A stretch of DNA of 63,783 nucleotides, filler included, from Vannella sp. (lineage: Eukaryota), in assembly GCA_023345925.1 (NCBI GenBank). It is 6 parts of 6 records of this genome, joined end to end, with 100 filler letters (N's around TTAATTAATTAA, not from the genome) between each part and the next. Parts side by side here need not be neighbours in the genome. Positions count along the whole stretch, not along the records: positions 8,550 to 16,927 come from JAJQQN010001002.1; 5 more parts are not named here. One strand, 5' to 3'. The notes under the pieces are model-generated. The model saw nothing but the letters and a program-made list of their open reading frames with translations. It was not told where the DNA came from and did no database searches. The position numbers were made by a program, and so were the translations under genes. Shown piece after piece: positions 1 to 63,783 of the stretch; positions within the stretch are counted from its first letter, which is position 1; every line of letters begins with the position of its first letter.

Positions 1-29
1 AGCCGCTTTTTGTCTTCCTGCTGACTCAG

Positions 30-1552
30 AGAGCCTTCAGCGTCACGACTGACGTTCCTAAGACTGTGAGTATGGGTTATTGCTCACAACGAAGGAAGGA
101 TCGGGTGCAATACGATCACCCCAACAGCGCCTGGTTGATTCACCTTACCCAAGTGACTTCGGGGAAGGAAGTTGTGGCTTCACAGGACGATGCAGTGGTC
201 CAGGCGGGGATAACGTATGAGATTGAGTTTGAATTGAAGAATGCCCAGCCCATGGCAGAGCTTGAAGCTCGAAGAAAAGTCCTTCGCGAAGTGTTTTCGA
301 TCCTTTTGAACTTGATGGGCGACCGCCTCGAGATGTTCCTCGAAGATATCAATCCGCCATTCATTCCCATCCTCCAGAAGATCTGCTGGGACGCAGTGAG
401 GCCCAACCCAAAGGGAGAATATCGAAATGATGGATTCCCTGGCTCCATGCCGGTTTCCTTCAGTCGCCGACACTTCCAGGAGTTGGAGAATAGCGAGTAT
501 CTCATTAGCGAGAAGACAGATGGCATCCGCTACTTGATGTTGATCGTCAATGGAGGGATATTCATGGTTGACAGGAAGTTTGATCTTCAGAGACTCATCT
601 CTTTTGATCCTTTCCTTCTTACAATATCCCAACCAGGACCCACTCTCTTAGATGGAGAGCTTGTTCAGCCTCTGAATGGCACCTCCAAGCTGGCATACAT
701 GGTCTTTGACATTGTTCAATGCCAAGGAGAGATTGTCAGCCATTTTCCTCTCACCAAGAGACTTGCCTTTGTTGGTATGAACCCGATTTGATGTGCCGAC
801 TCTATCCAGGTGGACTGACCTTCTTGATAGATAAGGTTGTGGGTATCTTTGAGAGAGTTTACTTGGATAAGAGGAATGCGCCCCCGCCGTTCCCCATTCT
901 CAAGAAGAAATTCCAAGCCAAGAAGAAGTTCTCGGAGCTGATTGCTTGTATTAGTGAGCGGACTGATGAGTATGGGCACGTGCATCGAGAGTACAATGAT
1001 GGAAAGCGGCATCACCGAACCGACGGATTCATTCTCACTCCGAATCTTCCGTACCAAGCCAAGGGAGACCCAAAGCTGTGGAAGTGGAAGTATACCGATC
1101 TGGTAGGTCAAATAGCTCCATCCAGACTGATTGATCTGATCCCAGTTGGATAAACTAACCAACGCGCTGCTTTCCAGTTGTCCGTGGATTTTCGGATAAT
1201 GCCAGATTCGCACAGACTCATGCTCGCTTGCGGAGGACAAGGAACTCAGTTAATCAACTGCCGGCAGATGGACTTGACAGAAGAAGACCAATCCAAAGTG
1301 AATCAGATTCTGGAGTCGCGAAGAAATCTCCAAAGTCGGGGGTTTGATCCCTACTTTGAGTGGCTCAAAGACGATTGTGTGATTTTGGAAATGACCTTTG
1401 ACGCTGCCTCTGGCACTTGGCGCTATCACTTGGAGCGCCCTGATAAGGACCGTCCCAACCACATCAGCGTTGTCTTCGACACCATGGAGGCCATCGCAGA
1501 GGGCATCACCAAAGCGAACTTTGAAGCCCTCTTCTCTCCAAAGCGAGACTAA
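30..1552 (+). CDS. mRNA capping enzyme, 5'-partial: C-terminal part of a tunnel-type (CYTH/Cet1-like) RNA triphosphatase fused to guanylyltransferase; introns 775-830 and 1103-1177
   Basis: GTase motifs I (EKTDG), III (LLDGELV), IIIa (YMVFDIV), IV (TDGFILTP), V (KWK..SVDF) and VI (RPDKDRPN) join in frame across GT-AG introns. Upstream RRKDRVQY..W.I.LT.V..YEIEFEL matches TTM motifs. Confidence 0.9.
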
Positions 1553-1624
1553 ATCAATGAATGAGACACCTCATTGAAGGGGAAATGCCCCCACCAAGAA
1601 TAAATCGATTGACGCGACAAGAGA

Positions 1625-1729
1625 GGGTCTCTCTCACGGGTTCGTTGGAACTGACAGAGAGTGAACTGGTTCGAGGAGTTCACTCGTTGACCAATCAGTG
1701 AGTGGTCTAGAGCGGGAGACCCGGATTTT
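1625..1729 (+). ncRNA. Candidate ~100-nt cloverleaf structured RNA, family unknown
   Basis: Closing stem 1625-1633/1714-1722. Hairpins 1639-1652, 1659-1685 (perfect 9 bp, loop GGTTCGAGG) and 1689-1707. Followed by TTTT at 1726-1729. Confidence 0.5.
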
Positions 1730-1939
1730 ACTAATCTCTTCCATGTGCCAGAAAGTTGAAAACTTAAAAACATATAAAAATACGATTCCGACCCCTCGCC
1801 ATCGATTTTGGGGCCTTTTTTGAAGGTCCTCGTTGCAGGTGGTCGCCTCGTGGATTTTCTCACAGGCCAACCGTCTTTGGTTGCCCCGAATGTGCCCTCA
1901 CTGAATAGTAAACTTGAATTGAAAGATTTATCGGCACGA

Positions 1940-3629
1940 ATGGGCTATTGTGTTAACATCCTCGATGTTTGCGACGGAACTCTGGGTTCGTTCCTGATGG
2001 GAAGAAGAGGCTGCTTCGGCTGACCAAAGAGAGTGTAGGACCAGTTTGAAGAAGTCTGGCGCCGTGTCTCTGCTGGAAAGGACTTTGCGACGGGCTCCGC
2101 AGACTTCATCCACAAACGCGCTGCCATTGAGAAGGAGTACGCAAAGAAGCTTCAGTCTCTCTGCAAGACAGCAGAGAAAGATACGGGGTATGCACCTCCC
2201 TTCAGACAGAACTGCACACTTACCCCGGAATGCAGAACAACAGCCCAAGCTTGGACTTCTCTCTTAGAGCAAACGGAGAACGTGGCGAAGAAGCACAACG
2301 AGTTTGGGGAGCACCTATCCATTGGAGTAGAAGAGCCACTCCAGGGCTTCCTCAGGGAGACGAAGAAGTCTCGACTTGCGGTACGTCGATAAGCGTAGCT
2401 CAAGGAGTCCTGGGATTGACGACTTGCGCATCAGTTGAGGGAAGAAGGGAAGAAGTACATCAAAGATGTTCAAGCAGCAGAGGCAAAGGCGCTAGCAGCC
2501 AAGCAAGCGTTTGAACAGGCCCGGAAGAAGCAAGACGAAACGAAAGAAGAGTACGAGCGAGCCGCATTCACTAACCAGCAGTCTCCTGCGGTGGAGAAGC
2601 TGGGAAAGAAGATGAGAGCCGACGCAAAGAAGTCTACAACCTGTGACAAGAAGTACAAAGAGTCGGTTGATGCTTGCAGGTCGCTTCAAGACAAGTTCTA
2701 TGACGAGGAGATGCCTCGAATCCTTGCTGTAAGCCTCACCAACTCATCTTGTATCTCTGATTCACTCAAACACCCCACAGGAGTTCCAAGCAATGGAGGA
2801 ATCGCGTTTGGAGCGACAAAAGTTGGTTTGGGACGCTTATGTGGAGCTGCAAAGGAGCGTCTCGCCAGGCATCCTCTCTGCATGTGAACTGATGAGCACT
2901 ATGGTGTCTCACATCGACCCTGACGCCGACCTCAAAGCCTTCGTACAAGAAAAGCGAACAAACGCTCCATTACCCGACCGTGCCGTGTACGAGACGTACA
3001 GTCCAGAGGTAGGTTCATCATCATCTCCTTAAGTATGTCCACTGACCTCCTTCTAGCTCGGCAAGTGTGTCAAGCAAGGCGAGGGAGGGAGCGGGGCTTT
3101 CTCAGCGCCTGTTGCTGTTTCGTCCACTACCTCCTCTGGAAGCGCTGTTCGCGCAGCTGGGAGCTCTTCACAACGTGCACCAGTGTCCCGAAAGTGAGTA
3201 CAGTCCTAGTGGCCGACCCAAGTAGCTGAAAGCATTGAAAGGGGGATCTCGGAGTGTCGGGGTCTTTATGATTACAACACAGAGGATCCTAACGAGCTAC
3301 CTTTCCGTCAGGGCGACATCATCACAGTGCTACAGAAGGATCCGAGTGGCTGGTGGCAAGGAGAGCTCAACGGACGTATTGGAGTCTTCCCCTCCGTGGA
3401 TTGGGTCGAGGAGCTTGGCGGTGCTGCTCCCACTCCAAGTGCCCCAGCAGCAGCTGCGAGTAGGAAGTGCCGTGTGTTGTACAACTACACAGCAGACAAC
3501 CAATACGAGCTGTCCATCAAAGTCGGAGACGTTCTCACGATCGAGGGTGATGAAGAAGGATGGTACAGCGGATCTAATGCAAGCGGACAGTTTGGTCGTT
3601 ACCCTTCCAACTACGTCGAGCACCTCTAA
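1940..3629 (+). CDS. F-BAR domain protein with two C-terminal SH3 domains (multi-exon)
   Basis: Spliced N-terminus DQFEEVW..FIHKRAAIEKEYAKKLQSL is F-BAR-like, followed by FYDEEMPRIL..QAMEESRL. Two SH3 domains (LYDYN..ELPF..GWWQGELNGRIGVFP; LYNY..ELSI..GWY..GRYPSNYV). Confidence 0.9.
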
Positions 3630-3826
3630 GTCAACAATGAACATAGTCAGCCCACTTCGCCACGCAGTCATGGAACTTTCTCTTTATGTCCATAAATGCG
3701 AAGTACTCTGCGAGTTGAAGACATGGCAACAGGTTCATGAGGCAGATCACCACAAGATCCAGCTCTTTGAACGTATGTAACATCTATGAAAAGTTAGTGG
3801 GTGAGACGAAGAGAAAGAGGAGAACA

Positions 3827-3908
3827 GGGGAGTTCAGAGTAATCTGCGTATCGACAGCATTTGTCCGTTAAAGGAATTGACATACAGTTTTGATCATCAC
3901 AAACCCCC
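3827..3908 (-). ncRNA. Box C/D snoRNA with an 18S rRNA guide, inside a 140-nt intron (3784-3923) of a probably non-coding host transcript
   Basis: Minus strand: C box GTGATGA (3894-3900), guide GTCAATTCCTTTAA (3868-3881) complementary to the conserved SSU sequence UUAAAGGAAUUGAC, D' CGGA (3864-3867), D box CTGA (3834-3837), and a terminal GGGGGTT/AACTCCCC stem. Confidence 0.8.
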
Positions 3909-3995
3909 GCTCACAGTTCTCACCTCAAGACCATGTCAGCGCAAGAGCGGCATGAGAAAAATCAAACTTCCGCGAAAATTTCAACCAAAGTTTTG

Positions 3996-6616
3996 TTACT
4001 CTTTTTTGGCTTCGCGCGGTTCCTCTTCAAGAGGCTGGGTGTCATGTAGTGCGCCAAGGGCTGCCTCTGTCACGCGAGGGCCATGTAAGGGGAAGGAGTC
4101 TTGGGAGGAGCTGAGAATCTCTTCAAGGTTGCGGCCAATCACTTTTTCGGACTCTTTGCGCTTTGGGAAGATTACAGCAAGCTGGGATCGAGTGATTTTG
4201 TTGGCATGTGCTTGGCATTGTTCAAGTTGCTTGGCAATGTGTGCTTGCTTACTCTTGTAGTCATTAAGTGCTCTTTGGCACTTAGCGAGAGCTTGTGGGT
4301 GACTACGCACCTCTTCAGTCTCAAGAAGGAGCTGTTGCGTCGCAATTAGGCTCTTCAATGTAAGGTCCAGGTTGGCGAGGCGGTGTCGGTTCTCCGAGAT
4401 ACGCTCAACCTTGTCTGGCGCGGGCGCAGGGTCTTTGTTTGTGGATTCGATGCCCAAGGGAACTGCCTTAACAGCAAGAAGTTTACAGGTGAATTCGTAG
4501 TACTTGATAGCGCGCACAAGATCTCCTGTCTCAACAAAAAGAGTTCCACAAAGTGCAGAGCAGTGGGTCAACAGCTGCAGAATCTCATACGGATTATTAC
4601 TAATATCTGCTCGAATCTCCTCTTGAGTCTCCTGGAATTTGGGCAGAAGGAGTACGAGAGTACGCTGAAGAGTTTGAATTGCCTCCTCCGGGCGATTATG
4701 GAAGGCAAGAGTATCTGCAAAGGTAACAAGTAGAGAGCTGGCCATTTCCGGTGGGAGTTCGTTGTTATTGGCTCGGGTCAGATTATCCAAGCCACTGTCC
4801 AACAGGCGATATGCTGTTTCCAGAGAGGGTGACTTTGATGCCAAATCAATTCCTTCTCGGTTGATGCGATAGGGAAGATCGAAGACTCTCTCTCCAAAAT
4901 CCAGACACAACGCTGCCTTCAATTGACTTCCAAGGTAGCTTGCCATCTCGGGCGCTGGATCCCAATATGAGGCGCAAAAGAATGGCTCAACCATTTCAAG
5001 AACTTCCGCAGCACGTTCCGGTTGGCCTTCTTCGAGGAGCTTATCCACAGCAGAGAGGGAGAACATACATAGATTTGGCGAATACTCGTCCACTTCCTCA
5101 TCAGCCCACGCGCGAACCAAGTTAAACAACATTTCCAAGTACAATTCTCTGTGTTCCTCTGAGTGCTGGTAGATACTGATACCCTCTCTTAAAATAGAGG
5201 TGTAAGGGAGCTGTGCCGCCATGGCCTTCCTAGTCAAGTTGTCGTCCGTATTCTCAATGTCCTTCATCATGAGATTGTGAGTTTTCTTGGCCACGTCCAA
5301 AGACAACAAGAGAAGCTCCAGAAATTCCTGCTCTGTGCGGTTGGGATCACTGTGAAGGAGTGTGAGTAGCTCAAACTGTACTTGACAAGCTAAGGGACTA
5401 TGTTTGCCCGCATGTTCGATGGCAAGTGACATTGCTGCTCGAAGGAGGGCCTCCGCTTCGTTAAAGAGGTCCATATTCATCTTCAGGCGAGCGATTTGAA
5501 CAGTCGTATTGATTCTCTCGCGGATAGGATCGACCCACTCGTCAATTGAGATGCGCCGAGCGTACTTCTGAGGAGTAGTGTTCTCTGACTGCAGTTCTAA
5601 GAGGAGCTCAAGGACTGTTGTAGCCTTCTGAATCTCCCCAAGCTCTAAATAACCATGGGCCAAAGACCTACCCACGAGTATGAGGTGCACAAAGCACTCA
5701 GAAGGGTACATTGCGAGCACTTGCATGGACGATTGAGTGATTTGGGTGCTCTCTTCGACCTTGCCTTGCTCCACAAGACAGTCTGAGAGAAGGCGAACCA
5801 CACATCCATAGAAATTGAGGTAAAAGTAGAACTCGCGCTTCTGCCCGTCCGCTTCTTCGACTTGATCAGGCTCCAGGACCTCGGGGATGGCGTCCAGGTC
5901 GCCCTGGAGTTGTACAAGAAGGTCCTCCGTACTGATCAACCAGAACATGAGCCTCTCGTGCAGTTCGTCCCACTCACGAGCGACTTCCAACATGGAAAGG
6001 TGGACCAAATGAGAGTTGAGTGTCAGAGGGTGATTAGGGCTCCAATGCTTTGTACGAAGCTCTAGAACCTTCTCTATCGAAGAGAATGCGCGATCGTGGT
6101 ACTCCTCCTTGCGCCGTTCGATGATCCTTTCGATTCTTTCGTTCTCTTCGGTGTAGGTTTGCACTACCGCAGGTGTGAGGACGCGGGTGCCTTCATCCTT
6201 GTTAAAGAAGTCATCTGGAGTATCGAGTGGTTCGACCATTGGTACACCCTGGCTCTTAACCCAGAACTTGGCGTAGTTCTCTAGCTTCTGAACCCTCTCG
6301 AAGACTTCAACTCCGTCAGTGGACCATTGCAAGGAGGGAAAGTGGGAGAAGTGGGCTCACTCTTTTCCAGGTCAGCGTTCTTGTTGTGCTTAGACGAGCG
6401 ATCGATGCCGTACAGCGAGAACTTGCGTGTCTCCGTGTCCACTCCTGCCTTTGAGGCTTCTTCCTCGGCCTGTTGCGCCTGATTGCGCTCAAACCGATCT
6501 ATCGTTCTACTTCCGATCATACGATCATTCATAGACTGGTTGCTGATCAACCTCTGGCAAACAAGCCGACTCCCCGCACTCCTCCTCCAGAGGCACCTGA
6601 AACCTCCCCGCAACAT
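3996..6616 (-). CDS. Helical TPR-like repeat protein with a probable mitochondrial presequence; intron 6311-6360
   Basis: The Arg-rich N-terminal exon MLRGGFRCLWRR splices in frame to the 778-aa ORF. Repeats resemble kinesin-light-chain TPRs (VLELRTKHWSPNHPLT; AEALLRAAMSLAIEHAGKHSP). Confidence 0.65.
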
Positions 6617-6738
6617 TCAAATGGCCTTTCCCCTGCAAGAAGTGAGCTCCTTAAGGCTATAGGATCGTCCATGCACGGACAGGGAGCGGGACAGGCACTA
6701 TTCACAAACACTCTTTCGAAGGGAAGCTCTCTGATCCT

Positions 6739-7686
6739 TTAACCATCTGTGTATGAAGTATGGAAGAGAGGGGAAAGTGGGATTACATCCTCAATGGCTG
6801 AATCAGCCTTATCGAAGTGATCTTTCTCTGTGAGAGCCAACTCGGTAAGGGAAGGAGTCGTTAAGTCATGCCTTTGGCTCCGTAGTAGACCAGAGTTGGC
6901 CATAGTCATAGAAACTAGTCTGAGAGAGCTAAACTGTCTTCTGACTGCTTGACGGGCTTCCTTTGAGGAGGTAGGGGACTCGAAGGTCGCGACCAACACG
7001 AGTTCACAAGCATAGCTCAGCCCACACGTGATTCTGACACTAACCTGAGCATTCTCATGACGGAGAACGATCGAATCACCTCCCAATCCATCGTCAGAGT
7101 CCAGCAGGAAGCGGAACTTTGCAAGATCAGACACGATCACGCGAACAGCATCCTTATGCTGATGTGTTCGAAGGAAGAAGGCCCCACGCAGCTCTTCTTC
7201 GTTCAAGAAAACGTTCTCTCTCGCCCAACGCTCGTTCTCACTTAGTGAGGGGGAGGGATGGTGTAGCAACAGCTGATGAGCAAGCATGCAGTCTTTGGCC
7301 AGATCCAGAGTGAATTGAGTGAATATACTCTGTGCAAAAGCTTCTGTGGACGAGCCAGGGGCGTGTTGGCGGTCCTCACGCATGAAGAGGCTCAGGCACT
7401 TTCCTGTTTGGGGGTGTTGCTGGTACTGCAGGAATACCTGACGATTGGAGAAGCTTTGACGGAAGCACAGAGTGTGCATTCCGGTTGCTATCGCTTGAAA
7501 ATCGATCCTCTCAAACCAGAAAATGGTGGTGGGAAGGAGCCAGCTCCATTTACTCTCCGCATGCAAGCGGATGCGCCATTCCCCCGTATCACAGTTGTAT
7601 CTACTACTTTGATATACAATCGCTTCCATCGTGGCATCCGATTGATACCCGAACAAAGACAACGCGTTCGAGAACCAACCAGCCAT
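6739..7686 (-). CDS. Uncharacterised 315-aa protein, paralog of 11694-13184
   Basis: Intact ORF with blocks of similarity to the 496-aa ORF (FQAI.TG..FxQ.xSNR; PGSST..FxQSI). Confidence 0.75.
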   Translation of the reverse strand: MAGWFSNALSLFGYQSDATMEAIVYQSSRYNCDTGEWRIRLHAESKWSWLLPTTIFWFERIDFQAIATGMHTLCFRQSFSNRQVFLQYQQHPQTGKCLSLFMREDRQHAPGSSTEAFAQSIFTQFTLDLAKDCMLAHQLLLHHPSPSLSENERWARENVFLNEEELRGAFFLRTHQHKDAVRVIVSDLAKFRFLLDSDDGLGGDSIVLRHENAQVSVRITCGLSYACELVLVATFESPTSSKEARQAVRRQFSSLRLVSMTMANSGLLRSQRHDLTTPSLTELALTEKDHFDKADSAIEDVIPLSPLFHTSYTDG

Positions 7687-7777
7687 CCAAAGGCAACGAA
7701 AAGTGGATTTAAAAAGAAAAAAGTAATCACAAAATTATTCTCTTTGAATGAGGTATACACAAATAGCTTGGTCTTCC

Positions 7778-8449
7778 TTATTGGACTTTTTTGACAGCAG
7801 GGCAAGTGGAAGAAGTGCAATACCTTCCGCTGATGGGAACATCGAAAAGAGTGGAAATGGCGCGAAGATACTGGAGCGCAGCGTCCCAGGATGCTGAGTT
7901 GGTCTGAAAAGGGGTTAGGGATGAGGCAAAGGAGGGGGATGACTTGCCTCTTCGTAGTGGTCTTCGGCTTGACCAGTCAATTGACCATACACGCAAGTGT
8001 GGTTGAGCTTGCTCCACGTAGAGTAGTCGTATGTGCTCTCGTAGTAAGCTTGAGAAGCTTCTGGAGCATCAGAGATCTCCTTGCATTGATCCCCAGAGGC
8101 AGAATCCTCATAAGCCAATGCCCCAGACTGGTACATGGCCAAGCATTCCTCGGGCTCTGCGGTACAATACACTTTCCAGTCGCTGATGGGGAACATGTAC
8201 CCGATCTCGTCCTGTGTCAGGCCAAGAATCCAGCAAGGCGCCTCCAAAGTGCATTCCACCATGTCCGCAATCACACCAGGAAGTGTGTAGTTGACTCCCA
8301 TCTTTTGGTTCCCGTAGGGCGGACCGTAGTACTTGGGAATGGAGCTGGGAAGGTCAAAGTCACGAGGCAGGCCCACACTGAGCTCGGGCGCCAGCTCACC
8401 GGGGATGGTGATGACTTTGATGGGACCCAGTTTCACATATTTCACTTCG
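7778..8449 (-). CDS. 5'-partial protein with neutral-ceramidase-like C-terminal motifs; GC-AG intron 7904-7947
   Basis: TIPGELAPEL, ILGLTQDEIGY and the spliced HYEE|TNS motif; the ORF runs into the contig gap. Confidence 0.55.
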
Positions 8450-8549
8450 NNNNNNNNNNNNNNNNNNNNNNNNNNNNNNNNNNNNNNNNNNNNTTAATTA
8501 ATTAANNNNNNNNNNNNNNNNNNNNNNNNNNNNNNNNNNNNNNNNNNNN
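8450..8549. other. Artificial contig linker (N44-TTAATTAATTAA-N44)
   Basis: Identical 100-nt spacer with stops in all six frames, repeated five times in the window. Confidence 0.98.
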
Positions 8550-8588
8550 GAAATTTATTACAATAAAAAACGACGTGCGAAGACCCAA

Positions 8589-11500
8589 ATGGCTTCTCAC
8601 GTTCGGCGACTCTCAGATACTCTGCGGACCTCCAAAGAGAATATTCCTGAGCAAAAGACTGTCATTGAGACTCCTGCTGCCACTCCAGATCGCTTATCTC
8701 AAGCAAAAACAGAGTTGGATGAGGAGTTGTCGGCCAATTTTCACTTGCCTGAAGAGGAAAGGGTCTTTGAAGCACCCTACTGTTTCATGAAGCGTGGTGG
8801 AAGGTATCAACCAGGTCGGCTTTACGTGACTCAGCATTATCTTTGCTTCCGTACCATTACTGGCAGCTCTAGCATTGCTCCCAAGCTCTTCCAAACGTCT
8901 CTTGAGGTTGTGGAAGATGTCAGAGTGGAAAACGTTACACAGATATTCCCTTTCGCTCTTCGTGTTCGAGCAAAGTCTACCGATGGCCACAAGTACTTCC
9001 GTTTTGCTTATGTGCCACACACCAAACGTGTATGTGAAGGTATTCGCACCGCTGCTTTGAGATTCAATGATTTCGATAACAGTGCGACCTTCTGGGATGG
9101 AAATGCTGCGGAGATGTACAAAAAGCATTTTATCAACACTAACGTCTTGCCTCCCACAGAGTCCTTCTTAATGACAACACGGTGTGCACGATTTGACCCA
9201 GTTCTCAGACGTGGGCATCTTTTTGTTACGGACAACTTTGTATGCTGGCATTTGATCAACTTTGTGGGAAGTAGTCAAGAGATTGTTCCGTTTCGCCATC
9301 TCCGGAAGGTCGAGGTGGAGGCTAATCAGGTCCTTTTGTTCACTGAATTTGCATGCTTCAGACTTGATGGAGTTGTCAACCCTGACCAGATAATCTCTGT
9401 TATCTCTCGCCAGAAGATTCTTCACACTGAGTTATCAACATCAGGGGTTCTCCCTGCTTCTCAGGTGATTGAGATTCAGCTGCAGAAGAGAGAGCAGCGC
9501 TTTGTTGTTGGAGATTACCAGATTGCTGCCAGCTCATTCTTTATGCGCTCTGGAGACAAAAGAGACGTTGGTGACCTCCATGATTGGCAGGAATCTGCCT
9601 TCTTCACCCTCCCAGATAATTCTCATGTATTCAGCCTGCAAATCCAGTCTCCTTGGCTATCTTGTTCCACTCCTGTCGCATTAGAAAGAAAGGTTTTGCA
9701 GTTCCGTGCAGAGAAGATTGCCAGAGTTGCTCAGGTGAGATGGACTCTGTCACTGCAAAGGCTTTATGCTCACTTTTTTCAGAACAAGGATTCTATGCGA
9801 CTTTTACGATCCCAGAGGGAAGAAAAGATACTATCTGGGGACGGGACATGGCAATCATGGCTAGCCCATGTTGCAACAGATGAGGAGCGCCAAACAATCG
9901 TCCTGTATGGTCGTCGGAAGCGTAAGTGGTTGATCTGTGTCGCGTGTACTGATTTCGGTAGACTTCCCACCTTCTGGAGCACTTAGCCAAGACGTAGTGC
10001 TGACCTACCATCAGAACTGCCATTCTCTTTCTTATCCAAAACTAACGGAAGAGCAATTAGTCGAGAGTGTTCAGGCGATCTGGAAGAGCTTAGAACCTCT
10101 GATGATTTTCAATTATGAGAAAAGCTCGCTCTTCTATCAATTGGAAACTTTGGCTTGTGACTATGGAGGCTTCAATTGGATCAAGCAGCGCCCTCACCTT
10201 TTCCCAAAGGAGTTGAGGCTTTGGGCTGGTGAATTTGTGCGGAGCCTTTTGTATCAGTTAGAGATTGGCGAGATTCCTATCTCTGAGACGATTGAGATTG
10301 AGCTGCTTGGCTTTGAGGACAAGAGTATGAAGACAACACAAAGTCCAATTTATGTGATTCACTCCATCGCGACGGCGAAGGAGAGACTTTGTGACAATGA
10401 TAATGATTGGATGGCGAGGGTCTGCAGCTACTTATCTTGGGTGGTTGAGTATCTTCATGCGCCTCACCTCTCGTGGGCGCTTATTATTCAGGCAGCTGCG
10501 GACAAACGCTGCCTCCCAGTAGTTCGCCAGACTCTCCACGCTACAATTGAATACTTACTTCACTTCCGTATTCTTGGCTCAAAGGGAGCATTTGTCTCTC
10601 TTCCACTTGCCAAAAAGCTTTCCAGTCCTGATTTTATGTCCAAATTCTCCTTCAATGAGCGGTTTGCCTGTTTGCTACTTGAATATTCCTATTTCCGATT
10701 CTTATTGGAAGACGAAAGGTACTTACTTATCGTTCAAGCTTGCACTTGTTAACTTGCGGGATATTAGTACGGAATCTTTGTACTCTGTTTTGCTGGGTGG
10801 ATTACTTGTCAATTCAGTGACTGATGAGATGCAAGGACTTGCCTGTCGCGAGATCACTTGGTACGCTTCAACAGCAGTCGGGCGACGCTACCTTTTGAGT
10901 GTACCGGCAATCCTCCCCTTTTTGTACCATCTGTTGAGTGGAGAGAGTGAATTGGTTGTTGTCGAGGCTGCAGGGGCATTGACAAATCTTACATCGGAAA
11001 CAGAAAATGCCAAGGAAGCGGTGGTTAGGTGTGGCATCTTCCCCTTGATGCTCACTAGATGCCTGGCTCTCCCCTCTAATTATGCCCCAGAGACTATCTC
11101 TGTGTTCCTACGACTCTTGCGCAGTTGTAGTGGAACTCCTGAACGCCAGACCCTCCTCAGCACAGATAACGGACTCTCTGTATTGACTGGTCTTATCACT
11201 AAGTCTTGGCTATCCCAGAGCGATGAAGCTTTCGAGCAAATAGTTTCCATTTTGTGGCGAGTACTGAATGACACAAACCAGAATCTCATAAGCCAGGGCG
11301 AAGTCCTCGATCGAATTTGCGAGCGCCTGCAGCAGACAGAAAACTCTCCAGTGCTCCAATGTGGCATTGGCGCATTGGTAGCTATGTGCTGTCGCAATGA
11401 GTACAACTGCATCAAAGTGGGGCAACTTGGGATAGCCCAATGGATAGCGGAGGTTTGTGCAACATTAGAGGATCCGATAGTTGTCCATCGCTGCCTTTTG

Positions 11501-11653
11501 CTGCTCTTGTGTTTATGCCAGTTTGATGAGAGCCGAGAAATCGCTTTGGAACAGCATTTATTGCCAGTTGTATCTTGTTGGGCCCAATACGGCAGCACAC
11601 CACAAATATGTGAGGTGGCTTCCCAGGTGTACATTCAGCTTTATACTGTCTAA
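8589..11653 (+). CDS. Tandem GRAM (PH-like) domain protein with C-terminal armadillo repeats; introns 9922-9961 and 10719-10767
   Basis: FHLPEEERV..CFM..GRLYVTQHYLCF and LPPTESF..RGHLFVTDNFVCW are GRAM-like. EAAGALTNLT and GIGALVAMC are ARM-like. Three ORFs join in frame through GT-AG introns. Confidence 0.75.
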
Positions 11654-11693
11654 TTCAGATCTAAAGATATCCAAAGAACTCTGTTTTGAAGGG

Positions 11694-13184
11694 CTACGTC
11701 AGATCTACATGGGTAAAGGACTCTTCAGGTTCCAAAGAGACCTCTTCAAAGAACTCTGAATTGTCATCAAAGGGCGGTTCTTCATGTTTGGGGGGTTCTG
11801 TTGAAGATGGCTCATTATCGTTAAGGGGTGAGCCAATAGGGACCTCGTTTTCAACTGGATCCTCCTTTGTCATTCCTCCTTCACCTTCGATAGCGTGTGC
11901 ATCCTCCATTAGAGAGACATCAACCTCTTTTGTCTCGGCAATGGGCTCTGATTCATGGCGCATTTCAGTCTCTAAATCAGTTGTGTCAGGGTCCAATTGG
12001 TTGACAGAAGATTGTTGGCGTGAGAAGTCATCTTCATGCCCTCTGTCCTCAGGCTCTTCTTGATCACAAATGACTTCTGCTTCTTGTCTTTGCCGAAGTT
12101 CCTCTTCTCTTTGTTTCTCTTCTTCTTGCAGTCGAGCAGTTTCAGTCTTTTGAGGAGGTTCTTCTGCATCTTCGGAAGCCTTTGGCTCAGAGTTCTCAAG
12201 AGAAGCATCTCCTTGAGTAGTTTGATCAACAACGTTTGAATTTGCACTGGTTGCCTCCTCGGCTCGCAGGTGCTTGGGCTTGGGATGACCCAAAGCAGTT
12301 CTCCTATTAAAATCTTCTGCCTGAGTCCTCAGAAGCTCATGCTGGGCCAAGTGACGCCCTAAACCAAGGAGAAGTGAATAAAAGTACTGCTGGTCACCCT
12401 TTCTTAAGTTAGGATCGCCAGTCTCGGCTGCTTTTGAGATGTTTCGGGATTCAAGGTCAGATGAGTCCTCTTCCGCTTCTCTCTTCTGAAGACCCAATGA
12501 AGAGTAAAAGACATGTGCTAAGAGCTCTTCCTTGCTGTTGTAGCCCATCACAACCTTCAAAGAGAGTTTCAAGTCCGGATTGGACAGGAACATGATGCTC
12601 TGGTCGCTTCCTTCATCCACCTGGAAGGAAGAACCACTAAAGTACCTGAGAATAGCCTTGTGAGTGACCACAGAGGAGTCTGGACGAAGGAAAGCCACCC
12701 AGAAGTTGCGCTGGGGATCGATGAAGGTGTTCTCATCCGCGATGGTGCTCACTGTAGTAGGTAGCTCTTCCAAGGCCATTGCCATCTGTCCATCAAGCAT
12801 GGAATGATCGGCCATTTGTGCTGACAGCTCGAGAAGGATCGACTGGAAGAACACAGAAGTGGAGGAGCCGGGATCAAGAGTGCTTCCTTCATAGTACTCT
12901 ACTCGTATACGCTTACGTCCTGCTGCCACACTCAAGATAGCAGCGCATCGGCGATTGGAGATGTCCTGTTGGAAGGTCACCGAGGAAGGACCAGTGCAGA
13001 TGGCCTGGAAGTTCTTGTTCTTCATGTACAGGATGAGGTACTTCCGTACATAGTCAAAGCTCACGTTTGTATGGATGAAGCACATCCAAACGCCCTCTTC
13101 CACGAAGAATTTGGTGGCCTGGCTGATCGCCTCGTCCTTTGAAGGCGTTGGAGCGCTCTTTAACCAAGAGAACCATCCACTCAT
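11694..13184 (-). CDS. Uncharacterised 496-aa protein with an acidic disordered tail, paralog of 6739-7686
   Basis: Intact ORF with shared motifs and the same M.GWFS start. Confidence 0.75.
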   Translation of the reverse strand: MSGWFSWLKSAPTPSKDEAISQATKFFVEEGVWMCFIHTNVSFDYVRKYLILYMKNKNFQAICTGPSSVTFQQDISNRRCAAILSVAAGRKRIRVEYYEGSTLDPGSSTSVFFQSILLELSAQMADHSMLDGQMAMALEELPTTVSTIADENTFIDPQRNFWVAFLRPDSSVVTHKAILRYFSGSSFQVDEGSDQSIMFLSNPDLKLSLKVVMGYNSKEELLAHVFYSSLGLQKREAEEDSSDLESRNISKAAETGDPNLRKGDQQYFYSLLLGLGRHLAQHELLRTQAEDFNRRTALGHPKPKHLRAEEATSANSNVVDQTTQGDASLENSEPKASEDAEEPPQKTETARLQEEEKQREEELRQRQEAEVICDQEEPEDRGHEDDFSRQQSSVNQLDPDTTDLETEMRHESEPIAETKEVDVSLMEDAHAIEGEGGMTKEDPVENEVPIGSPLNDNEPSSTEPPKHEEPPFDDNSEFFEEVSLEPEESFTHVDLT

Positions 13185-13349
13185 CGTTTCTCTCTTCTTT
13201 CCTCAGTTGTTGTCAGACCCTTTCCAGGTTCAAGCGACGCGTCGCCCCAGCAACCAAAAAAATGACCAAAATCTCTCCAAAACTCGTTTCGGACCGAATC
13301 ATAATGATTCCTATCAGAATTAAGAGTTTCACTAGTTCTTACACCCGAA

Positions 13350-13370
13350 CCCTAAACCCTAAACCCTAAA
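13350..13370. repeat. Interstitial plant-type telomeric repeat (CCCTAAA)x3
   Basis: Direct reading of CCCTAAACCCTAAACCCTAAA, preceded by a degenerate CCCGAA. Confidence 0.85.
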
Positions 13371-13506
13371 TGGGAAAGGGAAGCAGCAAAAAGCGGCAGG
13401 AATGGAGTGGTAAGATAAGAGGGTCTTGTGAGAACGAGGAAGTGGCTCTCTCAAGTAGGAGGTTGAAGGGGCGGAGACTGGTCCGTTTTGTTGTCGGATT
13501 CTGTTC

Positions 13507-14240
13507 TCAAGAAGTCATCTCCCCGAAATGCTGTGATCCGAGGAAGGTGAGAAGAGGAGGAGAGGTTGGACTACCAATGAAGCATTTCCCCAGCTGCCAA
13601 TAGTCACCCAGTACCCAGCCTTCTTGGATCTGACAAGTCAAAACTTGGTGGCCTGCCGTCTCCGAGTTGCTTTCCACTTGACAAACCATTTGAGCAACGC
13701 ATTCTCGTATAGCTATCACGTTAGACTTGATCTGGAGTGGCTTCCAACCGGGCTTGAAGACAGTAAGAACTCAATGAAGTCTCCGACGGAGCCATTTGGC
13801 CTCACCTCGCACAAGTGGAAGCTGGAAGGGAACTTCTCTGCTACAACACGAAGTTTTGAAACGCTTTCAGAGCCGTGGAAGGACCCAATGAAGAGAATAA
13901 GCTCCTCCATTCCCTTCACGGGAACATTCAATACTGTGCGAGGACTTCTTAGCCTCCTTTTCCCCCTTTGCATGAGCCAGACTCACCAAATGTTCGGTTC
14001 TTCTGCAGCTGCTTCCACGAGAAGCGCCCGTTTTGCATCGAACAGACGAACTTTCCCTTCAGCAGAACATTAACGAAGCGATACCTTATGGGGCACCATT
14101 ACCTGATTGTTCAGACATGCCAACCAAGAGATTGACATCACATTGGCAGTTGTATTCGTCTTCGTGGTGAGGAGACAAACGGGATTAGCGTACAACAGAC
14201 GGCTGAGCAAATGCTTCGGTACCGCAATCACCTCTCCCAT
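13507..14240 (-). CDS. Flavin reductase-like (DIM6/NTAB, FMN-binding split barrel) protein, multi-exon
   Basis: SRLLYANPVCLLTT..NVMSISWL, LNVPVKGMEELIL.IGS.HG, CVAQMVCQV..GHQVLTCQI. Confidence 0.75.
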
Positions 14241-14368
14241 GCCGCCCAAGAAATGGAGTTTAATTGTTGAAAAGAATGCAGCTGAATACTTGGTTAAAGA
14301 AACGAACGAGACAACCTTCTCAAGGAGCTTTTTGGCGATGAGAGAAGTCACGTGAGGGATTTTAACGG

Positions 14369-14593
14369 GAAATGGGCTTCCAATCTCCCAAGTTTCGGTA
14401 ATTGGCCTCTGATGAGGGAACGTCCTACAAAAAATGAACCCTGATTTAGAGGCACTTGCCAACGTGGGTGAATTCTCTCAACCCTCATCCCCTCTTTGCG
14501 AAGGGGAAGAGAGGGGCAGAACTCGTGTTTGCGTAGCTTGCCCTGATGACCTCCATCTCATCAGGATAAGCTTATGGACCCATTTCATTTTTT
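14369..14593 (+). ncRNA. Candidate ~220-nt four-way-junction structured RNA, family unknown
   Basis: Terminal stem 14369-14382/14575-14586 encloses three abutting hairpins (14397-14460, 14461-14529, 14535-14572) with many G-U pairs on the + strand, followed by T6 at 14588-14593. Confidence 0.65.
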
Positions 14594-14876
14594 CACTTCT
14601 TGGATGTTTGAGGACCCAAAGAGCATGGACCGGGAGTCAGATTCAATAGTATTGGCATCAAAATATGATCCTGGTTTCCAAAATCGCGCTGTTGGCTGAA
14701 CGCGCATTAACGCTGTTAAGCCTCGACAATCAAGTATACGCCTTCGATACATGAGATCTGGTACACTCGATTATTTAACTGTAGAAAGCGCTGTTTTGTG
14801 AATCTAATTTCTCCTTGATGGTGGAGCGAAGGGATACCAAATCGTTCATGTTTTTATTGATTAGCTACGATAATGT

Positions 14877-16927
14877 TTATACTTGATTTGTTGGTCCAAT
14901 GAGTTCGAGCAAGTATGCCAGTTCTTCTTTTCTGTGCTGCATGAGCCTCTGTTGGAGGAGAAAGTGATCAGCAGTCTTTGTGAGAATCATTTGACTCTCG
15001 TCCACGTCCACTCTCACCGAAAAGGCTGGATCCAACTGACAATCACCGAAATCGAAGTGAAACTGGCAGGTGCAACGCACTTGCCACTTGAGTTCGCCGA
15101 GGAATTGAGAAGAGCTATCATTGAATGGGCCGTTGATACAAAGACTCGCCTCTTGACTTCTCAAGAAATCCTGGATTTTTGGATCCTTGGAAGAAGCAAA
15201 GGGATAGATTCCATCGAACTGCCTTCCTTCCGATGCCACAATGTGCTCGAGTTTCATAATTCGGTCCTGCACTGCCAGCTTCACAATCATGCTCTTTACA
15301 GCTCCGTCACGAAGGTTCTCCAAGACCCAAATAAGCAATTTGTGCTTCTCTCTTTCATCTAGAGGAGGAATGTGTTTGTTTGACAATTCAACAAGAAGCC
15401 CGAGTTCGTTATCATTACATTTGCACATGAAATGCACAATCTGGCCTAAGGGGAGATTTGGAGTCCCAATCTCGGCACTTGCGATGTATCGGGCCATGAT
15501 TCTGGGAACACCCTCCTCTATCATCGATGGGTGCGCGGCAATTAAAGATGGAACAGGATTTTTGGCAAATATTCGTGAAGATTTCCCTCGGAGAAGATCC
15601 AAAATAAGCTCCATTTTAGAAGATGGGATGTCTCCCAGCACTCCCTCAAGAATGCTCCAAGGAAGATCCTTCAGGAGCTGGAACTGAACTCTGCAGAACC
15701 TCTTGGAAGGTGGCCCAACTCTTAGTTCTGTCACAATCTTGGACATACGGAACCTCATCGAAAGTGGAGTGTCGGGTCTGAGCAAACGAGTGATGAGATC
15801 GGATGTTCCTCCGAATCCCCAACACTTATGAATTGCAGCAGATTGAAGCCACCTCTCCTGGAGCTCCAACTCATCGTAATCGGGGATTTCCTTGGCAAAC
15901 CGGTTCAACCACAGAGGGTAATACAGGGATGCATAGATGAAGCCTTCCCTGGTCTTGGTAGAGTGTGCGTTCCAAGCAGCCAGAATGGCAGAGGCTGACC
16001 CTTGAAGCAGTCGGAAAACGATTGCAATCCTTTGTTTTCTGTCACTGTGGAATCTGGACACTTTCGAGAGTACTTTTGGATCATCTGGTCCCAACTCCAG
16101 GACCAACCTTGTCAAGACTGACAAATCATCTTTACGGCTGTAAACCACTTCTGGCAACGAGCTGGCCCTAAAGACGAAGATTGCGGTTGCCCATTCTGTA
16201 GCGAAAGTGTCGCTTTCCAACTTTTCCTCTTCTTCATTTTCGTGAAAGTTGAAGCTCGTTCCGGTCTCCACCTCGAAAGAGAATCCAAGAGGATCAAAGC
16301 AGGGCCCTTGGTCAGTCGCAAACCACTGAGAGACAGAGTTGCTGATGATCTTTCTTCCTTCCGACCAGGTTCGACCCTTGGAATCAGTGAGCCGATCGAA
16401 ATCTCCGAAGAAGACTCGGATCTTTGCACCTTCAGAAAGGTATTGGTTGCACTCATTGAGTCGCTTGATCATTGCCGCATTTTCTCTATCGAATTCTGGA
16501 CAGCCAGGACGGAGGAACATGCCCATCCAGCTAGAAGAACGAGAAGGAAGTGTAAACACTGGGTTGCTGCTCTCCCACTTCTCAAAGATCTCAGCGAGCT
16601 CTTCGGCTGGCTTGCAGCAACGATTTGGAGGTGGCTTGTCATCCACATACATCCAATCCAAGTCAAAGACCAGAAAAATGCGTTCTCCTGAGCTCAGTTC
16701 CTCGAAACGAACTTCTGATTTCGTGTAAACTAGAATAATGCCGCAGTAAAACGGGTTCTTGTCATGGTCAAAGGTTAGCACATGGTCATCTCCACCAACA
16801 CTGATGGTGATTGCCCCATCGGTAAAGTTAGAAGGCAGAAGAACGAGCAAGCGGAGAAAGGCGTCTCGTTCGGGTAACGGGAGGGTCACCTTTCTCCCTG
16901 GCATGTCGAGGATGAGTGCTTGGAGTA
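14877..16927 (-). CDS. 5'-partial protein with a degenerate 2OG-Fe(II) oxygenase-like N-terminal domain
   Basis: LLVLLPSNFTDGAITI..ILVYTKSEVRFEELSSGERIFLVFDL aligns by eye with the LvvxLPsxhxGG..HEvxpvxsGxRxvLvY pattern. Long ORF open to the gap. Confidence 0.55.
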
Positions 16928-17027
16928 NNNNNNNNNNNNNNNNNNNNNNNNNNNNNNNNNNNNNNNNNNNNTTAATTAATTAANNNNNNNNNNNNNNNNN
17001 NNNNNNNNNNNNNNNNNNNNNNNNNNN
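16928..17027. other. Artificial contig linker
   Basis: N44-TTAATTAATTAA-N44. Confidence 0.98.
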
Positions 17028-17880
17028 AAGGTGAGCAACGAATGCTACTTAATCGCTGGTCCAGGGATAATTGATGATATGATCATGGCAATCAATTAAT
17101 CCAAATATCCAACACCATGTCTGTTGCACATGCCCTGCACAGCCCCTACAACGCAAACGTTGGGTAAGGGGTTGAACAGAGCATCTGCAACTGACAGATA
17201 GTGCTCGATCTCAAGGAGAGCTCCGGGGCCTTACCGACTCTAACATGCTGTACACATGCTTGTTGCATCCTGCATGTTTGGTGAGACGGAGAGGGAGGAA
17301 CAGATGGTGACGCTGGGTAAGCTTGTTAGTTTTAGCGTAGAACGGAGGTGAGTTCATACTTAGGGAGAGTGTGGAGTTGGGATCGGATCTCCTATCGAGG
17401 TGAAAGCTTCCAGCAAAAAACACACAGTGGAAAGCGAACGAAGGCATCTATACCCAGCGGACACTGGCTGAGTACTCGCACTTCTCTGGTCAAATCTCAT
17501 TTTGCCTTGCACCACGTTTCGAATGGTGTTGGTGTAGTAGTCAGAGATCAAGCGCACGTTGATAAATAGCTCTTGCCCCACCTCCGCGGAGGGACCTGTT
17601 GCCCCATCTCGCGGTATTGTAAACTGGCCAATCACAAAAGTTCACCGAAGCTTCGATCATATTCACACTGATCTACGATCACTATGTTTCATCTAGTGTT
17701 GCGAAACTAATAGGTCCTTGCTCTCTCTCAAAAGGCGGCGAAAGGATCTTAAATAGCCGCTGAAGGGTTTGCAGACAGATTCTGACTTTCCGAGAACGTT
17801 TCGGATGTTCCGTAATAATTGGGCCATAATTGGGTTCCAAACCAAGCTTGACCGGTCAAGGTCTGAGGACCATTTTTCGG

Positions 17881-19281
17881 ATGGCCGAGCAGTGTGCTCA
17901 TTCCCTGGAAGGTGTATCAAAACGGAAAGTGGATACAAAGAGAGCATGTGATAAGTGTCGCGAGCAGAAGCGCAAGTGCGACCTGAAGAATCCGTGTTCG
18001 CGTTGTGCTACCACTCGAACAGTTTGTCTATTCAAAGGCTCCACTCGGAGTACCCACTCTGCAGGAGCATTCCCAGAAGCATCGCTTCCAACGCAGATCG
18101 ACGCGAAGACCAATCAGTTTCGAGGTTGGAACCAATACGTGACCCAAATGAACCATCTGCTACGTGTGTTCGGCCTTTCCATTGCCAACATCCACACCTG
18201 CTCATCTCCTGCCATCCTCCTTCAGTACAGCGCGGTGATGGCGACGGTGACGCGAATGCTTCACCCAGAAGGGAACTCTCACTTGTCTTTTGAGTCTCAA
18301 GCACGGCTCTTGGCAACTCAGCTGTTAACTGTGTTCAGTTGGGATAGTGCGTTCGGGTTTCTGCTCTTTTCATTCTACTACTGGGGCAGTGACGAGCAGA
18401 GGAGCCGACATTACAGGAACATCTCTTTGTCCATGGGACGCCAAATGGTTTCTGATGCTCAACTGGATGTCAGAGAGAAGCTCAAAGTGTTGCAGCTCCA
18501 ACTATACGCGGTTGGAATGCAAGGAATCGATGATATTGGCAACATTGTGGACCTTTCTGTTTCCCTCGAATCCATGAGAACTCTAATCTTAATGGATGCT
18601 GCTGTTCCTGGAGCTTCTGAATGTATCTCTACAACAACCATGATAGACTGGCTCCGATTCAGAGCGAATATAGCAGGCAGCCTCCGTCCACTCAAGAACA
18701 GTGAAAGCGAAAGCGTTTATCTTGCCATCACCGACCCCTTTCCAGAGGACTCCGAGTACTTCAAGGCACTGAGAAAGTCAGGCCTCACAGTTATGAACTC
18801 CCTGTCGCCAATACTTGAGAATAGTCCGCCTCTCTTCTGCAATCTCCTCACAGGAATCCTCTACTTCGCAACAGGTAGCCTCGAAGAAGCACATCATTCC
18901 TTCAAGCAAGCCGCTGACATCTCTCTATCAGACACCCACTCGATTGGTGGTCCGCACTTGCTTGGGCTCGTCCAAGTCACATTCCGAATCGTCCTAAGCT
19001 GGGGACAGTTGAACCTGGCAGACCGAATTCTCCAACTGCAAAGCTGTCTTTCACAGACTTTCCCCTTAGCATACTCTCTCCTTCTTCAAAATCAAGCCCT
19101 CCTCTCAAAAGCAGAAGGATTGCTGCGTGGCCCAGTTTCTCGCCCAGAAACACTTCTTTCTGATGTCATTCCTCCCTCTCGAATCGATTCGAGACACTTT
19201 CATGCTCCTAGTCCACTTCTACCTCCTTTCCCGGCGTCACCGTGGAAGCTACCCTCGGTAGACACTCTCTTGAAGCAATGA
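17881..19281 (+). CDS. Zn(II)2Cys6 (Gal4-type) transcription factor
   Basis: ACDKCREQKRKCDLKNPCSRCATTRTVC has CX2CX6CX5CX2CX6C spacing, followed by a helical region and a Pro-rich tail. Confidence 0.9.
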   Translation: MAEQCAHSLEGVSKRKVDTKRACDKCREQKRKCDLKNPCSRCATTRTVCLFKGSTRSTHSAGAFPEASLPTQIDAKTNQFRGWNQYVTQMNHLLRVFGLSIANIHTCSSPAILLQYSAVMATVTRMLHPEGNSHLSFESQARLLATQLLTVFSWDSAFGFLLFSFYYWGSDEQRSRHYRNISLSMGRQMVSDAQLDVREKLKVLQLQLYAVGMQGIDDIGNIVDLSVSLESMRTLILMDAAVPGASECISTTTMIDWLRFRANIAGSLRPLKNSESESVYLAITDPFPEDSEYFKALRKSGLTVMNSLSPILENSPPLFCNLLTGILYFATGSLEEAHHSFKQAADISLSDTHSIGGPHLLGLVQVTFRIVLSWGQLNLADRILQLQSCLSQTFPLAYSLLLQNQALLSKAEGLLRGPVSRPETLLSDVIPPSRIDSRHFHAPSPLLPPFPASPWKLPSVDTLLKQ

Positions 19282-19537
19282 CTTGCTCGAGACTTGATTC
19301 GTCAGCGAGAGTGTTCAAGAAGTGCTGTTATAGCTCGCGCTCCTTCATCCGCATCCACCTCTCATGGCATCAGTACAGAAGAAAGGAGAAGCACCCATCA
19401 CGGAAAGGGATTCCTGCCTCCTCAACGAACCATCAATGAAAAAGGAAGCTGATAATCGACCCCCAGTGGGCGGAATGGAAATTTTATAATATTTTGAGTT
19501 TTCACTTTTTGGTCTATTTTCACTCCCCGTCGATCCG

Positions 19538-20851
19538 ATGGCTCAACCGCTGCAAGACCGCTTTCTTGCTCTCAGTGGCGAAGTGGACAAGCATAAGATA
19601 GCTCCTGTGGCTGGTCAAAGAAGTAGAATGCTAGTGCAGCGAGGGGAGGTGTTGCGACAGCTCGACCTCCCACTTTTAGCGTATTATGATCTTGTTGACT
19701 CGCAGAGGTACCGCTCCACGCCTGATCAAAGCACCAACTTCCTGATACAAGTAGCACAGTGCCAGCTTGCACTTCATCGCAAAGCGCTGAGTTGCACGAC
19801 TCTGGGAGGGGCGATGCGAACCGCCTCTCCGATGGACCGGGTGAAGATAGTGAAGCTTCTACAGACCGCCAATGCAGCTCCAGAGGGGACGAGAGGTCCT
19901 ACTTCGTTTACATTCCATGATGAACGCTTCCCTTGGGACCACAACGCGAGTTCGGACAGTCTGAGCGGTCCAGAAGGGATGGCACGTGCCAGAGACCATG
20001 CCCGGGTCGCTTCTCAGGGCAAGTTAAGTCTCAAAGTGTTTCCTGCATCTGGTAGAGGCTTGGTAGCTACCCGAGCGATCAAGAAAGGCGAGATCCTCAT
20101 GGACGACAAGTCATCAACCCTCTCAGTGACCTGGCCCTTCGTTGAACCGAGTGTTTGCCACCACTGCAACACTCCATTAGAAGGTCTTCGTTCTACTGTA
20201 ACATGTGAGAGCTGCCCGTGCTGCTTTTGCAGCAAGAACTGCCAAGAGATCGCTGCAAGTTCTTATCACAGCCTCCTTTGCGGGATCTCCTTCCACCCCT
20301 TCCTTACAGCCACTATGGATCAACAAGAGGGCCCTTCTATGCTTTGGGTACTCAGCGCCCTCAAAGTCTTTGCAGAAGCCAAGAGCAAAGGGATTGCGCC
20401 TCTCGATGTACCAAGTCTGTCCTTCCTGGGAGTGTCCCCTCGCTCTGAGACAGAAGACGGATGTGAAGAAAGTGTAATTCCACTCTTCCAAGCCATCATG
20501 CTCATGCTGGGACTCCAAGATACTCCCGGATTCGAGTTTTGGCACTTCTTAGCCATCGCTCAGCGGTCAAAGTCGAATGGCTTCGGCACTGTCAGCGGGA
20601 AGCTTCTGAAACGGAGCATCTTTGGAGCGGTTTCCTATGCCAATCATGATTGTCAACCCAACGCTCGCGCTACTCCTTCTGGACAGTTGGTTGCTTCCCG
20701 GCTCATTGGCAAAGACCAGCAAGTGGTCATTTCCTACTTGGGAGAAGAAGAACTGTTTCGTCACATCCTCCTTGAGAAGTATGGAATAAGCTGCTCCTGC
20801 GACCGATGTGGAACAGCCAAAGTACGGTTCGATGCATACATGGCCGAGTGA
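19538..20851 (+). CDS. SMYD-type SET/MYND lysine methyltransferase with an N-terminal TPR-like region
   Basis: GRGLVATRAIKKGEIL, MYND (CHHC..CESC..FCSKNCQ..H..C), NHDCQPN, ISY, post-SET CSCDRC. Confidence 0.88.
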   Translation: MAQPLQDRFLALSGEVDKHKIAPVAGQRSRMLVQRGEVLRQLDLPLLAYYDLVDSQRYRSTPDQSTNFLIQVAQCQLALHRKALSCTTLGGAMRTASPMDRVKIVKLLQTANAAPEGTRGPTSFTFHDERFPWDHNASSDSLSGPEGMARARDHARVASQGKLSLKVFPASGRGLVATRAIKKGEILMDDKSSTLSVTWPFVEPSVCHHCNTPLEGLRSTVTCESCPCCFCSKNCQEIAASSYHSLLCGISFHPFLTATMDQQEGPSMLWVLSALKVFAEAKSKGIAPLDVPSLSFLGVSPRSETEDGCEESVIPLFQAIMLMLGLQDTPGFEFWHFLAIAQRSKSNGFGTVSGKLLKRSIFGAVSYANHDCQPNARATPSGQLVASRLIGKDQQVVISYLGEEELFRHILLEKYGISCSCDRCGTAKVRFDAYMAE

Positions 20852-20958
20852 GATCGATGTCATGCGCTCTCATTTCCTTCCGTCAGGGATGAAAATTCAA
20901 TGTATCAAATAGGAAACTGGATGTACACAGCGCTGGGGTATGATTGGGACTAATGCTG

Positions 20959-21960
20959 TTAGTAAAAAGGTGTATACTGCTGTTGAGGGGATCCAAATCC
21001 ACTTTGGGGCGCTCCATATTGGATGGAACCTTGTGGATTTGACATTAAGACCTGTTGAGGTAGCCCGTAGTCGAACACAGGGGGCTGAATGGAAGGTGTG
21101 GGCGCAGGGAGCGATGGGCTGGGTTCTTCCTTCTTCTTGAAGATACGACCCCAGAATCCAGGGGCGCTTTCTGGTACAGAAGTGCTTTGGCGGCTCTCAT
21201 TAGTTGAAGAACTGTCGCCTGCAAAGTGGCTCTCGATGTGAGCATGAATCTTGAGAGTGGAGAATCTCCCCGAACACACTGGGCAATCCGCTTGCTCTTC
21301 GCTCACTGAAGAAGCTGAAGAAGTCGTACTCGTCTGTAGAGACGTTTCGAACGAGTTTTCAAAGGTTGAGCGAGCTCCTTCCATCTTCTGGCTTGCCTGT
21401 GGAGGTGGGGATTGCCGAATCTGCTGCACTCTCAGCTCCAAGCTCTGGAGAGCAGAGTCCATGTGCCTGGCATCTTTCTCCTGCTTATTTGCGGCCAACT
21501 GAATGTCAAGGTGCAACTGCTTCATGCTGCTGTTCATCGTGTCCAAGGTGGACTCCACCTCCCTCATAAACTGGGTGAACTGGACAACGAGGGTCAGTAT
21601 TGTGAAGAGCAAAAGAGATAGGGGATCTACCTGACGAAGCAGCTGGCTGGGGGGAGGACTTCCGGCGGAATCCCACGAAGTCGCCTTTGGAGTGGCGTCA
21701 CGGGAAGAGGTGGAGAGGAAGTCAGACAGGAAGTCAGGTTGCGAATGTATCGGTGGTGGGGTTGAGATGAATGAATCTCTCTGTGCCTCCAACTGACGTC
21801 TTTGGTCCTGCAAAGAACGAAGGGCGTTTTGTTGCTCCTTTATCAGATCGATCTGGCGCTGCTGACTCTCAAGTGCCGCAGCATTCGTTTGCACCCTGCC
21901 ATGATCTGAACCATAGGATTGGGATTGGTCCATGCGCAGGAAGGGTTCGTTGCTGTACAT
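20959..21960 (-). CDS. Coiled-coil protein with a UBZ-type zinc finger (probable in-frame intron ~21580-21630)
   Basis: CPVCSGRF..IHAHIESHF motif, Q-rich coiled coils and a Pro/Tyr-rich tail. Confidence 0.65.
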   Translation of the reverse strand: MYSNEPFLRMDQSQSYGSDHGRVQTNAAALESQQRQIDLIKEQQNALRSLQDQRRQLEAQRDSFISTPPPIHSQPDFLSDFLSTSSRDATPKATSWDSAGSPPPSQLLRQVDPLSLLLFTILTLVVQFTQFMREVESTLDTMNSSMKQLHLDIQLAANKQEKDARHMDSALQSLELRVQQIRQSPPPQASQKMEGARSTFENSFETSLQTSTTSSASSVSEEQADCPVCSGRFSTLKIHAHIESHFAGDSSSTNESRQSTSVPESAPGFWGRIFKKKEEPSPSLPAPTPSIQPPVFDYGLPQQVLMSNPQGSIQYGAPQSGFGSPQQQYTPFY

Positions 21961-22175
21961 CACAGGCCGGGAGGAAATGCCACCGATAAGAAAATTCTTC
22001 GCTTTTTCAGGAAATGAGAATGGACCAATGAGAATCTCTCGAAGGTGAAATGTTCAACTTGATCTATGTTTTGACACGATTCTTCTTTGGTCTGATTTTT
22101 TTGTTTAATGAGGAAATTCTTTTGGTTTGGAATGTCACATTATCTGAGTGGTTGTTGTGGTTCGCATTGTTGGAG

Positions 22176-23075
22176 ATGGGATCGGCTGAATCGAAGAATC
22201 AGAAGAAGAAAGAGGAGAAAGAGTGTGTGAAAGATGGATTGGAGATGCTGATTGTGGAGGAGAGTGTGAGCGAGTGGCAGCCAACCTGGGATGGAAGTTT
22301 ACTTTCCCTTCCTGACGAGTTGCTCGTTCTCATCATTCAGCAGTTCTCGGACTCGGAAACCTTTCGTGCTTTCTCTGGTACTAATCAAAGGACACATCAG
22401 ATCTGTAGAGACCTCTTGGTGCTGTCCTCCATCAAGGAGCGCTTTGCAAAGAACTCCTCGTCCTTGGTCGACCTCCTTCTCGTCCCTGGGAACGAACGTG
22501 TGCTCATTCAACACAGCCCAACTCTCCCTTGTGGGTGGAGACACGGAGAAGAAGTAGTGTGGGACCACTCTGTGAAGCTACAGCTGATGATTCGAGAGGG
22601 TGGATTGTGCCTTCAAGGACTTATTGACCCCAAAGACAAGCGCTTAGCTGTGCGACGTCAATGGAGAGATGACAAGATGGTTGGACGAGAACAGAAGTTC
22701 TATTCCAATGGGAACTGCCAGTTCCTCCGCAACTACAACGAATCAGGCAACCTTGATGGGGAAGAGGAGCTTTGGTACCTTGATGGGACGCTCCAGGAGC
22801 GTAACTTCCGCCATGATGGCATACTGGAAGGTGTACAGCAAGCCTGGTATCCAAATGGAGAGCGCAGCGTCCTCCGCCTTTGGAAGAACGGCCATTTGGA
22901 AGGTCCCGAGAAGCAGTGGAACGAAGAAGGCGAACTTATCGTGCACACTGAGTGGCCCACTCACCACAGAGGAAAGAAGCAAGATCTCCTTCACCAATCA
23001 GCTCGCGAAACCCAACGAACTCAAAGAGGACGCAAGAAGAAGACCTCTCGCCTTGTCGCAGCCTCCTCCACCTGA
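22176..23075 (+). CDS. F-box protein with MORN-variant (YwqK-like) repeats and a likely N-myristoylation signal
   Basis: MGSAESK start; F-box LLSLPDELLVLIIQQF; repeats G.EQKFYSNG, LDGEEELWYLDG, LEGVQQAWYPNG, LEGPEKQWNEEG. Confidence 0.8.
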   Translation: MGSAESKNQKKKEEKECVKDGLEMLIVEESVSEWQPTWDGSLLSLPDELLVLIIQQFSDSETFRAFSGTNQRTHQICRDLLVLSSIKERFAKNSSSLVDLLLVPGNERVLIQHSPTLPCGWRHGEEVVWDHSVKLQLMIREGGLCLQGLIDPKDKRLAVRRQWRDDKMVGREQKFYSNGNCQFLRNYNESGNLDGEEELWYLDGTLQERNFRHDGILEGVQQAWYPNGERSVLRLWKNGHLEGPEKQWNEEGELIVHTEWPTHHRGKKQDLLHQSARETQRTQRGRKKKTSRLVAASST

Positions 23076-23260
23076 ATCACCTTTCACCAAGAGCAAAAGT
23101 CAACATGTATATAAACCGTACAGACCCCAACCTTGGATGAGCTCGCTGCAGATTGGTCGGGAGAGGGGGGAAGTGAGAGAAGGAAGAGCCACTCAGGATG
23201 GAGTAGGAGGACTGCAAGTTCCCCCTCTCCCGCTCATTTCCCACTGAGCCACTCGTCAGG

Positions 23261-23887
23261 ATGCCCATGATGACTCCAGTCTCCACCACAGCTCCACAAA
23301 CTGACAGCCTTTCATCTCCTCCACCTCCACTTGACCTGGAGTCTGCGATCAGAGAGCGTTCGGTGCAACTGCGCGAAGAAAACAACAACAACAGCCATAG
23401 TGACGGTGACGATGATGAAGAGGAGGAGACTCAGAGAGCGCCAATGATTGAGGGCACTCCCGTACAAGAGGTCCAGTCCGGCTCACAACACTTGGAGGCA
23501 GCCTTGTTGGTTACTTTGACGTCTGCGTTGGAGGAGCTCTCTCTGGGGGAACCGTCTCTCGTAAGAGAACCGCCAGGTTCTGTTCCACTAGCTTTGGGAA
23601 AGCGTCGCCGTTGTGATGAAGATATCTCGTACTTCTTACAGGCGCCTGCGAAGGTGTTCTGTCCGTATGATCGTACAAGGGAGTCAGACGCCCCTCAGAC
23701 ATACGAAATGCTCGAAAGTGACCTGCTCTCCAACTACCTCCACTCCCCTCCTTTTGCTACCGTGGAAGAGGAGGCTGAAGAACCAATCGAAAGAAGAGGC
23801 CAAGAGGACGAGGACGAGGACGAGGGCAAGAACGATGAGGGAGAAGGCGAGCACACCTTCTCTGGACACAAGATCGAGTTCGACTAA
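23261..23887 (+). CDS. Acidic low-complexity hypothetical protein
   Basis: 208-aa ORF with D/E tracts and an NLS-like LGKRRR; the start codon is uncertain. Confidence 0.5.
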   Translation: MPMMTPVSTTAPQTDSLSSPPPPLDLESAIRERSVQLREENNNNSHSDGDDDEEEETQRAPMIEGTPVQEVQSGSQHLEAALLVTLTSALEELSLGEPSLVREPPGSVPLALGKRRRCDEDISYFLQAPAKVFCPYDRTRESDAPQTYEMLESDLLSNYLHSPPFATVEEEAEEPIERRGQEDEDEDEGKNDEGEGEHTFSGHKIEFD

Positions 23888-24134
23888 GAGTCTCGCATGA
23901 TGATGATTCGTATCGTATTCTCACTTCTACATACATAAAAGACCTCTTACCAAAGCCTTCTGATACAAACCTATCGCCACTGCCGCCTTCGCTAAGTGAT
24001 GGACTGTCTTGACTATCGCACTGCCGCCTTCAATCAGGAGAGTCAAACGAATGGCTTTTAAATCAACACAGAGGAGCAACGTTCCCTTGTCCAGGGAAAT
24101 GAGAGATCGTCAGCTCAAGTTCGTTCGCAAGAAT

Positions 24135-24168
24135 GGTGAAATGAAGGTGAAATGAAGGTGAAATGTCC
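24135..24168. repeat. 11-bp tandem repeat (GGTGAAATGAA)x3 in the PI3K upstream region
   Basis: Copies start at 24135, 24146 and 24157. Confidence 0.8.
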
Positions 24169-24243
24169 AGATGCCGAGAAACAGTTTTGCCCTTGTAAAA
24201 GTGTTTTTTCAAAGCAAGGCTATAAATCTTTGATGGCCCAGTG

Positions 24244-27200
24244 ATGGATTTATTAACAAGGACAGTTCAAATGGCCCCTTTTGGGGAGTTGGCTGGTCTT
24301 CGAGTGGTTTGGTTGGCCCTTCCAGTGTTGTTGGCATATGTGGGGGGCGCAACATTGTTGTGTTGTATGCTGGTATTGGTGGCGGTTGTGTTAAGCGAGT
24401 TAGCTCCTTCTCGGAACGAGAGGGAGGCGGAGAGTCCCATGGGTCTGCGGGGAGGACCAGAATCAGCGGCCCTTCTGCTCTCCTGGGAAAGAAACCATCA
24501 CCAAGTAGTGGAGAAAGTATCTCAAGTCGTTATTCAGACTGGAGATGCTCATGCGAGCGAGCTCATTGTCCGTCTGGATCGATTAGAGGCAACCGTCGAA
24601 TCCCTCGCGCAGAGGCACACCAGTATCTACCAACTTCTCCAACAACTTACCGAGCAACCTTCACCACCTTCTTGGACCGAGTGTCGGCCTGAGGTAACCC
24701 AAGACACCGACTTTCTCTCCAGAAGGTCTCTGAGCGAGGAGCTGCCTTCACCCCTCCAATCCCAGAGCATCTCTATGCAACAAGAAAACGAAGATATCAT
24801 CGATTCTATCCAGAGGACTCAACGGGACATCTCCATGGTCATGTCCCGGACAAACAGCGTCGCCACTCTGGTTCTGGAGCTTGATCAGGAGGAGGACGAT
24901 CCCTTGGGTGAGAACGACCCCCCAGAAGAAGAAGAAGTTGAACAAAGAAGAGAAAGTAGAGCAGCAACCGATGTCCCTTCAACGTCCACAGACTCCTTAG
25001 GAAGATTGACTCCTTTCCGCCCTCGGACGAGGAGTTCAACGGATAGCCAAGCTGGGTCGACCTCTGAGCTTGATTCTGTTGGAAGGCAAACATCTTTCAC
25101 AGCGCGGAACCACACCTTCTTAGCACGATCTCGATCTCAAAGGTCAGACGGCCAATTTGTTGCTGATAGGAGTCCCGCCCGAAGTGGCTTCTTAGGAGCT
25201 TCTCACAGACAGCCATCCAATATTAGAGACGTAGCTTTGGACCGAGAAACTCAGCAGAAGCTTGCAGAAGCTCTCCAAGACCCAGAGGCAGAGACATTTT
25301 TTCGCTCACAAACGATTGGAAAGGAAGTGAAGCCCAAACTGCATTTCCAAGACAAGATTGGTCTTGATTCCTCCTGTGCAATCATTTCTCGGGCCCAGAA
25401 GCTCCTCTTTTCGCTCAAAATTCATCTTCCAGATGGCGGGGAAACGGCCATTCAATGCTTCCAAGATGCGTCTGAGGCAGAGATCATTCAAACTCTTTTT
25501 CGCAGGTTACAGGGGCGCTTGGACTTGGTGGAAGGCGAGGTCCCCTCAATTGCAGGGCCAGAGGACTTTGTCAGAATCTCTGACATGCTCTTGAGCGATG
25601 AGTTTGCTCTCATGACAGCTTTGTTTGCTGCCGTTCCTCGAAATCAACGGGAAGAGCTGATTCACTTGTTCCTGCGCTTAACAGTCACTCAGAAGGTCAC
25701 AAAGCAACTCTTAACTGTTGCTGTGGAGAATGAAGTAGCTAATCATCGAGGAGGGATCCATACTCTCTTCAGAGATAGCGGATTTCGAACCACCTTGGTT
25801 GCGGCTTACTTTCGCTTTCACCTTCGAGAGCTGTTCCAACACCAGTTGAAGAGTATTCTGAAGGAGGGCTTAGAAGACCCAGCAAATCCCCTGGATCCGC
25901 TTGCCTTGAGCTTCAAAGTGTTCGATTTAGTCAAGCAAGTTGCAGAGAAGTTCCCAAAGGAGCTTCGTGACACATGGGCAATGCTTAGTGACAAGGCGGG
26001 AGCCAAGTTCCCTGAAGAGCAGGCGAAAGTCCTTGGAAGCTTCCTGTTCCTTCGTCTCATCTGTCCGCTCCTTTTGGAAGAAGAGCTAGCTCCTGGTATG
26101 CTCTATAACACCAAAATCCAGTTAAACTGATCCTCTTGTTAGCAACAAACGATCCAGAAGCAACAAAAGCCTGTATTCTACAAGTTTCTCGCAACCTACA
26201 GCAGATTGCCAATCAAGTAGGATCAAACAATTCTCCAGCTATGCTTGAGCGTCAGCAAAGTGCTGCTCGCCTTTTCCAAGACCTGACAGTAAGTCCTTGA
26301 GCCTAAGAGAAAATGTTGCTAACCCTTTGACTGCTTTAAGGATCCTCCGGTTGCAATTGAGCCGAAGACGAGAGTTCCTTCTGAGCTGTCTGGTCTCCCT
26401 ATCAGAGAGGCAGTAAATAAGCTCGTTGCAATGATCCTGCAGAACCATCGAGGTGTCCTTCGCGCCTTATTCAAACAAGACAAGAGTGGAGGAGATCTCC
26501 CACAGCAACTAATTGACATCCTAGGTTATCCACTTCAAGAGAGAAAGGCTTACCAGTTCCAAGTTACTGGCTCTGATTACTTTGTCCCTTCAGGAGATTA
26601 CAGGCCTCTGGTAGAGAACGCCTCTTTGCGATGCCACTTCTTGGAGAGCATGTTCCGGAATCCTTCTCTCTCGCTGGTTGAAAGAGGAGCTGTCTTTAAA
26701 CGGAAGCAAGAGGTAATGCAAGTCAATTGCCTTCTCAACAGTGATGCTCTCCCTTCCTGTCGCTTTGAATCCCTCGACGTTCACTACTTCCGAGAACGCG
26801 TTTTGACACCTGCGAATCAAGTAGAGATGCCACCTTTTCTATTTCGAGCTGACTTGAGAGAGACTCAAGATGCTTTGCTCCCCGCCACGTTCATAGTTCG
26901 GGTCTTCTTCGAGTCAAACGGGCTCAGCAAATCGATTCCAGCTTCTCCTAATCTCTCTGTGAACGAGCTGATGGAAAAGTCACTCAGCAAGTTCAAAGCA
27001 TTCCTCAAAGGTGAAAATGATCCCTCCAAGTTTGCTCTTCGCTTTGCTTCTACAGAGGAGTTCCTTCTAGAGGACGTACCCTTGGGCCTTTTAGCCCAAG
27101 TTTCCACTTGTTTAATGCGAAGACTACCTGTTCAATTCTTATTGGTTGTTCGGAAGAGTATTCCAGCTTTGGCTCTTCGTGAGCCGACTTCCATTCTTAT

Positions 27201-29541
27201 TCCAGAGAGCGTTGAACTGTCTCCCCAAATAACTTTGGGTGAACTTCCTGCTCTCTCTCCATACGCGGGCGATTGCCCTTTCGTTAACCTTCTAGAAGTC
27301 ACATCTACTCAACAAAGGCTTCGGTTGGTAGTAGATGGAGTCTCGCAACTTAACGCAATGGGTTCAAGGAGTCAGGACGCATCAAGCACTGGACTATCAG
27401 CCTTTGGCTTTGTTCAGGTTCAACTGGCCTTTAATGGCAAGTCCCTAGCCCCTATTGTCCGTACATCTCCATGTACTTTAGAACGACTGGTTTGGGCGGA
27501 GTCTTTGGAACTTGATATTCCTATCCGCTCAATTCCGCGTGAATCAAGGCTTTGCTTCACTCTTTTCTCTGTACACCCGAAGAATGAGACGAAAAACCCT
27601 CTCGCATGGGCTTCTTTCAGACTATTGGATGTTAACGATTGTCTTCCTACCGAATCTACAACTCTGGGGATGTGGGAGGGCGGGGAACAAGCAAACCCAT
27701 TCGGACCTTGCACTTCCTGCCAAAGCCCAGAAGCTGCTATCCTCCAATTCACCTTGCAAGGACTGCCAACTGACATGCTCCTTCAATTGCCCCAATTGGC
27801 TCCTCGAAAGTCTCCTTTAGATCTCTCAGACGATGTCTTGAAGTTGAGTCGTACTGAAGAGAAGCAATTAGAGCGCTTGTTTCAGAAAGATGCGTTGTAT
27901 AAGCCGACACCAGCAGAGCTTGCCTTCTTATGGAATACTCGTGAACACTACTGCACGGTTGCTTTGGGTCTCCCAAAGTTCCTTCTCAGTGTTCAATGGG
28001 GCGATTGGAAGCAAGTGGAAGAAGCGTACCGCTTATTAGAGAATTGGACAGCTTTGCAACCTCATGATGCATTGGAGCTGCTTGGAACTCAATTTGAAGA
28101 CCAGAGAGTCCGTCAGAAAGCTGTCAGTTGGATAGCAAAGATGAGTGATGATGACTTGGCTGACGTGCTTCTCCAATTAGTCCAAGTCCTGAAGATAGAG
28201 AAGAACCACATCTCTGCCTTATCCTTGTTACTTCTCCGCCGCGGTATTCAATCACCAGAGGTTGTTGGGCATCGCTTGTTCTGGCTCCTCTCAGCGGATA
28301 TGAACGATTCCAAGGAAAGCGAGCGGCTGAAACTCATAATGGAAGCACTCTTGTGGGCATTTGGCCCTCAGCGGAACATTTTCCTTCAACAGAAACAAAC
28401 TCTTGGGAAAATGCGGCTCATTTCAGCCTTGGTATCTGAAGAACGGACAGTCACAGCAAAGAGCGATAAGTTGGCTTCATTGCTCGAGACGACTCGATTC
28501 TCTCCAGTGTGGAATTGCCCATACCAACCTTCTATCGTTGCTGGACAAGTTGCTCCTTCCAAGTGCAGGATAATGGACTCGGCTCTTTCGCCATTGCGGC
28601 TAGAATTCCACTGCGTGGAGGAGTTACCAACCTGTCCAATGGTGTTGACCTTATTCAAAGCCGGAGATGACTTGAGACAAGACACTCTCACTCTACAAAT
28701 GATTCAAATCATGGACAAACTCTGGAAGCAAAATGGGTTGGACATGCAAATGTCACCTTATGGGTGCTTGTCTACTGGTACTAACGAAGGCTTGATTGAA
28801 ATCGTTCCTGATTGTGTCACAACGGCAGATATCCACAGGAGTGCTGCAGGAGTTCGAGGCGCGTTCTTGGAGAATTCAGTGGCCAACTGGCTGAGGAAGC
28901 AAAACCCCAGCGAGACAGATTACAAGCAAGCTCGTGAGGTGTTCACTCGTTCTTGTGCTGGTTATTGTGTAGCAACTTACATTCTTGGAATTGGTGACCG
29001 ACACAACGACAATATCATGATAAGCCGGGCAGGCCATCTCTTCCGTACGTTCTTTCTGCTTCAAGAGCAACTTCGTCTCACTTACATGCCGTAGATATCG
29101 ATTTTGGGAGATTCTTGGGTAAATGGCAGACATGGAAGGGCCTCAAGAGGGACCGAGCGCCTTTTGTCTTCACACCTGAGTTTGCCTTTGTCATGGGAGG
29201 AAGAAGCTCAGAGGATTTTGAAAGATTCTGCCAACTGGCAAGTCAAGCTTTCAATGTCTTACGAAAGAACGCTCGCATCTTCTTCAGTCTCTTTTCCCTG
29301 GTAAGTGAGATAGCTAACATCTTTGTCAAAGCTTCTAAGTGCTTTTTAGATGTTGGCTGCGGGAATGCCAGAGCTGAAGAACGCAGATAGTTTTGCTCAT
29401 CTAAATGAAGCCTTTGCTCTGAAAAAGACGGAAGAGGAAGCCGACCTGTTCTTCCGCTCTCTCATTTCCAAGTCACTGAATACCACTGCCACTCGATTGA
29501 ATAATGCATTGCATATTCTCGCCCGTTCTGCTGAACAATAA
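24244..29541 (+). CDS. Class I-type phosphoinositide 3-kinase with N-terminal transmembrane segment(s) and an internal RasGAP domain (1699 aa); introns 26096-26142, 26289-26340, 29045-29094, 29301-29349
   Basis: Kinase motifs FKAGDDLRQD, GIGDRHNDN and spliced HIDFG, with RBD, C2 and helical regions upstream. RasGAP motifs TLFR, GSFLFLRLICP, LQQIANQ. The five exons total 5100 nt in one open frame. Confidence 0.88.
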
Positions 29542-29594
29542 GAAGAACCCTTCTGAAGTCATCCATCCCTTTTAAGTCAGATAATACGCTATTT

Positions 29595-30086
29595 TCAACA
29601 CTTTTTTGGGCAATTTGGAAAGAGCCATTCATCAGAGCCTCCGCAACAGTCTTCCTCCTTTTGTTAGACTCATTTTTCACGATTTGTGCACTACTTACCA
29701 CAAACCCCATCATTGACAAAGCTGCTGGGAATGGAGCGACCTGAAGAGTCGCTGCATTGGAAGGTGCTGGGGAATCGCTCTCGATGAGCACATGCATTCG
29801 TTCCAGGCTCATCAGAACCATCAGGGCAGTCACAGTAGTCATCGTTCGAGTACTCCAGCTCGAAGAACAGCGGAGGGTCGGACACACACCGAAAGTGAGT
29901 GTCGTTCATCCACACGCTACTGGGTGACAAAGCCCACACAGAAGGAGGGCGAACAGTCTCAAAGACTTCCGGTAGCCTGGCAAGAAGGCTGCGCGTGGCT
30001 GCCGCATCCACACGGGGGCGATTGAGAAACAAAAAGGCGCCGAGCACGATCAGCCACCAGACCAGCACACAGGCACTCTTCGCCAT
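29595..30086 (-). CDS. Short glucosidase II beta subunit (PRKCSH)-like protein, Cys-rich N-terminal domain only; one intron near 29653-29698
   Basis: Signal/TM segment, NDDYCDCPDGSDEPGTNAC, SSFVNDGVC|DCCGGSDE, then a stop codon. Confidence 0.75.
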
Positions 30087-30362
30087 ACAGCTAGTCTTCT
30101 GACCTCCCTTCAACCCCTTTCGGCTCTTCTGTACTGGCAAGCCATCCTCCCGAGGGATCAAACGGACCCCCCCAACACGGTGCCTCGCCGAAGAGATCAT
30201 AAAAATGATGCATTAACAGTCAAACGATCAGAAAATCAAGCAAAACTTCGAAATAAACCACGAGAGAGTCGAAAGAGTGCTCCAGAAAGTGCGAACCAAT
30301 TCCTGCATTTTCTGGGAGCATCTCTTTCGATTCTTTTGTGTTCTCTCATTTCTTTGTTGCCT

Positions 30363-31433
30363 ATGCCTTTTGGATACCATACGGTGCTTCTTAGTGACGA
30401 TGGATTGTTGGCGTTTGGAGGTAAGTCAACATTTGATGGTGAAGAAGAGATGCCATCTACTCCCCATCTGGTCCCTTGGACGGGGCCACCTTTGCAGAAT
30501 GTTGACTGGGGCCGTTACCACTCACTCGTTCTCGATAGTGAAGGGACAGTCTGGGAGGCGGGAACTCCTGGGGCCGGAAACTTTGATTTCACTTCCAATT
30601 TTCGGCGTGTTCCAGACCTTCCCGTCATTGTCCACATCTCTGCTGGATACAATCATTCAACAGCTGTTGATGTAGATGGAGGTCTCTGGCTGTGGTCCGA
30701 GTGGCAAGTTGCTTCTGATCCTGGGATTTCCACCCCAAAGCTGATTCCCGGCCTCCCGGCGATCTCCAAAGTGGCATGCGGATGGAACAATCTAGTTGCA
30801 GAAGCAGTAGATAACTCCATCTGGTATGTTGGACTAGATTCAAGTGACCTCATCAAGGCTTATCCGCTTGAAGTGAAAGACCGTTCCATTGGACCTCTTC
30901 GAAGCTTCACCCTTCTCTTCAGTCATCTTGTTATGGTTGATTCCGAAGGTTCTGTGTTTTTTGCGACCGAGAAAGACAAGATCTATAGATCGGATTCCAT
31001 CAGAAAGTTATCCAAACTCCCTCCAATGGTGAAGGTATCTGGCGGAAGCCACGGATTGTTGGCATTGGATGAGCAAAGTCAATTGTGGAGGTGCAATCAA
31101 ATAACGCTCTACAAAGCTCCTGACATTACTGAATGGCTGAAAGAGGTCAGATCCTTTGTGTCAGGAGGCTACCATTTCATGGCGCATTTGCTGGACGGCA
31201 CTACTATGGTCGTTGGGAACAACCAATACGGGCAGTTTGGTCCAGGTTGCTCAATCGGGTATCACAGTACTCCTTTCCTCTGTGCATTCCACGAAGCATC
31301 TCCGACGAGAAAAAAGAGTGCCCGTTCTGTGGCTGATCTTTCCTTCGCCACAGGTAAGCGTTCGATTCACCCAGCGTCAGAAGAGAGCATGCCTCTAAAA
31401 AAGAGAGAGAGACAAAGGTCCCCATCCACTTAG
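30363..31433 (+). CDS. RCC1/BLIP-II beta-propeller repeat protein
   Basis: GRYHSLVLDSEGTVW, ISAGYNHSTAVDVDGGLW, GGYHFMA..GNNQYGQFG. Confidence 0.85.
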   Translation: MPFGYHTVLLSDDGLLAFGGKSTFDGEEEMPSTPHLVPWTGPPLQNVDWGRYHSLVLDSEGTVWEAGTPGAGNFDFTSNFRRVPDLPVIVHISAGYNHSTAVDVDGGLWLWSEWQVASDPGISTPKLIPGLPAISKVACGWNNLVAEAVDNSIWYVGLDSSDLIKAYPLEVKDRSIGPLRSFTLLFSHLVMVDSEGSVFFATEKDKIYRSDSIRKLSKLPPMVKVSGGSHGLLALDEQSQLWRCNQITLYKAPDITEWLKEVRSFVSGGYHFMAHLLDGTTMVVGNNQYGQFGPGCSIGYHSTPFLCAFHEASPTRKKSARSVADLSFATGKRSIHPASEESMPLKKRERQRSPST

Positions 31434-31877
31434 TCAGGCCTGCTGGCTTCCTTCGCCTCTAAATGAGCCAATCAGTTAGAATTGACTTCTTTTGCAGAGT
31501 TTGGCAAACACAAGGCTCATAGTTGGTGTCATATTGATAGAAAATGATGCTCTATAAAATCCAGAGTCACCAATCGAAACTGGAGCAGATAAGAGGCAAC
31601 CCCATCGATGCAGTCATGCAGTCGGACTCAAGCCCTCGCCCACTTTTCTTGAGACCAAATCCTGAGGCCAGTAACCTGCTCACTCCCACCCGATGCATTT
31701 CCTTATTCTGCAGTTCAGAGAAGCACCTCCTTGTCCAGGCTGGGAAAAGGGAGAAGATTAGAAAGCCAGAGAGAGCTTCGAAGAGGTCCAATGAAACGGC
31801 CTCTCCGTGGAACTTGATCGACGTGCTGATTGGGAGGATTTGGGGAGAAGAAAGGACATTTGTCGTGAGAAAGTCGG

Positions 31878-31977
31878 NNNNNNNNNNNNNNNNNNNNNNN
31901 NNNNNNNNNNNNNNNNNNNNNTTAATTAATTAANNNNNNNNNNNNNNNNNNNNNNNNNNNNNNNNNNNNNNNNNNNN
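31878..31977. other. Artificial contig linker
   Basis: N44-TTAATTAATTAA-N44. Confidence 0.98.
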
Positions 31978-32929
31978 CTCCATAGGTCCACGACTGTGCA
32001 AAGGCTTCGCGATCTATGGCTTTCCAGAGATCGGGAGCTCCATTACGGAGAGTGGTGGTTATCTCCTGAACTGCGACAGGGGATGCTGCTGCGATTTCTC
32101 GGGCAATTTGGAGTGACCGAGAAGCCACTTCTTCTGGTTCACATGCTTCAAGGACAATGCCCATCTCCTTTGCTTGCTCGCCCGTAATCATGTTTCCTGT
32201 CTACCTTCATCTCAGACCCAGAACAAGGAATGAGGGCCATCTCACCATCAGGAGATAGGACGCGACTTGGGGACCAGCAATCTTTGGGAGAAAGTAGGTT
32301 GCTGCGAGTCCTGGGTGGATTCCCAACTTGGCAAAGTTCAGAGACATCTTACTTGACTTGGAAGCAATCCGGATGTCGCAAGCTAAGGCCACACACATCC
32401 CTGCACCAACAGCAGGCCCATTGATTGCTTCTCTCGTATCAGTAGCCATCGGAAACCGACGAATGAGACCTCACCAGCAATGACAGGAACGCGAAGATCT
32501 CGGAGTTTCAAGTAGCGAGAGTAGAACTGCCTCATAACCACCACATTGTCTTCACATGTGAAGTTCCTACGATCCAAGAGAAAGTCGATATCTCCTCCAG
32601 CAGAGAAAGCCTTTCCTTCGCCTGTGACAATCACGCTGCGCAAGTCCTTTTCCTGATTCAACTCCTCCACGCACTGTTCAAACTGATGACTGATTTCGAC
32701 TGTCAGTGCATTCAACTACGCATCACAACAGGTGAGAAGTGCCAACAAAAACCTGCTGAGAGCGCACCTTCTCAGGACGGTTGAGCCGCAGCCAAGCGAC
32801 ACCTGAGCGCTTCCCATCCACCTCATCAAACTCAATCTTGACGAATGGATGATCCTTGACCGAAGTGAAGGCCCTTGTCGAGGCCAAACCGGACAGCCCC
32901 TTCAAGTGGATGGCTCCTTGTCGAAGCAT
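31978..32929 (-). CDS. Mitochondrial enoyl-CoA hydratase/isomerase family protein, 3'-partial, multi-exon
   Basis: LNRPEK|LNAL, VTGEGKAFSAGGDI, AINGPAVGAGMCVALACDIR, GIHPG; presequence-like N-terminus. Confidence 0.9.
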
Positions 32930-33158
32930 CAAATAAAATGGTGATATGACCCACCACAAGTGTAACATACACCAAGTAACCAGATCTTTTGCAACAACGG
33001 GAGAGAACCGATGAGTGCCAGGAGGAGTGCGAAAACAGGAACGTCATAAGGGAACAGCGAATATATTAGGGAGAAGGTAGACAGTACAAAGCACCTGCCC
33101 ATCCCTTCAGGTGCTAACGAAAAGAACAATGGGATCAGTAGAGAAGAAATGGTGTGCA

Positions 33159-33950
33159 TTACAAGAGGTTGCAGCCTCCCTTCTTCTTGATCTTGGGACC
33201 GTTGCCCTTGGCAGCCTCGTCCTTTCTGATCTCTCGAACCAGCTCACCGAAGGCCTCTTCCACGTTAATGGCAGACTTGGCGGAGGTCTCGAAGAAGGGA
33301 CATCCTCCGAACGTCTTGGCAATCTCTGTTCCCTCCGTCTTGGTGATTTGTCTTTCACTCTCCAGATCGCATTTGTTTCCAACGACCACGTAAGGGATGT
33401 GCTCTGCGTCCTTAGCGCGCAGGAGCTGGTCCCTCAAGGAAGTGAGCTGGTCGAAAGACGAGCGATCGGTGATGGCGTAGCAGAACAAAAAGCCGTGTCC
33501 CTTGCGCATGTACTGGTCTCTCATGGCAGTGTACTCCCTGGTGGGAACTGCGAGTTAATTTTCCTATTTTTCCTCCGGGAGAGTAGAGTGCTTACTCTTG
33601 TCCAGCAGTATCGAGGATGTCAAGCACACTAGTTTCGTTGTCAATGGTGACCTGTTTGCGGTACGAGTCTACACAGGCGAGGTAACGGGTCAGATGAGTG
33701 TACAAGATGGCCACTCACTGGTCACAAGGCGTACCTTCAATAGTGGGGTCATATTCCTGAGGGTTAAGGTGAGAACAGCTCCTTCAGTTCAAGACTGTGG
33801 GGCAACTTACGTCCACGAAGTGGTTCTGGATGTATTGGATAGTGAGAGCGGATTTGCCTAACACTCAGTGAGCCCTTTTTCACCCAAAGCATACAATGAT
33901 AACGCACCCACTCCACCAGAGCCGATAACGACAACCTTGAACTCTGTCAT
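33159..33950 (-). CDS. ras: Ras family small GTPase (multi-exon, includes microexons)
   Basis: GSGGVGKS, effector loop YDPTIEDSY, DTAGQEEY, NKCD, ETSAK, polybasic tail plus CNLL CaaX box. Confidence 0.95.
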
Positions 33951-34141
33951 GGCTGAGCCTGTGCAAAAGTGTTGTCTTCGCTCCGCAATGTTTCCTGTCC
34001 TTGATTGGGTTCAGCGAAGCTCCCAAAATAGAGCAGCTCACTGATTCAATGTAAAAATAATTAGAAAGCAATTGCAAAGAATCCAATTGGATTCTTTTTT
34101 CATTCAATTGGGTGTCCTGGACATTTCACTTCACTTCACTG

Positions 34142-34670
34142 ATGGCTCGCGGTCTGTTGGTGACTCTCCTTGTCTGCGCGCTGGCAACGTTTGCCTATGC
34201 AATTGTTAGAGAAGGTGGATATGTTGATGGTGTCCGCCAAGGAGAGGGTTCTCTTACCAATGATCCCTTCGCCACTATCTCAGATCTCATCCTCAACAAC
34301 AAGGTTGTCGTCTTCTCTAAGAGCTACTGCCCGTATGTGATCGTTATTGACCTTCATTCGGCACTAACCTTGAATTGCAAGCTACTGCAAACGTGCTAAG
34401 GGCCTCCTCACCTCTGAGGGAGTGGAGTTCTTACCTCTGGAGATGGATCTTGCTCCCAGTGAGTGTGGCAAGCGATCTTCACTTTCAAAAGATTAACATC
34501 TAGGAGATGGTGCCGAGATTCAAGCTGCCCTGCTGGAAAAGACAGGTCAACGAACCGTTCCCAACATCTTCATTGGTGGAAAGCACATTGGAGGCTTCGA
34601 TGCCTTGTCTAAGCTCGTTCATCAGTCTCCCGCGGAGTTCAAGGAGATGGTCAAAAGCGCCAAGGAGTGA
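34142..34670 (+). CDS. Secretory-pathway dithiol glutaredoxin (CPYC)
   Basis: Signal peptide, [30 protein letters not shown] across two introns. Confidence 0.88.
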
Positions 34671-34697
34671 AGCGGTGGAATAAACACGGTTTATCCC

Positions 34698-35611
34698 TCA
34701 CAGGCGAGATCGAGGGAACCAAGACACGTCTAAAGGGTTACTCCTCTGTAGGTCTTTCGCTATCCTCACCAAAAGGGAGTCTTCGCTTGAGTTACTGTCA
34801 GATACAAGGGTTCGACTTCGCTCCTTCGTCGCTTGCGAGATGCTGTTCTCGGCAAAGTTGTGAAGCTTCGACCGAATGGCGATTTTTGTGGCCTCCAAGG
34901 AGATGAGAGATAGCTTGGTAGATAAAGAGCCTATCTCTCCCATGATATCTTTCTTCTCAGAGAAGGACATCTGGTGGTGTTCGCGAAGAAACGCGCGATA
35001 CTTCTTCTTCAACTTATCAGCTAGAACAGCGAAGCGAACCGCCATCATTAGCACCTTAAACTCTTCATTCCTTCAGTTAGTCCTCAGTCGTGATGGGGCT
35101 TCATACGTACCCTCCTCTTGAGGGAGATTGTGTGAGAGGCCAGCTATGATGTTGGATGATTGGGCCATCAAGAGGCCCTTCCCGCTTGTGTCTGGAGATA
35201 ATCCCTCTCTGCTGAGGTCTTCAGAATGGATGACCTTCTTGATCACAGCAGCCTCACTCGCGAGATGCGATCGGAAGTCAGCACTGATCTCCTCAAGGGA
35301 TGGCGCCTCTTGGTTCAACCTGTATCCAGTGAGGAACATGATAGGGGAGCTTATCACTCACATGCGTGTCCAATAGAACCGTTTCAGGTGAAGCAGTTTC
35401 TGTTCGAACTCGTGTTTCGTCTCCACTGCTGTTGTGGTGTCCTCGTTCTTGCCCTGGTCCGTTCCAAAGTAGTTCTACGATTGAGTGCAAGATGAGAAGA
35501 GTGAAGGAAGACCGTTCCTTTACTCACCCGTTTGATAGCTTTGACAAGGAACCCTGCGTAGTCCGCGTCTCTGTCCCACTCATAGGAAGAGAAAGAGAGA
35601 GGAGCAGCCAT
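34698..35611 (-). CDS. Multi-exon hypothetical protein with an N-terminal PEX39/HTH_76-like motif
   Basis: FSSYEWDRDADY..KLLHLKRFYW. The ORF fragments can be linked by short GT-AG introns. Confidence 0.5.
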
Positions 35612-35706
35612 GGTGGGAGAGAATAAAATACATGTTTATAATGGCGCTACAGCCCACCTTCAGACGAGTGGTCCCTTTTGCTATCATCCAAGGCGGGCTC
35701 CTCATC

Positions 35707-36177
35707 TCATACGATACAAGCAAATATGGAGTTTCTCAGAGGGTCCAGGAAGCACCCAGACTGACCAAATTGAGAGGAAGGTGGAGAGCCTGCCAGGGGA
35801 AACTGGGAGTGCATGTACTCGGCAAAACAAGGGTCTCGGAGAAAGTCTTCGACAGTGGAGCTTGCTAATGTATAGCTAGCAACGTCGCAAAGATATTCGA
35901 AGGTGTGTGGTGTTGGGTTATCAAGCTCTTCCTCCACCGTGCTACGGGAGTGTTCGTCGATGTCCCCGAGCTCATGCTCTGCATCAGGTTTCAAGAAAAT
36001 ATCGTAGATCTCTGCAGCGAGCTGTCTTCGTTTGTCCTCTTCAGTGGTTGCTTGGAATTGGTCCACTTTGCAGATGAAACCAAAGTTCTCCCACGCCATC
36101 CCCCGCTTGAGGTACTCTTCGTAAACAGGGCGCAGGTTGTCGTCGTGAAGGATGAAGAAGAGCTGCTCAACAGACAT
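35707..36177 (-). CDS. RGS (regulator of G-protein signalling) domain protein
   Basis: YEEYLK..ENFGF..V..F..AAEIYDIFLKPDAEHEL..I; the C-terminal end is uncertain. Confidence 0.8.
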   Translation of the reverse strand: MSVEQLFFILHDDNLRPVYEEYLKRGMAWENFGFICKVDQFQATTEEDKRRQLAAEIYDIFLKPDAEHELGDIDEHSRSTVEEELDNPTPHTFEYLCDVASYTLASSTVEDFLRDPCFAEYMHSQFPLAGSPPSSQFGQSGCFLDPLRNSIFACIV

Positions 36178-36360
36178 CGCTGCAAAATAATGAGGGTGAA
36201 TTGGTGGTTGATGACCCGATAACTTCAAGGTACATCAAGGTACAGATCGGGAAGTTACGGTAAAGCAGAGAAAAATCGGAAGGAGTTCTACGCGAGTTCC
36301 ACGCTCCGGAGACTAAGTTTGTCAATTTATAAGAATTTGAGAAGAATGAGATTCCTTTAA

Positions 36361-36422
36361 TGGAAAGGGGAAACAATTGGCGCAGCATGTCCGTGGAAAG
36401 GGGAAACAATTGGCGCAGCATG
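36361..36422. repeat. Direct duplication of a 29-nt unit (period 33) just after the GDI stop codon
   Basis: TGGAAAGGGGAAACAATTGGCGCAGCATG at 36361-36389 and 36394-36422. Confidence 0.9.
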
Positions 36423-36424
36423 AC

Positions 36425-37933
36425 CTACTCTCCTTCAGCAGTTTCGGGCATAGTGAGGTCCAACTCCTTGTCAGTGATGCGGCAATACATGTCTGCCACG
36501 TCCCAGCAGGTGGTCTCGAAGTGGCTAGTGGCATCGAAAGTCTTGGAGATGAACACCTGGCTGCTTCGTCCATCGTCGTTGGGCTCAAATGAGTCAGAGA
36601 CAATGACAAACTTCTCAACAATGGTGCCAAGAAGTTTGAGTCCAGCCTCGCACTCCTTCTCGGGATCAGAGGTTTCAACGGTAGTGCTGACCATGGCCAT
36701 GAACTTTCCAGCAGGGACGACATTGTGAGAAGCCGACACAGCAGTCACATAGATATCTATTGACAGTTAGGACTGTTGATTGGTTTGCTGTTGTTAAGGA
36801 CGTACCGCTCTTTCTTCCGACTTGCTTCTGGGGAATGATGATCTGGGTGGAGTCAGCATTCTTGGCGTTGGGAATAGGTCCATTGAGCAGGCAGACAATT
36901 CGGACAACCTGTCCAGTCTTCTTCACTCGGTCAGGGAAGTAAGAGGGATCACCAATGACACAGGCAGCCTTTGCCACTTCAGTTCCAGATCGGACACCGA
37001 CAAACTTGCCGTTCTCCATCAAGACCTCATCTACGGGCATCTCGAGCATGTAAGTTCCTCCATAGATTGCGCTCAGACGTGCAAATGCTTGAGGAAGCTC
37101 TCCAAGACCATAAAGGGGGTAGATGTAGGGGGATTTGAGGTGACGGGCCAGGGACTCAAAGTAAAGGCGAACCTTCTCCATGGTGGGGCCTGCAGTCTCA
37201 TCAAGATAGCTGGTACAAGAGTAAGATGCTGTCTGCGACTGCAGACCTCTACTTACTTGTCGTTGAGGTGGAGGGCGATGGCGTGTCCTGTGAATTCAAC
37301 GGTGCCATCATCCAAAGAGAACTTCTTGAACATCTCCCTCATTGTGGTACGGTCAGGGTCGGCGCCTATTCTACGGAGTTAGTCATGAGAGGTAAGAGCG
37401 CTTGAAACTTACCTTTGTAGTTTGCTCCAGACCCAGTCTCCCAGCTGGAGACGAACTCAAGGAACTTCTTGAAGCGTCTCTTCTCCAGCAATCCCATGAG
37501 GGATGAGGAGAGAGCCTCAGTCTCAGTCGCAGGGACCTTGTAGACCTTTCCCTGCTTGTACACGTAGCTTCCTTCGATAACCTTGAACTCAAGGTACTTG
37601 ACCACGTCAGTCTTGATGAACATCTTGACCAGCTCACCTTCGAGAGAGTCAGAAGGCAGAACGTTTTCACAAAAAGGACGTACCAGCAGCCATGATGAAC
37701 TTTGGAATCAAGTCAACGTTGTAGTCACGGGATGAGCCAAGCGAGGCTGGTGGGGTTTCGCCACCGCGGTACTTGGCGTAAAGTTGTTGCAAGTTGAGAG
37801 AAGCAGATTCACCACCATAGTAGTCATTTCGGTCAAGATGAAGCACCTTCTTTCCTTCAATGGAGAGAAGTCCACTGATAATGCACTCCTTGAGGCCAGT
37901 GCCCAAAACAATCACGTCGTACTCTCCGTCCAT
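36425..37933 (-). CDS. GDI: Rab GDP dissociation inhibitor
   Basis: [77 protein letters not shown]. Confidence 0.97.
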
Positions 37934-38134
37934 CGCCTTGAAGTTCTCCTGAAGAACCAGAAATAAGTAACCAGTTGGGCTCAACCCTAAGTCCACTTGG
38001 GAACTTTTCGCTCGCTCTTTCTTTTGTGTGGATCTGAATTTTCTGGACTCCTTTTCTCTTCCAATAGAGTCACTAAATGACATAGCCGAAGAAAAATGGT
38101 CGGGGTGCATTATTTCCCGGCCTGTGTCCGCACC

Positions 38135-39765
38135 ATGCTGGAGTTCTTCTTCGCTGCTGTCGCGTTTGTTGTTGGGATCTTTGCATTCTTCTTCCGAAAG
38201 CGTGGTACAGTCCCTGCCATTGATGCTTCTAGCGCACTTCCCGTCCTTCTTGAGCAGGAAGCGACTGGGAGGTCCAACAATGGACCACAGATCGATTTGC
38301 CAGTGGCTGAGCGAGTGATGGAGATTCCCATTCAGGAGTCAGCAAGAAGCTTAGAGAAGACTAACAACCAGGAGAACGAAGCTGACCGCCTGGCGAAGGA
38401 GGCTTCTCAACGACAAGTAGAGGAACGTGACCAGCGTGCCAAGGAAGCTGATAGGAAGTCCGAAGAGGAGCGCTCACGAAAGGAAGCTGAGAAAGCTCGC
38501 GTCACCCAAGAAGCAAAGCTTGCTAAAGAGAACGCTGACCGACTCGAACAGGAGTTGAAAGAGAAGGAGCGAGTGGCAAATGCTGAGAGAAGTGCAAAGG
38601 AGGAGAAAGAACGTCTTGCTAAGGAGGAGAAGGAGCGTCTGGCAAAGGAGGAGAAGGAACGTCTTGCTAAGGAAGAGAAGGAACGTCTTGTTAAGGAGGA
38701 GAAGGAACGTCTTGCTAAGGAAGAGCAGGAACGTCTTGTTAAGGAGGAGAAGGAACGCCTTGCTAAGGAGGAGAAGGACCGTCTGGCTAAGGAAGAGAAG
38801 GAACGTCTTGCTAAGGAGGATAATGAGCGTCTTGTTGAGGAAGCTAAACGGAAGGCATCTGAGGAGGAAGCTAAGCGCAAGGCATTAGAGGAAGCTCAAA
38901 GAGCTGAGCAAGAGAAAGTGCGCCTCTTAAAGGAAGAAGAAGATCGCCTTGCAGACGAAGCTCATCAAAAGACTGAGCAGGAGCGCCTCATCAAAGAGGA
39001 GGCTGATCGCAAAGCAAAAGAATTGGCCGCTACAAAAGAGGCTCTACTGGAATCCATGCGAACGGACCAAGCTGAGTCCCTTGGCAAGCCTGATGAATCC
39101 CAACAAGAGGTGGAAGTGACCCTTCGTCAGAAAGACAGTCAAAAAGTTCCCTTTGAATTCAGCCAACTCCCTCTCTCTGAAGCGGTCCTTGACCTGGTAA
39201 GTGAAGTGGATTCTTATTCAGGGTAGCTAAATGACATGGATGTTCTCAGACTGCTCCCAAAGATAAGTCACGAGTAGGTTCAATGCGTGTAAAGAAGGTG
39301 AGGCCATCTTCTAGTAGAATGTCAGTCCCTACGATGCCACCAGTCCGTGTAGAGAAACCTGCTCAACCCTCAGGCGCAAGTCTCTTCCCAGCCGGGTTCA
39401 ATCCTTTGGCAGGATTGAAGGGCTTAAAGAAAACCAGTTCTGTCCCCGAAGAGAGTGGGGAGGATACACCTCCTGTAGTTTCCCATGGTCATGGAATGCA
39501 CTTACCCAAGTTTGACCCGGCGGCTATGCTGAAGGGACTCAAATCCACTAAGAAGGATACTCCTGAAGAGGCTAGCTCCACTGTGGAGCCAGAGCCAGTG
39601 CAAAAGGGTCCATTGGGTGGATTTAATCCAGCGGCTGCCCTCAAGGGACTGAAATCAACAAAGAAGCCAGTATCTGGGGAGACTCCTCAACCTTCTTTGG
39701 GGGGATTCAACCCTGCAGCTGCTCTCAAGGGACTGAGGTCCACCAAGAAGGACACCCAAGAGTGA
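38135..39765 (+). CDS. N-terminally membrane-anchored coiled-coil protein with KEEKERLA repeats and four C-terminal F(N/D)P..LKGL(K/R)(K/S)T motifs; intron 39197-39249
   Basis: Signal-anchor [23 protein letters not shown], an E/K helical stalk, and repeated WH2-like LKKT/LKST motifs. Confidence 0.7.
38598..38838 (+). repeat. 24-bp coding tandem repeat (about 10 copies, KEEKERLA/V)
   Basis: AAGGAGGAGAAGGAACGTCTTGCT units seen directly. Confidence 0.9.
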
Positions 39766-39798
39766 TTAGACCAGTCACTGACAAAAATGTAAACCACT

Positions 39799-41288
39799 TT
39801 AGTCCTCATCCTCGCCATCATCTTCCAGCAAAGGGGTGTCAGTACGTGAAAAAGCGATGCCAGAAGAGATGGAAGGCGAAGGCGAACCACTGTGAGTGCT
39901 ATCCGTTCGCCAGCTCGCAGTCGGGGTCAGATCTTGGGGAATGAAACTTTGGAGATTGAGAGTGACTTTTCCGGCTTGGGAGAAGTGAAGGACCACAATG
40001 GAGGTGTTGTCCGCCAACAAGGTGGGATAGCTTTCTACTCTCCATTTTACTTCGCGCATGAGCAAATCCGACAGTTCCTGCGCTTTCATTCCCCGAGCTT
40101 GCTCGTGAGCGAGGACATCGCGGACTTCTTCATTTGATAGCATATCCCAAAGTCCATCGGAAGCCATGACGAGTAAGTCTCCTTCTTCCAGTGAGAGAGT
40201 TACAAAATCTGGTTTGGAAATGACTGCCACAAGGACCACCAACTGGTAAGCCGACGGTCTCAGGAAAGTCCATTCTGTTGGGACTCACCTCCGTATTTAC
40301 AAAGGGTAGAGTGCCCCAGAGACCGACTCATATTGAGAGCTATCTTCTGTTGAAGGATGGTTTCGTGGGATATGTCTTCAGCAGCGGGAAGAACTCGTCT
40401 TTGCTTTGAGTTGCCAGTTAACAAAATACGCCCCCGAGACTGTACGATTCGATGGCGCTCCTCTTTTGAGTCAAGAGTATGATCGATAGACATCGGGATG
40501 ATTTCCTTCTCCTCTGCATGGAGCTGGTCAGCGATAAATGGATCAAGTCACCTATTCACTTACGAAGATTTCTCCTTCGATAGAGTACAGCCCGACTATC
40601 TCCCACTGGAGGCGGTCAGAACGGCTATAGACTATTATCAGTACGAACCATTGGCAACTGTCAACTGGTTTCCGCCCCAGAGGACGGCAATGACAGCAGT
40701 AGTGCCGTATTCTTTCTTTGTTGGATCCACAGTGTCCGCTTGCGTCAGGAGTGCTTCTTGTGTTGAAGAAATAGCTGTGCAGATAGCTCCTCTTATCTGT
40801 TCCTCGTCTTGAGATACATCAGAGTGTCCAATAGAGCCAGGAATGGTCTCACCGAAACAGAGAGGAGGCGCATTTGATCTGAGCAGCTGGGGGAGCTGTT
40901 CTTTGCTCAGACAAGCCGCCAAACTTCCCAAAGGACCATGCCCATCAAACACTGCGGACACAGCAATCGAGGGAGGAGCAGGAGACGCGCCCAATGTCCC
41001 TTCAAAGAGACACATCCGTTTCAGGTCTTCCACGTTGCTTTTCCGCAGTAGATCCACCAGTGTGTGTGCTTGGAACGTATCTTCCCAATAGACTTCGTCT
41101 TGGTTCTCCTCTCGGCCTCCTTGCCAACAAGAACTACCAACAAAAGGCTGAAAGATGGGAAGCGGCTCTTCCCCCGCGCTACTGCTCAGCTCCACAGAGG
41201 TCTCCGCTCTCTGAGTAGATCGTGGAACTTTAGGCGCCCCCTGCTGTTCCCAAGAACTCGAGCTAAGGTCCCTTCTCCTCTTGGGCAT
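39799..41288 (-). CDS. PP2C/PPM family protein phosphatase, multi-exon
   Basis: QGGREENQD, AVFDGHG, GTTAV, VAN|VGDSRA, MSRSLGH, MASDGLWD, DNTS. Confidence 0.92.
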
Positions 41289-41373
41289 GTCCACCCCAAC
41301 GGCTTACCAAGAAATGTTTCTCTTCACTTGCCCACGCTGTGGGTGAATTTAATCTTCTTTTAATATTCATTTT

Positions 41374-42057
41374 ATGGCGTTCCGCGGGTTGAGTACGCGG
41401 GGGTCCGAGGTCTGGTATCGGGTTGGGTTTGTGGGGATACGGAGGGCTCTAGGCACGGTGGGGTCGCTTGAGACGGAGGAGAGTTATCTATTAGAAGCGT
41501 GGGAAGACTCAGCCATCGACGAGGAGCGCCTGCAGAGCTTCATGCACCATCATGTTAGCAACGGGCGCTGGGAAAGTGCCTTCTCCAGCTTCCAGCGAAT
41601 CATGGGGATGTACCCAGACTATAAGATGTCCATCAGAACATACAATATCGCTCTTCGGGCACTATCCTACGGACCTAGAGTGGAAGAAGCCTTCGCCTTA
41701 GTTCAAGAAGCTCTCTCCCACAACGAGAAGCTGGACGTGGATAGTTACAACCAGATGATCGCCCTATGTATGAGAAACCTTCACTTTGAGAAGGCCAGAG
41801 AGATCTACGAGGGCCTCCTCTCCAGCGAAGTGACTCCCAATGTATTCACCTTTCGCATCCTGATTCTGGGCCATTGCCGGCACAGCCAGTACAACCAAGC
41901 CATTCGCTTTCTCAGAGACATGTCTCACCACGGTGTCAAGCAGACAGACGACCTCCGAATGGCTCTCCAAAGTTATCCGGAACTCATTCGCCGGATTTCC
42001 TCCGTTTCCACCCTTCCTCCACCTCCTTCTTCTCCTCCTTCTTCTCTTAAAGAATGA
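41374..42057 (+). CDS. Pentatricopeptide repeat (PPR) protein, probably mitochondrial
   Basis: Repeats TYNIALRAL, DSYNQMIALC, PNVFTFRILILGHC; presequence-like N-terminus. Confidence 0.85.
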   Translation: MAFRGLSTRGSEVWYRVGFVGIRRALGTVGSLETEESYLLEAWEDSAIDEERLQSFMHHHVSNGRWESAFSSFQRIMGMYPDYKMSIRTYNIALRALSYGPRVEEAFALVQEALSHNEKLDVDSYNQMIALCMRNLHFEKAREIYEGLLSSEVTPNVFTFRILILGHCRHSQYNQAIRFLRDMSHHGVKQTDDLRMALQSYPELIRRISSVSTLPPPPSSPPSSLKE

Positions 42058-42534
42058 ACCCCTAACTTCGGATCCTCATAAGGAACACCAGGCTCTGGGA
42101 GGGAAGGGAACTGTGTTGGGATGGGTGCACAGGATTGGCTTGTTGACTGTGAGTGATCGGTGAGCTGCGGGCACTCAAGAGGATGGAACGGGGGAAGCGG
42201 TGGAGAGCATGTTGAGGAAGAGCTTGGACAGAGCTTCCAACTTGTTCTGACAGCGAGAGGAACTGAATTCGCCCCGCGGGACACGCCGGAGGCCCAGACT
42301 CTGTCGAATCAGTGCAATGGCTCGTTCTTCGTCGAGAACCATCTGAATGACTTCAACTTGAAGAATTCTTTTCCCATCCTTTTCCTCGCTTCTTCCATAT
42401 CACGTGACATAGTCTCCTCCATCAAGGGCCCAGAACTTCAGTGTTCATCAAGTCTGCTGAAATAGCCGGGACTTTGCCTTGGCCTCCTTTCCCTTTGGTA
42501 GACAGACTCGTTTGGAAGCCCTTCCTTATTCAAA

Positions 42535-43029
42535 TCAAGTGCCCCAACCTTGATCATGCACCAACAAGTTGGCCTTTGTTTTTAGGAGAATGTGTGGGAG
42601 TGGGTTGATTGGTCGTGTGGTTGAGTCCGAGTTCTCCGAAGCTATTTGCTCCAAAGACCAGCAGGCCGCCTTCCTCTGAGAACACCAAAGAATGGTCCCT
42701 CCTGCAACCAGAGCGCTCACTCTGTTCAACGAAGACATCAGACCGGGTCGAAGCAGATTGAAAGGTTTGCCCGTCCCCAATTGCCCAGATTCACCGCATC
42801 CCCATGACCAGACACCGCCGGTCTCATTCAGAGAGAGGGACTGACCGTTTCCGCAGGAAGCCGCCAGCATGGGAGGGATGTTCACAATTCGCTGAAGCTT
42901 CGAAAAGACACCAGAAGAGCGCCCCAGTTGGCCATGGGAGTTGATCCCAGTCGAGAAGACGCCTCCTTGCGAGTCAATGAGGATCATTCCTTCGCAGAAG
43001 GCAGCCACATCTAAGTGGTCCTTCTCCAT
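42535..43029 (-). pseudogene. Truncated, frameshifted RCC1-repeat gene
   Basis: GINSHGQLG and SWGCGESGQLG repeats. Near 42697 the RCC1 repeat DHSLVFSEEGGLLVFGANSFGELG continues only in another frame. Confidence 0.65.
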
Positions 43030-43203
43030 TATATCACTGAATCGCTCCTTGTTTTACAAGCAAATAGTGGCACCGCAATGAAGCTACTGTAACCGCATAC
43101 AGTGGATAAAGAACTCTTTCAACAGGTGTTTTGGAAGAAGGAAAGCTTGATTGCGGTTTCAGAAGATTTTTACTGCCTTTTTTGAGAAAGTGGTTGAAAT
43201 GCA

Positions 43204-44860
43204 TCAAGGGCACGATACGGATTTGATCTTGATCCTTCCTGTCCCATCCATTCTAGTGAGTGGCCGGAAGAGGGGATTTGAGGGGAACTTACGAATTAGA
43301 TTAGCTTTACGGTGCAATCGCCAACGAATGCGCATTTCAATCACTAATCCACAGATAGCAACCAGCAGGATAGCTCCTATCACCATTCCTAGGGAAATCC
43401 ACGCCAGACTAGGACTATCTTGGTTGTTGGACTGGCAAGAGTCCGCTCCTTTTCCTGTCAAGAGAAGGACAAAGTTCGTGAGATGGACTGTTTGACCACA
43501 CAGAAGGTCGCCTTCCACACTAGTCCCCTCATTGGTGCCGTTACCTTTGGCAGGGAAAGTGGTGAGGCACTCGTCTTCACACGTCCATTTGTCTTTGCGC
43601 TCGTCGTAAAAGCTCAGGCACACGCTCTCTCCCTTCTTTGTCGTGTTGGGAAGGGTCAAACAGATAGTCAGTGGCGAGTCCAATTGGGTGATGGAGTTGC
43701 CTTGGCCGTCCAAAAGTGTGATGTTCAGGACAGTGCTGGCCAGCACTTGCTCGTTAGAAGAATTGCCTATGGGACTGCCAATGTAGGAAGTGACCAAAGT
43801 GGTGTTGGCTTCGTTGCTCAAGTTGGGAGGGACAAAGAGGGCTCCCACTGGATCCTCACCTGGAGAGCTGGAGAGCTCCACAAACTCGCCAGAAGTGAAG
43901 TTGGAGGGAAAGATAATTGCAGCAATCAAAGAAGGACTGATGGAGGAGAAGGAAGTGGCAGAGGAAGTGATGGATGGTGACTCGCTCTCAAGAGTGCTTG
44001 GCAATCCTGATTGATTTGGACTTTGGAAAACTTCACTTAAAAAGTACGATTCGGTTGCGAGTGGGGAAGTACTGGGTGCCTCACTAACGAAAGGTGAAGA
44101 GGTTTCAGAAGAAGTGAAACTTGATGAACTGGGTGTCCCTTGTGCACTGAAAGAGGACGATGTAGAGACAGAGCTCGTTTCACTACCACTGGAAGAGGGT
44201 GTTGATGAAGCAGTAGGGATCGTACTTGAAGAGGAAGAACTTGAAACACTCGCACTGCCACTCGAAGATGGCGTTGCTGAACTAGTAAGGCTCGTGCTGA
44301 GAGAAGGAGAGCTTGAAACGCTCCCACTGCCACTCAAAGAGGGTGTTGTTGAAGCAGAGGGACTTGGACTGAGCGAGGGAGTACCAGAGTTGCTGCCACT
44401 CCAAGAGGGTGTTGAAGAAGCAGAACTGCTTGTGCTGAGGGAAGGAGAGCTTGACACGCTTCCACTGCTGCTAGGAGAGGACGTTGCGGACACACTCTCA
44501 CTGCCGCTTGGAGAGGCCGTGGCACTGCAGGAGGGGGTAACTGATCTACTGGCGCTGGAAGAGGGCGTCTCTGAGGAAGTGAGACTTGCGCTGGAAGAAG
44601 AAGAGCTTGATGCACTCGTACTACCACTTGGAGAGGTAGAAGGGCTTGCACTTAGAGAAGGAGAGCCTGATACGCTCGCACTACCACTTGGAGAGGCAGA
44701 AGGGCTTGCACTTAGAGAAGAAGAGCTTGATACGCTCGCACTACCACTTGGAGAGGTAGAAGGGCTTGCACTTAGAGAAGGAGAGCTTGATACGCTCGCA
44801 CTACCACTGGGAGAGGTAGAAGGGCTTGTGCTGGGAGAAGGGGAGCTTGATGCACTCGTA
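43204..44860 (-). CDS. 5'-partial cell-surface protein: Ser-rich 20-aa repeats, GAIN/GPS-like domain, single TM, short cytoplasmic tail
   Basis: C.SFYD..W.C..C..CGQTVHLTNFVLLL is a GPS motif, followed by the TM segment WISLGMVIGAILLVAICGLVI. Confidence 0.8.
44160..44860 (-). repeat. 60-bp tandem repeat encoding a Ser-rich stalk (near-perfect 44590-44860, degenerate below)
   Basis: The unit GAGAGCTTGATACGCTCGCACTACCACTTGGAGAGGTAGAAGGGCTTGCACTTAGAGAAG recurs with period 60 up to the contig end. Confidence 0.9.
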
Positions 44861-44960
44861 NNNNNNNNNNNNNNNNNNNNNNNNNNNNNNNNNNNNNNNN
44901 NNNNTTAATTAATTAANNNNNNNNNNNNNNNNNNNNNNNNNNNNNNNNNNNNNNNNNNNN
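44861..44960. other. Artificial contig linker
   Basis: N44-TTAATTAATTAA-N44. Confidence 0.98.
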
Positions 44961-45578
44961 CTCGGCAAGATTGTGGCACAACTGAGGAGAAGGATCTCTC
45001 CCACCCAAAAGACTTTGAATGGAGGGGATGCCGTCCGGAATTGCCGCTGGAATACGATCGCTCTGTACTTTGGTGGTTGAAAGCTCTTGGATGAGACCAT
45101 TAGAGATGGGATCGGAGTACCAAGGCACAAGATTCCTTTCTCCCACGGCAATCTCTGCCAGTTGCCCGCTCTCTATGATCTGCCAGAACTCCTGGCGCTC
45201 GTCCTCGTGTAGATCAAGCCATACTCTATCAGGATCTTCACCATCTACGAGGCGATCGTAGATGCATTGGATGCGGCGGACCTTTTCCTCCTCCAGTTCG
45301 TCGTCTTCTGCCTCCTCCTCTTCCAGTTGAAGTCTCTGAAGCATGTCAAGAGTAGCTTGTCTTGTTTGTTCATCAGCTACAGTACTCTGGAGGGTCTCCT
45401 TGACCTGATCCTGGTAAAACTCTTCGCTACAGTGTCCATGTTGCTGATAACACACCAAAGAGCAATAGAGAACACGACAGCGTGGGCAAGTATACTTACC
45501 AACACTTGTATGACACCTTGACTACCATCAGCAAGCTCCCTTCTCACCCACAGCGACTCACACTGCACACGGCGCCAT
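44961..45578 (-). CDS. Zinc finger HIT domain protein (ZNHIT2-like), 3'-partial
   Basis: The spliced start MAPCAV|CHTSVGKYTCPRCRVLYCSLVCYQQHGHCSEEFY is a HIT zinc finger, followed by LDMLQRL and VW..L...ERQEF. Confidence 0.8.
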
Positions 45579-46144
45579 TAGAGAATGAAGGAAGCCTTCC
45601 CACGCCTTTCCCAGTTACCACACAGGAAGATGTTCATGCCCACCCGCTTCTTCGTCTCAAATCTGTTCCATTTGATCCCCTTTGGCCACTGGGTCCTCCT
45701 TCCCCACCCGCGAAGAAGTCTGCTGGTCCCGTTTCGCTTGAGAACCAACAGATTGAGAGCCATCTGACCTCCTTTGAAGTACTCATGTCATTCGGGCGAC
45801 TTAGACTCTCCTCGTTATGACGAGGAGGCAGTATTCAAGACCCAATACCCGTCATTCTTGGACGCTCTTGCCCTAAGTCAGTCCTTTTGGAGGTGATTCA
45901 AGTTCAGCAGTTGAACCTATCAGGGGCACATCACTCACCAGAAGAGCGAGTTTCCTTCCCTGTCAAAATAGCCAATTCCACTTCCAAGACACTTTGATAA
46001 TGAATACGACTCGAATCAGTCTACTGGAGGGATCGTAGCTTCTTCTGATACCTTTCTAATTGATATGCGAAGCTCAAAGTTGGAGCGGACTCAAGGAATC
46101 GGAACAGAGTATCTCCAAGTGATCTCCTTTCGAGAGGGTTTAGT

Positions 46145-48134
46145 CTACTTCTTGGTCTTCTTGGGGCTTGGCTTGTTGCTAGGAGGTAGAGAGCGCTTCT
46201 TGGTCGCCTGGGGCGACTTTTTGACCTCCTTAGGAGCCGACTTGGGACTGGGCTTGTTACTAAGAGGCTTGGTGTTCTTGGGAGACTTTTTGGCTTCCTT
46301 AGGAGTCTCCTTGGGGCTTGGCTTGCTATCGGCTGGAAGAGGACGCTTCTTTTCAGTCTTGGCTGGCTTGGCAGCCCCCTTTGAGGCCTCTTTGGCGAGG
46401 ATCTCTTGGGCTGCGGCTTCCTTTGCAGCTTCTTTGCTGGCAATCGCATTGGCAAGGCGTTGCTTGCAGTTTTCAATGGACTTATGAAGGATGTCCTGCT
46501 CTACTTGCTGAAGATAGGAGCAGCAGAGAGCGGGCTTTCGCAAGAGCCCAGATTTCTTCCAGTCAACCTCTGCGGTGCACTCAACCGCAGCATCCAGCTT
46601 CTTCTGGAGGATAGAGATGAGTGATTCAAAGACAGCAGTCTCGTTCTCGATCTCTGGGATCTCTTCTCCATCTTCTGGCTCGTCATCCTCGTCATCTTCT
46701 TCCTCTCGTGAGTCGATCTCAACCGCTGAGAGCTTGTCAGCCTTTGCAGAGACTTTAGCAGACTTCTCTGTTGGCTTAGAGGGCACTTCAGCTTCATCAC
46801 CAGACTCTACCTCCTCGATAGAAGCCAAATCGTCCTCCTCATCATCATCTTCATCGTCAAACGAGCTCAGGAAGCCGGCTTGAGCCATGCTTTCAGCATA
46901 CAAAGTGAACTCCTCCTCATCCATGAAGAGAACCTTCACAGTCATCAACAGATCGTTGGGGATTTGGCCATCCTTCTCGATCTCGTACAGATCAACCAAC
47001 AAGCCCAGCTCCTCGAGCAGCTCGATCTTACTCTCTGCCAGCGGGTTGTCCTCCAAGTTCTCCTCACCTAAGCAAGACATGAAGACGGTCTCTGGCTCGA
47101 GCTGGAGAACGTCAGCGGCGCAGCCCTTCTCGCAATCTGGGGTGGGTTGGTGGTCCACCACGCCCCATTTCCAGAGGAACTCTGCGGTACCAAGCTCTCC
47201 CACGAAGCTGTGAAGCTTCGATCCCACGGGGAGGTCGCTCTTAGCGACAACACTGATCGAATCGTCGCCAAAGTTGATCGCCACATTGGCAGCGTCCTCG
47301 TACGCCGTGTAGCTCATAAGCTCTGCCAGAGGAGCCAAGAAGATCTCTGCGTTCTCGTCGGCCCAGCAGTAGGTCAAAGAGAAGGCGTAGAACCTCTTCG
47401 CCCTCGCGTAAGTCATGGCGAGGAGATCAGGAGGCTCCCACTCACCTTGAACAGCTCAAAAGAGAGCGCATCGGAGTCTTGAAGCTTCAGAGTATCCTCT
47501 TGGAAGAAAGGGGCAATCAAGCGGTCCAGTTCTTCGTGCATCTCCTCGTCAAGGTCCTCCACGCGGTCCGCCAAGGAAGTTCCGGCTAGGAGGCCACGTT
47601 CCTCTGTTGTCCAGTATGCTGGGGTATACAGTGGCTCTCTCTCGGATAGGAACTGAAGGTAGGTCTTCCAGGGGGACTCTTTGCCTAGAGAAAGAGCCGA
47701 TCAGATTGATTACACCAAGGGCGTTCGTTCCTCTTACCAGTGACGGGCCCAGAGACCTGCTTAGCAGCAGCCTCTCGCTGGCTCTTCTTCTTCTTCTTCT
47801 TGCGGGTGATCGTGGGCGCTTCAAAGGTGATGGCGCACTTGGGTTTGAGGAACTCGTAGAGGGTAAGAAGGGTTTGCACGCGATACGGAGTAAAGTCATT
47901 GAAGAGAGTGTTATGCTTCTCATTAAACTCGATCTCTGCAAAGTCAGAGCTGTCCAGGGAGAGGATCAGCTCGTCTGGGACTTCAAAAAGAGTTTCTCCC
48001 TTCTTGATCGCTTTGGTAGTCGTCAACTGGAGTGTCTTCTGCACTTTGCTCACTCCTAAGCTAGTATGGAGCTTCCCTCCGTGCTCTTTGAACCAATCCA
48101 GCACCTGTTGGCCGGTAACTTTCGCTTCTCCCAT
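46145..48134 (-). CDS. SETD6/Rubisco-LSMT-like SET-domain methyltransferase with an acidic insert and a Lys/Pro-rich basic tail, multi-exon
   Basis: LDWFKEHGGKL, TKAIKKGETLFEVP..LILS, LAPLAELMSY, G.LGTAEFLWKWGVV. The NH motif is divergent. Confidence 0.7.
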
Positions 48135-48247
48135 CCGCGGTTGACAAGAAATGGCCGAAAGAGCTGCGTTTGAGAGCTCCCAGCCTGCTTAGCACTTGCT
48201 AGCGAAGCTTGCAGTCTTGAGGGCTTCATTGTTTGGCTGCCTGGGGC

Positions 48248-49900
48248 ATGGCGAAGGGGGACGAGGTGATGAGTGGCCCCTTTGAGAGCTCAGGGAGCCC
48301 CACCTTTGATGAGAAGGAGTTGTTTGGAGATGACCTACTTAGTGGGGTTGAGATGGCGCCGTTGGAGGATGCGGAGGCGCCGTGGGAGCGATATGATAAG
48401 AAGAAGAGGATGGGCATCCTCCTTATCTCCTCTATTCCTATGCTTCTTCAGCCCTTTGCTACAACGATGGTAGTACCTTCTTTCAACAACATCCAGTTAG
48501 ATCTAGACACGGTCTACACGATGGTGGTGCTGACTGTGGTGGGGTACAACCTAATGGCGGGCATCTTCCCCATGTTCTATGGACCGCTCAGCGATTGCTT
48601 TGGGCGAAAGTTCCTTTGGTACTTTACTCTTCCAGCATTCGCAGTCGCTGCTACTGCCAGTGGCTTCGCTCCAAACATCTGGCTCCTCATCTTGGGGCGT
48701 TCCCTCTTGGGAGCCTTCTCGTGCTCTGTTGTCATCGTTGGTACAGGTATTGTGACAGACATATGCAGTCCTGAGAATCAGGGCAAGGCTTTGGGTCTCC
48801 AGGTGAGTCCATTAGGAGGGGAGAGAGCGACTCTGACTGGAGTTTCTTCGATAACTAGCAAATCCCTGCTCTCATCAGTCCAATGATCGGGTACCCGTTA
48901 GGAGGGTTGATAACGCAAGTGGTTGGATGGCAAATGGTCAACTTTGTGCTGGCTATTGGGTCGATTCCCGTCACCCTTCTCGTGTTCTTAGCTCTTCCAG
49001 AGACTCTCCCCAAGCAGGCTCAGTCCTCTGTCTCTGTGGCTTCTGTAGCAAAAGCTATGAACCCTTGGAACACTCTGAAACTTCTATTCCGACCCATTAT
49101 TGGGTGCATTGCTGTGGCTCGAGCGGTCGGATACGCTTGCATGTGAGGGGACATTCTTTCTGGTTCCCAACTCACTTAAGAGTGGCTCATTAGGATGCTC
49201 TTTGTTCTGCTGAACCCAGCGATCTTGGGGATGGTTCACAAAGACTCTGCCTTTGAAATTGGCATGTGGAATGTGCCTTTCAGTCTTGGAACCATCGTGG
49301 GGAGCATCGTTGGGGGGTGCGAACACTACCTTTAGTAGACCTTTATGCAGTTCTCTAATTGGGAATCCTCTAGAGTGGCTGTGGACCGCGGATTGAACCG
49401 TTTCGGGCGGGGGGGACGTCTTATTTCTGCCAATATTGGGACTTTTCTTATCAGCTTGGGCCTGATTGGTTACGGATGGACTATTGAGTGGAACCAATGG
49501 ATTGGTATGCTCTTCAGTGTCCTGATTGGAGTGGGAGTCTGCGCCAACCGGTACGCTGCCTGATAAGGCTCTCTTTCTTTCATGTTGGGGCCCTAATACG
49601 GTCATTGGTAGTCCTGGCTATCTCTCTTACGCCATGCAAGAGAATCCTTCCAATGCAGCTGCAGTAACGGGTGCGACAATGTTCTTCTCAATGCTTCTGG
49701 TACGAAGAATTACCTGCCTTGTTGACTCTGCTGCTCACCTGGACTAGACTATGCCACTGTCGATCGTAGGATCTGGAGTAGTCAAAAGTATTGGAGTGCC
49801 TGCCCTTTTCACCGCATGCGGGCTTCTCACTTGGGCGGCTGCCTTACCAGCAGTCATGATAATGGCTCTCAACATGAAACTCACCGCTGCTCAGTTGTAA
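48248..49900 (+). CDS. MFS transporter, DHA1 drug:H+ antiporter-like, multi-exon
   Basis: MFS motif A GPLSDCFGRK, LILGRSLLG, multiple TM helices, IGYPLGG, LPETL. Confidence 0.88.
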
Positions 49901-50000
49901 TGCATGTCACTTTTCCTTTCTGCCCTCCTTTTCACGTAGGCGGCTTGCCGGAATCTTTCCAATTTAGCCGGAATCTGGAAAACGTTAGAAAACTGTCTGT

Positions 50001-52811
50001 TTACTCGAAGAACTCTTCCGTGGCCCTTGCTTGGAAGAGATGAATCATTTGGTGTCGGAAAGTGCCGACAGTAAGCTGGTCTTTCGGGTCACTAAGGATA
50101 GAAAGAGACGCATTGTTATCAAAGGGAGTCGGCCTGGTTTGGTTTGCTTTGATCACTCGGAGGAGATTAAGAACACCAAATTTGGGTGGAGTATGCTGCC
50201 ATAGCATGTCAAGGTGCTCTTGGTCGTTTCGTTCCACGCACCAAGTGAGTACACTATGGAAGAGAGCACTGTGGGGAGTGAAAGAAGAAGGCAATTGGTC
50301 CTTTTCTAACTTGTACTTTCGCAAAAGGGTGAATATCTGAGTCCACATATCATGATCTAGAAGATAGTCTACTGCTCGTTGTCCCAATCCAGCCAGACAA
50401 AGCAGCATTGTCAGAACAGTGGTTTGAGCATGATAGATCTCCGGCACTTGGTCCTCCGTTTCTCGGAACAGAATGGGAGGTAATGCAGTCACAGCGCGGT
50501 CTAAGAACGAACGAAGCATCTTCTTTGGTGGAAGAGTAGAAGAGAGATGAGACTCGTGAACCAACAAGACAAAGGGAATCAGAAACCCGGGCTTGAGCTT
50601 GTGATAAAGACGGCAAAGGTTTGTAAACAACTGGTGTTCTTTCGAGCGTTGCCCGTTCAACTGGACGTCTGTGATAGATTCTTCTGTTTGCTGGAAAAGA
50701 AGATTCTGAGAACTCAAAAGGCGGGGAAATACAAAATGAGTCCTTTCGGGATTCCTTCCATCATAGTCGAGGTCCTTCCAGATAAGGTCCAGCTCTAAGA
50801 ACCGCTCTAGTCCCTCGAGGGAACGCATTGGGTGCTGCATTAAGATCATGTCGAAGGAAGCCCGGCTGGTTTGGAGAAGATCTTTCCCTGACTTGCAGAA
50901 ACTGAGGAGCCACTTGGCCTCTTCCTTATCATTTGGATGCTCTGAACCATCAGAAGGAGGTAAATGCATCGCCGACACAGCCTCTGAGATAGAGACTGTG
51001 GTTTGCTGGGCTGATAACTGATTATACTGGTCTAAAAGGGAAAGCAAAGTTGAGTTGAGTGGAGTGTGAAGGAAATAAGAGCGCCTAGTCTTGATCCGGA
51101 TATCATTGGCACTCGCATCCGCGGACAATTGGTCCTCTCCAATGTAGTCCTGGAGGAATCGAGATACCTGTTCATGAAGGAACGGTTTGTGTGCCTTATC
51201 CCGCAGCAAAAGCAACAACAAAGCTGGATTCTCCAGGTGTGGAGCAAGCTCCCTGGCCAGGCGTTGCTGAATCTCCACCAGCCTGTCCCCGCTCACTCCC
51301 ACCGCCTTACTACCGCGTGTATAAGCTATCAGCTCACGCAAAGTGTGTTTGGCAGACATCCTTTCCATCTTCCACTCCTTACTAATGATGGCCTGATAGT
51401 TCTCGGGTAGCTTGGCCTGAGTATCAACAGCATTCAAGGCATTCACTTGCTGAATGACTGGGAGCGGCTGTATTTCGTACAAACCACCCGCTGGCTTCCA
51501 AATAGACACAAAAGCACCATCCAGAAGCACTGAGCCAGCATTGGGAATGGTAAACGCGCCATGAACGGTCACCTTCGACTGCAATGTCACAGAAAAGTCC
51601 ATATTTGGAGGGAGAACGCATTGCCCAAGCATCCCGCCCGTGCGCAGGTCACACACGCACATGCCCTTGGCAAAGAAGATCATGAATACATGCCGGCGGG
51701 AGATAACAGCACGAGCGTCTGACATGATGCCAATGGCTGGAGGGACTGCCAAGCGGCAAAGGAGGCGGCAGGAGACCTCGTCACGGAGCTGAAAGTAGTT
51801 CAAAAGGAGCACACGACCCGATCGTTCAACTAGAAGGAGGTCTTCTGTGTTGTGGTGCTTGATCATGGCGAGGACGTCGGTTGGGACGAGGAACTCGACC
51901 ATCATCGCCTCTCCTGGGAGTGTGGCTGGTGGCGTAGTGTTGAGGAAGGAGAAGTGCTTCCCAGTGAAGGGCAAGAAGCCTATTTGTGTGACTGTGCGGA
52001 CCCAGACTCCTCGTTTGGTCACAGCAACTTCCAGAACTTCCTCTTTGAACGCTCCAACGAGTGCTGCGTTGGGATTAGGGATCTTCTGGAGTTGCATATC
52101 ATCAGGTACGACATCTGTAGCTCGACGTGTCGCGTTGGGGTCCCGGGAATCGATAATCAACTGGCGGCAACCGATCCGGTGCTCATGGCACCGCAAAGGA
52201 CCTCCCAATGACCGCCTGTAAGAGATCTCTTGTAGGACATCTGCACCTCCTTTCGAGTTATCTGTCTCCCACCAGACTAGGTGATTGGTAGAAGGAGAAA
52301 AGAGAAGATCCCGCACTTGCACGGTCACCCCCTCGGTCAGTTGCGTCCCTGCGTGGACAGACTTCCACTTGTACACTTGTCGTTCGATACCTGTGACCCA
52401 CTGCCAACAATGAAGAGTGCCTGTGCTTGTCAGAGCGAACAGGCGAAGACCGGCGGAGGTGGAGCTGAAGAAGACCTTGGAGAAGTACTTTCCGCTCTTG
52501 TTCAGCCCCACGGTGAAGATAGGCTGCTCTCCTGCTTGCTCAGGAGCTTGATTGATGTTATCAGCTTGCTGTAACACCTTAAGGACGTCCCTCTCCTTCG
52601 CACTATCGAGGAGAAAGCTCTGCGGGCAGTTGTCGAACACACACAGCACCTTCCGGCCCTGGAACAGCACCGCACGATGCCCTACCGTTTGAGCAACATC
52701 ACACACCTCCAAAGCATCCACTCCACTCGCTAACAGCTGAGTAAACAGCCACGAACCGCGCAAAAGAGGAGCAGAGTCAGTCGTAACCCCGCGGCAAGCG
52801 TACGTCGCCAT
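50001..52811 (-). CDS. HPS6-like (BLOC-2 subunit) protein, ~936 aa
   Basis: N-terminal beta-propeller-like region and helical C-terminus. LFTNLCRLYHKLKPGFLIPFV and LW...P..LL..QLTVG recall HPS6 C-terminal motifs. Confidence 0.6.
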   Translation of the reverse strand: MATYACRGVTTDSAPLLRGSWLFTQLLASGVDALEVCDVAQTVGHRAVLFQGRKVLCVFDNCPQSFLLDSAKERDVLKVLQQADNINQAPEQAGEQPIFTVGLNKSGKYFSKVFFSSTSAGLRLFALTSTGTLHCWQWVTGIERQVYKWKSVHAGTQLTEGVTVQVRDLLFSPSTNHLVWWETDNSKGGADVLQEISYRRSLGGPLRCHEHRIGCRQLIIDSRDPNATRRATDVVPDDMQLQKIPNPNAALVGAFKEEVLEVAVTKRGVWVRTVTQIGFLPFTGKHFSFLNTTPPATLPGEAMMVEFLVPTDVLAMIKHHNTEDLLLVERSGRVLLLNYFQLRDEVSCRLLCRLAVPPAIGIMSDARAVISRRHVFMIFFAKGMCVCDLRTGGMLGQCVLPPNMDFSVTLQSKVTVHGAFTIPNAGSVLLDGAFVSIWKPAGGLYEIQPLPVIQQVNALNAVDTQAKLPENYQAIISKEWKMERMSAKHTLRELIAYTRGSKAVGVSGDRLVEIQQRLARELAPHLENPALLLLLLRDKAHKPFLHEQVSRFLQDYIGEDQLSADASANDIRIKTRRSYFLHTPLNSTLLSLLDQYNQLSAQQTTVSISEAVSAMHLPPSDGSEHPNDKEEAKWLLSFCKSGKDLLQTSRASFDMILMQHPMRSLEGLERFLELDLIWKDLDYDGRNPERTHFVFPRLLSSQNLLFQQTEESITDVQLNGQRSKEHQLFTNLCRLYHKLKPGFLIPFVLLVHESHLSSTLPPKKMLRSFLDRAVTALPPILFRETEDQVPEIYHAQTTVLTMLLCLAGLGQRAVDYLLDHDMWTQIFTLLRKYKLEKDQLPSSFTPHSALFHSVLTWCVERNDQEHLDMLWQHTPPKFGVLNLLRVIKANQTRPTPFDNNASLSILSDPKDQLTVGTFRHQMIHLFQARATEEFFE

Positions 52812-52849
52812 CGGGGAGCCTCCAAATGACCTCCCACAACCACTTTTTA

Positions 52850-55303
52850 ATGGCCTCCTCCTTCCAGCCGCTCCTCGTCGTCGAAGGCGCCCGTTTGGAG
52901 GCCGCTCGCGCTCAGTTGGAGGAGCTGAGAGGCCTAGTGGAGGTTGTAGCGAAGACCTGTGGTGAGGAAGAGGCAAGGAGGTTACGACAGCTGTGCGGGG
53001 AGCTCAAGCGGAGCCTTTGTGGGGACCCACCGCCCTCTCAAGCTCCTCGACCGTTGCCAAGAGCTCTTCCCAAGGACCCTGCTCCACGTCCTCCAGTGAT
53101 ACAAGTAACGCAAGAAGTGGTGGACGAGGAGAAACCTGCTGTACCAGCCGCTCGGGCGCGTGGGAGAGGTTCGAGAGGTGGCTCTCGTGGAAGTCAACGT
53201 GGAGCTCCTCGTGGAGCTGGCAAAGACCGTCTACAACCCTCTCATGAGTATCCATCTATGGAAAGGACTTCTTCTTCTCCTTCTGTGGTCCAAACTCCGC
53301 CTCCCAGCCGAGCTCCTCCTCCTTTCACTGCCCCGGCCTTTGAGCCCGCCTTACGAAGGGATACGGACCAAGGAAGGGCGCAAAGAGAGTTCTCTCCTCT
53401 CTCAGCATCTGTACGCTTGCCTTCGTCATCCTGGGCGAGTGCACAACTGCCCAAAAGCCCAGGCCCCGTTCGACCACTCTCGAGCGGTACTCCTGCCTCT
53501 GTTGCGGCCCCCCTAGGCACACGGACTGAACCAACAACTATAAGTGCAGATGCCACAGCTAGTGACGCGCTCTCAGTATGTACTTCTGTGATACAGCGAG
53601 GACGAGGACTAACTCGTCTCTAATAGCCTCAGATCTTCAAGGTTGGGATGGTTTGGAAGAGAAAGGTGTCTAACAGGACTCTATCTTCTTGGAAGTCGCG
53701 CTACTTCCGCCTCAGGAATGGTGCCATTAGCTATCACAACTCTGAGACGGTAGGAAGTCCTCCCTTGTAGTCCTCTGGGGTTCTCACAGTGTTTAGGACC
53801 TTACACCGTTGGGCATATTGGATGTGAGTGGTATGAATGTCTATCGGCTGCAGGCAGAGGAGGATGGAAGCAAGGAGAGGAAGCGCTGGGCAATGGTATT
53901 CGAGATCGTTGGTGGAGCCACGTATCACATCGCTGTAGAGAACGAAGGAGATCTACTAGACTGGCTCAAGGCCATTGAGAGCATCCACAAGGAGAATCCA
54001 CACTCCCGCTCTGACTTGGGACAGGGAAAGGGAAAGAAGCAAAAGAACCTCCTCGGCTTCGCTCTCCGGGGCGGTGGCAAGAACAAGATTGCCATTGGAG
54101 CACCATCTCGGGCCCCCTCAGATTCAGATGCATCTGGTTCATCGCCCTCTGCGCCTTCAGTCTCAGCGGGACCGGGAGGGCAGAGAGCTGCCATCATCAA
54201 AGAGATCTTCAACACAGAAAGGGACTACTTGGCGGACCTCAAAGTGATAACTGGGTTCTATATCATGCGCTTGGAGACCTTCCAGATCATGGGAAAGAGT
54301 GAGAAAGACGCTATCTTTGCCAATGTGGAGGAACTTGTGCCTATTCACGAAGATCTTGTGCGGGACCTTGCAGAAGAGACCAACTCGGAGGATCCTTGCT
54401 TTGCGCATATATTCATCTCTTATGTACATCGGTTTACACCGTACTGTAACTACTGTGCCTCCCAGACCAACTCCGTTGCTGAGATTGCTCGTTATCGAAG
54501 AGAAAATCACAACTTTGCTGGCTGCTGTGATGTAAGGAAGAAGTGAGGCTTCTGATGGGTTCTGATGGTGTATAGGACCTCCAACAAGAGCCAGAATCAA
54601 AGAAACTTGATCTCCCGAGTTATCTCATCAAGCCAATGCAGCGGATATGCAAATATCCTCTTCTCCTTCGGGTATGTGCTTCTCTGGACTCTCAAGTGAC
54701 TGAACTCACTCACTCACTCATCCTCATCCTGAAGGAACTCCAAAAAGCAACTCCGGAAACTCACCAGGAATACGCACAAATAGCAGAAGCTGCAGACGTT
54801 GTTGGAGACATGCTTACCACGATTAATGAAACCAAACGCGCGACTGATAATGTGATGCAACTCTTCGAGCTCTCTGAGATGATACCGGATTTGGTATGGC
54901 TCCACTTCTCTCCTGAACCGCTTCTCATTCAATCTAGACCGTCAATTTGCAGAGCAGCCCTCGGGAAATAGTCAAAGAGACAGAATTTAAGAAAGTGCAG
55001 ACAGACCCGTCAAGGGATCCCTCCAAACAGAATGTCTGGCTGCTCACAGATATGTTGATTGTGGCGAAGCGGAAAGACAAGAACAAATTCACCTTCCGTC
55101 TCTCTCTGCCACTGGACAGTGTGGTGGTATGGGACTTGGACCCGTCTGGTACGTCTTTGGAACAGAAAAACGGATTCTCTGTCTTCCACACAGACCCTTC
55201 CATCAACGCCAAAGTCGTCATTTTAGCCAGCTCGCCCGCAGAGAAAACCCTTTGGATGGAACTCATCAACAGTTGTATTGCCAATACCGGCTTTCTCTCG
55301 TGA
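52850..55303 (+). CDS. PH-DH-PH Rho guanine nucleotide exchange factor, multi-exon
   Basis: N-terminal PH (WKSRYFRL..WLKAI), DH (IIKEIFNTERDYLADL..IFAN..LIKPMQRICKYPLLL..INE), C-terminal PH (WMELI). Confidence 0.9.
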
Positions 55304-55986
55304 CCAAATAGACCTTCTCCTTCTCCTTCTCCTTCTTTTGCTCTCTCAACCGTGGCTCTCACCTGAGACTAGTTGGAAAACAGAGGATTAATTGAGGAAT
55401 TCACTCTTCTCTCCAATTGATTGTCCAGACATGAGTCAAGTCCTTACCAGCGCCATTTAATAGGATTTAAATAGTTACCCAATGAGTTTTATTGTCCAAA
55501 AGGGTGCCTTGTGTTGGCACTTCACTTATCCAGGAAAAGTTGGACCAAAGTCTGCCAGAAGCGCATTCCCAAGGCGACCTTTAATCAACTTTCCCATGAA
55601 GATGGTCCAATAAACCTCCTTTTCTCCGAACATCTTGACTATTTTCAAAGCAATCCTCCACCCAGCCGGCTCTTCTTGAGCCTTCCTCGGATACAGGGCG
55701 GAAGGAGCGGGCAGGGCACTCTTCTTTCTGGATAGAAAACTCGTTTGATGAGAAAAGCCTTGAGACCCAAACGGTCAGGAAAGAAGTAATCGATAACTCC
55801 CCAATCGACATCAATCAAGCATTTTGGCATAAACGGTTTCTTGCTCCTGTTTGTGATGCCGCAATGGAACAAACATGTAAAGTCGAACACAGTTTCACCA
55901 GTGGCCTTCTCGACCAACTCCTCATTCAATGGCGAGTTGGAGAGAAGATGCCACACCAATGAAGGGACTTGCTAGGAGCTCCCGGG

Positions 55987-56086
55987 NNNNNNNNNNNNNN
56001 NNNNNNNNNNNNNNNNNNNNNNNNNNNNNNTTAATTAATTAANNNNNNNNNNNNNNNNNNNNNNNNNNNNNNNNNNNNNNNNNNNN
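55987..56086. other. Artificial contig linker
   Basis: N44-TTAATTAATTAA-N44. Confidence 0.98.
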
Positions 56087-56339
56087 AGCCTTTCAGCCAT
56101 TCGATTGCATGTCGAGAAGCGTCACGAGAGTAGGAATAGCGTTGATTTGATGATAGTGGTCCCTTTCCTACATACTCGACCTCAAAAGGAGCTCGTGGTG
56201 ACACGGACGGTCCAGGGAGTGAGTTCAAAGGCTGGCCCTCACCAGACAAGCTCCTTCAGAGTCCAGGTCGGTTGTGGCTCGACAGCAGTGGCAGTGAAAG
56301 GACAGGAATCACTTTATCATACAAATTCGGAAGGCTCCA

Positions 56340-57803
56340 TCAAAGGACGCGCCTTTTGTTCGGTGGCTCCATGACGGATGAAGCGGGCTCTCTCCTTCTC
56401 TTGATAGGAGAGAAGTTGGCTCCAAAATCGATCGACTCCTGCAAAAGAATGTCAATAGTGTGCTGGAAATGGAAGCAGCAGGACCATACCTCGCATTGGT
56501 GCCAGTATTCGAGGCACTGCCCTTCGTATTCCTTGATGGACTTAACGGCGTTGAATCCATCCTGACTCACATCGTCGTGGCGCACTTTAAAGGGTGTAAC
56601 TGGCAAAGGATCTGCTGAAGTAACGCTTTTTGCCCTCTGGGAGAGGATGGCAGCGTCTGGTCGAGGAGGGGAAAACAGAAATTCACTTTCTGATGGCGTG
56701 AATAAAGGACCCAAGGAGAGTGTCCGGCTACTCGTTTCAAGAAGCTCTGTGTTGGTATCATGGTTCTCAGACTCTTGTTGAAGAATGTCGGTGAAGGTTG
56801 CTTCAAGAGAAGGAGTCAATCCCAGGGAAGGAGTGAAATGGAGCGATGGTGTGGGAACCAAGACAGGCGTGCTGGGTTGCATCGCAGCTGCTTGTTGTGC
56901 TGGGGAGAGGAAGGAGTACTCCAAATGGACTGCACCTGAGCTGCATTGCAAAAGAGTGTAGATCTTGCTGATTACAACAGTGCGGTCCTCTTCTTGCCAG
57001 GAAAAGTGGGTTTGTCGCACAACACCGTTTCCTTTGGAAGATGCGTATAATCTGATGGACATTCCATCTTCCAACGCTGCTTTCCAACGCTGCCGAAGGT
57101 GGCTGAGCAGCGAGCATACTTTCTTGGCTTTGCTCACAGTTAGGCTGTCTGGCATGTCAGTCCTTCAACTCACACTCTCAAAGGATTGACATGTCACTTA
57201 CGAGAGCTTACAGTTGTAGCCAAACTTGCCCATTTGAGTCATTGTGCCCTCTTCTTTCGGTGACAACTGAACCTTGAACTTTGCTGGAGGGAGAGCTTGG
57301 TTCTGTTGACTGAGAAGCTGAGATGCAATCTTAGCGCTGTCTTTCCTGAAGCTACTGTCAGTGTCCCATCTGGCGCTATAATGGAGGTAAGCGAGCTCTT
57401 ACCGGTACCGATAGATCAAGTGAACCAGCTGGAGGTCCTGTTCAGGCTTCAGAACAGGGAATAAATGGTACTGCTTCGATCCTTTCGAACGGTCGGCCAA
57501 GTCCCAGAGACACCCAAGGGTGAACTGAACTTCGGTTTCGTCTTCTGTGGAGGGGACATTGTGCGCTCTCCAGAAGAGCTCCAAGGTAACCTGAAGGTAC
57601 ACATACGCTCGTTCGATCTACACTGTATCAGAACCAGCTCAAGCAGCAACGAGGGTGAAGTGAGGTGAGCTAACCTCCGATAGATTCTGAGAGGGAACAG
57701 CCACTTGAGCCAAAGGAGCAAGTCTCCGCCCCACCCCAATGCGGACACAATCTTTGAGGCGCTCTATCTCTAGCGAGCTCCAGTCTAGGAAGTTTTCAGC
57801 CAT
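56340..57803 (-). CDS. Cramped/CRAMP1 / plant TKI1-like nuclear protein, multi-exon
   Basis: Spliced KFKVQLSP..GYNCKLS|LTVSKAKKVCSLLSHLRQRW and ISKIY..LEYSF resemble the conserved TKI1/Cramped domain. SANT-like WS..E at the N-terminus; C-terminal NLS PNKRR. Confidence 0.6.
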
Positions 57804-57959
57804 GACCAGACCTCTTAAGGCGCCAACAAAAAGTAAACGGTAAACAACTTTACCGCCAACAAGTGGAAAATTCCAAAAATTCCTGGAAATGTTGAATTAT
57901 TGGTTGGCACTTTTTTGGCTCCGTCTGTGTTGCGACACCTCGTGCGCCCTTAGCTGTTT

Positions 57960-58143
57960 GGTCGATTTGGCGTGAGGGTTGTGGTTTAGCTGATGGCTTG
58001 TGGGTGAGGGGTCTCACACCACTTGAATCACTCAGGTTTGATGTAATGCTTTGTGAATCTTACGAATAGCAGCCTTTCCAAGGCCTCATTCCTGCAATCA
58101 TCCATCAAAACAGTTTCCTTGCACAACCTCGCCAATCATGGCC
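57960..58143 (+). ncRNA. Candidate ~185-nt rod-shaped structured RNA with a branched tip, probably in a PLD 5'-UTR intron (57942-58169)
   Basis: Colinear nested complementary blocks: GGTC/GGCC, GATT-GGCG/CGCC-AATC, AGG-TTGTG/CACAACCT, GTTT/AAAC, TGATGG/CCATCA, TTGTGGG/CCTGCAA, TGA-GGTCT/AGGCCTCA. Confidence 0.55.
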
Positions 58144-58197
58144 TCCCTCTCTCTTCTTCCTTGTTGTAGACTATTTCTTCAAACTTTTCAGAATTGA

Positions 58198-60658
58198 ATG
58201 GAAGACATCCCGGGAGATTTGGTGCAGCATTCTATTATATATTGTGCCATTATTATTCTATCTGTCGTTGGGCTTGGAGGTAATGGCGGCTCCTCGTGAG
58301 GTGGACATGCCTGGAGATGATGTTTTCTTTGGAGGAGAGGACGTTGGAGAACTAGAGACCGACACTTTCGAGTATTACGGGAATGAGAGCGTCTCTGTGG
58401 TGGACGTGTTTGAGGATGGCGAAGGAGAGAGCCCCTCATTAGATGGTGTCGGTCGCAAGAGGATTCAAAGCACCTTCCGTCCCATGTTACGTCCACCCAC
58501 TCTCTCTTTCTTTGAATCAGCCACTTTCGAGCATCTAGCCAAGGAAGAGGAGCGCCTTGCCGCCCAGCTTGGAGCTACTTCCGCAAGCACCGCAGAAGCC
58601 CTAGCAATGGACCCGACCAAAGCAGGTCATCGGTACAAATCGTTCACTCCTCTCCGCGATGGCTGCCATTGCCAGTGGTTTGTCGATGGTAAAGACTTCT
58701 ATGCTCATCTTGCTGACACTCTTGAGCTGGCTGAGGTATGTGAATGGGATACTAAGCCTTTTACACCCACTAAGCTAGCTTAGTCAGAGATCTTCATCAC
58801 TGATTGGAGCTTCAACCCGGAGTTGTATCTTCGAAGGGACCAAACGGAGAGCTCTGCAGACAGCAGACTGGATCATATCTTACAGAGAAAGGCAGCTCAA
58901 GGTGTTATGGTCTATATCATCGTGCGTCACTCTACTCAAGCTTGTCAGGAACTCATTGATGGGCTCTTTAGGTCTGGTATGAAACGCAGCAGGCCATGCA
59001 GGGCACTGTAAACAGCTCCCATACACTTAAAGCGATGGAGGTATACATACATTCAATAATCTCACTCCCAATCGGCTCTAATACCAGCCTATCAGAGCCT
59101 GCACCCAAACATTCATGTGCTTCGCCACCCCGGTGGAACCACCAAGGTATTTTGGACCCACCATCAGAAGACAGTGATTATAGACCAACAGTATGCATAC
59201 TTGGGAGGTATCGACCTGTGCTTTGGTCGATACGACACACAGGAACATCCTTTGAAGGACGAATGTCACCTCAGTTCCCAGTTCCCTGGGAAGGACTATT
59301 ACAATCCTTTCTACAAGGATTTTACAGAACTGGATCGCCCCTTTGTCGACTTAATTGACCGGACAACTCTGCCACGAATGCCTTGGCACGATATTCACTG
59401 TTATGTTGATCGAGAAGCTGCCAGAGACGTTGGGATCAGTTCGTTATCCTCTCTTTGTCCTGAATCAAATTAACCACGAAGGGTAGACTTTATGTTGCGT
59501 TGGAATCATCATCTCCAGAAGAAGGAGAAGAAGAATGAACCTCGCACTCTTGAGTATCCCTATCTTGGACTAAGCTCTGGTCCATTCTTGGATAGCAGCT
59601 TTCCTAAAGGAAACATGAGATGCCAGATACTTCGGTCTATGAGCAAGTGGAGCGGAGGGGTGGAGACCGAAAGATCAATCCAAAATGCCTACATCCATTT
59701 GATTGAGCACGCTGAGCATTATATCTACGTAGAGAATCAGTACTTCATTTCTGTGGAGAACTCTCTTACCGAGACACTCTTTCAACGCATATCCCGCGCG
59801 ATTCGTTTGAAGGAGACCTTCCGCGTTTTCATTCTTATCCCCCTTCACCCATGTGGAGACTGGCGCAACAAGAGCATTCTATTCGTGATGAAATGGCAGT
59901 ACGATACTATTTCTCGAGGTGGCAAATCTATCTTGGAACGCCTCGCTGCAGCCTACCCGACAGTTGACATCTCCCAGTACATCTCCTTCTTCTCTTTGCG
60001 AAATGTGGCAGAGCTCAATTACACTTGTGTCTCTGACCAAGTGTACATCCACAGTAAGCTTATGATTGTTGACGATCGCCAAGTCATCATTGGATCTGCC
60101 AACTGGAACGACCGCAGCATGAACGGTGACCGCGACTCTGAAATAGCCATTCTTGTCGAAGATAACCGCTATGTTGAATCTTGTATGAATGGGCAATTCT
60201 TCTTGGCCAGTCAGTTTGCCATCACCTTGCGCAAATCTCTTTTCCTTGAGCATTTGGGACTCCCCAGAGAACAGGAAAGCACTATTCAAGATCCAACTGT
60301 GCATTCTACGTACAATACCATTTGGAAAGCAACCGCATTTGAAAATCTTCACCATTACACGACCATGTTCCCCACAGCAATCAGTAACAACTTTGCCACA
60401 ATGGCGGTAAGCGCGGCTCCTTCTTGCCAGCCCTTTGGTTTCGCCTAACCCCCCTTTCTTCAGCAACTAAGTGAAACGGAAACACATTTGCTTTCTCTCA
60501 GTGTGGAGAAGCGCAAAGAGAAGAATCAGTCAAATCTCCAGTTGATGAAGAAGATTCGAGGTCACTTGATTCCCTTCCCTCTAGACTTTCTTAAAAACGA
60601 GAAACTGGACTCGGGAATAGAAAAGGTGCTCCTCCCCATCCCAAAAATCTTCCATTGA
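58198..60658 (+). CDS. PLD: Phospholipase D (PLD1/2-type, two HKD motifs, no PX/PH), multi-exon; start at 58198 or 58283
   Basis: WFVDGKDFY, IFITDW, HHQKTVIID..GGIDLCFGRYD, PRMPWHD, YIYVENQYF, YIHSKLMIVDD..GSAN.NDRS..RDSE. Confidence 0.93.
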
Positions 60659-60881
60659 GGAGGATTGAACAGACACTCCTGCTAAATTCTCTTTCTCTCT
60701 TAGCCATCAGCGTGGGCCTCCAATAATGATCATAATGGCGATACCTCCGATCTTGCAAGATCAGGAAGCGTGCTACTGCCGTCCGACTCCAACGCGCCAG
60801 CGGATTGGATGGTGAAATGAGATTCCGTGGGGTTGGACCAATCCTTTTGGGGTCATTCGGCGTTGGCCTGGTGCAAGGGAC

Positions 60882-62310
60882 ATGTCGCAGATCATGGCAA
60901 CCCAAGACACATCAGAGATGAGTGGATGGGAAGCTGAAGCGGAGTTGGATAGTGCGACATGGGCTACGTTGGAATCGGTTTCGCCCAGTTTGAAGCTCTT
61001 TTGCAAGGAGAACCGAGTTTACACTGTTGGAAGAGGTGACAAGAACGACCTTGCTATCAACAACCTATTCATATCCACGGTACACTGCCACATCCTGCGG
61101 GAAGATAGGCTGGTCTACCTCATCGACACCTCCTCGAATGGGACCTTCCTGGGGTGTGATCAGCAGGTTCTTCGGTTGGAAAGGAACGTCAGAAGGCTTC
61201 TCAACACTGGCGATAAGGTCATCCTCATCCCTGAAGGAGCCAGAGAGGGAGTACCGGGGTTGAGCTTCACTTTCATTCAAGAGCATCCCGAAATCCCTGC
61301 TCTGGAATCTTACTCGCTCGGTAGGAACATTGGCAGGTACATTAGACCTCTCTCTTCCTCTCTTGCTTGTCTACTGACGCCAGGGGAAGCGGAGCCTTCG
61401 CCAGTGTTCACATTGGCACCCACAAACAGTCCATGAGGACTGTGGCCATCAAGGTCATCAGCAAGGAGAAGTCCCAATGTACAGGAGACTACATGGAAGA
61501 GGTTCACATCCTTAGAAAGCTCGACCACATCGGGATCGTCGCGTTCGAGGCCGCCGAAGAGACTGAGAACGAGTTGTTCCTTGTTCTTGAGCAGTAGGCG
61601 TTCCCAAAGTACTCCTTACCCCTTCTCACATGCTCAGTGTTATGGGAGGCGAGCTCAGTGATGCTTTGAACCTCTACGAACAAGGCTATCTGCCAGAGAA
61701 CCAAGCGAGAGTGTACTTTCGACAACTACTCGATGTTCTGGACTATCTGCATAGTCTGAAGATCGTACATCGAGACCTGAAGCTTGAGAACATCCTATTC
61801 CAAGACGAGACCAAACGACAGATCAAACTCATCGACTTTGGCCTCTCCCGCACCATCGAGCACGGTTCCCTCTTCACAGCGTTCTGCGGGACACCAGAGT
61901 ACTTAGGCATGTGATAGTCTCCTTCCCAAAGCCCCAGAAAACTCACATCCCATCCCTCGTAGCCCCAGAGATACTGTGCGGGTCACAATCTGGATACAGC
62001 ATTCCGGTCGACATGTGGGCTGCTGGAGTGATTCTCTTTCTCTTGTTCGTAGTGCACTTACACTTGGTGTCATTGGATGATTCTGACGGGTGCATGGGCT
62101 AGATTATGCGGATTCTCTCCGTTTGTGCCGGAAAACGAGAATTCCGGATTGGTTTACTCGCGCGTTGAAAAAGGGACTTTTGAGTTTCCAGAAGACGTTC
62201 CTTTAACTCGGGAAGCGCGCCATCTGATCAAATCTCTTCTTACTGTAGATCCTACAAGGAGAATAACTGCTTCAGATGCATTAAAGCACCCTTGGGTGAC
62301 ACAAAAGTGA
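60882..62310 (+). CDS. FHA-domain Ser/Thr kinase (Chk2/Dun1-like); GC-AG intron 61907-61962
   Basis: FHA GR..IS..HC..D.SSNGTF; kinase G.GAF, VAIK, HRDLKLEN, DFG, GTPEYL|APE, DMWAAG; N-terminal SQ/TQ. Confidence 0.9.
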
Positions 62311-62396
62311 TTGTCTCTGACACAATCTGTACTAAATATGCCTTTGGGTATCTTCTAGCAACTCTACCAACTTGGACAAACATGAGGAAAGAGATT

Positions 62397-63488
62397 CTAA
62401 CGCTTCATGTTGATGGAAACAGAGATGGGAGCGCTTCCGCGTTTCTTGATGGCTTTCTGAAGATTCCTTGATGTTAGTCGTCAAGTCACTCTGGAATTCA
62501 TCTGCTTACTGTTGCTGTTGGTATTCCGAATGAGACTTTGGCTGCTCCTGGCGCAATGGAAGTGGCTCTGGAAGTCTCGGTGGATTGGATGACCCTTTTG
62601 GGGAAGTTTGTTACCGCTGATCCACTTCATGGCACTCTTGATGAGTCTTACCTTGCTGCTTCTATCTGCTCTTGAAGTTGCTGTTGCTCTCGGTCCTCTT
62701 GCTTCTTCCTTGATCGAGCTTTAGCCTCTGCACTTCTTTGGGGTTGGCTGTTGAGCGCTTCCTGCAATCGCTTGACGTGGTTGTGATCGTAGGAGGACAG
62801 ATGAACCTCGAACTCGCTTGTTCTCTTGTACTGCTTGTCACAGATCGAGCAGTAGAAGGGTCTATTCGCTTCGAGCACCCCACTCTTGATCGCTTCGAGT
62901 GCCTTTGCTTTCTCTACACGGCGGGCGAGCTCCTCCTGACTTTCATCCATCTCTGTAACAAGTAGCTTTCTCTTGACGTTATCTGCGGAGGTCCAATGCT
63001 CTTCTACTTGCTTCTGTCCGAGGCCAAGCTTGTCCGCTTTGTGCTCCACAGCAATGGGAGCGCGTATTCCTGTGCTATGCTTGCCTAAGCCTTTAGAGCC
63101 GTCCCATCCCATGTTCTTGAGTAGCTTGAACCCAATGTTGGAGCTGGAGAGAGGCGAGTCTGCTGCTTGGTCGCCCCATGCAGTGCCTGAACCTCCACCA
63201 AGCCCGCTGCGGGCCGTTTCGCTGGTGTCTTCGTCTTCTGTTGTGATAGTTGATTGGTCCCAGATATCTTCGGCATCAGAGATGCCCTTCTCCTCTTGGG
63301 AAGCCTACAAGAAAGTGCGGAAGACCTCCCGATAGTACCGAAGCAAGTAGAAGGTGTGGGAAGGCTCCTTCCAGCCACACCGAGCATCCTACCTTGAATC
63401 TCTCTCGGTTGGCCTCTCGAAAGCGCTCAAACTTGGCAGCACCAGCCAACTGCAACTGAGCGGGAGGGCCAACAGGGGGCCGGCTCAT
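62397..63488 (-). CDS. G-patch plus C2H2 zinc-finger protein (GPATCH8-like), multi-exon
   Basis: SSNIGFKLLKNMGW..GLGK..GI..PI..KLGLG and FYCSICDKQY..HLSSYDHNH; intron 63305-63392. Confidence 0.85.
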
Positions 63489-63783
63489 TCAAGGGCAAAT
63501 GGCTCTTGATGAGAGAGTTGGAATTGCAATGTTCTGCTTCTTGTTCGCACCAGAGTAAGCCGGTTCGAGCCCCAACAGACTTTCAATTTCCTTCTCCTCT
63601 CTGTTTGTCTCCTCCCTTTGCCTGCGGGCTCCTGCAAGAGACTTGGACCCTTCTTCCATAAGAATGTAGGACGATTCGTCAGATGAAAGGGCCCACAGAA
63701 CGAATCCTGACGGAGGCTGGGTTGTGATGGAAGTGATTCTCTTCATCAGTCATGATTATCGTCCTTTTCCGTTGCTACTGGCC

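Follow-up and report, generated by a model that had tools for sequence, protein, structure and literature searches.

A structured non-coding element in an intergenic gap of the amoeba Vannella sp., likely one copy of an undescribed multi-copy family

The DNA that we analysed, here called the window, is a stretch of 63,783 nt from Vannella sp. and consists of six contig pieces chained by N-TTAATTAATTAA-N linkers at 8450-8549, 16928-17027, 31878-31977, 44861-44960 and 55987-56086. Because these linkers join separate pieces, ORFs that span them are artefacts. The genes of the window are eukaryotic (class I PI3K, Zn2Cys6, SET and RCC1 repeats); the PI3K had no relative above 45% among the 120 matches listed, and a Rab-GDI exon, on a different piece from the element studied here, was 86% identical to a cluster that includes a protein of Vannella robusta, and its identity to one of Clydonella was 72%, which makes a vannellid host likely, provided that all pieces derive from one organism. 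Two RCC1-repeat genes (29976-31433 and 42535-43053, one recognised by Pfam and one by eye) perhaps represent an expanded family. A hairpin of ~35 pairs, G-U pairs included, with a loop of 10-12 nt (30259-30343, + strand; z of -5.7 for a 225-nt window) ends about 20 nt before the likely ATG (30363) of an RCC1-repeat gene, and from its predicted fold looks like a pre-miRNA or a 5' UTR hairpin. On the - strand, 43204-44904 encodes a repeat protein rich in Ser and Thr, for which Pfam gave no match; it has a cysteine region next to the membrane and probably a single transmembrane helix. No tRNA or tmRNA was found in the window.

The element occupies 14369-14593 of the contig piece 8550-16927 (JAJQQN010001002.1), in an intergenic gap of 630 nt flanked by two - strand genes. 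It stands head to head with a small gene (ATG at 14240) and behind the stop (14877) of a 700-codon ORF. Pfam gave no match for either neighbour, including the small gene, which looked flavin-reductase-like; a neighbouring gene apparently uses a GTAATG donor. Stops occur in all six frames over 14340-14660, and the stretch has no coding potential. A palindromic TCACGTG(A) word (14347-14355, without strand), present at three places in the window, is located 14-21 nt upstream of the element and may have a promoter role.

The first-pass annotation had described this stretch as a four-way-junction RNA with an oligo-T terminator, and its sequences and coordinates were correct. On the + strand, the 5' strand of a closing helix (14369-14382) pairs with 14575-14586 at pair probabilities of 0.72-1.0, and encloses helix A (14397-14460; 0.36-1.0), helix B (14461-14529) and helix C (14535-14572; 14 of 15 positions paired, 0.81-1.0). 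The helices had been said to have almost no spacers, which overlooks a 14-nt linker (14383-14396) between the closing helix and helix A. For helix B the apical part is well supported (0.74-0.99), whereas its 9-bp base has a probability of 0.0 in the single sequence: the minimum free energy (MFE) fold instead pairs 14384-14394 with 14461-14471 and makes a hairpin at 14516-14532, and forcing the base costs 7.5 kcal/mol. Hence, because the helix B base lies outside the single-sequence ensemble, the four-way junction is just one of two folds, while the closing helix, helix A and helix C are well supported. An A and six T (14587-14593) directly follow the closing helix and form a candidate Pol III terminator or an internal U-rich strand; termination there is unproven, as a predicted hairpin (14597-14636, -8.8 kcal/mol), possibly part of the unit, and the similarity of relatives, which align into it, continue beyond. 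The A-rich loop of helix A (14429-14438) is a perfect 10-nt complement of 14584-14593, both strands being kept in relatives, and this pairing would rival the closing helix; we do not count it as evidence because it is weak (-6.0 kcal/mol) and another perfect 11-nt pair exists within the same kilobase.

The fold is real. The 225-nt stretch has an MFE of -89.2 kcal/mol on the + strand with a z-score of -5.64, and 0 of 200 shuffles were as low. As background, 129 non-overlapping windows of the same length were each compared with 20 shuffles, after exclusion of those with N's or overlaps; only one fell below -4 and three below -3, a comparison affected by the fact that the target ends were chosen to fit and the background ends were not. 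The reverse strand gave a z of -4.08, and folding with DNA parameters gave -3.81, weaker than the RNA fold. Energies and z-scores thus modestly prefer the + strand. The frequency of G-U pairs, from which the + strand had previously been argued, cannot pick a strand, with 5 of 73 pairs in the + MFE fold and 8 of 71 in the - fold.

Sequence related to the element was found in five public DNA runs (X1-X5) of three studies of biofilm and freshwater; vannellids are common amoebae of both. At 80% likeness, the contigs matching 13700-15300 numbered 107 in X1, 197 in X3, 3 in X4 and 5 in X5, and those over 14560 numbered 39, 49, 2 and 2, respectively. The latter belong to a conserved block C (about 14500-14620), and some reach 14614-14620, past the T-run. 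Gene DNA flanking the element occurs in the runs at a depth of about 2-8 with few differences, which indicates that the organism or a close strain is present in them. Contigs 82-87% identical to 14907-14985 and 15211-15289 of the 700-codon ORF were also seen, and this similarity suggests that X1 and X3 may hold paralogs of it or related amoebae. Summed depth over 14510-14600 was in the thousands in X1 and X3 and 3-6 in X4 and X5; such a sum is no copy number and may stem from another organism, and the contrast would fit a repeat that amplifies or the presence of a second organism.

The contigs of block C have unlike loose ends on both sides, so several loci must be involved. On 14300-14508, eight of nine contigs matched only 14396-14445, a conserved block A, over 38-50 nt with 2-6 differences, and seven of these eight alignments start at 14396, two bases before a GT that resembles a splice donor (14398). 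Block A contigs have a common 30-nt upstream sequence unlike that of the window and continue into four distinct downstream sequences, thus block A is an island of conservation. One of these downstream loose ends is similar to the ones that precede block C in its contigs, which connects both blocks to one family; a single contig with both blocks was not seen among the contigs examined, and loose ends reach 30 letters only, the findings on them being among those listed. Behind 14433, a loose end in X3 carries a word near the Pol III B box that was not seen in other relatives. The window segment 14447-14508 had no cover in X1-X3, a hole that proves nothing. One X1 contig joins 14534 to 14590 with six other letters between and would be a relative without helix C, weakly so as its short side has 22 letters. 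Exact-pattern scans of JGI metagenomes gave 0 matches in one scan and 8 loci in another, the latter judged to be chance because none was like the element outside the pattern; those of GTDB gave 0 in both scans and those of IMG/VR 0, 0, 14 (chance), 0 and 0, and blastn returned one weak match in phages (E 0.9) and none in plasmids. Judged from these comparisons, the stretch probably represents a diverged copy within a multi-copy family not yet described.

The relatives also bear on the helices. Directly before 14500 they read CACGAGT (among the loose ends listed), the exact complement of 14521-14527, in at least four X1 contigs at an agreement of 1.0 and also in X3 and X4. The window's strand differs from this word at three of seven positions, and all three still pair as G-U. 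This complementarity, together with changes that keep pairing, indicates that the helix B base (14463-14469 with 14521-14527) is likely real, a support that comes from the relatives only; the three changes are, however, all transitions, the commonest mutation, and one relative reads GTCCCGAG where others have CACGAG, which would break one base pair. The window would then have about 30 extra bases inside helix B. In helix C, which contains a CTGATGA word at 14543-14549, no variants of at least 5% were listed at 14542-14559. A14560T, in all covering contigs, gives a U-U mismatch; C14537A and T14538G, which make up 14-18% of the depth in X1 and X3 and are present in both X5 contigs, break two pairs; C14541T adds one, and no compensatory change was among the listed variants. 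For the closing helix, the window's letters at 14580-14581 are not those of ~98% of the relatives' depth, and two pairs would break there, so this helix holds only if their unseen 5' strand co-varies. At 2-3 of the 12 positions of its 3' arm the relatives have other letters, reading CTGA or GTGA at 14579-14582, and its 5' arm is unlike theirs. The T-run is kept in relatives, with one extra T in one X5 contig.

Block A contains, beside the A-rich loop, another CTGATGA word (14409-14415), so that each conserved block holds one such motif; the word occurs 21 times over both strands of the window. Read against the K-turn definition in PMC5499572, helix A has a putative K-turn at 14405-14412 and 14449-14453, with U-A in place of U-U and C at bulge position 2. 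In one relative the loose end CTGAGGC keeps the GAGGC strand with CT before it, and would pair with block A into a canonical C/D K-turn, provided that the block A positions are unchanged there; the other relatives' loose ends after block A, among those listed, are without the GAGGC strand. Compared with the box C consensus RUGAUGA, UGAUGA occurs twice, each time after C rather than a purine. A terminal D box with a U-U K-turn was not seen: helix A of the element carries TAGA, its 3' end reads CCCA, and CTGA is found in relatives only.

In our tentative reading, the stretch belongs, as a diverged copy, to an undescribed family of small, structured, multi-copy RNAs, the product of which could be a scaffold likely binding a box C (K-turn) protein. 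The + strand would be transcribed into a multi-branched RNA of 225-270 nt, presumably terminated by Pol III at the U-run. Its two conserved box C-like motifs (CUGAUGA) may bind a K-turn protein of the Snu13/15.5K kind, with the K-turn placed in helix A, and the RNP scaffold may work like a box C/D (U3-type) RNA, a class to which its own assignment is putative; conserved single-stranded stretches (the A-rich loop and 14519-14534) would be free for target pairing. Because the window copy is without the D-like CUGA and the relatives' upstream segment, it may be either a variant or a member in decay. Against this reading, no Pol III A or B box was found in the window copy, and similarity extends past the T-run. 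The earlier suggestion of a new structured RNA, perhaps a Pol III product, remains the best reading. A wider form of this reading strikes us as unlikely: a new amoebozoan class of C-box RNP scaffolds of 225-270 nt, at once functional RNA and self-amplifying, with genes that would multiply by the hundred in only some vannellid populations; among unicellular discosean amoebae it would be the first RNA class specific to a lineage.

The same relatives could instead descend from a non-autonomous mobile repeat, SINE-like or MITE-like, that was amplified in some populations, with a fold that serves mobilisation and an old diverged copy at this locus. We regard this main rival as somewhat unlikely. 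Many related contigs with unlike flanks, the sharp 5' edge at 14396, the extension of similarity beyond the T-run and the X1 contig that skips 14535-14589 would all suit such a repeat, as would a summed depth over 14510-14600 that is very high in X1 and X3, compared with 2-8 for neighbouring gene DNA, but not in X4 and X5; this between-sample difference is explained better by a mobile repeat than by an RNA gene, although the two are not exclusive. The first-pass annotation had named many dispersed copies with target-site duplications as one case against an RNA. Many relatives do exist, but no direct repeat of at least 7 nt was found between the tested flanks, where 1.9 are expected by chance, in a test to which short duplications are indistinguishable and for which the true element ends are uncertain. 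Moreover, the window copy has no A or B box and no poly(A) tail, the terminal arms are the least conserved part, contrary to MITE inverted repeats, there is no second copy within the 63.8-kb window, and folding is weaker as DNA than as RNA.

Readings as a known RNA are, taken jointly, also somewhat unlikely. Rfam 15 covariance models gave 0 matches at the gathering level in the window, and on four sub-ranges with E up to 10 the best scores of 12-15 bits were noise. Relics of 5.8S or LSU rRNA, 5S, SECIS, U2, U4, an HDV-like ribozyme and vault RNA were dropped after Rfam scans without a match, and a hammerhead ribozyme or retrozyme was dropped as CUGANGA, stem II and GAAA were not found.

A U3-related processing snoRNA or a derivative of one, with C' at 14409, a B-like box at 14466, C at 14543 and D in the relatives' CTGA at 14579, appears improbable. 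The length is near that of U3, about 220 nt, and the multi-copy U3 genes of Euglena described in PMC2784804 are a precedent for many copies. By eye, CTGATGACC equals the Dictyostelium box C line at eight of nine letters in the alignment of PMC2784804, and GAGTGTCCTGATGA, a variant found in a minority, is similar to the B and C boxes that adjoin each other in trypanosomatids there. However, of the U3 boxes only the two C boxes are present as such: B occurs only with a mismatch (no exact box B on the + strand), there is no GGATC box A, and D is in relatives alone, the window reading CCCA at that position. C' and B lie about 57 nt apart, whereas the 17 U3 RNAs aligned in PMC2784804 have about 20-30 nt between them. 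The relatives' upstream loose end reads GGACAT, and the 5' GAC, A' and A boxes of U3 were not seen; nor was there an Rfam match to U3.

An enlarged U11- or U1-like snRNA is quite improbable. The closing helix, three arms, U-run and then a hairpin follow the U1/U11 layout of cloverleaf, U-rich strand and 3' hairpin, and the first-pass annotation had suggested such a cloverleaf, but that suggestion fails on the 5' arm and the Sm site. U1 carries an ACTTAC arm, U11 an AAAGG arm, and the Sm site is RAU4-6GR; neither arm is present, the closing helix takes up the 5' end at a pair probability of 1.0, and CATTTTTTCA is no Sm consensus, of which none exists on the + strand of 14300-14700. Rfam again gave no match. 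Amoebae including Acanthamoeba retain parts of the minor spliceosome according to PMC10639083, in favour of a U11; yet the window showed no recognisable U12-type donor on a sense strand (1 match in all).

A spliced-leader-type RNA with a variable 5' exon, a donor CG|GTAATT at 14397/14398, a conserved intron part and high-copy arrays seems very improbable. In its favour, seven of eight block A alignments start two bases before GT, the neighbouring gene apparently uses a similar donor, and the high depth would suit arrays. Against it, known spliced-leader RNAs are shorter than the element, the Sm consensus is absent, the putative exon differs between window and relatives, and no sign of trans-splicing was seen within the window.

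For an RNA derived or permuted from RNase MRP the chance is slight. GAGAG at 14509 and an A-rich loop like that of P3 agree with it, but GAGAG is paired in a helix and forms no pentaloop (GARAR). One relative's loose end with GAAAAGTCCC comes near the 5'P4 consensus of PMC1796607, but other relatives read GAAAATCCAC in its place, and against the consensus as given there the window is without 5'P4 within 2 mismatches, without 3'P4 within 3 on the + strand and without CR-IV.

That the stretch is the telomerase RNA (TR) of the host amoeba is the least probable of all. A closing stem and T-run are as in plant-type TRs (PMC12133305), and no amoebozoan TR was described in the literature examined. 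The two C-rich words with 7-nt periodicity on which the proposal had rested do exist, but at least two period-7 matches occur in 222 of 276 windows of 225 nt, i.e. at chance level, and among relatives the first word varies and the second is replaced by other sequence. The stretch contains no 7-mer of (CCCTAA)n, a template tested for the TTAGGG repeat of Acanthamoeba (PMC11995660), which may not be the host's. The many copies, and the fact that no order of template then pseudoknot was seen, further oppose a TR.

The element is hence a real, undescribed structured element of a multi-copy family, and is most probably neither a telomerase RNA nor a U1/U11; its function we infer. It probably does not supply the missing amoebozoan telomerase RNA. 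No paper on vannellid non-coding RNAs, nor any description of such an RNA, was found in a search that covered mostly papers outside subscription. If the family is one of RNAs, it would be a multi-copy structured family outside Rfam and a counterpart to the Class I RNAs once thought special to social amoebae; if it is a mobile repeat, it would be a new element family with large between-sample differences. The two conserved blocks are ready probes.

Compared with known systems, the element resembles SINEs and MITEs in being short, structured, present in many copies with unlike flanks and variable in abundance by sample, and differs from them as neither A/B boxes nor a tail were found in it, and no target-site duplication or conserved terminal inverted repeats were seen. 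From U1 and U11 it differs by its many copies, by a length about twice that usual for them and by the absence of a free 5' splice-site arm. With U3 snoRNA, as far as PMC2784804 and PMC5499572 describe it, it shares two UGAUGA boxes, to which relatives add a D-like CUGA close to the 3' end, and it differs in being without a GAC, A' or A box, in its other box spacing and in the loss of D from the window copy. The Class I RNAs of dictyostelids are 42-65 nt long with an 11-nt motif and a DUSE, and, according to PMC7919456, were not found outside Dictyostelia; they are a precedent for lineage-specific multi-copy amoeba RNAs with a closing stem and a T-run. Like them, the element has an amoebozoan host, many copies, a short stem joining the 5' and 3' ends, a conserved block amid variable sequence and a T-run downstream, whereas with 225 nt or more it is four times longer than the RNAs of PMC7919456, is multi-branched and carries C-box words.

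What the first reader, a model, noticed from the sequence alone, without database searches (positions are those of the whole stretch)
24244..29541. Membrane-anchored PI3K carrying its own RasGAP, inserted inside the ABD-like domain: a Ras effector fused to a Ras off-switch
Seen: canonical 47- and 52-nt introns join the 629-aa and 887-aa ORFs into one 1699-aa frame. Domain order: hydrophobic TM region (24301-24396); disordered linker; first half of an ABD-like ubiquitin fold (LKIHLPDGG..ASEAEIIQTLFRRL, 25414-25512); RasGAP (arginine-finger TLFR 25762-25773, FLFLRLICP 26041-26067, LQQIAN); second half of the ABD-like fold (YPLQERKAYQF..PSLSLVERG, from 26527); RBD, C2, helical and kinase domains with intact catalytic motifs. 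Known: class I PI3Ks are activated by Ras-GTP through the RBD and are soluble. In amoebae, Ras/PIP3 patches that drive macropinocytosis are bounded by separate RasGAPs such as NF1. I know of no described RasGAP-PI3K fusion. Inference: a self-limiting Ras-to-PIP3 module (built-in timer or negative feedback), or the GAP fold acts as a second Ras sensor.
Basis: partly seen in the sequence, partly recalled or inferred. Interest (0 to 1): 0.88.

Follow-up and report, generated by a model that had tools for sequence, protein, structure and literature searches.

The report
PI3K with a built-in RasGAP
This protist gene encodes a lipid kinase (PI3K) of the kind that Ras normally switches on, with a complete Ras off-switch (RasGAP) domain inserted inside it and a predicted membrane anchor; the layout recurs in several other unnamed protist genes and likely makes a self-limiting signalling enzyme.

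Summary
Confirmed and extended. Five exons (four GT-AG introns of 47-52 nt) give one 1699-aa frame: predicted two-helix membrane hairpin, coiled coil, disordered linker, half an adaptor-binding domain (ABD), a whole RasGAP module, the other ABD half, then RBD-C2-helical-kinase. It is not a one-off or a splicing artefact: relatives P0008 (1993 aa) and P0119 carry GAP and kinase in one uninterrupted frame, P0128 runs from the hairpin to the helical domain, and three more genes are seen in pieces. Their kinase cores group together. A profile from unfused PI3Ks picks the stretch just before the GAP as the missing ABD half in 6 of 6 tests, and an AlphaFold model of P0008 aligns both halves to one ABD. 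Two corrections: the activation loop is class II-like, so the product may be PI(3,4)P2 or PI3P, not PIP3, and 'class I' is unresolved; the GAP keeps the arginine finger and FLR but lacks the variable-loop KE, so activity is likely, not shown. No description found in ten literature searches. No RNA or activity data for this gene.

The parts
24244..26095 (+). exon 1 (aa 1-617): hairpin, coiled coil, linker, ABD N-half, first two thirds of the RasGAP
24286..24402 (+). predicted two-helix membrane hairpin (aa 15-34 and 36-53)
   Evidence: hydropathy 2.54; two helices in the AF2 model of exon 1; two hydrophobic segments also in P0128, P0129, P0132, one in P0008
24460..24651 (+). predicted coiled-coil helices (aa 73-136)
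   Evidence: long helices in the model; crude heptad score in 5 of 5 N-termini, no control
25189..25209 (+). conserved linker motif FLGASHR (aa 316-322), function unknown
   Evidence: pattern matches 10 of 294 proteins held, all family members, five genes
25399..25515 (+). ABD N-half (beta1-beta2-alpha1, aa 386-424)
   Evidence: top window of 690 in the ABD-completion scan; beta-beta-alpha in the model
25549..26517 (+). RasGAP module with its extra domain (aa 436-725), spread over exons 1-3
   Evidence: homolog model aligns to p120GAP 718-1035, Z 26.2
25771..25773 (+). arginine finger R510
   Evidence: aligns with the TLFR arginine of p120GAP; invariant in alignment A4 of 38 rows
26053..26055 (+). 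FLR arginine R604
26096..26142 (+). intron 1, 47 nt, phase 1
   Evidence: crossed without a break by P0008 and P0128; P0129 and P0132 lose similarity at about the same place
26143..26288 (+). exon 2: GAP helix alpha7 (R634 where most GAPs have K) and variable loop without KE
26289..26340 (+). intron 2, 52 nt, phase 0
   Evidence: crossed without a break by P0008, P0128, P0141
26341..29044 (+). exon 3: last GAP helices, ABD C-half, RBD, C2, helical domain, kinase up to the catalytic loop
26521..26691 (+). ABD C-half (aa 727-783)
   Evidence: Atlas lead to PI3K_p85B at 0.86, under 0.9 so a lead only
26881..27177 (+). Ras-binding domain (aa 847-945)
   Evidence: PF00794 38.4 bits; the two most conserved N-terminal lysines kept in 6 of 6 family rows
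27310..27792 (+). C2 domain
   Evidence: PF00792 62.3 bits
27841..28368 (+). helical (PIK) domain
   Evidence: PF00613 149.3 bits
28369..29511 (+). kinase domain over exons 3-5 (FKAGDD 28654, DRHNDN 28996, DFG 29100)
29045..29094 (+). intron 3, 50 nt
29095..29300 (+). exon 4 with the class II-like activation loop (Q1579 at 29127; KRDR)
   Evidence: best PDB hits are PI3KC2alpha; column counts
29301..29349 (+). intron 4, 49 nt
29350..29541 (+). exon 5: kinase C-terminus and stop; no room for a PX or C2 tail

Best explanation
One gene encodes a class I/II-type PI 3-kinase with a whole RasGAP module inserted into a loop of its adaptor-binding domain and a predicted N-terminal membrane hairpin; it likely works as a self-limiting Ras effector, in which Ras-GTP would switch the kinase on through the RBD while the attached GAP would switch nearby Ras off. 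Shown: the domain order, the insertion point between helix 1 and strand 3 of the ABD, intact kinase motifs, the arginine finger and FLR, and the recurrence of the layout in about seven genes. Inferred: the hairpin leaves both ends in the cytosol and holds the enzyme at a membrane through a long flexible linker, so Ras would act by allostery or orientation, not by recruitment. RBD and GAP use the same switch surface of Ras (established knowledge, recalled), so the GAP would act on neighbouring or released Ras molecules: kinase output and Ras shut-off become tied 1:1 in space (incoherent feed-forward), giving short or size-limited lipid patches. The product is more likely PI(3,4)P2 or PI3P than PIP3.
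For: Spliced frame without stops. Uninterrupted GAP-to-kinase frames in P0008 and P0119, hairpin-to-helical in P0128; the model aligns to P0008 in one HSP, aa 309-1695, 34%. Kinase cores group together without the GAP in the alignment: five rows 100/98, six with P0119 93/85. ABD-completion scan 6 of 6. AF2 model of P0008 625-1252 (pLDDT 79): p120GAP 718-1035 aligns to model 50-391 (Z 26.2, rmsd 3.6, 309 aligned); p110alpha (4ykn) aligns over model 1-628 with 191 residues and tetra-ubiquitin over 5-625 with 147, more than the RBD plus one ABD half could supply. Arginine finger in 6 of 7 genes and FLR or ARL arginine in 7 of 7 at about 30% identity. RBD lysines kept.
Against: Variable-loop KE is present in 93 of 123 non-family GAPs and in 0 of 6 family rows (five genes); PMC9408373 counts this region among the three fingerprints and reports that IQGAP1 stays inactive even with an arginine put in. 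P0119 has no arginine finger. The window's own GAP is the most diverged of the close group (end branch 1.55) and lacks about 17 residues of the profile. That RBD and GAP act on the same GTPase is assumed; class II enzymes associate with Rabs instead (PMC8930771).
Confidence: 0.5

Rival explanations
1. GTPase hand-off: the GAP is active but on a different small GTPase from the one read by the RBD (for example off for one Ras or Rap, on for another Ras, Rap or Rab), so the protein converts one membrane identity into the next while making a 3-phosphoinositide.
For: Family-wide loss of the variable-loop KE with the catalytic arginines kept suggests changed specificity. Class II-like activation loop; class II enzymes associate with Rabs (PMC8930771, passage).
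Against: No direct evidence; RBD keeps the lysines shared with Ras-binding PI3Ks of the set.
Confidence: 0.25
2. The GAP fold is a weak or dead enzyme used as a second Ras sensor or allosteric handle: GTPase binding to the insert moves the ABD and gates the kinase, taking over the job of a regulatory subunit.
For: P0119 keeps the insert without an arginine finger; KE is missing in all family rows; the insert sits in the domain that binds the regulatory subunit in class IA enzymes.
Against: Arginine finger kept in 6 of 7 genes that are about 30% identical; P0119's GAP does not group with the other family GAPs and is a long branch, so it may be a derived loss.
Confidence: 0.22
3. Two adjacent genes (membrane RasGAP and PI3K) or an assembly or splice-prediction artefact.
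For: No transcript of this gene was seen; unspliced ORF1 stops at 26128-26130 and is deposited as a 619/628-aa protein.
Against: Uninterrupted homologs cross both junctions; the GAP needs exon 2 and the start of exon 3 to be complete, and the ABD needs exon 1.
Confidence: 0.03

Closest known systems
Class I PI3K catalytic subunits (p110alpha/beta/delta/gamma; dictyostelid class I enzymes)
   Same: ABD-RBD-C2-helical-kinase order; best PDB hits of exon 3 are p110beta/delta (E 2e-88); short RBD-C2 linker; no PX/C2 tail.
   Different: ABD interrupted by about 300 aa of RasGAP; predicted membrane hairpin; Q or E at the K942 position and D at 950, where 68 of 73 other rows have K and E.
Class II PI3Ks (PI3KC2alpha and protist class II-like enzymes)
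   Same: Activation loop Q...KRDR; exon 4's best PDB hits are PI3KC2alpha; the KR pair that binds the 4-phosphate of PI(4)P (PMC8930771) is kept. Four protist class II-like rows also have an ABD.
   Different: No C-terminal PX and C2, no helical-bundle insert between RBD and C2, GAP insert, and a W-K-G loop signature found only in the family (4 of 128 rows).
p120GAP and neurofibromin GAP-related domain
   Same: Fold including the extra domain (Z 26.2 and 25.3 for the P0008 model); arginine finger, FLR, basic residue in helix alpha7.
   Different: Variable-loop KE absent; sits inside a lipid kinase, not beside C2, PH or Sec14 domains.
Plexin cytoplasmic region
   Same: Membrane-anchored protein in which a RasGAP fold and a ubiquitin-fold domain are nested (PMC3138255, passages; plexin B1 Z 22.0; Atlas lead 0.83).
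   Different: Mirror topology: plexins have the ubiquitin fold inserted in the GAP; here the GAP is inserted in the ubiquitin fold. Plexins have no kinase.
Dictyostelium RGBARG, NF1 and IqgC
   Same: RasGAPs that bound Ras/PIP3 patches in macropinocytic cups (PMC7416115, PMC5813501, passages).
   Different: They are separate proteins from the PI3K; RGBARG joins RasGAP to a RhoGEF, not to a Ras effector enzyme.

Membership tests
RasGAP (PF00616) | profile score above the curated cut-off | tested here: met
   28.8 vs 28.3 bits on exon 1 alone; 100 bits for the spliced chain with a profile of 140 non-family GAPs
RasGAP (PF00616) | GAP fold | tested here: met
   homolog model vs p120GAP Z 26.2, TM 0.77 of target; exon-1 model of the window's own protein hits NF1 and p120GAP in all 11 matches at E<=0.001
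RasGAP (PF00616) | arginine finger and FLR motif | tested here: met
   R510 and R604 align with p120GAP
RasGAP (PF00616) | alpha7/variable-loop Ras-binding residues | tested here: inconclusive
   alpha7 basic residue kept (R634); KE absent in 6 of 6 family rows, but also absent in 30 of 123 other GAPs
RasGAP (PF00616) | accelerates GTP hydrolysis on Ras | not testable with these tools
   needs an assay
class I PI3K | ABD-RBD-C2-helical-kinase order | tested here: met
   ABD is split, and an ABD also occurs in protist class II-like rows
class I PI3K | basic residue at the p110alpha K942 position of the activation loop (its role in 5-phosphate binding is recalled) | tested here: not met
   Q1579; Q, Q, Q, E in four fused rows against K in 68 of 73 others
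class I PI3K | kinase core branches inside class I | tested here: inconclusive
   outside the class II-like group (98/97) but on the same side as it at 59/26; no class III root
class I PI3K | makes PIP3 from PI(4,5)P2 on Ras-GTP stimulation | not testable with these tools
   needs an assay
class II PI3K | C-terminal PX and C2 domains | tested here: not met
   the frame ends a few residues after the last kinase helix; no such Pfam hit in exon 5
class II PI3K | helical-bundle insert between RBD and C2 (mammalian class II, PMC8930771) | tested here: not met
   about 45 residues between RBD end and first C2 strand
class II PI3K | Q...KRDR activation loop | tested here: met
plexin-type split GAP | GAP split by an inserted ubiquitin-fold domain | tested here: not met
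   the GAP is continuous (model 50-391 aligns to p120GAP 718-1035) and the ubiquitin fold is the split one

The most novel reading that the evidence does not exclude
An undescribed protist subfamily of membrane-tethered class I/II PI3Ks arose once by insertion of an active RasGAP into the ABD. It is a single-chain Ras timer: one polypeptide reads Ras-GTP, writes a 3-phosphoinositide (PI(3,4)P2 rather than PIP3) and erases the Ras signal, supplying the local negative feedback that models of self-organising Ras/PI3K patches need, in one assayable molecule.
Probability: 0.4. Interest if true: 0.85.

Novelty: new variant of a known kind. Interest (0 to 1): 0.76.

Why it matters
Ras effectors and Ras inactivators are normally separate proteins. 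Models of macropinocytic Ras/PIP3 patches call for an inhibitory process beside the positive feedback (PMC5813501, passages). A natural chain that holds effector and GAP at 1:1 on a membrane makes the timer and feed-forward ideas testable with point mutants in one protein. It also shows that the PI3K ABD tolerates a 300-residue insert in the loop after helix 1, and adds a deep class I/II lineage with a class II-like substrate loop to PI3K evolution. Limits: hosts are unnamed, and nothing here shows activity.

Tried and rejected
No genome is held for the window, so paralogs and the host's Ras set were not examined. No RNA holder was listed. Searches with the exon-1 GAP part and with whole exon 3 among longer proteins found only the window's own ORF and two unfused kinases; relatives appeared only with kinase-drawn words and the full HMMER library. 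Pfam PI3K_p85B did not hit either ABD half at E<=1, and each half alone scores weakly on my own profile. Exon 2 alone has no Pfam or meaningful PDB hit. A hidden GAP in the other PI3Ks was looked for and not found: 6 of 129 PI3K rows hit a broad GAP profile, all family members; P0103, whose loop resembles the family's, has none. The metagenome pattern scan gave two short kinase-only contigs (L001 77% to P0119, L002 74% to this gene), too short to show the fusion. The complex predictor was not available, so closure of the window's own ABD halves was not modelled; closure rests on the P0008 model. The first mixture-model tree on all rows did not finish; FastTree and smaller IQ-TREE sets replaced it. 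Earlier scan findings: none returned. Rejected: two genes; GAP as chance hit; single-pass reading as the only option for the N-terminus; 'class I, PIP3' as settled. Host lineage could not be fixed: the family does not nest in any named group in the trees.
Full report
Gene model. The region 24244-29541 has no ambiguous bases. Exons 24244-26095, 26143-26288, 26341-29044, 29095-29300 and 29350-29541 join into 1699 codons and a stop, with four GT-AG introns of 47, 52, 50 and 49 nt; three of the four hold a CTRAY-like branch word and all are lower or equal in GC than the long exons. No genome and no RNA run were available, so splicing is not seen directly for this gene.

Domains. Exon 1 passes the Pfam RasGAP cut-off narrowly (28.8 vs 28.3); exon 3 holds PI3K_rbd, PI3K_C2, PI3Ka and the kinase. 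The exon-1 part hits p120GAP and neurofibromin in the PDB (E 3e-7 to 2e-5) with TLFR and FLR aligned. A profile of 140 GAPs outside the family covers the spliced chain as one domain, aa 443-652, across intron 1 (91 bits; 100 for the chain), while unspliced ORF1 stops matching at aa 612.

It is a family. Of 1628 kinase-region hits, 120 were listed; 2 of the 120 carry RasGAP with the PI3K domains: P0008 (1993 aa, the closest by identity at 47%) and P0119 (1721 aa). P0008 aligns to the spliced model in one HSP, aa 309-1695, 34% identity. Its cluster has two 1993-aa members on six contigs, the longest 6014 and 6045 nt; the frame fills the contig, which suggests a transcript (inference). A HMMER search of 1.84 billion representatives with P0008 625-1252 (1333 hits, 150 listed) added P0128 (1456 aa, hairpin to helical domain in one frame), P0129 and P0131 (N- and C-parts, both with a longest contig of 174,395 nt), P0132 and P0141 (both 2,069,832 nt), and the P0130 cluster (GAP, ABD C-half and RBD start; no kinase seen). 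With the window this makes about seven genes, none named by its source. Two-gene and artefact readings are therefore very unlikely.

One origin. On helical-plus-kinase columns only, the fused rows form one group: FastTree 98 (4 of 124 rows), IQ-TREE mixture quick 94 (3 of 44 chosen rows), careful 100/98 for five rows and 93/85 with P0119 (30 chosen rows). The loop signature W.G.KRDR occurs in the four fused rows and no other of 128. In a FastTree of 148 GAP domains six family rows and one fragment (P0197) group at 96; P0119's GAP is a long branch and does not join.

Split ABD. I built an ABD profile from 69 unfused PI3Ks (of 116 with an RBD; rows with poor cover dropped) and joined every 38-aa upstream window to the ABD C-half. 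The best window was the LPxGG stretch just before the GAP (its counterpart in P0119) in 6 of 6 tests: model 15.1 bits vs 10.1 for the best distant window, P0008 22.0 vs 10.4, P0119 24.0 vs 18.8, P0128 21.4 vs 17.0, P0129/P0131 21.0 vs 14.6, P0132/P0141 22.3 vs 10.5; the native upstream sequence added about 1 bit or less. The six tests are related sequences, and scores are far under intact in-profile ABDs (median 70). An AlphaFold2 model of P0008 625-1252, from an alignment with family rows and plain GAPs but no unfused PI3K (pLDDT 79, pTM 0.70; ABD C-half partly under 50), gives beta-beta-alpha, GAP helices, then the remaining strands. Structure alignment puts p120GAP 718-1035 on model 50-391, ending at the residue before YPL; p110alpha and p110gamma align from model residue 1 or 4 to 628 or 627 with 191 and 194 residues, and linear tetra-ubiquitin from 5 to 625 with 147. 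These counts exceed RBD plus one half, so the two halves most likely close into one ubiquitin fold; the output gives ranges, not residue pairs, and this is the homolog, not the window's protein. The last GAP helices lie in exon 3 with the kinase.

N-terminus. The model of exon 1 shows two helices (15-34, 36-53), long helices at 73-136 and 177-200, disorder to about 330, then the ABD half and GAP (its Foldseek hits at E<=0.001 are all NF1 or p120GAP). P0128, P0129 and P0132 have the same double hydrophobic segment of 37-40 aa; P0008 has one, perhaps cut short; P0119 has none. Among 122 long kinases only P0008 and one other have such a segment. A hairpin would leave kinase and GAP in the cytosol (inference). 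The linker motif FLxASHR is confined to the family.

Is the GAP active? PMC9408373 (passages) names three fingerprints: finger loop, FLR, and alpha7/variable loop. The finger arginine is kept in 6 of 7 genes (not P0119), the FLR arginine in all seven, the alpha7 basic residue in all that cover it (R here). The variable-loop KE is in 93 of 123 other GAPs and in none of six family rows. I put an active GAP at about 0.7, possibly with altered specificity.

Which lipid? Kinase motifs are intact. Exon 4's best PDB hits are PI3KC2alpha. At the p110alpha 942 position (numbering counted from DFG; residue names checked against passages of PMC13589923) the four fused rows have Q, Q, Q, E, six PX/C2 class II rows have Q, and 68 of 73 others have K; position 950 is D in fused and class II rows and E in 68 of 73 (83 rows matched the pattern). 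The KR pair that binds the 4-phosphate of PI(4)P in PI3KC2alpha (PMC8930771, passages) is kept. The role of K942 in using PI(4,5)P2 is recalled, and the family's invariant lysine at 945 could stand in, so PIP3 is doubtful, not excluded. The tree keeps the family outside the class II-like group (98/97) but cannot say on which side it branches (59/26), and protist class II-like rows have ABDs too. 'Class I/II' is as far as the data go.

Mechanism. Most likely (0.5) a membrane-tethered, self-limiting Ras effector; rivals are GTPase hand-off (0.25), a sensor or allosteric GAP fold (0.22) and two genes (0.03). Only anatomy and conservation are shown; binding, catalysis, topology and cellular role are inferred. 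A role in cups or phagosomes is an analogy to Dictyostelium (PMC7416115, PMC5813501, PMC4374526; passages), and the host is unidentified: short introns and neighbours such as Zn2Cys6, RGS, RhoGEF and Rab GDI genes fit an amoeboid protist but do not prove it.

Novelty. Ten searches of the open library were run; the six aimed at a RasGAP-PI3K fusion or PI3K architectures listed no paper whose title or abstract start describes one. The PI3K evolution survey PMC4617754 has no occurrence of RasGAP in its text or 12 held supplements and says amoebozoan enzymes have four domains only. The RasGAP survey PMC4374526 mentions PI3-kinase only in a reference; its one held supplement is 627 characters, and its figure source data were not seen. 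Subscription papers and InterPro architecture lists were not searched. The nearest structural analogy is the plexin tail, with the nesting reversed (PMC3138255, passages). Verdict: real, conserved, apparently undescribed architecture; new variant of a known kind; interest 0.76.

Noticed in passing
P0119, relative of window 24244-29541: Same GAP-in-ABD layout but no arginine finger, no N-terminal hydrophobic segment and an Ala/Thr/Gly-rich insert in the GAP: a natural pseudo-GAP version; L001 holds a kinase 77% identical to it.
   Followed up: partly
window 25189-25209: FLxASHR motif followed by a short helix in the disordered linker, kept in five family genes and in no other protein held; may be an autoinhibitory or docking motif.
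   Followed up: partly
proteins: Other protist PI3Ks carry unusual added domains by precomputed Pfam: cNMP-binding (P0054, P0114, P0122, P0123), ubiquitin-conjugating (P0053), RhoGEF plus calponin homology (P0117), KIX (P0049), DEP (P0118), protein kinase (P0031).
   Followed up: no
P0133: 2020-aa protein with cadherin-like and Ig-like repeats joined to three RasGAP stretches, receptor-like.
   Followed up: no
window 50001-53003 (-): 1000-aa open frame with a weak HPS6 C-terminal match (E 0.001, under cut-off); possible BLOC-2 subunit.
   Followed up: no
window 43204-44904 (-): Ser/Thr/Pro-rich repeat protein next to a run of N, mucin-like surface protein.
   Followed up: no
window 38081-39226 (+): N-terminal hydrophobic segment followed by [12 protein letters not shown] charged repeats; no Pfam match.
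   Followed up: no
window 11694-13202 (-) and 14877-16979 (-): Long open frames (502 and 700 aa) without a Pfam match at E<=0.01; the second starts beside a run of N.
   Followed up: no
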